Assembly: GCA_030390025.1 (NCBI GenBank)
Contig: CM059432.1
Span: 54,686,001 to 54,750,000, forward strand
Reading direction: 5' to 3'
Length of the DNA: 64,000 bases
DNA from: Squalus acanthias
Taxonomy: Eukaryota
The notes beneath the pieces were generated by a model. It was given only the letters and a program-made list of their open reading frames with translations, was not told the DNA's origin and did no database searches. Made by a program: the position numbers and the translations under genes. Below, one piece after another: positions 1 to 64,000 of the stretch (within the stretch, counting starts at the first letter, position 1; each line of letters begins with the position of its first letter).

Positions 1-5
1 TGTAC

Positions 6-362
6 CACCTCCGGTGCTGCCGACTCCTTCCGGGTCCGCGCTGTCCTCGGGTCCCGCTCTCTTTATTCTCTACCTCCGGTGCTGCCGACTCCTTCCAGGT
101 CCGCGCTGTCCTCGGGTCCCGCTCTCTTTATTCTCCACCTCCGGTGCTGCCGACTCCTTCCGGGTCCGCGCTGTCCTCGGGTCCCGCTCTCTTTATTCTC
201 TGCCTCCGGTGCTGCCGACTCCTTCCAGGTCCGCGCTGTCCTCGGGTCCCGCTCTCTTTATTCTCTGCCTCCGGTGCTGCCGACTCCTTCCAGGTCCGCG
301 CTGTCCTCGGGTCCCGCTCTCTTTATTCTCTACCTCCGGTGCTGCCGACTCCTTCCGGGTCC
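6..362. repeat. 65-bp GC/CpG-rich minisatellite, ~5.5 copies
   Basis: Unit cctccggtgctgccgactccttcc(g/a)ggtccgcgctgtcctcgggtcccgctctctttattctc(ta/ca/tg) recurs at 8, 73, 138, 203, 268 and 333. This explains the three repetitive ORFs at 14-389. Confidence 0.97.
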
Positions 363-1058
363 TTTAGGTGTCTTTGGGGATTAAGGTAGCCCTCACTTCA
401 GGGCTTTTCATGAAAGCTTGAGGACATTGAAAAGAATTAAGTTATTCTCCAGTTTGATGCACAACTGACAGCAATTATTTTTTTCATTATTTGTCTTTCC
501 TGCTAAACAAAATATATGTTGCTTCAGATGTTTTTCCTATCTTGAGTAAGATTAACAAATCCCAGCTCGTTCCAAGAAAGGAGGGAGACAGAAAGCAGGA
601 AACTATAGGCCAGTTAGCCTAACATCTGTCATTGGGAAAATGCTGGAATCCATTATTAAGGAAGTAGTAGCAGTACATTTAGAAAATCATACTACAATCA
701 AGCAGAGTCAGCATGGTTTTATGAAAGGGAAATCGTGTTTGACAAATTTACTAAAGTTCTTTGAGGATGTAACGAGCAGGGTGGATCAAGGGGAACCAGT
801 AGATGTTGTGCATTTGGATTTCCAGAAGGCATTCGATAAGGTGCCACATAAAAGGTTACTGCACAAGATAAGAGCTCACGGGGTTGGGGGTAATATATTA
901 GCATGGATAGAGGATTAGCTAACTAACAGAAAACAGAGAGTCAGGATAAATGGGTAATTTTCAGGTTGGCAAACTGTAACTAGTGGGGTGCCACAGGGAT
1001 CAGTGCTGGGGCCTCAACTATTTACAATCTATATTAATGACTTGGATGAAGGGACCAA

Positions 1059-1770
1059 GGGGTAAAAATTGGGTAGCTACCTTCGGATTAACGCCCCGAA
1101 AAATGTTGGCACCCCCGCGGCCGATTTTCCCAAGTAGCACCCCGAGAGGGAGGAGGGGCACTACTGGAAGCTCCCCGCGTCTCTCTTGGGGCGCTGCGAG
1201 CCAATATCGTGGCGCTACGTGCCGCGGTACTGCAGGCCTTCCTCCCCTTATTAAAGGGGAGGGGCCTGGCGCAGTGCATCCCGGTGCCCAGCTGGGCCAC
1301 CAGGGATTGGAGTGCCGGCAAATGAGCCCGGCACTCAAGAGGAGTGCCGGGCTCACGGAGAGCAACCAGCACCCTGCGGGGGGGCTTCACGGGGGCCGGG
1401 GACAGCAACGGGGGCAGGTGCTGGCAGGCAGCCAGCAACAAATATGGCCACCCATCACCTCCCCTTTAACTAGCACCGCCCCGGCCGCAGGTAGTCCCCC
1501 CTGACCCCGGCGGATATAGCGTCCGGCGGTAAGCCAGGGGTCGCCACCCAATATTACAGTGGGGGCGTGAGTGGGGCGCTGCGCACAGCGATGATGTCAT
1601 CACCAGCAGCGCAGCGCCGCGCGGCGCTAACGGTTAGCGCCGCCACTAACCTCCCGCTGAATTTCGCAGGAGGCGTTAGCGGTGCCGCGCCCAGGCGCTA
1701 GTTGATTTGCGCCCCATTAGCACCCTCTTATGGCGCTAACAGGAGGCGCAAATCAACCGAATTTAGCCCC
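1059..1770. mobile_element. PIF/Harbinger MITE (712 bp), related to the autonomous element at 20423-24585
   Basis: Imperfect TIRs GGGGTAAAAATTGGGT / AACCGAATTTAGCCCC. 3-bp TSD CAA at 1056-1058 and 1771-1773. The last ~65 bp closely match 24521-24585. Confidence 0.9.
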
Positions 1771-1842
1771 CAAGTGTACTGTTGCCAAATTTACTGACAA
1801 TACAAAGATAGGTGGGAAAGCAAGTTGTGAGGAGGACACAAA

Positions 1843-4556
1843 GGCCGAAATTTTGATTGAGGAGGCGGGTTGACGGTGGGCCCGCTGGTCGGCGTCTTCC
1901 CGACCCACTCCCGGTTGCCGTCGCCCCGCAGATGAGATTTTACGCTGATTGGCCTCGTTACTGCCGATGTGTGGGTCCCTCCAGGTTATTGCTTGCAGAG
2001 TGTCAGATGCTTGTGTCTGATGATGCATTGTTTCAGTAAAGATTTAAAGGGGCCATTTAAAGGCTGCACCCAGGTTCAATGAGGGCTCCCTCCATGCTCT
2101 TGTGGAGGGAGTTAAAGGACATCAGGAGGTCCTCTTTCCCGGAAAAGGAAGGAGGAGGCCTCCTCAGCAAACCAAGGCAGCTTGGATGCAAATTGCTGAG
2201 GAGGTGAGTTCAAGGTCTGTGTGCAGACGCACATGGGTTCAGTGTCGAAAAAGGTTTAATGCTCTGCTGAGTATAACATCACACTTACCTTCAATCTGCC
2301 TTCCATCTCTTATCATCCCCATCAATCTGCATTGGGAACCTTCCCCTGCACATCCCAACTCACTGTAACATCCCTTGCACCCTCACCCATCCCTCTCTTT
2401 CTCTGTACAGAATCACATCCCCATCTTGATATGCAACACTCACACCCTTATGCAATGCCTACAACTTAAAATGCTCAGGGAGGGAAGATGGTTAGTGCAC
2501 TTCACTCCTTCACAGTCTGCCTTTAAATATCTATGTCATGCATTCTTAACACTCACACCATCAGTCTCTCTCAAACTCCACTGTGTCCCTCACTTCAGGA
2601 GAAGAGAGCCCACAATAAAAGGGAGAGTTGGAGGACAGGAGGAGGACCACCATCCCTGGCTCACCTTCGACCGCTAAGGAGGCAGCCCTGGAGATCGTTG
2701 GAGATGCAGAGGAGTTGGCAGTGGGGTACAGAGAGATGGGCATAGAACAGCAAGCTGGTGAGAGAATTCATTTCCAACCCTCTGATTTAGCAATCATGAG
2801 TGACTAATATGGGATATGATGTTCATAGAGAATGAGTACTGAGCATCTGCACAATGCCATGTATGTGCAACCTACATTTCACTTGTCTAACTCATGCATT
2901 TACTCCCCCACAGGACCATCGAGAGCCCCGCTCCCCACTGTACAGGAGGAAGAGCAGGAGTACTCCTCAGAGGAGCCACCAGCCTCTGAGGGAGCAGCGT
3001 CACCAGCACTCAGCGCACCCAGCATCAGCGCAGAGACGCACACCTCGGTGGGTTTTGTGCGAGATAAAGTAGTGTTGTCACCTGGTGTATCACAGCTCAC
3101 AGGTGAGCAGGAGCAGATGTTGGAGGCAGGGACAGCAGTGGAGAGTCGGAGGAGGAGGACGCTGGGCTCTCCAAACTCTGCTCAGCTGCATGTAGACGTT
3201 GAGTCTCTGGGGCCATCCAGAAGGAGAGCCGTGCTGGAGCTTCAGGAACAAGTGCAGGAGGCTCTGAGTGGGTTTTTTCCACGGTAACTGCGAGTGTGCA
3301 GAGAATGGAGGAATCCAAGCTAAGCATGAGCAATGCCGTGGTGAACGTTATGGGCAATATAGGTGCTGCAATGGAAAGGATGGCAACATCCAGGGAGCAC
3401 ATAAATCGCCAGACTCAGGAGAGCATGGTAACACTTCTAAATAGATGGTCATCCATGGAGGATAGATGGACATCTATTGAGGAGAGAAACCAGAGGTTCA
3501 TAGACGTCCCAGCTATGAGGACTGTCAGTACAGAGACGGGTTCACATGGCCCCACCGATGTGCAGCAAGGTGCTCTCCAGCAACTTGCTAGCAGTGAAGT
3601 GCCGGTGACCCACGAGAGGGACGGTGATGTATGAGTACAAGGAAGTGGGGGCTCCTCTCCAAGTGCTCACACTCCCTTGCCACTGCCGAGCCCTCGATCA
3701 GAGCCCCATCTGCCTGAGGCAACAGAAATGGCCGAGTCTGCCCCTGCACAGCCGCAGGAGGAGTGGACTTTGGCGGGGCTCTCGAAGGCTCCCAAAACCA
3801 GAGGACGGCTGCCAAAGGTGTCTAAGCAGGAGCAGCCGGGAAGTGAGCAGCCAGCCACCACATCTGCTGAAGCCACAGGGGTCTCACAACGTAGAAGCAT
3901 TCGTAAGACAACGATGTCACGTTAGTTATCACAAGTGTTCTCACTTGGGTGGTATGATATAATTATTTGAAAAGTTTTTGTTCATAGCGATGTTTGTTAT
4001 AAATTTATGTTGAACCAAGGTTTGGCATCGTTGTGGTGACAACTTGAGGTGGCACAGTTTAGGGTAAGTGTGCCTTTAAAATCCAGCAATGCTGGTTAGA
4101 GTGCATCTATAGTGCCCAACACAGACTCGCAGAATAAAAACAGAATATGCCCCCCAAATGACTCAATCACCAAGCTTAGAGATTTCTAAATGACTAGATT
4201 GAAGAAGACTGCAGCTTTTACACTGCAGTTGCAGCTCTGGAGTCTGCAGCTAGCTGGTGTTCACGCCACACTTACCTGGGGTATTGTCCGGACATCGTAA
4301 AACCCAACCCAGAAGCTGGAAAATAAAAAAAGACCCTGAAAATTGCTCACAAGTACCTGTTAATAGGCAGTTAATTGCCTTTAATCCATTTCCCACTGCT
4401 AGGCGTCGGGTCCATTCGCAAATCGGGGACCTGACACTTGGGAAGGTTATGTGGAGGCGGGATGATGGCGGGTTCGGAACCCGCCATCAATCAAAATGAA
4501 TTTAACCTCTGACCCACCTCCAAACCCGCCCTCTGAGCGGCGGCAAATTCGCAGCC
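1843..4556 (+). mobile_element. Non-autonomous PIF/Harbinger element (2.7 kb) carrying only a decayed Myb/SANT gene
   Basis: Termini GGCCGAAATTTTG / CAAATTCGCAGCC. TSD AAA at 1840-1842 and 4557-4559. It interrupts CR1 ORF2 exactly. No transposase motifs are seen inside. Confidence 0.88.
2063..3925 (+). pseudogene. Harbinger Myb/SANT-like (trihelix-type) DNA-binding protein pseudogene, 3 exons (~2063-2268, 2599-2757, 2914-3925)
   Basis: Exon 1 reads AAPRFNEGSLHALVEGV...AAWMQIAEEVSSRSVCRRTWVQCRKRFN and exon 2 reads EKRAHNKRESWRTGGGPP. The start codon and first donor site appear deleted, and exons 2 and 3 carry frameshifts. The architecture matches 20782-22601. Confidence 0.85.
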
Positions 4557-6286
4557 AAAGAATCTGCAAAGGGATATAGATAGGCTAAGTGAGTGGGCAA
4601 AAATTTGGCAGATGGAGTATAATGTGGGAAAATATGAGGTTATCCACTTTGGTAGGAAGAATAAAAAAGCAAAATATTATTTAAATGGAGAGATACTACA
4701 GAATGCTGCGGTGCAGAGGGATGTGGGTGTCCTCGTACATGAAACACAAAAAGTTAGCATGCAGGTACAGCAAGTAATTAGGAAGGCAAATAGAATGTTG
4801 GCCTTTATTGCAAGGGGAATGGAGTATAAAAGTAGGGAAGTCTTGCTACAACTGTACAGGGCGTTGGTGAGACCACACCTGGATTACTGCGTACTGTTTT
4901 GGTCTCCTTATTTAAGGAGGGATATATTTGCGTTGGAGGCAGCTCAGAGAAGATTCACGAGGTTGATTCATGAGTTGAAGAGGTTGTCTTATGAGGAAAG
5001 GTTGAGCAGGTTGGGCCTATACTCATTGGAGTTTAGAAGAATGAGAGGTGATCTTATCGAAACATATAAGATTCTGAGGGGGCTTGACAGGGTAGATGCA
5101 GGGAGGATGTTTCCCCTCGTGGGGGAATCTAGAACTAGGGGGCATAGTTTCAGAATAAGGGGTCGCCCATTTAAGACGGAGATGAGGAGGAATTTCTTCT
5201 CTCAGAGGGTCGTGAATCTTTGTAATTCTCTACTCCAGAGAGCTGTGGAGGCGGAATCATTGATTATATTCAAGGCTGAGATAGACAGATTTTTGAAAAA
5301 CAGGGGAGTCAAGGGTTATGAGGAGTGGGCAGGAAAGTGGAGTTGAGGCCAAGATCAGATCAGCCATGATCTTATTGAATGGCGGAGCAGGCTCGAGGGG
5401 CCGAATGGCCTACTTCTGCTCCTATTTCTTATGTTCTTATGTTCCTCACAAGCCTTATATATAGCTGGTTATAGCAATATGATAAGAATAAGCAGAAGAA
5501 AATTTGCAGGCAATGCAACCAAGTATTAGAAGTATAGTTTGATCATAAATGGAAACATCTCAATATTTAAAGAAAACTATTTTCAAAAAGATTGTTACAG
5601 CTAGAATGAAATAAATATTGTATAAACAAACACATTTGATTGCCAAAATAACAGTCCAGAATGACATGGTGTTGTTTTGACATATGGGAGTCTTCCGTAT
5701 GATCAATGCAAATGCAGAAATTGAAATTGACTGCACATCCTCCTTAAAATTGTTTGAATGACAACAATTTAACAGGAGTAGGTTTATAAAAGCCCAAGTA
5801 AGTGCATCCTGTTTTGCAATTACAAACAGCTGACACTGGGGTGAATCTTTCCCCAACTATGAATTAAAGGTGAGAGGAAATTTCCACCAATGTTAACATG
5901 TTTATCACTGAAAACACCTGATTTTAAACACACTCTTCCAAAGATTATGTAAAATGATTTTTCAGTCGTTCTGTTATAGAAATAGAACACAAAAACTAGT
6001 GAATGCAATATACTCATGAGCAATTCATATTATAAGTCAATATTCAGATGGAAAAGGTCATTTGTTAATTAAATTTGAGCCTTGAAATTCCATGGGCTAC
6101 CATCCCAGCAATTGTCAGCTCTGTACCCTACCAGTGGGACCCACATGCACCCTTTTGGAGGCTGATACGCCTCATCTTTCTCAGTGTAATGGCCATCAGT
6201 GATATAAGCTCTCCATCCAGGGCCAGGATTGGGAACTCCTAGCTTAGGGAGTCGCCGTCCTTGGCCCCGACCCGCCATTTGCCTTT

Positions 6287-7725
6287 TACATAGAATTAAC
6301 TAGAATATACAGCACAGAAACAGGCATTTCAGCCCAACTAGTCTGTGTTGATGCTTATAGTCCACGAGTCTCCTCCCATTCCATCTACCTCATCCCAGCC
6401 TTTCAGCATATCTTTCTATTTCCTTTTCTCACATGTACTCGTCTAGTTTCCTTTTGAAAGCATCTAAGCTATTTGTCTCAACCACTTCCTGTGGTAGCAA
6501 GTTCCACATTCTAACCACTCTCTGAGTAACAAAATTTCTCCTTATTTCCCTATTGGATTTATTGGTAACTATTATATTTATGGCCCATAGTTTTGGATTC
6601 TCCCACAAGTGGAAACATTCTCTCCACATCTAGCCTCAGGCTACAGGACGATATAGACGGGTTGGTCAGATGGGCAGAACAGTGGCAAATGGAATTTAAC
6701 CCTGAAAAGTGTGAGGTGATGCATTTTGGGAGGACTAACAAGGCAAGGGAATACACAATGAATGGTAGGACCCTAGGAAGGACAGAGGATCAGAGTGACC
6801 TTGGTGTGCATGTACATAGATCCCTGAAGGCAGCAGAATAGGTAGATAAGGTGGTTAAAAAGGCATATGGGATAATTGCCTTCATTAGCCGAGGCATAGA
6901 ATATAAGAGCAGGGAGGTTATGATGGAGCTGTACAAAATGCTAGTTAGGCCACAGCTGGAATATTGTGTGCAGTTCTGGTCGCCACACTATAGGAAGGAC
7001 GTGATTGCATTGGAGAGTGCGCAGAGGAGATTCACCAGGATGTTACCTGGGCTGGAGCGCTTCAGCTATGAAGAGAGACTGGACAGGCTGGGGTTGTTTT
7101 CCTTAGAGTAGAGAAGGCTGAGGGGGGACCTGATTGAGGTGTACAAAATTATGAGGGGCATAGATAGAGTAGATAGAAAGGAACTTTTCCCCTTAGTAGA
7201 GGGGTCAATAACCAGGGGGCATAGTTTCAAGGTAAGGGGCAGAAGGTTTAGAGGGGATTTGAGAAAAAACTTTTTCACCCAGAGGGTGGTTGGAATCTGG
7301 AACTCACTGCCTGAAAGGGTGGTAGAGGCAGGAACCCTCACAACATTCAAGAAGCATTTAGATGAGCACTTGAAACGCCATAGCATACAAGGCTACGGAC
7401 CAAGTGCTGAAAAATATTAGAATAGACAGGGATTGATGGCCGGCGCGGACATGATGGGCCGAAGAGCCTCTTTCTGTGCTGTATAACTCTATGACTCTAT
7501 GACCCTGTCCAACCCATTCATAATTTTAAAGACCTCTATCGGGTCTCCTCTAATTCTTCTCTTTTCTAAAGAAAAAGCCTCAACCTGTTCAATCTTTCCA
7601 GATAGCTGTGATCTATCAGTTCTGGTGCCATCCTTGTAAATCTTTTTTACACATTCTCCAGTGCTACTATGTCCTTCTTATAATATGTGCACAGTACTAG
7701 TGTGGCCTGACCAGAGTCCTATACA
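6287..7725 (-). mobile_element. Older CR1 LINE 3' fragment, interrupted by a younger plus-strand CR1
   Basis: Minus-strand RRNFVTQRVVRMWNLLP (6429-6629). The sequence ...tctccacatcta continues as ccctgtccaaccc at 7503. Confidence 0.8.
6631..7502 (+). mobile_element. CR1 LINE 3' fragment
   Basis: RLQDDIDGLVRWAEQWQMEFNPEKC, LVRPQLEYCVQFWSP and RKNFFTQRVV motifs, followed by an (ACTCTATG)n tail. Confidence 0.93.
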
Positions 7726-7984
7726 ATGAACCAAGACCAGCAGAAGCCTTTGTGGCTTGCTATGTGAGTTGATCAAGTGCGTGTGAGTTAAGATTTCCTT
7801 TTTAATCTAAATTTCAGGAAGCTTTGACCTGTGTGCTTACATCACTGACCTTTGCCCTGCCAATTTCAAGACATAACGTAGAGGCAGAGGGTGGAAGTCA
7901 ACAATATGCCATACCAACCACACCTATCTGAATTTGACCCCCATTGTGAAGACTTCATAGCACACATCAATCAATAGGGGGTAA

Positions 7985-8166
7985 GGCTGTGGATACTAGG
8001 ACAATTGGAACTTTCATGTCTGAGATTGATACATTTTTGTTAGGCGAGGGTATCAAGGGATATGGAGCTAAGGCCGGTAAATGGTATTGAGATACAGATC
8101 AGCCATGATCTAATTGAATGTTGCAGCAGACTCAAGAGGCTGAATGGCCTACTCCTGTTCCTATGT
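7985..8166 (+). mobile_element. CR1 3' end remnant
   Basis: gatcagccatgatctaattgaatg...gaatggcctactcctgttcctatgt resembles the CR1 3' UTR at 5355-5444. Confidence 0.8.
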
Positions 8167-8325
8167 CTCTTTATCTCCCAAATACGTTGGGGAAAATAAT
8201 TGTTTTGCAATAACTGTGCACCTATAACTTTAAGATTATGTCAAAAATAAAATCTGCATCTTACCCTCATCTACCATTTAAACCTTTGGCTCATCAGTTT
8301 ACTTGTATTTCTTAATGTTATGTCA

Positions 8326-9799
8326 TGTAAGATTCTCAAAATTCACAGATCCCCCAAAACTCGAAGACAAACCCGAAGGAAAAGGACTTTGGACTCTTTT
8401 CTAACTATTACAGGGTGGTGGAATGCATTGGGCCTAACCGAAGGATATTTTAGAGCAAAAACCAAGATTTGGTATTTTAAAAGACATGTCTGGACTTGTA
8501 AGGGAGAAAAGGCTGTAAAGGAAGGTGGGGTCAACCTCTGTAAAAACAGTTTGGGTATTGGAGTTAATGGAAACTGTCTGGGGAACCGCATGACCTCGCT
8601 GGGAGCTAAATCTGCCCCTATCAGACATTAACATCCTAACAATAAACCCGAGGAAAAGCAGTCTCCACCCAAATTTACACAGCCCATTAAAGACATGCAT
8701 AAAACAGATCATCTCGACCTACTCTAGAAATCCCAGGCCCAGTCAAGAAACTCAAAACTTGGGAACCATCAACTATGATTAAGTGGCAAATCGACAGGAT
8801 GGAGCCATCCCAAAACCACTTCACACATTAGCAAACAAGTTACAATTTACGAGCCCGCCAAAATCTAATCTGATTTGGCGCGCAGATAAGGAAGCTTCAA
8901 TTGGTATAATTGAAGGCCCGTTCTCAACCTGAAAAAGAAGAAAAAGGAAGAAGGATAAGTTCATCCACGGAGGCATTCATCGCAACACAGTTCTCCAGCA
9001 CCACCGTTCAGCATTCCGTGTCCAGCCAGAAGGTCCACAGCTCGAAGGCCAGACCATTCAACAAAGTAGGCCAACACATGGAAGAAACCAGAACGACCGT
9101 CTCAGTGACCATCAGACACCTCGCGGCAACAAGGGCCTCACGAAAACAACCAACTGAACATGACCACCAATATTGGGCCACCGCGACCAAAGAAAACCAA
9201 CTCGGAGAAAAACCGAAGATCCGCAAAGTTTCCACTCTACAATCTACTCCTGACTTACCCCTGGGTAAGGTTTTCCCTAAAAAACTCTAAACCCTACTTC
9301 TAAACCAAAGAAAAGTGGGTACTTACCTGATAGATCCAATACGCACCCTACCGCATCAGCGGACTCGCGAAGACTGACCAGCTACGCAGTTGAAGTCCTC
9401 GACCGCGTACGGGGTACGGCAGACACCAACCAACATATAGAGCGAACCCCAAAACCGCGAACTAGCCGAACTGTCAAGGATTCTGGTGAGTATCATCCCT
9501 GGTCCTCTGGAGTCCAACCTAGCTAGTGAAGTGGGATTGGGAGGGGTGAAGTATTCTTCTAATGTTATTTCCCTCGCTTGTACCGAAGTGTTCCCCACTT
9601 TTATTAGAGTGTTAAGAGTGTTTGTGTTGTGTTTTACTCTCTTGAATAAAGATCAAAGTTCTTGCATCAAAACCAGTTGTCTGCTGCACTTTTTGTCACA
9701 ACCCCCAAATAAGTCCAAGGTCTAGAACCAAGGGTGTGGGAGCGATTCAAACCGCTCAGAAGTCAGAGGTGAAGCTGACACAAACCACCACCCCCTACA
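8326..9799 (+). mobile_element. Solo LTR (~1.47 kb), probably Gypsy-type
   Basis: TGTA...TACA termini. 4-bp flanks GTCA/GTCG (a TSD with one mismatch). TATAA at ~8905 and AATAAA at ~9645. Composition is distinct from the flanks and there is no coding homology. Confidence 0.75.
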
Positions 9800-10537
9800 G
9801 TCGGGGTAGTGTTTATTGTATAGAACTGAACGTTTGGTAAGTATAATTCAGTATTGTTTAGTATGGATACTAGTAACACCCTAAACATTTTACCAAAATG
9901 TATATTTAATAAAATATGCTGATTATATAGCAATAAAATATTTATTGCAAAAGGCAGCCTTTTAAAATCACAAAATGGACCAACTTCAGTGGCAAAATAA
10001 CTATAGTGATTGTGTTGCTTTCTTTCAAAATTAATTTTACTGATACAAAATTGACTTCTAGTCCACAGAGAAAATTCAGTGTCAACTCCAGAGTTTATAA
10101 CACAGTAAACAATGAAATATCGTGCTGAATTTGTTTATTAAATTTTGTCTGTTGTTTAGTGTGCTATTGCAAGTCAACGTGAAGATATCCTGCAATATTT
10201 CCCTTTTACTGCTGCCAAAAACACCAAAGTGGTTCCTATAATATTCAGCTTGTTCCTACATTAATCTGGCTGAAGTTCTGTTAACACTACTGCCTCCTCC
10301 AAAAGACTCTCATCCATGCTATTCAATGGCAATTTTTTTTATTTAAACTGGCAATAATCCCTGTGCTGTTCATGCACCTCACAAGAGGGATGCATTTCAC
10401 CCCACCCCAAAATTCACTAAAGCAATGATCCAATGACACTGACTCAAAAAACAAGCATAGCAACATTCTTTCATACTACTGCCAACTCCAGAATCAGGCT
10501 CCTAGGTTGACCGCAAATCACACTGTGAGGCTCATCA

Positions 10538-12235
10538 GGGCCTGATTTGCATGGGAAACCTTTGTTTCTCACCTGCAGCCAGCCAGATTGAGAGGCTGGC
10601 TGGCTGCGGGTGGGTAGGCCTGTGGCACTAGGCCGCATGGAGGAGGGAAAGAGGGAGGGATCGCGAGGGGGCTGGAGGGTGGCCGGAGGAGCACGGGGAG
10701 GGCCAGAGGAGTGGGTGGGGTGTAGGGAGAGATTGTGGGCAGGAGTGAAGCGATCATGGGCTGGAGAAGCGGAGTGGGGTCGGGAACGACCGGGGGCTGG
10801 AGCAGAATGAAATCAATGTGAAGGTGTGAGGTTGCCGTACTTACCCACTAGTTACCCAGAAAAAGTTAGGGCTGGTGCATTCAGGTGTAAGTGAATTTTT
10901 AACGGTGTGATCAGTCATAATTACTGCCAAACGCCCTCTCTGGCCCTGAAAATTTTATTTTACAAGTGTGGAGTCTCATTCCTTCAGAATTTAATTAGTG
11001 TTGGAGAATTTTATTAATTAATTTTTTTGTTTTACTTTTTCAGTCTGTCTCTTTTATCTCTCTTATTTAATCCCATCTTTCTTTCCCAATCTTTATTTTG
11101 CATTCAGTACATTATTTAAATGTAATTTATACTTCCTGCTTTATACTTCCTGGTTTTAACTCTGCGGGCTGGATTTTGTGAATGGAGGCGAGTTGGAGGC
11201 GGGACTGCTGCTTGTCGTGTCAATGTCCCGCCTCCATCCTCGCCTGACCAATCAGAGGGATTTTCCCCTGATTGAGCTTGTTAAGCCCGCCCTGCGAGCT
11301 CAGCAGGCCAATAAGGGAGGAAGTCACTGATAGATCATGTCAATGTCAGACGTGCTATCTGTCAAGACATCTTGAAAGAAGAAATGACAGCGTTTGACAG
11401 CTCTGTGAAGCTGTCAAACACTGCCATTCTCTTTAGTTTGATGAGCCTTTGTGGTGGGGACTCATCAAACCTTTCAACTTTGTAAACTTCACATGTCTGT
11501 AAGATCGGAGGATCCAACTGCCATTATGTGAAATTGACAAGGAGAATATCGGCTCTCCCCATCCAGTGCGGCTAAAGGCTGTAGAAAGAAAACAAGGTAA
11601 GTGCACACTTTTTTAAACTTATCACTCACCTTACATACTTACCATTCCACACTTGTACCCATCACTCACCTCTACAGCCTTACTTCCAAATACCTCCGAC
11701 CAGCGCAGACCTCCTCCACGTCTCCTCCAACCCAACGGGGTTCTCCGAGGTCGGGAAGCCTTCACCTTTGAAGATAAAATGGCACTAATCCTTTTTTCTG
11801 CCTGTTAACTACCTGTTAACAGGCAGATAAAAGGATTAAATACCTTTCCCGCTTCCAGGAGACGGGACCCGAAGCTGCACATCTTCCCACCTCCTGGCAA
11901 AAGGGCACGGAGGCGGGATGGGGGCGCGTTTGCTATCTGCCCCCACTTTCTCTGATTTTACCGGCTGTCCCGCCTCCATGCCCACCTCATCGGGGCTTGG
12001 AAAATCCAGCCCTGCATGTCTCAGTGAGGATTCTTCAATCTGATTGGTTGAAGTGCCTCGCTGTTACTTGTCCTGCTCACAGATGCCACAGATCCCCTGT
12101 AGAGGGTGCCACGCTGAATCAGATGCCCGATGACAGCAGGTCTACGCTCAAAAGCCCGTAAAAGCTCTGTGGGCAGCTGTCAGCATAGTGAATGGCGAGC
12201 ACCGTTCCTTTGCTGCTGACCACAAAATCAGGGCC
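10538..12235. mobile_element. Harbinger-type MITE (host of a nested MITE), related to 51058-51769
   Basis: Termini GGGCCTGATTTGC / CAAAATCAGGGCC. Internal and 3' segments resemble 51290-51769. The TSD is not clear. Confidence 0.65.
11166..12012. mobile_element. Harbinger MITE (847 bp) nested in another MITE
   Basis: Perfect 12-bp TIR GGGCTGGATTTT / AAAATCCAGCCC. TSD TGC at 11163-11165 and 12013-12015. The empty site matches the paralogous sequence at ~51555-51605. Confidence 0.9.
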
Positions 12236-13109
12236 ATTACAAACAGTGCAGGATAGCAAATTAATGGGGAAACAGAGTCTGTTAAACAACGCAGATGATC
12301 TGCATTTTTCTCTTATAGTATAACAGAGCTACACCTTTACAAAGTGGATATAGTCTAGTAGAATTTCTGATGGATATGACATTGAGAGCAATTTTGCCAA
12401 TTTACCAACAAATTCTCAAATGGCCAGATTTGAAAGCAGTAAGAGTGAAACACAGAACAATCAAAACAAAACAACTTGGTATAACACTCAACACCTAAAT
12501 AAAGTATTGAACACTTAACAATTGGCTACATCTGGAGCCAAGATGCATAATCCAGGGGTACAATGGTTGCAAAGTTAAAGACAATGGGGTCTCACCCTGC
12601 CAGTGGCTCAGGTGGAACTCTGGCAAAACATGCACCGCCTCATATCTACTGCAACCTAACAGGACACTCAAGAAGATGAATCAAACTGAGAAATCAGAAA
12701 TTCAGCAAAATTATCTGCGACTGAAGCACGGGCTACAGAAGCAATAGGTACTCAACTGTTAACCAAAGGGAATCAGGATATTATTCAAGATCTTTGAAAA
12801 CTGCCATCTACGAGAGAAAAATAAAGTTATTTTTTTCCAGTAAACCTGTAGAGGGGAATGTAATGTTAGCTATCACTTTAAGAACACGTATGAACACTTT
12901 GTGAACTTGGCAGATGTATATATTTATTTTCCTTCATTGTTGAAGTCTGTTGCTTTTGTCAATGGAATATTTTCATATAACTGCACTGGTTTCTACTTCA
13001 GGAAGAAAACCAGGCTGACCCACCTAATTGAGAGCAAGATGTGGCAGATAAATCTAAGTGAAGTCTTCAATGGCAACGTGTTCTTCTAGACATTAATACG
13101 TCAACTGGC

Positions 13110-13815
13110 TGAGTATTGAAAATATAAAGGGGAAGCAAAAAGATCTGAAAGACTAAGAGGGGGTTATGAGAAAAGACTGGCAAGTAACTTAAAGGAAAAC
13201 AGTAAAGGATATTAAAAGCATATAAAAAGTAAAGGAATAGCTAAAGAAAGAGTAGAGCTGATTAGAAATGAAAAGTTAAATTTTCTTATGGAGAATGAAA
13301 GAATGGCAGAGATACAAAATGAGTATTTTACTTTTCGCAGAAGAATGCAGTCATGGGAATGAAAGCATACAAGAGGAACAAGTGGAGCAATTAGATAGGA
13401 TGACTATAGATAAGGAGAACTGAAAAGGTTGGTGGAACTCAAAGTGCTAAAGGCACCATGCCCGGATGTCATATATCCTATAATATTAACAGGTCAGAAA
13501 GAAAATAGCAGAGGCTCTGATCACAATCTTTCAACCATCCTTGAATTTGGAAGTTGTGCCAGAGGACTGGATGTTTGCCAATATATAACCTCTATAATTG
13601 TTGGGAAAGGAATGTCCTACCAAAAAGAGTGATGGAAGCAGAACCCATGCTAGCTTTTAAAATGGAAGTGGATAAATATTTGAAAATGAAAATTTTAACA
13701 AGGTATGAGGAAAGGACAGATGAATGGGATTGAATGAATAGCTCTTTCAGAGAACCAACACTGGCATGATGGGCCTAATGGCCTCCTTCTGTACTGTAAA
13801 GTTCTATGATTCTAT
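13110..13815 (+). mobile_element. Highly degenerate, internally deleted CR1
   Basis: Remnant of the K(S/A)PGPD-type motif (aaggcaccatgcccggatg), joined to a CR1 3' UTR (gggcctaatggcctccttct...ttctatgattctatg). Confidence 0.7.
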
Positions 13816-15019
13816 GGAGCAAGCTATATGTTACAATCCACTTCTGGTTATTTTTGTTTTGGTCTCAGTGTGGGCAAATTAACTGTTATTATTTTTTTTA
13901 TCCTGTGCCTATTTTAAATATCTTCACAGATGCCAGAAGGATGAGATTTCTCAAGCAGAGTGAGACAGAGTATAATAAGAGAATCCTCTAGATATGAAAG
14001 TTTTGGTAAGCCTTTTTCTGGTTAATGAACACAATGATGTAAATTGAATCAGAATGGATCATTGTATTACATGATATCATGAAACCTAAAATTATATCCT
14101 CCCCATTAGTAAAAGTTTTGCTGAATAGTTTTCATGAAAATTTAAACATCTCAACATTAATTTGCTTTTAGCACACTGATTTTATGTCAAATAAGGTTCA
14201 CTTTTGATACATTGATAGGCCTGTGGAACTTTATTCAGTGCAATTTCCATGAGATCATCTGCATTGCAACCAATGCACTACTGAGTGGCCAATCACCATA
14301 CGGTCAAAAGTATATAAAAGAGAGAGAAAACAAGCCAGTGATCTTTGTTTCCTGACTGCCTTTTCTGGCCTTAATAACATGGCCTCTCTACATGACAGGA
14401 GCTAGGATTAGCAAGTGCCTGCCAATCTACAGAAACTTCCCTCAAAAAAATAGCCTCTGATTGACTTCAGGTTGTTCGTATTTAGACCTCTTACCCACAG
14501 GAAGTACCTGAGCAATTACCTTAAAGAAGCAGGCCAGGTTAAGCGCAGGTCCATTTTAGCAGCTAAATATCACAACCCTGCCATGGGAAATCAGTTGGTA
14601 TTTGAATGATAATCCTGAAGGTAGGTGTGGGGCGAGCGCTTGTTTACTGTTGGAGCTATTGGTATTCTGGCCTTCGTACCATGAACCTCAGTAATTTTCA
14701 GTATCTCTAAAGAAATACTGGCCACAGAGGTTCTACCATTCTCTTACTGTGACTCCAATGGAAAACCAACAGAACCCACAGAGAAACAGCATAAATGGCT
14801 AAAAACTGAGTTCTGGCAGGAATCTTATAGAAGCCCCAATCAGATTTCATGGACACTGTATCCCAGTTCCTTTTTATATATATTCTTGATGAATGCGACT
14901 ATTTTGATTTCAAGAAGAGCAAACCAATTACTTGATTTCAAATTGAATACTTTGTCAGGTGAAATGATGTGAGAAAAGGATAAAACACACTTTTGCATGC
15001 TTGCTCTCAAACGAGACTG

Positions 15020-15490
15020 GTCTCTCATATTGGAAGACTAAGTTATGATGAGAAACGTGGGTTCTTTAAAAGGCAACCACTGAGAGGGGAACCTTGCAGA
15101 GGTATATGATAGTAAACGGTACAGAAAAGTTAAATCAGGAACATTACTTCATCATAAATGTTAACAGTAGGACAATCAGGCACAGGTTCAAACTGGTGAA
15201 AGTCAACTTTAGGATTAATATCATAGAATTACATTGAATTTACAGCACAGGAACAGGCCATTCAGCCCAAATGGTCTATGCCAGTGTTTATGCTCCACAC
15301 GAGCCTTTTCCCACCTGACTTCATCCAACCCTATCTGCTTCTTCATTCAGCGAATAATTAATTGTGGAATGGACTTTTGGGTAGGATAGTGGAGGCAAAA
15401 ACCAGTTGAAAGTTGAATGCTATGATAGGAGATTATAGGTTTTTCTAGATGGATCAGCTAAGATGAGCCAAGTGGCCTTCTACACCTTTA
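15020..15490. mobile_element. Degenerate CR1 3' remnants (plus-strand piece with a minus-strand tail inserted)
   Basis: Resembles the CR1 ORF2 C-terminus. catagaatt...acagcacaggaacaggccattcagccc at ~15222-15335 matches the minus-strand tails at 6287 and 35441. Confidence 0.55.
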
Positions 15491-16224
15491 TTTATCGTGA
15501 CCTTTAAGAACGTACTTCTAATAATGCTACTGAGGCAACTGCTAATCTGCTAGCCATCCATTTAATGACTTTGAACCTGTAAGTGTTGGGTAATTCTGTG
15601 CAGTGTGCATTCTTCTAGTGCTTTTTGTTCTGATTGACAGAGGTAAAAGTTTGGGAAACTCAAGTACCCAGAAGGCTTGCGTTACCCTATCCCTATGATG
15701 CTAACTATTCTGCTTTTTACTTATAAAAATTAGAAGCCTCTATTGAAATAATTATTTGTGGGAGAACTCCTTGCTGTCTTTTTCAAACAGCTTATCACCA
15801 ACTAAAAAATACATATGCACTGACTCGATGAACAGGTCTGTCATTTTTGAAAACCAGAAGGATGAAATCATACAACAAGCCTTAACAAAAGTAAAAAAAT
15901 TTACAACTTCATGCTCAGGAAGTGCAATGAAGTATTTTAAAGTGGTAAAACTACAAATGCTGGAAATCTGAAATAAAAGCAGAAAATGCTGGAATTACAG
16001 ATACACAGTCCATCAGCATTTCAGTGCAGTGCCAGGATAGCTTCAAGAACAGCACAGAGAGACACCAGGGATAGGCTTGGTGGTAAAAAGAAGCACTTGC
16101 TATAAATATATATGTGCACAGTAAAACCACTTTCTCATAATATTTCAAGTGCCCTGAAATTAGTCTGTTCTTTGTTTTTTGTGTTTCAGAAGATGTTTGG
16201 AGGTCAGTTTGCAATGGGAGACAC

Positions 16225-17208
16225 GGAGTGAAATTGATCTTCAGCAAAAGCACAAAACGGATGATCACAAATCGGTAGGTGTTTGATAAAGTGCCAAATA
16301 ATAGGCTTGCCAGCAAAGTTGAAGCCAATGGAATAAAAGGGACAGTGGCAGCATGGATATGAAATTGGCTAAATGACAGGAAACAGAGTAGTGGTTGTTT
16401 TTCGGACTGAAGGAAGGTATACAGTGGTGTTCCCCAGGGGTCGGTACTAGGACCACTGCTTTTCTTGATATATATTAATGACTTGGACTTGGGTGTACAG
16501 GGCACAAAACTTGGAAGTACAGTGAACAGTGAGGAGGATAGTTATAGACTTCAAGAGGACATAGACAGGCTGATGAAATGGGCGGACACGTGGCAGATGA
16601 AATTTAATGCAGAGAAGTGCGAAGTGGTACATTTTGGGAGGAAGAATGAGGAGAGGCAATATAAACTAAAGGGTACAATTCTAAAGGGGGTGCATGAACA
16701 GAGAGACCTGGGGGTATATGTGCACAAATCATTGAAGGTGGCAGGGCAGGTTGAGAAATCAGTTAAAAATCATGAGGGGTCTCGACAGAATAAATAGAAA
16801 CTTTTCCCATTGGCAGAAGGGTCGAGGACCAGAGGACACAGATTTAAGGTGATTGGCAGAAGAACCAAAGGTGACATGAGGAAAAACTTTTTTACACAGC
16901 GAGTGGTTATGATCTGGAATGCACTGTCTGAAAGGGTGGTGGAGGCAGATTCAATCATAGCTTTCAAAAGCGAATTGGATACGTACCTGAAGAAAAAAAA
17001 TGTGCAGGGCTCCGGGGAAAGGGCGCGGGAGTGGGACTAGCTGAAGCACTCTTGCAGAGAGCTGGCATGGGCTCGACAGGCTGAATGGCCTCCTTCTGTT
17101 CTATGATTCTATGATTCTACACCATGCAGGATTTTCTTTTCCATTGAAGTCAAAGCTACCGATTCATTATCGCCCATTTTACACTTTTGCAAAGACCAAT
17201 TTCACCCC
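16225..17208. mobile_element. Palindromic Harbinger-type MITE split by a CR1 insertion
   Basis: 16225-16278 (ggagtgaaattgatcttcagcaaaagc...aatcggtag) aligns with the reverse complement of 17156-17208 (ggggtgaaattggtctttgcaaaagt...aatcggtag). Flanks are CAC/CAG. Confidence 0.7.
16279..17120 (+). mobile_element. CR1 LINE 3' fragment with internal deletions
   Basis: [33 protein letters not shown] and RKNFFTQRVV motifs, then a (TTCTATGA)n tail. Confidence 0.92.
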
Positions 17209-17903
17209 CAGAATTCCTTCTATACCTCATTACTAAACTCTTCTGAGACATCAAGGGAGCAGCGTGGTCTGTAGATTGTGGTGGAATGGTTCCTCCTAGT
17301 TAATCTTTTTCTCCTTTGGTGTAGCCTTATCCTGCATCCCCCTGGCATTTCCTCTTCCTCCAGCTCCTATTCTGCCATCTATACAAGGACATATATGGGA
17401 ACACCCACAGTGAACCTTATGGTGAGGCTCCTTGACAGAAGGGTGAGAAACAAAAGGCTTCCCTGTCTGAAGCTGCAGAAAGGCAGCATGCAGAATTATT
17501 TCTTAATCAGCACAGCTCAGAAAAGATTTTTGTAATCACGTCACAAAGTTTGTGAACATTCAAAGCCTGTGAACTCAACCACTTCCTGGTTTAGCATGTC
17601 ATGCTTGTTACCTTCCTTAGGGAGCAGGCGCATCTTCCGTCAGCAGTCACTTCTACTGAAATTTGGCATGTATTTCAGAACGGATGTAACACTAGCATTT
17701 CTGACTTACATCCCGAATTCCAGTCCCCTACTTTTGCACCAAACAAATAAGTTGATTTGCCAGAATCCCTTAATACAAATTGGTTTACTTAGCCAACCTG
17801 CCCTTTGACACTTTAGCTAACTGATTTTGGTTGGCCATGCGCCAATGGGAATACAACTGAGATCCACCATGTGGATGATTTTGTGCATTGTTATCCAGTA
17901 TTA

Positions 17904-18505
17904 GGGGTAGAGTTTGCCCTTTGGGCGCATCCCAATCTGGGCGCAAATTGTGTTTGAAATTGTGCTGTTTTCCGAGGTGAAGTTATGGTTCAACTTTCCA
18001 CCCATAATCACAAACGTAAAATCTTCCATGAACTAGCGCAATCAGGCAGCGTAATAGAACGTAATCATTTTTTTTTCTTGCATTAAAAATATTCTTTGAT
18101 GTTTTTAAGAGTGGTAACCTGGTGCAGTTTTATTAATAAAGCTGAAAATGGTTTTAAAAAAAACTATACTGAACCATTTGCTAGTTTCATTGGTGTACAC
18201 TGTTCAGTTTCTCAGTAAATTTAAAATGTGCTTACTCATGCCTTTGCACCTAAAAAATGAGCTTTATTGGAAGCGCCTCCACGAATGGTCGCAAATAGGC
18301 GCAATCGGCAGAAACTCGCCATGCTCATTATTTCAATCTGAGGACGTGGCCAGTTTTGTGGGCGGGCCCGTCTTCCATGCAACATTTTTTAAACCATCGT
18401 TAAAGATTGTGGAAATTCGATTTACCCGCAACGTAACTTGCACTTAAATTTCCGTGATCTTTTACACTGGTTTGGTCGATTTCAGGTGGATTGCAGAACC
18501 TCTAG
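17904..18505. mobile_element. Possible old Harbinger-type MITE
   Basis: TTA followed by GGGGTAGAGTTTG, with GGCGC-rich subterminal motifs like the other MITEs. The right end is uncertain. Confidence 0.4.
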
Positions 18506-19296
18506 GTCATAGTCTACAAACATTTCAATGCAGTGATAGAACATGAAGCTTGAGACAAAACAGTTGATGCCGAGTTTTGGGATAAAAAAAGATTTGGTCA
18601 TTAAAGCCTGTGAGTGCAGCCAGCACTGAGTGCAGTGAGCACAGAGTGAACAACTGGGAGTTTGGTAAGTGTGGGAGTTTTAAGGGTTAATCTCTTTTAA
18701 AATCTAGTGTTAATTGCTAGTAGCTCTTAAGTAAGATCAACTGTTTAAGTTAAAATTTAAACTTTAAATTTTTAAGTTTCTTCAGGCTTAAGCAGAGACA
18801 AGCAAGCTCGGCTGCTGGAGAGCTGCTGTGGTTAGTTAATTAGCCAGCTAGAATAAACTGGTTCCTGAAACAGTAGCAGAGCAGTGCTAACTCATCTGAG
18901 TTACAAACAGTATAAACACAGGAGCCTGTGAGTGCAGCGAGCACAGAGTGAACAACTGGGAGTTTGGTAAGTATGGGAGTTCGGTGAAGTGGGGGAAGGA
19001 GGTGCTTGCTTTTCCTAACTTCTCCCGCAGAGCGGCAGCAGACCTGAGTGGGAGCACACCGAGGCCCGAGAGCAGGGATAAGAGCAGCAGCAGACCTGCA
19101 TCAACAAGAGAAAACGGCAGTGTGATGTCACAGGTAAGGCAGGTAAATGATTGGTAGTGACTGTGGGCTAAGTTTTAAGTTAACATATGACATATAACAA
19201 AATTTTAAAAACTAAACTTAATTTAATTAATTTAATAAACTAAATGAGGTAAATAATTTGACTAACACTAAACTAATTAACTAAATAAATCAAATA

Positions 19297-20249
19297 ATGG
19301 GAGAACAGGAGATGTGTTGCTGCTGCAATATGTGAGAGCTTGTGGACATTTTTGTCCAGGGCGACTACATCTGCGGTAAGTGTCTGCAACTCGAGGAACT
19401 TCGGCTCCGAGTTCAGGAGCTGGAGTCTGAGCTGCAGACATTGCGAGACATCAGGGAGGGAGAAAGTTACCTGGACCTTTTGCGCCAGGAGGCAACCACA
19501 CCCCTTAGATTAAATACTTTAGAATTGACACGTGGTCAGGGACAGGAGGGTGTGACTGCGAGTGAGGCAGGTACGGGGATCCAGGAGGTAGTATTGCAGG
19601 AGCCTCAGTCCCTGCACTTGTCCAATAGATTCGAGGTTCTTGCAACCCTTGTGGACAAGTGCGGGGACTGTGGGGAGGACGAGTAAACTGACCACAGCAC
19701 CATGGTACAGGAAGCCGTTCAAGTGGGGGGAGTAAAAAGGAAGGTGGTTGTAGTAGGCGACAGTATAGTTCGGGGGATAGACACTACTCTCTGCAGCCAG
19801 GAGCGTGAGTCCCGAAGGCTATGTTGCCTACCCGGTGCCAGGGTAAAAGACATCCCCTCTAGGCTGGAGAAGAACATGGAGTGGGAGGGGGAGGATCTAG
19901 TTGTCGTGGTCCACGTAGGTACCAACGACATAGGTAGGACAAAGAAGGAGGTTCTGCTGAGAGAGTTTAAGCAGCTGGGACTAAATTAAAAATCAGAACC
20001 ATAAAGGTCATAATCTCTGTATTATTACTAGAGCCACGACCAAATTGGCATAGGGTCAATAGGATCAGGGAGATGAATGCGTGGCTTAAAGATTGGTGTG
20101 GGAGAAGTGGATTTCAATTTGTGGGGCACTGGCAGCAGTACTGGGGACAGAGAGAGCTGTTCCGTTGGGACGGACTACACCTGAACCATGCTGGGACCAG
20201 AATTCTAGTGAATCGAATAACTAGGTAGGTAGATAGGGCTTTAAACTAA
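19297..20249 (+). pseudogene. CR1 ORF1p (zinc finger/leucine zipper + SGNH/GDSL esterase), disrupted
   Basis: YICGKCLQLEELRLRVQELESEL, followed by SGNH blocks VVVGDSIVRG, VHVGTNDIG and DGLHLN. Contains in-frame stops and a frameshift. Confidence 0.88.
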
Positions 20250-20781
20250 ATAAGGTGGGTGAGGGTCCCGGTGGAGAGAAATCTAGAATGCTAAAGAGAA
20301 AAGACAAGGAAGCAGTGCAGGAAAGTTATTGGGGTAAGGATAACCAGATTGTGCCAGGAAGAGACAAAGGAGTGCACTAACAAATAGGGTCCAGGTAAGA
20401 AAAAATGGTAATAAGACAAATAGGGGGAAAAATTAGGTCGCGCCCCGTTTGGGGCGCAAATATCGTCTGGACGCAAATATTAGCGCCTGGCGCTAATTAT
20501 CGCCACTGACTGGAAACTTCACTTTTACCGCCCCGGGAGGTGAGTGGAGCGCTAAATCAGGCGCTGCACACCTGTCTTAAGGCGCAAAGGCCGAGCAGTG
20601 AGGCGCTAACTCAGCGCGCGAGCACAGCGCAGGTGCTGCCAGTTAGCGAGGGAACACAGACACACTGGCGCCGGCCAGTTCTTAAAGCGGTGGGGGCCAA
20701 CTTGCTCCCCAGCCACACCCTGCTCATTGCAGCCTTGAATCTCGGCCTGGAGAGACCTGTGAATCCATTTTGCTGCCAAGG

Positions 20782-22601
20782 ATGGAGAGGGTGAGAGAAC
20801 GAGCTCAGCGCTTCACCGAGCGGGCCTTGGATGCTCTGGTTGGCGCGGTGCAGCGCAGAAGATGTATACTCTTCCCTGAGAGTGGCAGGAGGCCTTTGCC
20901 ACACGAGTACAGAAGAGTGTGGAGGGAGGTGGCTCAGAGCGTCTCCTCCAGGAGCATGGTGCCCAGGACCCATGTTCAATGCCGCAAAAAGTTCAACGAC
21001 CTCACTCGGGTCGTCAGGGTGAGTGGCTTTTTCTCAATACCTCTCCATCCCTCCATCTCAACCTCACTCTATGGCCAGAGGGTCTTAAAACCCCAATGCA
21101 CAACACTCATCCAACACCTATGGCCCTTTCATGAAACACACACACACATTCCACACTTTGCATACAGTAAGGGCTATTCACCTATGGGAGGCACATCAGG
21201 CAAGACCATGGCTGCATACAGTAAGGGCTATTCACCTATGGGAGGCACATCAGGCAAGACCATGGCTGTATATTTACTCAGATGCTGTCCTTTTTCTTGC
21301 AGGCCAAGCTGGCACATAATAGGAGACAGCAGCAACGGACAGGTGGAGGGCGGCCTCAGCTGCAACCCCTCAGCGATCTTGAGGAGCGCGTCCACAGGAT
21401 TGTGGCAAGCCGGGTGATCAGTCCCGTCGCCACTGGAGACGCCGACCCCGTTCTGGACAGCAATGGTAAGGTCATCACCTTTTTGTCCTCTGTCCTTCCA
21501 CTTGTCCCTCACAATACCAGCCTTTGACACTTTCAATCCAACTTGCTAACTCGCTGCACTTATTCCTCCCTTACTGCCACCCTGTCCTCACGCTAAAGCC
21601 ACTCTTGTACCTCCCTGCTTTCAGATGGTGATTCACCAGCTGAGGAGACGGGCCCTGAAGCTGCCAGTGGGAGTGAAGCTGCAGCCGAGGAGGAAGAGGA
21701 AGCCGGAGCATCAGTGCCACCCTCTCCCGAGGAAGCCCATGCCCACACTGGGAACACGCCTTCCCTGGAGGGGAGCAGGGGGGAAGGGTCTGATGAGGGT
21801 GAAGCTCCAGGACCCAGTGGGCTGCAGCAACGCCATGGGGGTAGGGAAGAATGGGGGCCTTGTCCCCAGAGGGAGAGTATGCCAGAGACTCCTACTGCAA
21901 TGGACGCAGAGGAGGAGCGGCTGATCGCAGAAATGAACACCCAGGCGGTGGGCATGCACACTGAGCTCATGGGTGCAGTGGGAAGGGTGCCCGAATGCAT
22001 TGAGTCACTGGCAAGGAGTGTGGAGCACTTCGCTGTAGCACAGGCGGATGCCACACTAATGCTTAGTGCTGCAATTCAGTCACTGACTGCCGTGATCCCA
22101 TCTCTGACTGCTCTCATGCAGACTCAGATTGAGGCCACGCGAGCACTGACTGCTGCCAACCTCGATGGTTCGTTCACATGTCCCCGGGGCTCTCACCGCG
22201 CCGCAGCAGGCCAGCAATCTGTGCTCCAGCAGATTGCTCCGGATGCTGAAGTGCTGCCCCGTGGGAGTGCCAGTGTGTCGGGCGAGCAGGGAGTTGCTGT
22301 CCTCTCTCACGATGACAGCATTCCTGCTGCCAACACTGTCACTTCTCCACTGCACTTGCCACCGCCTGTAGGACAGACTGCTGCCGCCCATGCAGAGTTG
22401 GTGCAGTCTGCAGCCGGGCCCTCCAGGCCCAGAACTGGTCGAGGCCGTCCTTCAGGGGCATCTGCAGTGTCAGGGTCTGACGATCAGCAGCCTTCCACCA
22501 GCCTTGCTGCAGCCACTGAGGTCCCATTACGGAGGAGCAGTAGGGTTAGAAGGGGGGAAGTGCGCAAGGGAAGGAGATCACCCTCGAAGGGCAAAAAGTA
22601 G
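20782..22601 (+). CDS. Harbinger Myb/SANT-like DNA-binding protein, 458 aa; exons 20782-21018, 21303-21465, 21625-22601
   Basis: MERVRERAQRFTERALDALV...VWREVAQSVSSRSMVPRTHVQCRKKFNDL. GT-AG introns have compatible phases (0 then 1). 237+163+977 = 1377 nt with no internal stop. Confidence 0.88.
21159..21268. repeat. Perfect 54-bp tandem duplication in Myb gene intron 1
   Basis: tgcatacagtaagggctattcacctatgggaggcacatcaggcaagaccatggc occurs at 21159 and 21213. Confidence 0.95.
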
Positions 22602-22913
22602 GAGGTGTGACAAAATGCTGGTCATTTTTTTATTAAAGGCCGAGGTTCGTGGTCCAACTTTTGTCTAGTGTTTTGGACATTATCTCTAGGTTGTGAGAAC
22701 CAGTTATGTTAATGACTGTTTTTTTGTGTTTATTTCTATGAGTTTGTCATGAGGAAATGACACACACAGAGTTTGTAAAATAAATAAGTTTTTGTATTCA
22801 AAATATACATGTTTGGTGTTTGGAATCATTGGTGCCTTGGCCGGCTTAGGGGTTGCGTGCTGGGTTCATTGATGTTGTTAGCAATGGCAGAAGCCATTTC
22901 CACAGCAGGGGCC

Positions 22914-24074
22914 CTAGAAGCGGCTTGCTATCAACCGTTGACGGACGGCCCTTGCAGTTTCACCATTGTGGGCCGCCCTCCCGCCTTGGTGCTGCTGATG
23001 ATCATCCTCCTCGTCCTCTTCCTCCTCTTCCTCCTCCTCCTCTGGTGGTGCTCCAAGGCCTGTTGGCATTGGCTGGGTCCTGACGATTGCCATGTTATGC
23101 AACACGCAGCACACAACTACGAAGTTGGATACTCGCTCAGGCGAGTACTGCAGGGCTCCTCCAGAATGGTCGAGACAGCGGAACCATTGCTTCAGCACGC
23201 CGATTGTGTGCTCAATGATGTTCCTGGTAGCTTGATGGCTCTCGTTGTACCGCAGCTCAGCAGGGGTGTTGGGCGTACGGAGCGGTGTCATCAGCCAGGT
23301 GCTCAATGGATACCCCTTGTCCCCGAGAAGCCAACCAACTGGCTGATGCGATGCCTTGAAAAGTTCTGCCACAGTAGTCTGGCGCAGGATGAAAGCATCG
23401 TGGCAGCTGCCAGGATAGTGGGCATTGACAGCGAGTATCAGCTGTCTGTGGTCACAGACCAACTGAACATTCAAGGAATGGAACCCCTTTCTGTTCCAGA
23501 ATTCCTCGGCATTCTCATGTGGAGCACGCAAAGCCACATGCGTGCAGTCAATGGCGCCCTGCACCATGGGGAAGCCCGCTATCCTCGCAAAGCCCAGAGC
23601 GCGGTCACGCTGCTTGTCTGGGGTCATGGGGAAAGAGATGAACTCTCGTCTCCTTTTAAAGAGGGCATTTGTGACCTGCCGGATGCAGCAATGCACCGCG
23701 AACTGGGAGATATTGGCGAGGTCCCCAGCAGCAGCTTGAAATGAGCCAGTAGCATAGAAGTTGAGAGCCACTGTGACCTTCACTGCCACCGACAGAGACG
23801 TCCTGGACCTCAGTTGAGGCTGCAGATCTGGCTGCAGCAGGTGGCAGAGCTCAGTGACCACCTCCTTGCTGAATCGCAGCCTTCGCAAACACAGCTCCTC
23901 AGACATATGAATGTAGGAGAGCTGTTCACGATATACCCTGGGAGGGTAAGCTCTCCTGTACATACGCCTGTTGGCCCTCCTCCGTCTGGCCATCATTGCC
24001 ACTCTCTCTCTGCGTCTCTGTGTCCTCCGATTCAGCTGGAGCAGGACGACGCCCCCAATCAGTGCAGCCCCCAT
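22914..24074 (-). CDS. Harbinger DDE transposase (HARBI1-like, DDE_Tnp_4 family), 386 aa from the first ATG
   Basis: Uninterrupted ORF with catalytic motifs GAIDCTHV, LLGDKGYP and RNIIEHTIGVLK, plus NRKGFHSLNVQLVCD, YPGSCHDAFI, an HTH region (ALNFYATGSFQ) and an acidic C-terminal tail. Confidence 0.96.
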   Translation of the reverse strand: MGAALIGGVVLLQLNRRTQRRRERVAMMARRRRANRRMYRRAYPPRVYREQLSYIHMSEELCLRRLRFSKEVVTELCHLLQPDLQPQLRSRTSLSVAVKVTVALNFYATGSFQAAAGDLANISQFAVHCCIRQVTNALFKRRREFISFPMTPDKQRDRALGFARIAGFPMVQGAIDCTHVALRAPHENAEEFWNRKGFHSLNVQLVCDHRQLILAVNAHYPGSCHDAFILRQTTVAELFKASHQPVGWLLGDKGYPLSTWLMTPLRTPNTPAELRYNESHQATRNIIEHTIGVLKQWFRCLDHSGGALQYSPERVSNFVVVCCVLHNMAIVRTQPMPTGLGAPPEEEEEEEEEDEEDDHQQHQGGRAAHNGETARAVRQRLIASRF

Positions 24075-24614
24075 AGTCTCTTTGCAAGCAAAGTTATGAA
24101 GGACAGCAACCAAAGTAGCAGCGAAGTTAGGATCAGTAGGCAAAACTACCTCACAAAGCGTTGACTCAATGCAGAAGTCTCTCTTTCTCTCTCTCCGAAT
24201 CTCTCTCTCTCTCTCAGAACGAGTGGTGCAAAAATGTCAACCACAGAAAAAGACAGGAAGAGGCCCCCTTTAAATAGCGCCCCCCCCAGCCCCACAGCGA
24301 TTGATAGCGTTCCAGTCTTCCGGTCGTTGGATGCGCCAGGCGGTAAGGCAGGGGGCGCCACTCAATTTCCGCTCCGGGGCGCCACAAGGGCGTTGCACCA
24401 TGGAATGACGTCACAATCTGCGCGCGCAGGTGGTCGCGGCGGTAAGGTTTAGCGCCGCCGCACAATGTCTAGTTAAGTTCCCGAGCGGCGCAAACATCGC
24501 TGCGCCCGGGCGCTAGCGGCTTTGCGCCCCATTAGCGCCCTCTTAAGGCGCTAACGGGAGGCGCAACCAACTGAATTTTTACCCCATAGAGCCATAGTAC
24601 AAAAAAATGTTAAA

Positions 24615-27455
24615 ATGTCTAAAAATGTTAAAAAGACAAATCTAAAGGCACTGTATCTGAATGCACGAAGCATTCATAACAAGGAAGGCGAATTAACAGT
24701 GCCAATAGATGTAAACGGATACGATATAATTGTGATTACGGAGACATGGCTGCAGGGTGACCAAGGCTGGGAGCTGAATATCCAAGAATATTCGATATTT
24801 AAGAAGGACAGGCAAAAAGGAAAATGAGGTGGGGTGGCATTGTTAGTAAAGGATAAAATCAGAGCAATAGTGAGAAAGGATATTGGCTCAGAAAATCAAG
24901 ACATAGAATCAGTCTGGGTGGAGCTAAGAAGCACCAAGGGGCAGAAAACATTGGTGGGAGTGGTCTATAGGCCTCCAAACAGTAGTGGTAATGTAGGGGA
25001 TGGCATCAAACAGAAAATTAGAGATGCATGTAACAATGGTACTACAGTAATCATGGGTGACTTTAATCTACATATAGACTGGCAAAAACCAAATTAGCAA
25101 TAATACTGTGGAGGATGAATTCCTGGAGTGTGTACGAGATGTTTTTTTAGACCAGTATGTTGAGGAGCCAACTAGGGAACAGGCTATCCTAGATTGGGTG
25201 TTGTGCAATGAGAAGGGGTTAATTAATAATCTTGTTGTGCGGGGTCCTTTAGAGAAGAGTGATCATAACATGATAGTATTCTTCATTAAGATGGAAAGTG
25301 AAGAAGTCCAATCCAAAACTAGGGTCCTAAATCTAAACAAAGGAAACTACGAAGGTATGAGGAGTGAGTTGGCTATGATAGATTGGGGAGCTTCATTAAA
25401 AGGTATGACGGTGGATAGGCAATGGTTAACATTTAAGGAAGGAATGCATGAATTGCAACAGTTATACATTCCTTTCTGGAGCAAAAACACAAAAGGAAAA
25501 GCGGCCCAACCATGGCTAACAAAAGAAATTAAGGATAGTATTAGATCCAAAGAGGAGTCATATAAAGTTGCCAGAAAAAGTAGCAAACCTGAGGATTGGG
25601 CGCAGTTTAGTGTTCAGTAAAAAAGGACCAAGAGATTGATCAAGAGGGGAAAAATAGAGTATGAGAGTAAACTTGCAAGGAACATAAAAACGGATTGTAA
25701 AAGCTTCTATAAGTATGTAAAAAGAAAAAGATTAGTGAAGTCAAATGTAGGTCCCTTACAGTCAGAAATGGGAGAATTTATAATGGTGAACAAGGAAATG
25801 GCAGTGCAATTAAACAAATACTTTGGTTCTGTTTTCACAGAAGAGGACACAAATAATTTCCCAGAAATGCTAGGGAACCAAGGGTCTAGTGAGAAGGAGG
25901 AATTAAAGGAAATTATTATTAGTAAAAAAATAGTGCTGGAGAAATTTGTGGGACTGAGAGCTGATAAATCCCCAGGGCCTGATAATCTGCATCCCAGAGT
26001 ACTAAAAGAGGTAGCCATGGAAATGGTGGATGCGTTGGTTGTCATCTTCCAAAATTCTATAGATTATGGAACAGTTCCTGCAGATTGGAAGGTGGCAAAT
26101 GTAACCCCACTATTAAAAAAGGAGGGAGAGAGAAAACAGGGAACTACAGACCGGCTAGCCTAACATCAGTAGTAGGGAAAATGCTAGAGTCTATCATAAA
26201 GGATGTGATAACAGGACACTTAGAAAATATCAATGGGATTAGACAAAGTCAACATGGATTTATGAAAGGGAAATCGTGTTTGACAAACCTACTGGAGTTT
26301 TTTGAGGATGTAACTGGTAGAATAGATAAGGGAGAACCAGTGGATGTGGTGTATTTGGATTTTCAGAACGCCTTTGATAAAGTCCCACATAAGAGGTTAG
26401 TGTGCAAAATTAAAGCACATGGGATTGGGGGTAATATACTGTCATGGATTGAAAATTGGTTAACAGACAGGAAACAGAGAGTAGGAATAAATGGGTCTTT
26501 TTTGGGGTGGCAGACGGTGACTAGTGGGGTACCGCAGGGATCAGTGTTTCGGCCCCAGCTAGTCACAATATATATCAATGATTTGGATGAGGGAACCAAA
26601 TGTAATATTTCCAAGTTTGCTGACGACACAAAACTAGGTGGGATTGTGAGTTGTGAGGAGGATGCAAAGAGGCTTCAAGGCGATTTAGACAAGTTGAGTG
26701 AGTGGGCAAATACATGGCAGATGCAGTATAACGTGGATAAATGTGAAGTTATCCACTTCGGTAGGAAAAACAGAATGGTAGAGTATTATTTAAATGGTGC
26801 TAGATTGAGAAATGCTGATGTACAAAGGGACCTGGGTGTCCTTGTGCACCAGTCACTGAAAGCAAACATGCAGGTGCAGCAAGCAGTTAAGAAGGCAAAT
26901 GGTATGTTGGCCTTCATTGCAAGAGGATTTGAGTACAGGAGCAAGGATGTCTTATTACAGTTGTACAGGGCCTCGATGAGACCACACCTGGAGTACTGTG
27001 TGCAGTTTTGGTCTCCTTACCTAAGAAAGGATATACTTGCCATAGAGGGAGTGCAGCGAAGGTTCACCAGACTGATTCCTGGGATGGCAGGTCTGTTGTA
27101 TGAGGAGAGATTGGGTCAACTAGGCCTGTATTCACTAGAGTTTAGAAGAATGAGAGGGGATCTCATTGAAACGTATAAAATTCTGACAGGGCTAGACAGA
27201 CTGGATGCAGGGAGGATGTTTCCCCTGGCTGGGGCGTCTAGAACGAGGGGTCACAGTCTCAGGATACGGGGTAGGACATTTAGGACTGAGATGAGGAGAA
27301 ATTTCTTCACTCAGAGGGTGGTGAACCTGTGGAATTCTCTACCACAGAAGGCTGTGGAGGCCAAGTCACTGAATATATTTAAGAAGGAGATAGATAGATT
27401 TCAAGACACAAAAGGCATCAAGGGGTATGGGGAGAGAGTGGGAATATGGTATGGA
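24615..27455 (+). pseudogene. CR1 ORF2p (APE endonuclease + reverse transcriptase), disrupted
   Basis: YLNARSI, ITETWL, GVVYRPP, MGDFN and SDHN (endonuclease); [21 protein letters not shown] and KFADD (RT). Stops at ~24825, 25095 and 25618, and a frameshift near 26115. Confidence 0.95.
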
Positions 27456-27654
27456 GATAGAGGATCAGCCATGATCATATTGAATGGTGGAGCAGGCTCG
27501 AAGGGCCGAATGGCCTACTGCTTCTCCTATTTTTCTATGTTTCTAAATATTTACGTTGCGCTACCTTGGAATCATTTAGGTTTCAATCAAGCTCGTTGTA
27601 AAAGTATTAGTAGGTTCTTCCAAATTTGACGATTGCTGAGAAATAAATAGAGGC

Positions 27655-27768
27655 TGTTTGTGTTTGTGTGTTTTTATGTATATGTGTGTATTTGTGTGTG
27701 CATGTTTATATGCATGTTTGTATGTCTGTTTAATGTTTGTTTGTGTATGCTTATGTGCGTGGGGTGGG
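27655..27768. repeat. Degenerate (GT/AT)n simple repeat
   Basis: tgtttgtgtttgtgtg...tatgtgtgtatttgtgtgtg run. Confidence 0.7.
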
Positions 27769-28147
27769 GCCCATTAAACTGAAATGTCTCCTGTATCTGG
27801 GAATGCACTGCAGCAAAAAGATGTTTGCAGAGTACAAAATTAAGCTGTTGTGATCTCATCTTCAGATTTAATGCTTGCTTTGTTTTATCAAAAAGTGCAC
27901 TGTAATAATTAATTTTTAATCAAATGAGCTTTACAGAACTAACTTCTATTTGCACCTCATGGTGACTGGTTGCCGTTCATTCAAACAACAAATATCATAA
28001 TAACCCTCAGACCATCGCTGCAGTGCTGTGGCAGCTTTCTAGATTACGTTTGATTATATTTAGAGATTTAAGTTAAACACAAGGGAGAACCTACTTTAAT
28101 TGTCTTTATCCCACGCCCCTCACCCCCATCATCCTGAAAATAATAGC

Positions 28148-28607
28148 AAAAGAAAGGCTTGCATTTATATAGCGCCTTTCACGACCACCAGACGTCTCAA
28201 AGTGCTTTTCAGCCAATGAAGTACTTTTGAAGTGTTGTCAAGTGAGAAATGCGGCAACCACTTTGCGCACAGCAAGCTCCCACAAACAGCAATGTGATAA
28301 TGACCAGATAATCTGTTTTTGTTATGTTGATTGAGGGATAAATATTGGCCAGGACACCAAGGATAACTCCGCTGCTCTTCTTCAAAATAGTGCCATGGGA
28401 TCTTTTACGTCCACCTGAGAGGGCAGACTGGGCCTCGGTTTAGCGCCTCATCTGAAAGACGGCACCTCCAACAGTGCAGTACTCCCTCAGCACTGCACTG
28501 GAGTGTTAGCCTAGATTTATATGCTTAAGTTCCATGGAGTGGGACTTGAACCCACAACCTTCTGACTCAGAGGCGAGTGTACTACCCACTGAGCCACAGC
28601 TGACACT
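28148..28607 (-). mobile_element. tRNA-derived SINE, SacSINE1/Deu-SINE-like, full length
   Basis: Minus-strand A box TGGCTCAGTGG and B box GGTTCAAGTCC, with an L2-like tail ...TATATAAATGCAAGCCTTTCT. Paralogous copies lie at 35319, 40508 and 45410. Confidence 0.88.
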
Positions 28608-29367
28608 AGCAGGGCACACTGATACCAAAATAGTGTGGCGTAATGAGAAACATCATTGTGTTAGTGTTTTATTGTAATGTACATCTAATACATTATACTG
28701 GCTTATCAAATTTCATCAGATAAGAAATATTCCCTGGCCACTAGTACTGGACCACCACTTGTAGTCAAATCACATAAAGCATTACGATTTATAAATCAGT
28801 GTGAGGACAAGTGGTGATAATCTGTTGCTCCTAATGGAATCAGGATTATTATCCCACTCATCATTTATTTAGTTTATATAAATCTATACATCCCTCCAAG
28901 CGTCCATCCCCCTGATTCATTCAAACAGTAGAGAACAACGCGATGGTAACTTGTGTTACGTCCGGTGGCGATAGCGTCAGAAGGATAATCTGACGTGAGC
29001 TAATTCTCCTCCACTTTAAAGTATACGGGGAATTCTAAAATTATTAAGCCGTATTATCCTAGGTTGAGAAATGCTAATGAAACCGGAATGAGCCTTTTTA
29101 CACTGACGAAATCAGTTTCACAATATACAATGGTTCAATTCATCCATCGATTGGCGGACTGATTAATTGGTCCCTCTGACACACACTGTGGGCTGATAAA
29201 TTTTCAATTTGTGAGTTTGGCAGTAATACTACAATTATGTTATGATGATCCATAAGAAGAACAGCTCCATTTCAATATTAATTTTCATGCATTCTGTTTA
29301 AAGACCAAATAAACCAAATGTTATTGTTCCTAGGTACAGCAACAAAGAAAAAGGGGACTGGTTAGGC

Positions 29368-30437
29368 CAGTGGTTCTCAAACTGGGGTCCATGGACCCTT
29401 GGGGGTCTGTAGAGACTTTCCAGGGGGTCCGCGAAATAATTCAAAAGTTACTTAGCTGGGAGAAGTCACTTCAATTCTATTTAAAATTTTGTACCTCCTA
29501 TTTAGGATCTGGTTGACAGAAAAGCCATTTGGAATCAATGGCATGGAAATGGCTTGTGAAGTGTTCATGTTAATTATTCACGGTTGCTAAGTGATATCAA
29601 GCCCAGGCTATGGCATGGGATGCCTGGAGGGGGCTGGTTGAGGCAGTCGGGTAGAGGCAGCCGGCTGGACAGGCAGGGAGGAATGCAATGGGTCAGGCCG
29701 CTGCTCAGCTTCTTTCGGGAACCAATGGAGCAGCAGAAGGCGGCTCACGGTTGCTGCGGCCAGGCCCCTGACGTTGCAACGTGGCCAAGCAGAGAGTGGG
29801 AGTCCATGGACTCTAGCTATGGGCGCCATGTGTCGGCCTCACTGAAGAAACAAAAGGTGAGTTGGAGCCCGGTACAGTCGGTACACTCCCCGACAATGTG
29901 GAAAACTGCCCAGGTGTGTCCTGTCCACAAAAAGCAGGACAAATCCAATCCGGCCAATTACCACCCCATCAGTCTACTCTCAATCATCAGTAAAGTGATG
30001 GAGTGTCGTCGACAGTGCTATCAAGTGGCACTTACTCATCAATAACCTGCTCACCAATGCCCAGTTTGGGTTCCGCCAGGACCACTCGGCTCCAGACCTC
30101 ATTACAGCTTTGGTCCAAATATGGACAAAGGTGCTGAATTCCAGAGGTGAGGTGAGAGTGACTGCCCTTGACATCAAGGCAGCATTTTGCCCAGTGTGGC
30201 ATCAAGGAGCCCTAGTAAAACTGAAGTCAATGGGAATCGGGGAAAACGGACCGCAAATTCCTGGATTCTGCTATGGCAGCAATGAAGACAAAGTACAAGT
30301 CCTTAAAAGCATTATTAAAACACTCTTTACATGCAGCACTTACATAGTTTTATCTCGTATTATAATGTAGATGGGGGAGTGATTATTAATCCATTTGAAA
30401 AGGGGTCCTTCAACCAAAAAAGTTTTGAGAACCACTG
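29368..30437. mobile_element. hAT (Charlie-like) non-autonomous element
   Basis: Perfect 14-bp TIR CAGTGGTTCTCAAA / TTTGAGAACCACTG. 8-bp flanks GGTTAGGC / GATTGGAC (5/8 identical, differences are transitions only). Confidence 0.85.
29888..30247 (+). mobile_element. Internal RT fragment of a CR1/L2-group LINE inside the hAT element
   Basis: MWKTAQVCPVHKKQDKSNPANYHPISLLSIISKVME, QFGFR and ALDIKAAF..VWH motifs. No 3' tail. Confidence 0.85.
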
Positions 30438-30512
30438 GATTGGACAAATAGGTGTGTGTGTGTTTGTCTGTACTGCTGCAGAGAAGGCTACAGATGGAGC
30501 TCGATATATCAA

Positions 30513-30694
30513 TGATGCGGAGATGCCGGTGTTGGACTGGGGTGGACAAAAGTGAGAAGTCGCACAACACCAGGTTATAGTCCAACAGTTTTATTTGAAA
30601 TCACAAGGTGAAGTCTGACGAAGGAGCAGCGCTCCGAAAGCTTGTGATTTCAAATAAAACTGTTGGACTATAACCTGGTGTTGTGCGACTTCTC
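30513..30694. mobile_element. Penelope-like terminal-repeat insertion forming a perfect 54-bp inverted repeat
   Basis: Arms 30554-30607 and 30641-30694 are exact reverse complements. A direct repeat ctcgatatatcaa at 30500-30512 and 30692-30704 is the likely TSD. Confidence 0.8.
30608..30650 (+). ncRNA. Minimal hammerhead ribozyme core
   Basis: CUGACGA (30615-30621), an extra A, stem II GGAGC-AGC-GCUCC, GAAA (30636-30639), and a palindromic AGCU in place of stem III followed by U. Confidence 0.65.
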
Positions 30695-33600
30695 GATATA
30701 TCAAGGCAGACCCAGTCCGTCTATGGGTTAAATGAGCCCATATCCAACGGGTCAAATTTTCAACCCAAAGCGAAACCAATACCTCCAACCTCCAGAGACC
30801 GAATTTCTATCGGATTGACGAGATTCTTTGAAAGATTCCAATGCTTTTAAGATCACCGCAAGCTCTATGAGTAAAAGAGAACGGTTCGAAATACTGTTAG
30901 CGGTTTGATGTCAGTGTGAAAGACAGAAATCGATGAGGTGGCAGGGTAAAGCCTAATACAGGGGCTTCAGTCGAAACTGCCAACGCATATGTTCTTTTAC
31001 TTATGCAAATAGACAAAGGAGTAAACGCACCAATATTACGGTTTTCAGTAAACATGCACTTAGCAGTCCTTCATTCGCAGTGAGAATACTTGTTTGAACC
31101 AAGAGCTTCAGTTTTTGCTGTGTTGCATTTGTTTCAATATAAGAATTTTTTTTACACTTCAATATCAACCTCCTAATGTTTTGCTGTAATTCTTAACCCA
31201 AGCACAGCGATGAATGTTGGATTCACAGTGCAGTAATGGTGTCACCCATGTTTTAAGACCCTTTTTGTTTCAATACTTTCATCCATCTGCTGTCAGTTTG
31301 GATGGCAGATCCAGAATGGAGAGAAAATCACTACTTCGGCCAGAAATTATTTAAAAGGGGTACTGTTGCTTACATTTCTTGCTAAATTGACAAGTACTTA
31401 TTTAATCCTAAAGCTTTGTGATGCTTCAGTGCAGCGTGTTGAATATTTAAGTGCAGTAGTGTTGGGAGGTTTAGTGCTGCCGACTGGCTCTGAGCAGTGT
31501 CTGCAATATTTCCAAATCCCACCTCATTATTCGTGACGTGCATCATCGGGGGCATTGCCTAAAGTTAGGAACAGTTTATATAAATATTTGCATATGTTTG
31601 CAAAGCGTAATTGTTATAACACGCAGGTGAACTGCAAGGGTTTATCCGTGTTTGTGTCTCATATATATCCAGATCTGGATATTTTTGGTTCGTTAGTCAC
31701 ACAATAAAAGGTCTATGCTATCCATCATAATCTAAAAATAGCCTTTAGTGGTGAGCGATTCCAAGACTGTAAGTTTTGCTGTTCAGTTGAAACCATTCCA
31801 GTTTTGCTTTTGCAGTTTAAATGCATGTTATGACTGCTCTGCTTAGATTGCAGCTCTCTAATGCATTGACAGATATGTTGCTCTTTTCGTTGTCCATTTC
31901 AAGCGGGTACTATTAATCTGTGTTCAGTTGTGATTCTTTACACAAAGAAAAAAGTTAAAATGCCCTTTAACATTCTATTGAAGGAGCTATACAGAAAGAC
32001 CAACTTTAGGATTCATTCCATTGATTAAAAATGAGAATTATTGAAGCAAACATTTCAAGTGCCATAGGTTAAATACCAGCTGTTGGGCATTGTGAGTTGC
32101 GATTTTATTTGAACAGTGTGACTTGGAAAGCAGGTGGGAAATTGTTTAAAAATAAGATATTTTTTTTTAATATAAAAAGAAATGATGTTGGGATACAAAC
32201 TATAAGGCTGCATATTAGCAACGACTCATTGTTGTAAATAACTGTTGTAAATAAATTGAAGATAAAGCATCTTTAATGTTGTCACATAGACAGAATTAAG
32301 CATTTCAAACAGCAAATAGTGCAACAATAAAGCATAAACAGGTCCCATTTCAAAGGTAAATTATATATAGGAGATCTATATGAATCTGAAATATTTCTTG
32401 TGTCAAATACGTTAATTTAGGAAATGTGCATTGGGTAGGCTATATATATCAGTTATTGTGGATTTATCTTCATTTAATATTTTAGGAGTTATCAAATTAA
32501 CTTGTTTGAGACACCGATATGATACAGATGTGGCAAGAGGATTGCTATCATAGATCACTTATTTTGTCAAGGAGAAACATGACTACTTCAATATGCATCC
32601 CAGGAATTGGGGAGAAGAACAGAACTGGATTGTAATGCTTCTTTGCTTGCTATAGCATAGAATCAATTTGTGACAGATTGTTTGTGAGATGCAACATATT
32701 GTATTAAATTCACTATTTAATACCGCTGAGAAAACCTCCTCCAGGCAATGCCATTAGATATGCTTGTGTGAGCACTAAGCATGCAAATTGTTTTTATGTG
32801 GCATGGAGCCCAATAAATCTGCCTTCATTTCCTTATGAATCTCGTTTCTAGCATACATTTCACCTTGGTAGAAATTACAACATTTTTTAAACAATATAAC
32901 ATCCAAAAACAAGTGAACTACAGGAAGGTATTGTACCGAATAGATCATCATTAATTTTCATAACATAAGAAAGCTTATCATGAGAAATGACCATTTGGCC
33001 CACTGGCTACGCAGTCCATTTATACAGTCCATTTTATTATTGGAAATTATCCAATCTATTTAATCTATTCAGCCTTGAAATAAATACATTGGTGTCATGC
33101 AAAGCCTTGTAAATATATGTCTGGCCAATTTTTCATGCTTGTGGCAAATTAAGATTGTACTCCCCATTCCCAAGCCCTTCTTCATTAATTCAATAGTTGG
33201 ATGAGTGCAATTCCATGAATTTGCCATAAACCTCCAGTGGATTTAGATGTGAGTATAAAGCTTTACTCATGCATCTGATATCAAGCAAAAGTAATGGCTA
33301 CAACAATCTAATGAAAATTAATTTCATTATACTAGTTACAGTATACATTTGTGAGGTGTTTAGCCAGTGGTATCATAAACCAGCCTTCCTCTCGAGTTTC
33401 AGCCCCTTTGAATTTAGAATTTTCTCCAGCTGGTAGTTCAACTGTGTTGTGCAGACATTTTCATCTGGCCTTGTATTGTGCACTCTTTATATAATCAGTT
33501 GCAAAAGAGGCAAAACTCATAATTTTATACTCAACTGTTTCATCTACATATTGCATAATGTAAAAATACAATTGAATATAAAAGGTACCATCCAATACGT

Positions 33601-35318
33601 TTGCCTTATTTGAAGATAATGTTGAAGCTTTACTTCCATTCATCATCCTTCACCTGTGAGGAGCCCCAAATCAAAAGATGTCATGATGGGTATCATAGGC
33701 TTTGATAGTCTCAGCTCAGTCCACAATATTACTATAGCACACTACGTCTCAGCTCTGATGGATTCAAAAGAGGACGTGTGGTGTGAGGTATGGCATGGTA
33801 ATAAAAGCAAAGGCTGCTCCTCTGACATTTAACTTGATGTGAGTAGTTAAGGCAAGCTGTCCAACATTCTTGCTGACCTGTAACCATATTTAATCCATGA
33901 ATACATAATGCAGTTATTGGATCTACAAGTGAATGTTTCTCTATTTCTACCCCTATCACCTATCTGTCTGACAAGCACTAAATATTTTCAATTAAAGGTA
34001 TCATTTGTTAAAAATTCTGAAGGTATCTTGTAAGTTCAAATACTGCTTAAGATCAACTTATTTCATGTACAAATTTCCCATTCAACACATTGTACTTTAT
34101 TTTATATATAAAATGGGCTAATGTCAAAAGTCAAAATCAATGTTTTGAGAAAATTTAATTCCAGGGTGAATTCAAATCAGTTTCTGACTTTCTCTCCTTT
34201 CACAATATTAATAGCTTCACTTTCAGAATTTGACATCTCTTAGACAAATAAAACTATAGCTTATGTAGAACCCTATCTTTGGCATGAGTTGTAAATACTA
34301 CAGTACAGTATTTAGAAAGTGTTATTCATATTTAGTAGCACAAGGCACTATTATATCAGTTGTTTATTTTTTAAAGAACACTGATAATGCTCCATCGAGG
34401 CTTTATTCTGGAATTACCTCAATGTTAAGTACTGCCCCATGATAAAATAATTGTTTTGTTAAACTTATTTGAAATTCATTTACTAAATATCAATGGATTT
34501 CTAAAGTTCAAATTATAAGATTCCTTTCTTCTTGGAAACTGAAATTGTGTTAAAGAGGAATCCACTGCATTATATTTTCAATAATTGCTCCCAATACGAA
34601 TGTTATTTACATCACATGCACACAGACACTGTTATTAACCAACAGGCACTAAAGCTGCATCACACAAACTAACTCATGCTCCAATTGTTTTCCAGACGCT
34701 CCATCCATTTGTACTGCAACTAAGACCAGATCGCTCTCCATTAAAAGTAAAAATATGTTATTAGGTAATAATGGATATAAGAATGATTACAAGGCAGAAA
34801 TCATTTTGATGTAGTCAGATTGATCATATAAACTGTCAGAGTGCAGCTTGAATGGTTTGTAACTAGTATCTGAACAGAGACTTGTTACTACCTTGAAATC
34901 ATTTCCATCAAAGTGAATTTTTTACAATGTAATATATGGACTTCATAGGGGCAATTTTATTCTGCTTTTTTCCTAGAAATAGGTGTTACAATGGGCATCG
35001 ACAGCCAGAGGTTAATTCATAATTACGTCATCGCTAAAAGATTAACAACTATGATATAATCGCAGCAAATTTAATATGCAGTTGATTATTAGAAACCAGC
35101 CAAAACAATATTATATGCTCAAGCTAAAATCTAGAGCATGCTGATAAAATGTACTTAGTGACATAACAAAGGTATTAACTGCTTTTGAGGACTGTAGTGC
35201 TGAACACTAATGGTCACAGAAATAACTGGGAATGCTATCACTTCCACAGTCAAATTGTGAAATCTATCTTGACACTATGTTATGAAGGCCTGAGGGATAT
35301 AACTTATATCTAAAAAGT

Positions 35319-36062
35319 AAAAGAAAGACTTGCATTTATATAGCGCCTTTCATGACCTCAGGACATACCAAAGAGCTTTACAGCCATTGAAGTACTTTTG
35401 AAGTGTAGTCACCATTGTAGGAAACTCGGCAGCAAATTTTTAACATAGAATTTACAGCACAGAAACAGATTATTCAGCCCAACTGGTCTATGCCAGTGTT
35501 TATGCTCCACATGAGCAATTTGTGCACAGCAAGGTCCCATAAACAGCAATGTGATAATGACCAGATAATCTGTTTTAGTGATGTTAGTTGAGGGATAATT
35601 ATTGGCCAGGACACTGGGGAGAATGCCCTTGCTCTTCACAGAATCCCCACAGTGCAGATAGAGGCCATTTCGGTCCATCGAGCCTGCACCAACACATATC
35701 CCACCCTATCCCCGTAACCCCACGTATTTAATCCCCCTAACACTAAGGGTCAATTTATCATAGCCAAATCAACCTAACCCGCACATCTTTGGACTGTGGG
35801 AGGAAACCGGAGCACCCGGAGGAAACCCACACAGACACGGGGAGAATGTGCAAACTCCACACAGACAGTCACCCGAGGCCGGATTCGAACCCGGGTCCCT
35901 GGCGCTGTGAGGCAACAGTGCTAACCACTATGCCACCGAAATAGTGCCATGGGATCTTTTACATCCCCCTGAGGGGCAGTCGGGGCCTCGGTTTAACATC
36001 TTATCCAAAAGGCGGCATCTCCGGCAGTGCAGCATTCCCTCTGTACTGAACTGGAGAGTCTA
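35319..36062 (-). mobile_element. SacSINE1/Deu-SINE-like element with two nested insertions (CR1 tail ~35441-35515; HE1 SINE 35637-35938)
   Basis: Collinear with 28148-28510 once both inserts are removed (gctcttc|...|aaatagtgccatggga). Confidence 0.85.
35637..35938 (-). mobile_element. HE1-type V-SINE
   Basis: Minus-strand tRNA head (GGTGGCATAGTGG, GGTTCGAATCC), V-domain gggaggaaaccggagcacccggaggaaacccac, and a CR1-derived tail. Nearly identical to 49444-49753. Confidence 0.9.
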
Positions 36063-37764
36063 ACTTTGGCCTGACCTGGTCCTCATGAGTGACAAGATTG
36101 TGGTCAATGCCAAGAGTGGGATATAGGTCATTTGTAACCAGTCTTTATAATGTATTCTGATTGTACAATATGTAGCATGTCTGTTACTGTTAAAATGTTG
36201 CTGCCACTGTTTCTTAGACAAATAGATGACTGGTGGTCACTAATTCGATTGACTACTTCTGAGGGTGTATCAGTGGAGCTCCAACAGTCTATGTATACCT
36301 GCAGCACCACAAAGTTGTGAATATCAGTAGAACCCAGAATGACTACCTTAAACTGATTGCCTGCCATTTGTTATTCTTCAAAATACATATCTAATCATTT
36401 GGTCCATTGGACTGAACAAGCCCATTCCTTATTGCTTATTTGACCGGTCTCCGCCACACCTACCACCCTTCTATCTCCAGAAATGTATTGCCTCTGGAAC
36501 GGTCTGAACTGTCTGCTTCAATTACCTTCCCTGGTAACTTATTCTGCAAAACAAACAATGTTTGTTTTAAACTTTTCTTACAGTTCTGCAATGAGCACAA
36601 TAAAGAAGTATGGTAGAAGAAAGGGCAGTAATGACAATAGTGACATAGGGCCTCAAGGTTTATAGCATCATGTGACAGGTGCAATTGCATTAGTAGATCT
36701 TTGAAGGGTAACAGTGTGATGAGAAATAAATCAAGTGTATTTTATAATCCATGATATGCCTAGAAAACAGTAGTTCTTCCCATTATTTTTTCCTACTTGG
36801 AATTCTGGAAGCAAGTACCATGAAGAAGTGCACAATTACAATCACTGGTCACCAGCATTGCTCTGCTCAGTTCCATTGGTATCATTAATAATGTCCCTGT
36901 ATGCAAAAGTGAAGGAAGAAATCATTATGAACACATGCTTTGTGAAACTGCTTTGTTCTCAATTCATAGGACTGAGCACACCACTCTGCCTTGTACAAGT
37001 GTTATTGCTACACTTAATGCCACTTTGCTGAGGATGGGCCAGTTCTTCAGATAATACAAAATAATGCTAATATTAATGGCCTAGCACCGATCATATAATG
37101 CTGCAAAATGTAATATATATTTCTTTGTAATTGCAACATTTTGTAACATAGATTAATTTGTTATTCAAGCATTGCAGCATAACAAACTAAAGGAGTTCTA
37201 ACTATTGATCAACTAAAGACTTTACAACTACTACACATATATAGCAGGTTTGCAATATTATTTAAAAAACAGCTTATAACAACAACAACCTGCATTTATC
37301 TAGTACCTTTAATGTAGTAAAACATCCCAAGGCGCTTCACATAACATAACTTCATGGTTCAAATAACTTGTATCAATTGCAAATGCTGTGTTGCTGCTTT
37401 CTTACTCATTTCTATTTATCTACTTATTACTGTGTTTGTAGCTCTGGTAATTTATATAATCTGAAGTCCTGCAATTGTCTTAAACCTTGTAACTTCATTC
37501 TATATGTTCTTGTATGATACGGACACAAAATTACTGTAATATACACTGCAGTTAAAAAAGCATGTTATTGTTTTAGTATTCTTCTCATGACACATGATGC
37601 CAATACATAGTCTAATGTCATAACTCCGGTTAATCTGCTCCTGTCACATAATGCAAAAAAAATCCATTTCAAAGAATGCAATGCCCAGTGATTAAAGTGG
37701 AATTTGTTAAGAAGGGGTATGCAAACCTGTGTAACCTTTGATCCTGCCCTGTAATCTTTAGTGC

Positions 37765-38250
37765 TGTTGTCTTTCTTTCTTTCACGTTCCCTCGTGTATG
37801 CACAAACATTCAAACATCCCCCCTCTTTCCTCATTTTCATCTACTCCAAAACCAATCTCTCCTTCCTTGCCTATTTCTCTCTCAACCACAGATATCCCCA
37901 TTTCTCTTCCATATCTCTCTTCACCATTTCCATCACTCCACTCATGCCCCCATTTCTCTCACTGTCCTGCCATCTTCTTGTTACATTTTCCACCCAGCCT
38001 ATCTACCTTCCTCTTTCCACTTCGTTTGGCCTCTCTTCCTCCTTATCCCTCCCTATTCTCCCCTCTCCACTCCTGCCCTCGCTCTCTTTCCTCACTGTCC
38101 TGTTCTGTATGCTTCTCCCTTTCTCTTCATGCCTTCCCTAGCTAATTTCCAAACGCATCTCCCTCAGCCTTGCGTTCTGTATTTTTTGCTGTAACTCTCC
38201 CTCTGTCTGCTTTCCTCTCTACCCCTTTCATTCTGCGTCTCATTCCTTAC
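37765..38250. repeat. Low-complexity polypyrimidine tract
   Basis: About 480 bp dominated by C and T on the plus strand. Confidence 0.8.
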
Positions 38251-39368
38251 CCTGCAGATACGTTATGTAAACTAAAACATAACAACCTCTCACCAAATTT
38301 TGCAACTTATCACGTGGCCAATGGTCTCTTTCTTTGACCTTCTAATTCCCCACTACTGCCCAAACCCTATGTCAATTGGTATCTTTCACATCACAGGTGT
38401 AGGCTGAGATGGGTTGCATCCCTGGGTCGGTTTCATAAAGCAAATGGTATAGATAAGAATGCTTGAAAATCTTCCACTATTTGATAGCTTCAATTCAGCT
38501 TTACTGGGACAACAGTGGGCTGTATCCGACCTGGATCGGCTTTACAGGAATTGCAATCTGACAGCAAGGGATCTTTACAGTTGGATCCTGGATTGCTTTT
38601 AAGCCCCCCCGCAAGTGAACACAGACTGTAAGCAACTAAGTACATTACAGACACTTGATTTATATTTAACAGTCACAATGCAATACCAGGTAAGTCTGCC
38701 CCAGGAATGGTATGGACTACACTTCGCATATAACTCATGGTTCTGCTTATTAAATCTGCAGCTTCAGCTTTACTCTTGCCATTGCTGTCCATTGTTCTAA
38801 TACACACACAGCTATTATTCTCTATAGAATAATAAGCAGGGCTGTAACATAACATTTACATTTATGTAAAACATAAGGGTAAATTCAGCAATTCCACGCT
38901 CCTAGCAGAGAGCCGGGTTTGCAAGGAGTGCCTGTGAGAAACTCACCACTGCAGTATCGTAGCCCAATCTGACCCGCACAACATTCTAGCACAGCTCCCT
39001 GCTGGGTGGTTTGCATCAGTGAATTTATCTCACAACGCACTGCTTTTCAGAAAAAAAACCCAGTTCTTCCTGTTAGTTTAGCACCATTATAACCCAGGTC
39101 TAGCATAATAAGGAGACTTTGTCCACTTGGGCATTCCCAGCACGTGGGAAATTGAGCACCTGCAGCCTGTGATTTTCCATCCATTAAAATTAATGATGGA
39201 AAATCAGGCACTGAGGGGTGCGCAGTTTTCCACTGTGCATTCCTACCATGCAACAAAGCAGTAATTATCCTCTCTGGTGTTACAAAACACCGTTTCTTCT
39301 TGCTGCCGATCTGTGTTACAAAGCCCGATGAGCATAATGGCTGATGGTTAGCAGCAGTAACAGAAAGT

Positions 39369-40122
39369 AAGAACATAAGAACATAAGAATAGGAGCAGGA
39401 GTAGGCCATTTGGCCCCTCGAGCCTGCTCCGCCATTCAATAAGATCATGACTGATCTTCTACCTCATCTCCACTTTCCAGTACTATCCCCATATCCCTTG
39501 ATTCCCTTAATATTCAAAAATCTATCAATCTCTGTCTTGAATATACCCAACGACTGAGCCTCCACAGCCCTCTGGGGTCAAGAATTCCAAAGATTCACCA
39601 CCCTCTGAGTGAAGAAATTTCTCCTCATCTCAGTCCTAAATGGCCTGACCACTTATTCTAAGACTATGACCCCTGGTTCTAGACTCCCCAGCAAGGGGAA
39701 ACATCCTCCCTGCATCTACCCTGTCAAGCCCTGTAAGAATTTTGTATGTTTCAATGAGATCACCTCTCATTCTTCTAAACTCTAGAGAATATAGGGCTAG
39801 TCTACTCAATCTCTCCTCATAGAACAATCCCCCCATCCCAGGAACCAGTCTGGTGAACCTTTGTTGCACTCCCTCTATGGCAAGTATATCCTTCCTTAGG
39901 TAAGGAGACCAAAACTGTACACAATACTCCAGGTGTGGTCTCACCAGGGCCCCATATAATTGCAGTAAGATGTCTTTACTCTTATACTCAAATCCTCTTG
40001 TAATAAAGGCCAACATACCATTTGCTTTCCTAATTGCTTGCTGTACCTGCATGTTAACTTTCAGTGATTCATGTACAAGGACACCCAGGTCCCTCTGAAC
40101 ACCAACATTTCCCAACACCAAC
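39369..40122 (-). mobile_element. CR1 LINE 3' fragment
   Basis: ORF 39636-40124(-) reads QRDLGVLVH...LVRPHLEYCVQFWSP. (AAGAACAT)n tail on the plus strand at 39369. Confidence 0.95.
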
Positions 40123-40507
40123 ATTCCCCAAGAACTATAATGGTAAACATTTTATGACAAAGATCTAAGCAGGATAAAAAGATGAAATAATGCATAATAC
40201 CTGAGAAGTGTGTTCAAAGTTATACAGCACTCTTGGGGTTCGGGGAAGGTTGTGAACGACTCAACCTTTCCACTTGCAGATTGTGGCATCATTGAGTGTA
40301 CTGCAGTTTAGCAAGAAACACCCAGCAATCATTCATTTGCTATTTTATACTCACTGCCTATAATCACTATTAGGCAGATCAGCCGGTTATACTGGCAATC
40401 ATAAACTGGAGCACACTGAATTTCCCCATGTATTCCAGTTTCCATTGAAGGTAAAAACATTGCAGAGATGGGCAATAATTAACTGATTTTGATTCTGACA
40501 GCAGAAT

Positions 40508-40817
40508 GAACTGTATATAGCACTTTTCACAACCACGTGATGTCCCAAAGCGCTTACAACCAATTAATTACTTTTTGATGTGTACTCACTGTTGTAATAT
40601 AGGAAACGCGGCAGCCAATTTGCGCACAGCAAGCTCCCACAAACAGCAATGAGATAAATGACCAGATCACCTGTTTTAGAGATACTGGGTGAGGAATAAA
40701 CATTAGCTAGGACACCAGGGAGAATTTCCCTGCTCTTCTTTGAATAGTGCCAAGGGATCTTTTACAGCCACCTGAGAGGGCAGACGGGCCTCAGTTTAAT
40801 GTCTCATTCGAAAGACT
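40508..40817 (-). mobile_element. 5'-truncated SacSINE1-like SINE
   Basis: Aligns to 28160-28460 (gcacagcaagctcccacaaacagcaat...cacctgagagggcagac). Confidence 0.85.
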
Positions 40818-43151
40818 AAATTTGGTTACCTAGTCATCTGAATTATCAAAAAGGTGACAATGACATTATTATGTAGATGTAACTTCATCACTGCAACAAC
40901 ACACATATGCTGGTGGTCAGAATTCTGAGTTTAGAATTCAAGGCTAATTAAGTACAAATATTCAGGATGTATCTGGAATGGCCCAGATTGCCTAATACCA
41001 GTCCCAACATAAATGGAGCACAGACAGTAAATATTAGTGGCTGTATTAAAATAGGTGGAGCAATGGCTAATTTTGTGAGGAACTTTTCTCGTTGGCAGCA
41101 CCAATCAGAAAATAGTGGGTGCACTACCCACAGTGTTCTGATATTCACTGCCAGAGAGTTTCCATTGAAGTGTGAAAGAACTGAATGTTATGTGCACCTG
41201 AGAGTTTGTGACCTGATGGAAATTGGTGTATGTAGAGTGAAAAGAGTAGACAGGGTAGATTGAAGCAGATCATTGATGTGAAGAAGAAACAGAGTAGGAG
41301 AGAGAGCATGTACATAGAGTTCACACATACATTATGAGCTTTTACATTTTGACTTTTTCTTAAGCCGGTCCCCGTGTAAGGAAAAAATCATAAAAAGCTA
41401 GTTATGAAAGAACAACAGCAGGTGAAAAGGTAGAGGCCATGTATTTATTCACATAGCTTTGGGTAGTACCTTGTATGCCTGCTTAATGGCCAGTGAGCAT
41501 CTAGTCTCCAACTTGGTTTGGGCCTTAGACCAACATCTGAAATGAATCTTGGATAACTTGGTGTTTTTGGTTGGTTCGAGTCCTTTAATATTCCTTTAAA
41601 AGGAATTTGCATGCAAATCCACATGTTTTTTTCAACATTAAGTAGGGTATCAATCTCACTGTGGGCTAAGAAGAGATAAAACTCAACGTTAGTTCCACAG
41701 AATGAAAGTAATGGCCCCCCTTTCTTTATAAACAGCAATTTTTGTATTTATTTCAAATCTATGTTGTTGTCCATTCAATTTTACAGACCAGAGATCATAC
41801 TTGATGGATATGGGGCACTTCTTATATATTGGAATAAGCTGGTAAAAATAAGTCATCCTAGTTATTCACCCAGAATATGAGGACTAATACCAACCTGTGA
41901 GGTCATAGGCAGCAGTCTTTTTTTCTATTGCCTGCTGATGTCACTTCTGAAAGATTATAACCCTTTTCAGTGAATAACAGCACAAATTATATTAAGTCAT
42001 ATGTATACATCTCATCCAATCACATTTGAGATTAAATTTCAGGGTATAATATACAGCTACTGACTGTATGTAAAGGCAATAGTGCTAAAACATGGCCCCA
42101 GTTTCAAAAGCTAAGTGCATTGTTGCATATTCAAGGTCAAATTTGTAACCTGTGGGTCAAAATTTTAATATTAAAAAGGCAGAAATACTGCAAGTACCAG
42201 TCTCAGATTGGTACCTTTATAGAGCAGCATAAGATCAGCTGATTTTATTTAATACTGACACCAGCCTGGAACTCTACACATGTATACTTGCACATGTGCA
42301 GAGCTCCACTCAGTCACTTCCTAACACCAGGTAAATTTTAATGTTAGGAGAGAAGGGACAAGAGCATGGCTCTCTGCTGTCATTAAAGATTCACATTTTT
42401 ATTTACAAAGTTCCCTTGTGGTCTGTTGGACTGCCTAGGATCCTATTAGACCACAGCCTGTGTGAAGCCCAAGCAGTGTGAAACTAGCCCCTGGAGCTGG
42501 TCTCACACTTCATGCTTTATCATGGTAGGGAGTCAGACTAGGAACTGACCCCTGAGCTATACTGACTCTTTTGCATTAATACACATCTGAAACTGCTTCC
42601 CAGAGATACAAAAGTGATAGTATAAACAGCCCACTAGAGGAAAATCTTCTGTCAATACCTGTTCTATTATAAGTTTATACTGTGCATTTGCTAGTACCAT
42701 AACCGTATGCAACCAGTTTACTGAGGAATGACTGAGGCTAAGGATCACTTAGCTGTGAGGTCCCTGAGACAGCATTAGTTTTATGTGTCTTAATGTACCC
42801 ACTAAGTCAAAAAGATTGTTGAACAAAATAATGTTATGTCATTTGAGCTTATTACATGGAAAACACTAAACCAACGATTCAATCATTTTCATTATTCAGC
42901 AAAATATGCTAACCATTAGTATTGACAGTGAGACACACTACACTTAAAATCTGGCCATCAATTGTCAGATTAGTAATAATTAGAGCAACATTTTAGCCAT
43001 AGTTGCTATAGTAATAATATTTCTGTATCTTTGGATGCAGAGTACTAGTGCAAAATATTATATCTGGCATCAACTGATGACAATTATTACACACACTGAT
43101 GAGCTGTCTAGCTATAGTTCTGGATGATGCTACTTCTAAACAAAACATTTA

Positions 43152-43916
43152 GGGGGTGAAATTCCCCTTGTTTGCGCCTCCGGTGGGAATGGCTTTTCAC
43201 TCCCCCTCCCCCGAGGCGATAACCGCGCCTCCCGTGAAATTCCGCAGGAGGTTAGCGCCGGTGCTATCGGGTATCGCCCCGATCTTCTGCGCCCAGAGAT
43301 CATGACGTCATCTCCGGGCGCAGCGCCCCGATAGTGCCTCAGGAGAAAAATTCCCCCTCGTACCCCGCAGCAGCGCCGGGCGATGATATCGACTGCTGCA
43401 GGGGTCGCGAACACTGAGGCCGGCCACTCGCAGGGCACCATTTAAAGGCGCGGTGGCCGATCGAGATGAAAAAATCGGCAATTTTTTTTTTTCTGAGCAC
43501 CAGACGCAGGCTGAGTGCCGCAATCGGTCAGCCCGGCTCAGTCAGCCCAGCACTCAGCTTGAGTGCCGAGCTGATCGCGTGGCACTCCCACACCCTGGTG
43601 CTCCAGCAGATGCCGAAAAAAATGCAGAGCTCGCAGCGGGGAACCCTTCCCTTTAATTGAGGGAAGAGCCCCTGCAATGCGGCAGCGCCACGCATGGCCA
43701 CACGTGGCGCTGCTGAGCACATCGCCCCGAATCGGGACATTCCCCGCCTCTTGTGCTCCAAGAGGCAAGTGGAGCGCTTGATTTAGCGCTCCACTTCCCT
43801 CTTGGAGCAAAAAATGGGAATTTCTCAAATGTTTGTAAAGGTTAGCGCCTGGCACTAACTTTTCAAACATTTTTGACTTAGCGCCTCAAATGGCCCTCTT
43901 GGGGAATTTCTCCCCC
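43152..43916. mobile_element. PIF/Harbinger MITE (765 bp), same family as 1059-1770 and 20423-24585, in inverted orientation
   Basis: 16-bp TIR GGGGG(T/A)GAAATTCCCC. Canonical TTA TSD at 43149-43151 and 43917-43919. Multiple TTAGCGCC motifs. Confidence 0.93.
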
Positions 43917-44129
43917 TTAGCACTGTAATGTGTATTAGCTTTTTCTTTTGGCTGATATATTTTCCATTGTCTGTCTATATAATTGGAAAAAAACAGAAGA
44001 AATACCATTTGTAATTTAGATATCAGTCATGCTTTGATCTAATTATTATAAGTCTTAAGTAACTCAAATTGATATGTACTGCATTGTAAACTTTAGGTAC
44101 ATTGGTTAACAATTAAACTGAACATCACT

Positions 44130-44225
44130 GAACATCAGCCATGATCTTATTGAATGGCGGAGCAGGCTCGAAGGGCCGATTGGCCTACTCCTGCTCCTAT
44201 TTCTTATGTTCTTATGTTCTTATGT
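44130..44225 (+). mobile_element. CR1 3' UTR stub
   Basis: atcagccatgatcttattgaatggcggagcaggctcg...(ATGTTCTT)n, nearly identical to 5359-5444. Confidence 0.9.
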
Positions 44226-44488
44226 GTTAAAGAGAGGATCTTACCTTCAGCAACTCTTTAAAAATGAAATTGCTAAAAAGTGCTATGATTAATATTAATA
44301 GCTTGTTTATGTCCTTATATGGGTCTTAAAAATATTTTTGTTTAAACTGTGAATACTAATGACATCTTTGAGGAAATTGGATGTAAGGTGTTACAGAACT
44401 AGAAAGTATGAGGGAGCTGGGTTAATATTAGTAGATATCATCATTAACCCAGAGTGTATCAATTATTTTAACCCCTTAATACAAAAGC

Positions 44489-44583
44489 AAAAGGGTCATC
44501 GACCTGAAAGGTTAACTCTGTTTCTCTCTCCACAGATGCTGCCTGACCTGCTGAGTATTTCCAGCATTTTCCGTTTTTATTTT
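44489..44583 (+). mobile_element. Penelope-like terminal repeat fragment with a truncated hammerhead-like hairpin
   Basis: gggtcatcgacctgaaa (stem II + GAAA, CUGANGA missing), then tccacagatgctgcctgacctgctgagtatttccagcatttt. Related pieces lie at 15955-16000 and 48897-49020. Confidence 0.55.
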
Positions 44584-45409
44584 AACCTTAGATAGGTTAT
44601 TTCAACTCTCATGAACTGCTGATCTTAGTAATTTACTGTTTAAAATGTTTCCCATCCTTATAAGTGAAAAAGTTTAATTAAAGTCCTGGGGAATGTTTTT
44701 TGTGCAAAGTACTCTCCTTTTGTAGAAAAAACCTGCAGTCCAAGCAAAATTTGTTGGCATTTTAGTAAAAATGTTAATTCTCTTAGCAGCATGAAACTCT
44801 CAAGTTAGATATCCTTCACTGCTAGCCTGCTCCAGTGATGTCAGCAATGGAGAGATTTCCTAGTGTATGTCATAGTTTGCTGGGGTCCTGCAGTTCCAAA
44901 CTAGCCCTCAGACCAGTTCAAAGTTACTGTTTCCTACTCAACCATTCAGCAATGTTCCACACTAGTGATTTCACCATAGCAGCCTATCAATGAGGGCAAC
45001 TCGATTTAGTGGTGTCCATGCTGGTAAAAAAATTACATTTTTACTAAAACATCAAAAAAGTTCTGTGTAGACTATTATTATCTTCGGTAAAATTGGGGAG
45101 TACTTTTAACAAAGAAAAGAATTCTTCATGGCAGTATCATGCACTTACCTCCAACCCATCACCTACCCAGCCAGTGTTCTTTGAGGAATCAAGATAAACA
45201 GATGAGCGAAATGTGACTTTTATTTATCGCATTGGTATTTTTAATCACAAGTGTCAAAGTTGTGTCTGAATTATCAAGTTATCCAAGCATTATATAACAG
45301 TCACATTTTCAATGTTAATAATATGCCTGATTGGATGTTGAAATTATAACAGTACAGAGCAACACTCTGGTGGAATTTTTCACCTACCAGTAAAAAAATA
45401 ATGGACTGA

Positions 45410-45760
45410 AAGAAAAACTTGCATTTTAAAAGTACCTTATCATGTCTCTCAGACACATCTGGACCCTTATTACTCACAATGAATTGCATTATCCAGCCAT
45501 TATACATAGAGTAAGATCCCTCAAAGAACAGAAAAATAAATTACCAGTTAATCTGTTTTTAGTTGAGGGAAGAATGCTAGTATAAATACCAGGAGATTTT
45601 TCTGCTTTTCTTGAAAAATTGGGTTTTTTAAATCTACCTGAACAGGGAAGCATGGCCTCAATTTAACATCCTTATTCTGAAAGATGGGAGCTCTGACAAT
45701 ATAGCATTCTGTTACTGCTGCTTCAGTCCTGGAGTGAGGCTGGAGCCTTCAAACTCAGCT
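45410..45760 (-). mobile_element. Highly degenerate SacSINE1-like SINE
   Basis: aaaaacttgcatttt tail and aatctgttttt...gttgaggga, collinear with 28148-28560. Confidence 0.55.
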
Positions 45761-45824
45761 TGGTTTAGTTGGCAACATTCTCACCTCTAACAGTAATACT
45801 ATCACTATTTGATGCATAAGATAA

Positions 45825-46380
45825 GGGGGCGGTAATTCCTCAATCCCATTCCGCCATCATAAGTGGGGCAGAGCAGGATGTGCCAGTGACCAACACTCTG
45901 GTTCCCACTGAAGTATCCGGGGTAAGATCAGGATCACCTAATTAAAATAAATTAGCTGGGCACCCATGCCAAAATGGACACATCTTGTATTCCCTCTATA
46001 AGGAAGGGAGTGCAAGATGCTGGGGGAAGGAGCTGGTGTGACAAGCTGAAAAATCAATAGAAATGTGCTTAGAAAAGGACTGACTTGCTTGATAATATCC
46101 AAAGCCAAGTCCCAGGCCTGGATGCACCTGTGAGCCCCACTTGTGCCTTTCCATTGGCCTGGATGCTGGCATCTTTCCATTCAAGGAGGCCATTCCACCA
46201 GACCCACCTCCTTTTTAACATCAGGTCATTTCTGAGGTGGGAGGAACTATTACTCACCCCCGCCTCCCACAGGAAATCACAAACTGACAGTTACGGAGCA
46301 GAGACTCAGCGTTTCCGGGTCACAACCAATTTCCCCCCCCCCACTGATCCACTCCCAACACACTGAGAAAATTCAGGACC
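45825..46380. mobile_element. Possible degenerate Harbinger-type MITE
   Basis: GC-richer block beginning TAA-GGGGGCGGTAATT and ending GAAAATTCAGGACC-AAA, with cccgcc motifs. Confidence 0.35.
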
Positions 46381-46978
46381 AAAGTCTACGGCTACCTGAC
46401 AACCACATTATTAGCAAATTTCTACTGGTGAAAAACAATTTTTGTAATTTATCAAATACAGTAAAATAATAAAGCAAATCTAAAACAGTGGGGTCTATCG
46501 CTACTAAATAGATGTGCACACTTTTGCTCTCTAGTTTATGTTTAAAGTGCATATACATGGGTGAAGGTTACAAAGGGTTATTTTCAAATTTTGTTTTAGG
46601 AATATGCAAACAATCACATGCAGTACAGACCAACTGTGACCAGCAAAAAAAGCATTTGCAACATAAACATTGACACGTGCTCATTCAGACTTTACAGTGG
46701 TGACATGTCTCCTCAGTACCAATGCTATTAGTACAGAATTGTCTGAATAAGTTGTGAACTATTAAACTGCACTTAAAGAATTTTATGTTTGCATCAACTT
46801 TTGTATTGCATTAACAACAAAAGGAAAATATGTGCATAAGTCTGATTGGTACCTCTTTCAAAAAATCAAGGTTAAAAATAATTGTCATTAACATTAGTAC
46901 ACTAGTTTTCCTATTTCTGTTGCTCTTTTGAATAACTTTGTTTAAACAGTGAGCACTGTGAGCATCATCAATGGTACT

Positions 46979-47520
46979 AACATAGGAACATAGAAACAGG
47001 AGTAGGCCATTCAGCCTCTCAAGCCTATTCCTGCCATTCAATGAGATTGTGGTTGATCTGTATCATAACTCCATCCACCCGCCTTGGCTCCATATCTCTA
47101 AATAACCTTGGCTAGCAAAAATATATTGATCTCAGATTTAAAATTATGAATTGAGATAGCATCTATTACTTTTTGTGGGAAAGAGTTCCACACTTCTACC
47201 ACCTTTTGCATGAAGAAATGTTTCCTAACTTCTCTCTTGAATAGTCTGGCTCTGATTTTAAAGTTATGTCCCCTTGTCCTAGACTCCCCACCAGTGGAAA
47301 AGTTTCTCTCTATCTACTCTATCAATTCCTTTCAAATCCTAAAAACCCAATCAAATCACCCCTTAACCTATTATGTTCCAGGGAATACAAGCCTAGTTTA
47401 TGTAATCGCTCCTCATAATCTAACCCTTGGAGCCCTAGTAACATTCTGGTGAATCTGCTCTGCACTCCTTCCAAGGCCAATAAATCCTTTCTAAGGTGTG
47501 GCATCCAGAACTGTACACTG
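46979..47520 (-). mobile_element. CR1 LINE 3' fragment
   Basis: Minus-strand PHLRKDLLALEGVQSRFTRMLLGL...YEERL, with the tail at 46979-47000. Confidence 0.88.
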
Positions 47521-47589
47521 ATCTGAATTGGTAGATACAGTCATTCTGAAGGCATTTCAGTAACCGTTGTCACTTCAACTGTGTACATC

Positions 47590-48830
47590 CATAGAATCAT
47601 AGAATGCTATAAGTACAGAAACAGGCCATTTTGTCCAAGAAGTTTACACTGGTATTTTTCTCTGTGAGCCTTCTAGTCTAATCCCACTCTTCTACTCACG
47701 CCCCATACACTTTAATATTCCTCTTTTTCAAGCAATTTATGGATTCTGTTTCAACAATGGATTGTGATACAGGAATTTAAATCCTAACCATCCTTTGCAT
47801 AAAGAGTTTTTTCATGTTTTCCCCTATAAGACTTCTTGTGATTATCTCAAATTCGTGCCGTCTTGTTACCGTCTCATCGATCAATGGAAACAATCTACCA
47901 CAATTTACCTTATGAAAAACCTTCAAAATCTTGAAGATCTCTACCAGGTCAACCTTTAACTTTCTACTAAAAAAGAGCCCTAACTTCTCAAATCTCTCTT
48001 TATAACTAACCCCTCATCCCAGATTTCATCCTAGTGAATCCAACTACACTTTTTCCATTGCTTTTACATCCTTCCAACAATGTGGTGCCCAGAAACAGTA
48101 CACCCTAATCCTAACTAAAATCTTGTTTAAGTTCAGAATTACCTTTTATTTTATTTGTTCTCAGAATGTGGGTGAGACTGGCAAAGCCAAATTTATTTCC
48201 CACATTTACTGAATTCAATCTCACAATTTTCACTTTTGGGATCTAAATTCCTGACCTCTGGGTTGCTAGTCCAGTACCACTCCATTACATTACTATACCC
48301 AGTTTGTTACAGTTTGCCATACCTCTTGCTCTTGTATTCTATGCCTATAGATACAAAACTATGGCTTTATCGACTTGTACTGCTGTTTTCATTGCCTGCG
48401 TATCTACAGACCAAGGTCTCTTTGCTCTTTTGTTCCATTTAAAATCTTACCATTTAAGATTAATTTCCTTTCCGTTAAAACATCCAAAATGCATTATGTC
48501 ACATTTTTCTGCATTGAACTGCATCTGCCAACTTTCTGCCAATCCTGCTAGCCTATCTATGTCCTCCTGTGATCTTTTTCAATCTTCATCACAGTTTTCC
48601 ATACCCTCATTTTGGTGTCATCAGCAAATTTCAATATTGTTCCCTCAATTCCTAAGTCCACATCATATATGTTACAGTAAATAAAAGGGGCTCCAACATG
48701 GTCCTCTATGGAACACCACTCACCACGCCTTACTATTCTGGGAAACTTAATTTTACTCCTACCCTTTGTTTTCTACCCTCCAAACATCTCTATCCATGTG
48801 GTCATATTCCCTTTAATGTCATCAAATGTG
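47590..48830 (-). mobile_element. Older degenerate CR1 fragments with a short repeat inserted at ~48155-48290
   Basis: Tail catagaatcatagaat at 47590. The reverse strand encodes remnants of SGVP.G and KFADDTK (tttggtgtcatcagcaaattt) and WQMQFNAEKC. Confidence 0.75.
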
Positions 48831-48896
48831 AAAGAATTGAATTAATGGCACATCAGTTCCTTCACACTGGTAGGTGCAGTGACTTCTATCAGACAT

Positions 48897-49020
48897 AAAA
48901 TAAATAAATGCTGGAAATGCACAGAAGGTTGATCAGCATTCAAACTCAAAACCTTAACTTACCCTTTTTTCTTCCAGATGCTGCCTGACCTACTGTGCAT
49001 TTCAGCATTTTCTGTTTCTA
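48897..49020. mobile_element. Degenerate inverted Penelope-type repeat
   Basis: aaatgctggaaatgcacagaaggt...agcat versus atgctgcctgacctactgtgcatttcagcattt form imperfect inverted arms. Confidence 0.5.
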
Positions 49021-49443
49021 GCTCACTTTTCCAACATTTGCTGGGTTTTTTTATACCGCCATCCTTCACGCTGTCAACCAGACTCACTGTTGAGACAAAA
49101 ATATTTCAGAACATACAAGAAAAGTGGTATCAACAGTCAATGATAATGATTTGTAACTGTTAGATACTTATTAAGATTTTTTTTAAAGTGTACTGATAGC
49201 CTGATTCTCCAATATCTGTAATTATTTTGTTCTGAACTGCCACCACTTGGCATATGGATTTGATGCCATGGACTACAGCTTTTATTCCAGAGGTGCTACA
49301 GCAATGTTGGGCAACATGCAGCCCGATCGGACCCACTATTGCAGGGGCTGTACCAAGTGCGGGCCTCTGAGCCACAGCATTGAACTGCACTGTTCATTTA
49401 ACAGCAGCAAAACTGAAACTGACCCCCAAGTGTTACTCTTATT

Positions 49444-49753
49444 CACAGAATCCCCACAGTGCAGATAGAGGCCATTTCGGCCCATCGAGCCTGCACCGAC
49501 ACATATCCCACCCTATCCCCGTAACCCCACCTATTTAATCCCCCCTAACACTAAGGGTCAATTTATCCTAGCCAAATCAACCTAACCCGCACATCTTTGG
49601 ACTGTGGGAGGAAACCGGAACACCCGGAGGAAACCCACGCAGACACGGGGAGAATGTGCAAATTCCCACAGACAGTCACCCGCGGCCGGATTCGAACCCG
49701 GGTCCCTGGCGCTGTGAGGCAACAGTGCTAACCACTATGCCACCGTGTTGCCC
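49444..49753 (-). mobile_element. HE1-type V-SINE, full length
   Basis: Same structure as 35637-35938, with a possible ttattca direct repeat at both flanks. Confidence 0.9.
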
Positions 49754-50240
49754 AATTATTCATTAATTGTTACTCTGCTGTGGCTCCCATTTACTTTTTA
49801 TTTCCTCTGGGCTGGGAGCAAAGAAGAAATCAGTACCTTGCAAAAGAAACAAATTAAAAGTACAGAGCTGCATTGCCTGTTGCTCTGAAGTAGAGAACCA
49901 ACTGATGCCCTTGTCTTCCCATTTATTATTAAGCAGAAGAATGTGAGCGGGGAGCTCATGCTGGTGAGTAGCAGCATGAGGCAGATATCAACGCTACAGG
50001 TTTTGCTTACCTGGGCAGCATGCTAACGCTGTGGGAGATCAACAGTGAAAACACTGAGGAAATCATGTGGCTGCGCCAAGAAGGTTCTTCCCCAAGTTCA
50101 AAACACAAACAGAAAGAGGAACATAGCAGTATTGATGTTATTGTAACAGTACTCCCAAATTCATTACCAGCCTTAATTCCACTTCACCTTTTCCCCCTGC
50201 TTTACCTGTATTTTTCATTTGCTTTCCCATATAAGTTAAT

Positions 50241-50981
50241 GGCCCAGAAATTCGCCTCTCCGGCTTGCCTGCGGTGGTAAGGATCGTGCGCGCACTTACC
50301 TACCGCGCCTGCCGTTGTGTTTTGGGCCCACGGGAACTTCAGCTCCTGGGCCTGTTCCAACTGCTGGCGCGCAGTGCGTGCATGTCCCAGGGGCGCAGTT
50401 AGTGCGATGCATCCCCTGGGATCACGTGGGCCATGGAGAGCCAATGGCAGCAGACCATCTTTCATTCATAGATTTGACAGGACCTGTCAAATCTGTGAAT
50501 TGAAATCGGCCCCAAAAGAACAGCTAAACTTAAAATAATTTTTTTTTAAAAACCATCACATTTATAAAATAACTATAGTTAAATAAATTAACCACTTTAA
50601 ACAAAAATTTAAATTTTTGAAAAAATTAAAATACTTTTTAAAAGTGATAAAAATAAACTTACCTTTCTTTAAAGTATCTAAAAAAGATAAACCTGTTAAT
50701 TAACCACTTACCTTGTTGAAAACGGGTCTTGCACCTCCTTTTCATAAGCGTAGGTTCTTCACTACTTACCCTCCCGTAGAAACCTGAAAAAAAATCTAAG
50801 TTTGCTGCGTGCGCGCAGCCTCTACCGCGCACGCGGTTCACCTAGGAACCACCCCCTTCACCAGACCGGAAGTTCCGGTTTCCCGCGCATGCGCAGTCCA
50901 TGCAGGAAACCGGCACTTCGGGATGTCTTACGGGTGATTACGCACTGTGTACTCACCTGGGAAGGGCCGAATTTTTGGCCC
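50241..50981. mobile_element. Harbinger MITE (741 bp)
   Basis: TIRs GGCCCAGAAATTCG / CGAATTTTTGGCCC. TSD AAT at 50238-50240 and 50982-50984. GC-rich ends and an AT-rich core. Confidence 0.88.
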
Positions 50982-51057
50982 AATAACTGTATGAACACCT
51001 GAAATCTAGCTTCATATTTATTCTTTGTGCTCCTATATATTCTCAACTATATTTCTT

Positions 51058-51769
51058 GGCCCAGATTTTCCAGTGGTAATGACAGCGAACTGTAAGTTTT
51101 CGCCGTCATTGCCCCGCTAAAACTGACCATAACTTCAGGATTTAGTGCATGCGCAGATAAACACAGAAATCCTGAAGTTGCGGTCAGTCATTCCCTGCTC
51201 CGCCACAAGCTGCCGGCAATCAATGAAATCAGTTGAACTAATGAAAACTTAAGCTTTTCCGATCTAATTGTGTTGTTAAACACCCCATTAAAAGTTAAGC
51301 CTTGTTGGATTAGGTGTAACTGGGGTTTTAATGGTGTATTGACTACTGAACAACTGTTCTGGCCCTATGAAACAGATTTTATATTTGTGGAATGTCAAAT
51401 TTCTCCATTATGATAGAAAATTACTAGATTTTTTAAAAAGTTTTACTTTTTTAAATTTGTTTATGATTTTCAGCTTCTACCTTAACCCCATGTGTATGTT
51501 TCAATCTTTATTTTGCTCTCTGTAAAAAATTTTAAAAGTGAATTGAATCACTGCTTTATATTTCCTGGTTTGCTGTCTGTGAGAATTCTTCAATGTGATT
51601 GGCTGCTTAGACAACTTTATGATGTCACTGCTGCATCACTACAATCAATTTATCATCGAGAAAGCTTAAGTTTTCACCACAGAGATCATGAGATCTTTTT
51701 GGGCAGCTTTCTTCGTGGTCAGCGGCGATCACCGTTGTCGCTTTGCCGCTGACCGCAATTTCCGGGGGC
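51058..51769. mobile_element. Harbinger-type MITE related to 10538-12235
   Basis: Termini GGCCCAGATTTTC / GCAATTTCCGGGGGC, with shared internal blocks (ctggccct..gaaa, ttcttcaat.tgattgg, accgtt..ctttgc.gctgacc). Confidence 0.7.
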
Positions 51770-53114
51770 TTTGTCTTTTTCGGTTCTCTTTCTTTTTCCC
51801 TGCTCTTTCTCCAGTTCTATCCTCATAAATATTTGGGTCCCTTATTCCCCTGTTCTCACTGTTCACTAACTGTTTCTTACTCTGCACGTTCCTGCTGCCT
51901 GGTAGAATTGCTAGACTTTGCAACTATTGCCTTTCTAGAATATACACTTCAAAAAGAAACAAAATATTAGAATTAATTTAACTTTTGCAAAGATTATTAA
52001 GGCATGTAAACTTTTTACATAGTGATGAACTCTTACACCCAGAAATAAACAAAAGAATGACAGAGAACAAAAATTGGATTCTTATATAATTATTACTATT
52101 CTGACCTGGGAGAGGGATGGCATAAGGATGGAAAAGGGGGGGTTGGTGAAGAAAAAGATCATTAAGTATGTATAAAAACTTCAGATTGCTAGTTATGACC
52201 CTAACTGCAACCATGCTGTTAACTAATATGACAAAAATGTTGACAATCTGAAATAACCTGATTTTTTTGTAACTATATTACCCTTTTGCATTGATGCAAA
52301 GCAGTTTTGAATGTGCATCAATGAAAAAGCAGTAACATAACTCAGGAGTCAGGTCAATAATCTGACTCTTTCTCACCCCTAGCTCTAATACCAAAGGGTA
52401 TGAAACCATTTAAAGATTATTAAGGTGTGTAAACTCATTACCTAGCGATAGCCTTACATAATCTAGGTTTCACATCACTATAATTCAGTGCCAAGCCATG
52501 TTTAAAAATGTCCTAGATAGTCAACTACGTGTTCTGAGAATCTTTTAATATAATATTTAATGTTTTCAATGCTGGAAGAGAGCCCACCCTGCCATTCTCT
52601 TCCTCCCATTATTAAAAGGGGTTCGCTAATATGGCAGCAATACTGACAACCCAAAATCACCTGGAGACTTTTATGTAATATGCTGACTCCATAATATTGC
52701 TTTTGTATCTAAGTGAAGCAGCTTTGGATGTGCAGCAATGCAGAAATAATAATGTGAACCTTGGGAGTCAGTTCAACGTGTGCACAGCTCCTCTGCCATT
52801 TAACAGGGTGACACAGGAACCAGCGCTATCATTCAGGCTTGCTGAATGTGCACACCACTCCACAGGTACTGGCCTGAGATGAGTGCCAAACTTATCACTG
52901 AGTATTATAACACTGAAACTGAATTAAAAAGTGTGATTTTATCAATTTACTACAGATATTGGCCTCGAACTTCATCTCGGGCAGTGGCACAAAACGGGCA
53001 GTATCAGTCAATGGAACTGAATATCAGACGCTGCGTATATGGGCCCTGCACTTACAGTTAGTTAAAGAGGTTGTGTGAATTTCCATTCTAAATATTCCCT
53101 TTATGCCCCAGTTA

Positions 53115-53230
53115 TCATAGAATCAATCATACAGCACAGATGGAGGCCAATCAGCCCATCGTGCCTGTGCCGGCTCTTTGAAAGAGCTATCCAATTAGTC
53201 CCACTCACTGCTCTTTCCCCATAGTGCTGC
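53115..53230 (-). mobile_element. CR1 3' UTR stub
   Basis: catagaatc...acagcacagatggaggccaatcagcccatcgtgcctgtgccggctctttgaaagagcta is the reverse complement of a CR1 tail like 17020-17120. Confidence 0.75.
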
Positions 53231-56200
53231 TAGAGATATTGGTTTGAGACTAGAATCTGCTTACAGAACTATTATACTCTTGCTTTTTCATCAATGCAAA
53301 TCACTTTTGACTGCACATCAATGTAAAAGTGGCAGTGTAACTCAAGAACCGGATCCTGATCTGACTCCTGTGCACACTGAAACCAGAACTTGTAAAATCA
53401 CTTCTAGTAGATAGTCTTGTGACACTTGGGCATCACACTGGTTGTAGTGTAACTCCAATCTGGTGGGCAACCACATTAAACATGTCATTCGGGGCACTTG
53501 GGCATTTTATTAAACTTATTTTTGAATCATTCTAGTGTTAGGAGAGAACTGACACTCTTGCCCATTAAAAATCTACTGGTTGGGGAGCAAATCTCTGTGT
53601 ATGCATGGATACCTACATGCACAGAGCTTTCTCCTCATTGGTCAGAATGCATCGCACAGCAATGCCAGCAGTGTAACTGGGGTCCATCAGCTGCAATTCA
53701 CACACTACAGATACTGGTCTCTGTGGTATGAGGACAGCCTTAGAGTGATGTGGAGCTGGGAGACCAGAGCTATACTGCCTGCTTCGCCTTGCTTTCTGCC
53801 AGGAAAGGTGGGGTTTGGTGAATGAATAATTGCATTGACACACAAAGCTCCACAGACTTGCTCCCAAATGCTAGTTAAATTTTAACATTATTGAAGAGCC
53901 AAAGGGACAATCAGTTCTTTACCTGCATTAAACTTTATGTTTAGATTGTTTAAAAAGTCCTTAGCCATTCCAGTCGATCACCTGGGAACTTTTTAAACAT
54001 TCATTTTACTGTTTATACTATGGAAACCATTTCACGCCACCTTGCGCCGCCTTAAACACGTCAAACAAATTAATTTTCAGTATTATAATGGCAGAATGTT
54101 ACAGTACAGGAAATTGAATTATTCAGGTTAGACTGAAGGATCACAATTACATGGGTTAAAATCGTTCTTCTTTTGCATACTTCAGTCAGTATTAAGACTA
54201 TAGCCACTAACGGCAGCTTTTAAATGAGTGAAAGAGTATTTGATTAAATTTCAGACATACCTTAGTGCTTCAGCACAAGGCTGTATTGTTATATATTAGC
54301 TGTGGATAAGTCTATTGGTTAACCAATTCGCTCCCCTGTATCTGCAAGAGTTTGTGGGCAGTTAGGTTGTTTTAATCAACCTGGGTTGGGGGCGGGTGCA
54401 CGTTCACCAGTGGCGATTGCGTCTGTGATTTGTCTGCGAGTGTTTGGGGGAGAATAAGAAATGTACTGGTCGGTGTAAAACCCAGCAATAACCCGCGACC
54501 GCTGTTTAGTTTAACCGAAATTAGTGTGTGCCCCACTGCTCCCCACAGTGTTCCCGGATTACACTCAAATGAAGCCGAGTGCTGTGTTCGGGCAGCCTGA
54601 AGCAACATGTGCCCATTGGGCGATTTATGTTCACTTAAAAGTGAATGAAATGAAGTTGCCGAGTGTTAGCCGCTGACTAATTGTAGTTTAATTCCGACTT
54701 AGTATGGAAGAGTAAATAAATTCAGGCAAGTGGGATGAAAGTGTAACAGGAGAGGCACGCTTTGAATTGTCAGCACCCTCGCTACCTTTGGGGCTGTCGG
54801 GTGGGAATCACGTTGACCAGAAGTCGATCTTTTATTTGAGGGCTCCGAAAATGAGTGACCCGCTGGCTGCTGTGAGATGTCATTTTATGGTTAGCCGGAG
54901 AGTAACTTTCGCGATGTCAGACTTCGAACAGAGTATTTTATTTATATATATATATATATATCAGACACCGTTAAAGCGCAGGATGACCACCTGTGCGGTA
55001 ATAAAGATACCGTATTGTCCCTAAAATAATTATACTTTTATTTCGGTCCATCACAGAATATTTTAAGAGTTAGGATTAATATAGTTTTAAAGCAGTAATT
55101 ATAGCATAAGAGCAAGTCTGTTCGCAGCACATGTGCAAAGATTAGACGAAGTTGTGTTTATAAAAATGTATTAATGTAAACTTTACAAAGTGTTTGGATA
55201 GACATTGATGATCGAATCCTATTTAAAGTACAGCTACGCGCCTAAACTCGTTTGGATTCCTTAATTTGCTCAACTGCGCAAATAAAAATATGTCCAGAAT
55301 TGCAGTTTCTATTACTGTTTAATCAAGATCGATCAAATGTCTAGTCTGTGTAAAGTTTAGTAAGGCATGTGGTGTCCCTATAGTTATACACAATTGTCTC
55401 TTGGTCACGCGAACATTAACGAAGCACAGCATTTTATTAAAACGTCTAGAATAGTTAGTAATCTCCGCTGAACACCACACGTAGCGCAGTACAGAATTCA
55501 CCGGCTCTACACAACTTGCAACGATATACCACGAGATCCGCGGACTGTAAGAGGCTCAAATGTAAGCTGGTGTGTTGCAGCAATGTAGGGCCACTTTTAA
55601 AAAGGAAAAAGAAAAATAAACCCTCTGTAATTCATGTCGATTTAAATGACGAATCAAGGCACCAAAGCTGCAAGCTGCATCCTGGGTCAATTTGCCTGGA
55701 GGAGAATGCAAAATTAAAATAAGATTGATTTCATACAGGCGTCGCTCCAAATGCCTATGAGCTACTATTGTTTTCCAAAAGGATATTTGAAACTTCCGCC
55801 TTGCGTGGGAGTGATTTTGCTTTTCTTTTATCTCTTCAAATAAACAAAACCGCGTAGTTTGTAATTTCTACCATGACCTTCTTTAGTAATCAATGTTTTA
55901 CATGACCAGGACGTTTATGGGTTAGCTGAAATTTAATGTTTATAAAACTAGTTATTAAATAATGCACAATGTTCACTTATACAAGGGTGAATCCGTTTCG
56001 CGTTGTGCCAAGGTGTGGTCTGAACTTTTGAAACTCACATGCCTGCTTTAGTCGCCTTGGTAAAATGAAACCTTGTTTCTCAAAGGTAGTCAAATCGATC
56101 GTTCACATTATAATTTCTAGACAGGCAGAGCCATTTTTTTCAGATCATCGATTTTAAGATCATCTTAAGGTAAGCAAATCAACATTCGAATGCAAATTGA

Positions 56201-57289
56201 TCCCAAAAAAAGTATTAATTGCTCCCCTCCCCATTATAACCAGATTATCAGGGTTTAGTGTTTTAGCGGAAGCAGCAGTTTTTAATTGCACGGTGCAACA
56301 ATATTGCACCAAAGCTTCGTGTGAGACTACCTCCCATACTTCGCAGGAAATCTCACTGCATTCGTTTGGAGGTATTTCATGGCAAACGCAGCTGCAATGT
56401 AATTGACTGTTAACATTAGGTTTTATTTTTGGGGCTGATCCGCTGTATATGATGTGGGTGTTAAAACGTGGTTCTTGTGCTCCCGCACTGCTGATTCCCA
56501 TGTTCCTAATTATTGTCTATCTGCAGTCACTAATGAACGGCAGAACCATCTTTTAACAGAGCCGTACATCATACTCCGTCAGCCAGCCCGTCAGAGGCCC
56601 CTCCTTCCCCAACATCTGCACCTTGGTTACACGGTTTACTTTGCTGTTTAAAACCCGGTGACTAGGCACGACATGTGAGTTTGAGGTCGATTAGTATAGT
56701 GTTGAGAAGCTATTTAGTAATGGGGGCCACTGCCCCTTTAACTTGTCTTGTGTGAAAGCAGCCTATGCTGGAACTCACCGACAAGGAGATCTGCTGCAGC
56801 AATTCTCCCAAATCAATATCATAATCCCCTCCAAGCAGCCTAAGCAGGGCATCAATGTCTATGTCGCCGAAAATTTGGGTAATATTAATATCTTCAGGGC
56901 TGTTGTGGATGAAAAACACTATCCTTTTAATTTTAGTTCGAATACAGTATATGCACACACAAACAGAAACAATATCCCAACATACCTACACCGATTATAG
57001 CTAGCTATGTATTTCATATAAAACCAGCCGCTCAGACGGATATTGTTCTTGTGCACACTTTATATGAATTGCTCTGTAATATATAACCCAAAAATGAATC
57101 GTCCACAAAGTAGATTTGTGCGTTCTTTCGTGTTTTACAAAAAACAATATTTTTATCAAAATATTCGTTTTTAATGGCTTTACTTCATACATAAATACAT
57201 GTTTAAATAACAGAGGAGCGATGATTATTCAGTCGTTTGAAACGAATCTTGGATAGGGCTGTATACAGAGGGTGGGTGCTCACTCATCG

Positions 57290-57470
57290 CTACAAATAGA
57301 ATACTCGGCGTCCTTTATTTTTAACCCTTTGTTTATACCTTTTCCCCAGGACGGCTGCCAGGTATTTCTTGACAGCCATCTGTTTCCTGTAACGGCTGTA
57401 GCTGTCGGTAAAGATGCCATCGGAGTGTCGCTTTGACAGGGGTTCTGTATCCATTCCAACACTGCTGCCA
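57290..57470 (-). CDS. adcyap1: adcyap1 last coding exon: PACAP38/PACAP27
   Basis: [47 protein letters not shown]. Mature PACAP38 is at 57427-57314. Confidence 0.99.
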
Positions 57471-60400
57471 CTGCAGATGAAAAACAAAATCAAAACTCCA
57501 AGACCGTTTACATATATATGTGCAACTCCTTATAGATTAAAACGCATCCTGCACTAAACTCGCGCCATTCCCATGACACTAAACAGTAGAGTCCTCACTA
57601 ACTCGCTCCTTGACAGGTCGAGCAATGCGATGAACGGAGGCGGTTATTTGGAAGGCGAATGTGATTCATATTTACTTCAATTGAAAGGCACTGCTACTTG
57701 TTGGGTAGTTCGCCAAACACCAAACACAGAACGAGGCATGCTGTGTTCATGAACAGTGATATCCTGGATCTTCATAACTAATGTAAACAGTCCCATTCCC
57801 AGGGGGGTACCCAACATGGCTTTGCCAGATTGGAAGAGACAATAGGGAGTGGAGCAGAGAAAATTAATAAAGAAAAGGAACAAACGAGATGGATGCGATG
57901 AAGCAGTAAGGCCACCTAGATAGAGTATGAGAAAGAAATTTAAAAACGATACATTGGGACGTCGCAATTTTTAAAATGATTTCTAAGTGCTAAAAAACTT
58001 ACCCATCGCGTTTTGAAGGGATGAGCGAGTGAACGAATTTCCTTGCTTCTTCCCGCGCCATCAATGCCCTTAGGCGTTTATTAAATAACCCATCAGCATG
58101 TCTTTCAGTTCTGAGATACACAAAGGCCACGTACAAGAAAACATCAGTGATCCACGATTAGAACTAGACACCGAAATTAATTATTTGTTCAAAATAGATT
58201 TAGGATTCGCTGATAATGTCACCAAAACCCTAATTTCTATTATCTTAAATGAATACTGCTAGATGTTGAAGATTTTTGAATTGCTCGACATTGCAGAGCT
58301 TTCTTGACGAACGGGTCTGGCATCTTAATTATTGAATTGATTAACATAAATTTAAGCTATTTTTTTAAACCCACGTTATGCGCTATCTCGCTGATACGTA
58401 GCCCGTACAGGGCTTCTTTAATAATTCGGATTTTTTTTAAAGTGTCCTTATTTTAACATGAATATTTGATATGTAAATATACAAAAATATTTTTTTTAAC
58501 TCCGATACAATGCTGTCGATCAAAGGTCGAGATAGCACTTCGGGCTGTTTTCGCACGAATATAAACTCAAGTCACCTTTTCTCCGGCGGATAGTATAACG
58601 TGTTCATATCATCGATCACCGATGAAGGAATTCGGATGCCATTTCGATCAGTTTCGTAAGTCAAATCCGGTAGTGAGTTTCCCTCTTCATCATACGCCTC
58701 ATCTTCAACCCTAGGAAGGAACAAAAAGATTAAGATCTATACGTACCAGTTGGTAAAATGATGAAATGACACCGAAGTGGTTGGTGGTGAACATTCATTT
58801 GTTTTTCTTTTGTTCTCTGCTTGTGATTTACTTCTTTTCCATAGCCGTAGATGAGCTCTGCTTAGTATTGAGATTAAGGCATTGATGTAAGAGTCTACCG
58901 AGACCCACATCAGACGTGAGCAAACTAACAAGTGGTGCCCAACTTGTTCTGACGTTCTCCATTCCCATAAGTAATTCATAACCCTGTAAATCGAAATCCA
59001 GGACTCTACAGGAATCTTTCTGGTATTGTACACTGCCCTATCCTCAGGGGGGTCCGTGGTCTATACGGAGCGTGAATAATTCAAACAGGCCTATTTCGTA
59101 GCTCTTATGGTGAGGCGAAATGAACGTTCAAAATGTTCATGTTTTTCCCCCACAGGGTAACGTCGGGTATCATATGGGGCGTGGGCCAGATTTCGATACT
59201 TTAACCGGTCCATACTGTTAACAAAAGAACTAATGTAAAATCACTATTGTTCTTCGTATTTACCCCAGGAGTTTATTTACAGGAATAACGATCAGGAAAA
59301 AAAAACTTTGCACTGTCAGTAATCGTTATTACTGTTAACAATCCCCTCACTGTCATCATTGACTTAAACATCTGACACTAGAAGTTGTTGACCAGAATGA
59401 TGAATGATCTCTGTTGTTGGGGACAATATCATAAAATGATGCGCAGGACCAACTAACAATGATGTATTCCTAATGTTCGACCCACCATGCTCAGGATACG
59501 ATAGATCGAACACCAAACATACACGAGCACTGCTAACGCTTTAAACAGAACTGTAATTCTAGTTACCTTCACGCTCCACGCACCCATCTACCCAATGAAA
59601 TGGGTTCTAAGCATAAGGTTCGATATTTTAACCATTAAGCGCTATTTCCAGTCGCCACGCTAGTAATGTTGACATTTTTTTAACTCCTGGATGATTACAA
59701 AGCAACTTTTTAACAACTGAAATGACATATGGATCCCTCCCGGTTTACTGGGACCGCGAGAACATTTCTCCCAGTATTTGTTAAGGTGTCCTGCGGATCC
59801 AATACACCAAACGTTTTGTCATTTACCAGCGTGCAATTATATTCCGAAACTGCAACTTCCCAATGTACTCCGAAAGAGACAAAACCCTCGATGTATTTTT
59901 TTAAAAACTTCAAAAATCTATAAGAAAATCACAGCATTACTAAAAAAAAATAGCAAATATACCTCCAAGCCTGAAGAACGTTTCGTCAGAGAAACAGAGG
60001 ACTTACATCGGTTTTTTAAATTTCGGCAGGGGCTGGACTGGTTATTGACTCGAGTTTTCTAAAGTCTGCAGCTCATATATTTAATAAGCGCTCCTGGACT
60101 TATGCAGCAGGCCCGCGTTTGCAACAGTAGCCTCTTCCTCCTCCTACTCGCCCCATGACAGTAATTGACGCGCGATTTCACACCGACTCTCTCGGGACTT
60201 CCATTAGGCTCAGTCTCTACATTCATTTTGCCAAGCACTCAACTCCATCACACCAACCATACATCCATACAACTCGACTTCCTGTGCCGTCCAGTCAACC
60301 CACGGCCATATGTATTTTCTCTATCCAGTATTAATGCTAATCACACGATTCTCTCTTTTACTTCTCATTCAGCAAAATGAAGACTCCAAGCCTGCTATAG

Positions 60401-61249
60401 GCTTTCACCCCCACATAAACAAGCATTGACATACCACCTTCGATACTATTCCAGAACCGATCCCTTGTTGCGATCTTTTTAATAGGCTCGGATTATTCTT
60501 GAACGCCTCACGGAGAATTCCAAACCGACATAAAATACGCTTTTTGGAAAAAAAATAGCAAAATCCTACCAGCTCCTAAGGTTTTGCTCCAAGTCCTTCA
60601 GCACGTTTGTTAAGGAATAAGAAGAAGCAACTGGCGCTGCATTGTGGCTCTGCCCTCGGCTGGCTCTTTTACATCTTCCCTTTGCTCTTCTTTCTAGTTC
60701 CCATTTAACTTGTCCATGTTTCCGGCTCCCGTCTCTATCTATTTGAATTCCACATCTCGTACGACTCCCTACCGCTGCCTTAAATCCCCCTGTCTTTTAC
60801 AATATAATTTTCAATGTCTCTCTCTCTCTCTCTCTCTGCTCCTCGCCCCTCTCTCATCCCTTCCTATCTCCCACGCTGCGAAATCAAGACTGGGAGATAA
60901 AAATCAAGAGGCATCGCCGGAGCGGGGCGCCCGGGATCGCGCTCGCATCACTCGCTGTCAACAAGTAAAAGTCTCCACATGGAAGGATGACCTACCCACT
61001 GGAAGCAGTAACTTAAAAGAGAGAAGAGCAGGGCAAAGAAGGGAGATAATACAATGCAAAGTAAACAGGTGGTAACAAAGAAAAGATCCAAATCAGAAAG
61101 GTGTGAAGGAAAACTCAGCACCACTGAATGACAGGGACAGTTACCTACCTAAGTCCTGGGTACTTCACTCCAGTCGGTGAACAGTAGACACTGCAATGCA
61201 TTATGATCCCATACACAACCATAAATGCTATCGTCGCTTTGTTAGACAT
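57290..61249 (-). CDS. adcyap1: Pituitary adenylate cyclase-activating polypeptide precursor (prepro-PRP/PACAP), 174 aa, 4 coding exons
   Basis: Exons 61249-61149 (101 nt), 58710-58576 (135), 58110-58003 (108) and 57470-57290 (181) total 525 nt, all GT-AG and phase 2. They encode the signal peptide, cryptic peptide, PRP and PACAP38. Confidence 0.98.
58003..58110 (-). CDS. adcyap1: adcyap1 PRP (PACAP-related peptide) exon
   Basis: ctcag|A ACT GAA AGA CAT GCT GAT GGG...AAA CGC GAT GG|gtaagt, encoding [36 protein letters not shown]. Confidence 0.93.
58576..58710 (-). CDS. adcyap1: adcyap1 cryptic-peptide exon
   Basis: [45 protein letters not shown], bounded by tag| and |gt. Confidence 0.95.
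61149..61249 (-). CDS. adcyap1: adcyap1 signal-peptide exon
   Basis: [34 protein letters not shown], donor AG|gtaggt, with an acceptor just upstream of the ATG. Confidence 0.95.
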
Positions 61250-61501
61250 TCTTAATCTGTAAAGTGAATATCAAAAGTTTAAAAGCAGAAAGCAAAATTC
61301 ACGTTTAATTCTCCCAATAAAGAAATTAACTCGATTTGATGAGCACCTCGACTTGATATTAGAGAAATAAAAAGTTAGAAAATTACATATTGTGCATCCT
61401 TCAAAAAACAAAACCTATCTTTCTATCTCCTACCCTGTGGTAAGACAGAAGCGCCTAGCAGTTAGATTGTAGAAAACCTAACTTTGCTGCCTCTCACATA
61501 C

Positions 61502-61615
61502 CTATTGCAGTTTGGTTGAGTGTTGTGCACGATCTGGTCCAGGTTTAGTTCTGAATCTGATAAAATCTTCCTCACGGCAATTCACTGAGGCGTCGCTGAG
61601 ATTCTGGTGCCGTTC
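61502..61615 (-). other. adcyap1: Probable non-coding exon 1 of adcyap1
   Basis: Minus-strand donor AG|GTATGT at 61502/61501 and a TATATATA at 61639-61646 upstream. The 5' boundary is inferred. Confidence 0.5.
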
Positions 61616-61638
61616 AACTTGCCACCGTTCCACGCTAG

Positions 61639-61860
61639 TATATATATGCAATTATCAGAAATCTTCGCAAACACTGTTTGAAATACACATAGCAACAGAT
61701 GTCTTTGTAAACATTTGTCTACATCTTAGCTTTTTTATGAACTATTGTTTGTTGTGCACTTGCACTCGGATTTTTATTCATGAATCAGACTGCTTCTCTT
61801 TTTTTCAGAGTCGGTGCAAGTCACGTTAAGACCATGTATCACCAATAGACGTCATCAGCT
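61639..61860 (-). promoter_or_regulatory. Putative adcyap1 proximal promoter: TATA-like box, AP-1-like TGAATCA, CCAAT box and CRE-like TGACGTCT
   Basis: TATATATA at 61639-61646, tgaatca at 61781-61787, ccaat at 61842-61846 and agacgtca at 61847-61854. PACAP genes are known to be cAMP/CRE responsive. Confidence 0.55.
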
Positions 61861-64000
61861 TGCGATATTCCTCCCGGAATATAACACTCTTTCTTTCTCA
61901 TCGTTTATTTGGCCAAAGCCATAACCCACTCATAAACACTCATGCCAAATTAAAAAATCTATTGCGCTGGTTATTGTGCCAGTATTTATCAAGCCACTTT
62001 TAGGATTCTCAAGTCAGGAAAAGCAATAACTCAGACGTGTCACGATGATAAAACTAAACTAAGTAAAGGGAAATAAACAGTGCAAGGTGATTTGTTATAA
62101 GCACAAAGCAGAATAGGGTTAAACTGAAATTTGTTAGCAAATATTAAAGTTTTGGAAATAGGGATTGCATGCATTGATCGGTATTGATTAAATGCATCAG
62201 CGGAATGATCGAGCTGTCCACAGAGACAGGGCTGAAAACTATTAAAGGTGTCACCATGATACAGCATCGAGGGTATAAACGGCAAGCAACGTCAACATAG
62301 TTTGACTTTAATTCCCAAAGTGTCTGTGAATCCAACATTTTAGAACCTGGGGAAGGAAGACCTAACACTAATGTTAGCAGCTCACAGTTTTCCTGTTGGC
62401 AAGACTCGTCTTTTTCTTTAGTGTACCCCAAGTGTTTGCTAGGGTTTCGTGCCTAACTCGTTTTAATATTGTATCAGCCCGTATCTCGGTGTAATCCAGA
62501 GGGAAAATAGTGACAAAGTTGTCTCTGTTTTAGGTCATAAAGGTATCATCCAACATCTGATAATGTCCGAAGAACTTTGGTTCAAAGGTGACAACACCTC
62601 TACCCTCTGTGTGCCCAGTTGTTTAATGCTGTAAAGTTCCACCTTTGAAACATTTAAAAGAATTGCATTGTATTCCCAAAAAAAGGTGACGCTTTTGGGA
62701 CCCATTTAATGGCACTACAACTAGCTCTTTATTTCACTTGTAGATAATAGTGATATAATAAACCAGCTCCTGAATTGCTGTTTTTGGATTACTAAGAACA
62801 TTAGCAAGAGCTGTTAACTCAAACCCTGGAACTTTACTTCCGCAGGATTTCTGCAAATTCAAAAGTGTTGAATGTCAATGAAAATAAGAGAGTTACATAA
62901 AAACAGCAATACAGACTCCTTCATTCTAAATGCTTCTCACCGAGGGCATTTCAAGTGTTGTTCTCTTCGGCTTTCAAGCTGATTTTTCACACAGAGTACA
63001 TTGCAGGAGAGTTCTCTGAAGATGGTCTCTCATAGCTGTACTATTAGCTTCTCAACCATGGGTAGCCTTTCATTTATTTTAGGACACCAGTAAAACCACT
63101 TTAAAAATAAAACTTTCTTTTAGTGATTTGACCTTACATGAAATCAAAACCTGAAGTGGCCGATGTCATTCGGCTGGCTTCTTTGTATCAACCGAAGTCA
63201 AATCGCTCTAAACAGTTACGCATAGCGGAAAAAAGTAATCACAACATGAAACCAGGCACAAAAAGGTTGTTTGTTCACATTTCTTCAAGTTTTTTAGATC
63301 AACAATGTGATTTTAAGCATGTTAAATTATCGAAACGATAACTGTGTTTGGTATACTCGTTCCATACATGAAATACGACACCCACACAGGGCCATGATAT
63401 GTAATTGTAACCAGCACGTTCGTTTGTTTTTAAAAATCGTGTAAAAAGTCAAGCACGTGTTCTTGCACTGCCCTATAAACGAGTATATCTCCGGGCCGGT
63501 CTATAAAATACAACCTTGCACGATTCAGTCACAAAATGCACATCTGAGTTCTCATAAATCCTTTTGCACATTTACTGTATACTGTCAGCGTCTTGAGGGG
63601 CAACGGATGATCATTTAGCATTTCCTGTACACATCCCTAAAGCAATTACGATGTGATTAGTTTTAAATTTGCAACAGCATTCCCACCCCCAGGTCCCGTG
63701 TGCCCGAAAATGCAAAGACGGGATCAGAGCTCCCCCGTGTGGCCAAAGAAGAATTCTGTGAATTGCCTCATGTGTTTTCAGCAAGATGCGGTTGCACTGA
63801 CGGTATAGATTAGTCATTCTTACTGAAAGAACAGAGCACAAACCCTCTCCAGTAAGAATCATTTCTAGTTACAGTACAATACACGATTTCATTCTCCGTG
63901 TATTGTTCATCACTTTCAACAGAAGCCCTCTGTGACTTAATTGACTCAATCGTTTTCTGTGCGGTAACTTGAAAGGATATTTGTCTCCGAAGGACGATGG

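Follow-up and report, generated by a model that had tools for sequence, protein, structure and literature searches.

A 64,000-nucleotide stretch of the Squalus acanthias genome (the window) carries a Harbinger element with two open genes inside a broken CR1 LINE, which raises the question whether the element is naturally competent for transposition or a copy that has kept its frames since a past insertion. According to our analysis, it quite probably belongs to an abundant family of two-gene Harbingers and is a well-preserved copy, cut-and-pasted into an older CR1 and likely drifting neutrally since then. Given this likely drift, the open frames likely reflect limited age, not present activity.

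Structure of the element and its insertion site

The element (20423-24585; 4,163 bp) is structurally complete, and its two genes are convergent and both open. The features of the element and its host, in window positions, are as follows.

19336..20422, plus strand: 5' part of the host CR1 LINE, ORF1 (esterase-like domain), interrupted by stops and a frameshift
20420..20422, no strand: left target-site duplication (TSD) ATA, from the sequence and from empty-site joints skipping the element plus 3 bp
20423..20438, plus strand: left terminal inverted repeat (TIR), 13/16 match with the right TIR
20423..20781, plus strand: left end, GC-rich palindromes, CpG-rich (observed/expected 0.82)
20782..21018, plus strand: Myb/SANT exon 1, 79 codons, DNA-binding domain, ATG at 20782 (Pfam PF13873; 70 homologues)
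21019..21302, plus strand: predicted intron 1, GT..AG, 284 bp (splice by homology only)
21303..21465, plus strand: Myb exon 2 (homologues align through the exon 1-2 junction)
21466..21624, plus strand: predicted intron 2, GT..AG, 159 bp (top homologues align across the junction)
21625..22601, plus strand: Myb exon 3 up to the stop codon (spliced frame 458 aa)
22914..24074, minus strand: DDE transposase, 386 aa, single exon, triad D176/D252/E288 (Pfam; homologue alignment)
24075..24585, minus strand: right end, with a CT microsatellite, a CpG-rich subterminal region (observed/expected 0.98) and the right TIR (24570-24585)
24586..24588, no strand: right TSD ATA, from the sequence and empty-site joints
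24589..27629, plus strand: 3' part of the host CR1 LINE, endonuclease-RT ORF2 with two stops and two frameshifts (Pfam RVT_1, E=2.6e-30)

Read inward from 20423 on the plus strand and from 24585 on the minus strand, the two termini agree at 13 of 16 bases and at 11 of the outermost 12, and GGGG starts both. In public sequencing runs, contigs without the element (six in X1 and one in X11) skip 4,166 bases, i.e., 4,163 + 3, and ATA is therefore a true 3-bp duplication; the CR1 reading frame is restored at the empty site. The empty sites seen in X1 and X11 differ from the CR1 copy of the window and look paralogous. A chance origin of the ATA, considered for a 21-bp look-alike common to both flanks, was rejected by the same joints.

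The sequence-only reading had described a two-gene Harbinger with TIRs and an ATA duplication, CpG-rich and younger than a CR1 host with several stops. This anatomy is confirmed, with short and imperfect TIRs. The CpG enrichment applies to the two ends, but not to the Myb gene (observed/expected 0.41) or the transposase (0.55), which lie near the window mean (0.47). Both CR1 ORFs are indeed broken, while the frames of the element are open, supporting the younger age of the element. The match of CR1 ORF1 to Pfam Lipase_GDSL_2 is weak and below its cut-off.

The left end (20423..20781) is likely a putative binding region for the Myb protein as well as the Myb promoter. A 33-bp palindrome in this region is also present in another element of the window, at 43152-43916. 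No phage match was found for the element.

In the broad sense (PIF/Harbinger; PHIS superfamily), the element belongs to Harbinger, because it encodes a DDE transposase of Harbinger/IS5-like type, has a second gene coding for a Myb/SANT DNA-binding protein, and is bounded by TIRs (13/16) and a 3-bp TSD. Harbinger TIRs are usually short and begin with A or G (PMC4482050). According to Han et al. (2015), the narrow-sense PIF/Harbinger group has the TSD TWA (PMC4482050); ATA is one base off this motif, and the duplications of two related elements in the window are CAA and TTA. Since TWA is a feature of a family consensus that one copy cannot settle, the element was not filed in the narrow subgroup. 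The TSDs of NuwaI, NuwaII and Pangu are CWG, C|TNA|G and ANT, respectively (PMC4482050), and judged by TSD alone, ATA with the flanks ...CAA and GAG... differs from all three.

By analogy with known Harbinger biology, the Myb protein would bind the ends, import the transposase into the nucleus and deliver it to the TIRs; the transposase, a DDE enzyme, would cut the element out and reinsert it with a 3-bp duplication. Such a cut-and-paste event would have placed the element in the older CR1 LINE, with probable neutral drift thereafter.

The two predicted proteins and their relatives

The transposase matches Pfam DDE_Tnp_4 over all 158 profile positions (E=3e-39; 134.5 bits, cut-off 24.8), and Plant_tran also matches. 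The sequence-only claim of an unbroken 386-aa transposase with all three catalytic residues holds, as D176, D252 and E288 are present. A structure model (pLDDT 89.5) matches DDE transposases, among them piggyBac (Z 9.4) and Tn5 (Z 8.8); a prediction without alignment (pLDDT 38.5) was not usable. The structure searches turned up no solved Harbinger transposase, and no match to a solved structure was obtained by sequence or by Foldseek at E<=0.001.

Relatives are almost all shark and ray proteins, with a best identity of 66% for the transposase among the best rows of 392 matches. The nearest, annotated as "putative nuclease HARBI1" and, for the second gene, "myb-related transcription factor", are found in Pristiophorus japonicus, Heptranchias perlo and other elasmobranchs; at transposase identities of up to 66%, they represent a different family. 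Most of these elasmobranch-type homologues are damaged, keeping D-D-E in 50 of 111 covering rows, whereas the element keeps all three residues. Of the 136 columns with conservation of at least 70%, the transposase agrees at 133, the top score among 77 rows, in a set of homologues chosen by likeness to the query and of columns that leaves out position 297 (69% conserved).

Positions 193 and 297 of the transposase are both Trp, and most family contigs encode Arg at both; His289 and Val324 are common in homologues. At position 297, Arg occurs in 80 and Trp in 2 of 116 homologues, and Arg was found in 38 of the 38 covering rows among 40 picked relatives. Trp in place of Arg at this site, adjacent to the catalytic helix, likely makes the transposase of the present copy less effective. 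Because only 38% of X11 depth reads Arg at codon 297 (23186), Trp297 may be a shared, propagated variant, not private decay.

Exon 1 of the second gene matches Myb_DNA-bind_5 (PF13873; E=1.3e-9; 38.3 bits, cut-off 21.7). The three exons join to an open 458-aa frame with all four splice dinucleotides intact, and the predicted splicing is supported by homologues, 57 of 70 of which extend the alignment past exon 1; the earlier gene model, spliced to the same 458-aa frame, is thus borne out. One homologue (P0125) aligns with residues 5-455 at 37% identity, and the nearest elasmobranch relatives show 37-38% over 340-450 residues. Exon 3 alone as homologue query gave no match, and the exon 1 query gave one homologue among longer proteins. 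Intron 1 contains a perfect 54-bp tandem duplication at 21159-21266.

No GT..AG joint was present among the 15 listed of 66 joints, and no run holding the family is on record as RNA, a blank that carries no information on expression. X11 was considered as RNA and rejected, being DNA-like: intron 1 is covered (141 bases, no difference, depth 433), and so are the CR1 flanks. X21, a poly(A) RNA run under another species label whose organism is not established as a carrier, gave 33 reads in the ~12% examined, each at the CT microsatellite, and has no bearing on expression.

Abundance, divergence and age of the family

When ~55% of run X1 was compared with a 5.4-kb stretch comprising the element and its flanks, 45,296 contigs matched, including 9,038 at >=99% identity, 16,184 at 95-99% and 20,074 at 90-95%. 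Joints at 20557-24248 and 20557-24564 represent internally deleted derivatives. Half or more of the 31-mers are present in 18 of 23 listed runs (seven studies, species labels A-D), with shares of 0.51-0.77 under the four labels; runs with a share <=0.07 were left out of the contig comparison.

The distance to the closest listed contigs is 4/786 bases in X11 and 26/1,866 in X16 (about 0.5-1.4%), counted over five of seven element pieces in each run, as the two most divergent were dropped as other subfamilies. Several listed contigs are 100% identical to the element over 133-209 bases. At 9 of the 16 listed coding difference rows, another letter accounts for >=79% of the depth in X1 and 100% of that in X16; the protein changes at 8 of them, and CpG-type transitions make up 4. 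With 40 of the 223 difference rows listed, picked by support, the 8:1 count comes from a small subset; it fits a neutral share of 0.69 (P=0.29), not a dN/dS of 0.2 (P=0.0005). At 0.5-1.5% neutral change, the chance that both frames stay open is 0.025-0.68, depending on the assumed indel rate, so open frames at ~1% divergence need no selection.

Sharks mutate slowly, with a published rate of 7e-10 per base and generation (PMC10587355). Probably, the insertion dates back millions of years and has become fixed; this age is an upper bound, because the parent copy may contribute part of the distance and organism A is not established as the species of the window.

The sequence-only reading had proposed a naturally competent, candidate active element. 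On this view, the copy would be an autonomous member of a young, still mobile subfamily, and its differences would be subfamily variants tolerated by the proteins. The intact triad and the 133/136 conserved columns suggest that the copy may have retained competence, and the confident, if predicted, DDE fold, the two open frames with their splice sites, the CpG-rich ends, the 9,038 X1 contigs at >=99% and a Trp297 possibly common to other X11 copies point the same way. However, in all three DNA-like runs >=99% of the depth shows a different base at seven coding positions, with a protein change at six, a near-universal Arg297 is lost, the left TIR is imperfect, and the presence of the family under at least four species labels fits an old expansion. 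The proposal is not supported, as the differences, Trp297 included, are mostly protein-changing, and we regard it as unlikely.

Far less probable is a recent horizontal transfer into several shark species, under which the low divergence would be due to a young invasion instead of slow vertical descent. The ~98-99% identity between the element and organism D contigs and the 31-mer shares under four labels would fit, and Harbinger transfers have been published from salmonids to carp (PMC9179366) and for sea kraits (PMC8437027). Nevertheless, the coded labels may stand for closely related species, the transposase falls within an elasmobranch clade of 17 rows (SH-aLRT 97; quick tree of 41 rows), and the many contigs at 90-95% indicate a long resident history.

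Domestication, with one or both genes retained by selection for a host function, as in HARBI1, NAIF1 or the MSANTD genes, is the least credible explanation and barely plausible: the frames are open, homologues are labelled "putative nuclease HARBI1" in databases, and Harbinger genes have repeatedly been domesticated in vertebrates (PMC9392472), but domesticated genes (HARBI1, NAIF1, MSANTD1-4) are single-copy, without TIR or TSD, and under purifying selection, while here TIRs and TSD are intact within a dead LINE, the copy number of a highly repetitive family largely refutes it, the differences are mostly protein-changing, and no homologue exceeds 66% identity among the best rows of 392 matches.

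Relation to known Harbinger systems

The well-preserved copy described here can be compared with described systems. Harbinger3_DR of zebrafish is a reconstructed consensus that transposes in human cells and targets AAACACCWGGTCTTT (PMC2836001, PMC3016246). Like Harbinger3_DR/Harbinger3N_DR, the element has a DDE transposase, a Myb-like protein, TIRs, a 3-bp duplication and non-autonomous derivatives; in described features, it differs as an unreconstructed copy from a genome, flanked by an ATA duplication.

In sea kraits, Harbinger-Snek is present with both genes fully intact in 269 copies of L. colubrina and in one of L. laticaudata, and its activity is deduced from sequence evidence (PMC8437027). 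Both are high-copy vertebrate Harbingers with intact two-gene copies and deletion derivatives, but RNA reads cover both genes of Harbinger-Snek, for which a horizontal origin is documented, and the nearest relatives of the present element are elasmobranch. Rice Ping/Pong-mPing shares the two-protein logic, the 3-bp duplication and MITE derivatives, and differs as a plant system of proven natural activity with a duplication that is usually TAA/TTA (PMC2836001).

Intact, transcribed vertebrate Harbingers are already published, and intact copies are no rarity in the literature (PMC8437027). Harbingers in shark genome papers are listed only as a repeat class (PMC8455134, PMC12498223), and a 2022 survey, which found none in the elephant shark, called for checks in other cartilaginous fish (PMC9179366). 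As it stands, the element is ordinary mobile DNA, and as a clean, fully delimited elasmobranch example it is a small addition to that survey record.

It is doubtful that the element, or a sister copy of the youngest subfamily, still moves naturally, with its unmodified transposase and Myb protein mobilising elements at relaxed NWA-type targets. If it did, cartilaginous fish would have yielded their first native two-protein Harbinger system, a usable alternative to the reconstructed zebrafish element, and working native proteins would provide a vertebrate two-component transposase, obtained without reconstruction, for the study of Myb-transposase cooperation and target choice. For a transposition assay, the present copy would serve well as a first template.

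The element and its insertion site

The main element is a Harbinger DNA transposon nested in an older CR1 LINE (19336-27629), and its parts are as follows:

20423-24585: main Harbinger element, 4,163 bp, flanked by ATA on both sides
20782-21018, plus strand: Myb/SANT exon 1 (Pfam PF13873, E=1.3e-9)
21303-21465 and 21625-22601, plus strand: further exons of the Myb gene, predicted from GT..AG joins that give an open 458-aa frame
24074-22914, minus strand: DDE transposase, an uninterrupted 386-aa frame spanning Pfam DDE_Tnp_4 from end to end (E=3.2e-39)

The TIRs agree at 13 of 16 positions, with 11 matches in the first 12. Among four public sequencing runs placed on window 19800-25200, joints skipping 4,166 bases, equal to the element plus one ATA, were present in six contigs of run X1 and one of run X11. 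Because the joints lacking the element skip exactly this length, the ATA target-site duplication is genuine; the CR1 frame is continuous into the endonuclease start once the element and one ATA are removed in silico. In X11, three substitutions and a 13-bp insertion lie just left of the joint at a depth of 24.4, the same as that of the joint, so the empty sites appear to represent other members of the CR1 family rather than the orthologous locus; they establish the duplication and carry no information on insertion polymorphism. The Harbinger is younger than its host CR1, which has about seven stops or frameshifts across its two ORFs, by nesting alone. The sequence-only reading had recognised the TIRs, the duplication and this relative age, and all three hold. 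Its description of the element as CpG-rich applies to the ends (observed/expected 0.82 and 0.98) but not to the Myb gene (0.41) or the transposase (0.55), compared with 0.47 for the window.

Studies of Harbinger3_DR and Ping/Pong reported that both proteins are required, that the Myb protein binds the TIRs and the transposase and carries the latter into the nucleus, and that insertion duplicates 3 bp while excision is mostly clean (PMC2836001, PMC3016246). By analogy, the main element would use the same two-protein mechanism. The narrow PIF/Harbinger group is described as duplicating TWA, and others CWG, TNA or ANT (PMC4482050). Since ATA is one base away from TWA and matches none of the others, the element is filed in the broad Harbinger superfamily, without a subgroup.

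Two convergent genes

The two genes are convergent, and the stretch separating their stop codons contains AATAAA/ATTAAA motifs on each strand. Exon 1 alone retrieved 70 Myb homologues, including P0121, and 57 of these align beyond residue 100 of the spliced protein, compared with four for the read-through frame. The homologue P0125 aligns over residues 5-455 (37%), and the best named homologues came from Pristiophorus japonicus and other elasmobranchs. The splice model is thus supported by homology. A perfect 54-bp tandem duplication (21159-21266) is located within predicted Myb intron 1.

In the transposase, D176, D252 and E288 align with the triad columns of homologues. The model built from an 80-row alignment is confident (pLDDT 89.5) and resembles DDE transposases, with middling scores against piggyBac (Z 9.4, rmsd 5.4, 232 aligned) and Tn5 (Z 8.8, rmsd 5.5, 243 aligned). 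Both genes were correctly read from the sequence at the outset, and the interpretation then attached to them, an intact Harbinger that may be naturally competent, is supported in part, for its identity and not for competence. Competence would accord with the intact triad, as D-D-E is retained in only 50 of 111 covering homologues. It would also accord with the overall conservation: of 136 columns at or above 70%, the copy matches 133, the top score among the 77 rows that cover them. However, nine clear coding differences from the family include eight that change the protein, R297W among them, and we regard competence as unlikely. The element is probably a fixed copy ageing neutrally.

Differences from other copies and age

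These differences come from 40 of 223 difference rows, chosen by support, of which 22 lie within the element and 16 are coding. In nine coding rows a different base makes up 79% or more of the depth in X1 and 100% in X16 (a further public run); the remaining seven, mixed between runs, were excluded from the count. The changes, with the family residue first, are E24Q, R41H, R210W and S213C in Myb and R193W, P242S, R297W and M324V in the transposase, with one silent change; four of the nine are CpG-type transitions. In this small, support-picked subset, eight of nine protein-changing differences fit neutral drift (expectation 0.69, P=0.29) and not a dN/dS of 0.2 (P=0.0005). Position 297 is the last residue of a predicted helix (271-297) that carries E288 in the model. 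It is Arg in 80 and Trp in 2 of 116 homologues. Among 40 chosen relatives, which are two fish clusters plus twelve others and not independent, every one of the 38 rows covering the position has Arg. Trp297 may be common to other copies, because only 38% of X11 depth gives Arg. His289 and Val324 are frequent in homologues and probably harmless.

Across five of seven element pieces per run, the nearest listed contigs differ from the main copy at 4 of 786 bases in X11 and 26 of 1,866 in X16. At 0.5-1.5% neutral change, the probability that both frames stay open is 0.68 to 0.025, depending on the assumed indel rate, so many open-frame copies are expected in a large family without selection. At the rate reported for the epaulette shark (7e-10 per base per generation; PMC10587355), 0.5% corresponds by hand arithmetic to about 7 million generations, a figure too large to take literally because the rate comes from a different species, CpG sites mutate faster and some of the differences may derive from the parent copy. 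A distance of 1% in a shark nevertheless argues for millions of years rather than a fresh jump.

The family and its relatives

The transposase search gave 392 matches, the best 120 of which were nearly all from sharks and rays and labelled "putative nuclease HARBI1"; the closest among the matches listed reached 66%. In a quick tree of 41 rows, the transposase fell inside a 17-row elasmobranch clade (SH-aLRT 97). From these relatives and this placement, the host is likely a shark. At least half of the 31-mers of the stretch are present in 18 of 23 listed runs (seven studies; coded species A-D plus two unlabelled), and contig placement covered A and D among these species. In X1, with about 55% of the run used and CR1 flanks included, 45,296 contigs were placed (9,038 at 99% or more, 16,184 at 95-99% and 20,074 at 90-95%). 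Depth peaks at both element ends, read depth here being no measure of copy number, and joints such as 20557-24248 and 20557-24564 represent internally deleted derivatives. The family is clearly highly repetitive, with older and younger layers.

Intact two-gene vertebrate Harbingers are already in print: 269 fully intact copies were reported in Laticauda colubrina, and RNA reads across both genes of a single intact copy in L. laticaudata (PMC8437027). Han et al. listed 88 potentially active PIF/Harbinger families (PMC4482050), expression was reported in teleosts (PMC9179366) and newt (PMC5741667), the bee Spy element of the same superfamily is described as natively active (PMC11304231), and Harbingers figure among the repeats listed for the whale shark and the grey reef shark (PMC8455134, PMC12498223). 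In the open-access papers searched, we found neither a description of this shark family nor any report of an unmodified vertebrate Harbinger being assayed in cells. The main element is new and unusually well preserved, of an already known type.

In the 41-row tree, at least five tight elasmobranch "HARBI1-like" clades join distantly related sharks and rays by short branches (P0004/P0005; P0008/P0012; P0018/P0021/P0065; P0042/P0045; P0006/P0013/P0014/P0022). The catalytic Glu is absent from their inspected rows, and the clades appear to represent distinct transposase genes, each domesticated, that are lumped as HARBI1 in databases. A conserved 362-aa Harbinger-derived protein of sturgeon and paddlefish (P0107, P0207-P0218), in which all 13 rows have Asp at the position of the catalytic Glu, is likely a domesticated gene as well. 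Harbinger transposases of 351 aa form a cluster of 79 members that are at least 90% alike (P0082, P0193-P0206); those with names belong to four cyprinid genera, and the full-length rows keep the triad intact. Among vertebrate Harbingers, this cluster is a better candidate than the main element for recent activity or horizontal spread.

We also identified two non-coding Harbinger-type elements in the window:

1059-1770: 712 bp, CAA duplication, inserted within the RT part of a different CR1
43152-43916: 765 bp, TTA duplication

The first 12 bases of the left end of the former are identical to the right TIR of the main element, its rightmost 250 bp show 73% similarity to the right end of that element, and its empty site aligns gap-free to the CR1 at 24589-27700. 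The latter and the left end of the main element have a 33-bp subterminal palindrome in common (88%). The duplications of the three related insertions (ATA at 20420-20422, CAA at 1056-1058, TTA at 43149-43151) are all NWA, looser than TWA, and CR1 copies host two of the three. A lone Harbinger-like right end lies at 17209, a decayed GGCGC-rich element starts near 17910 (about 17900-18400), a GC-rich element lies near 50240-50450, and 5.5 copies of a 65-bp tandem repeat unit (97% matches) occupy 7-362 at the window start.
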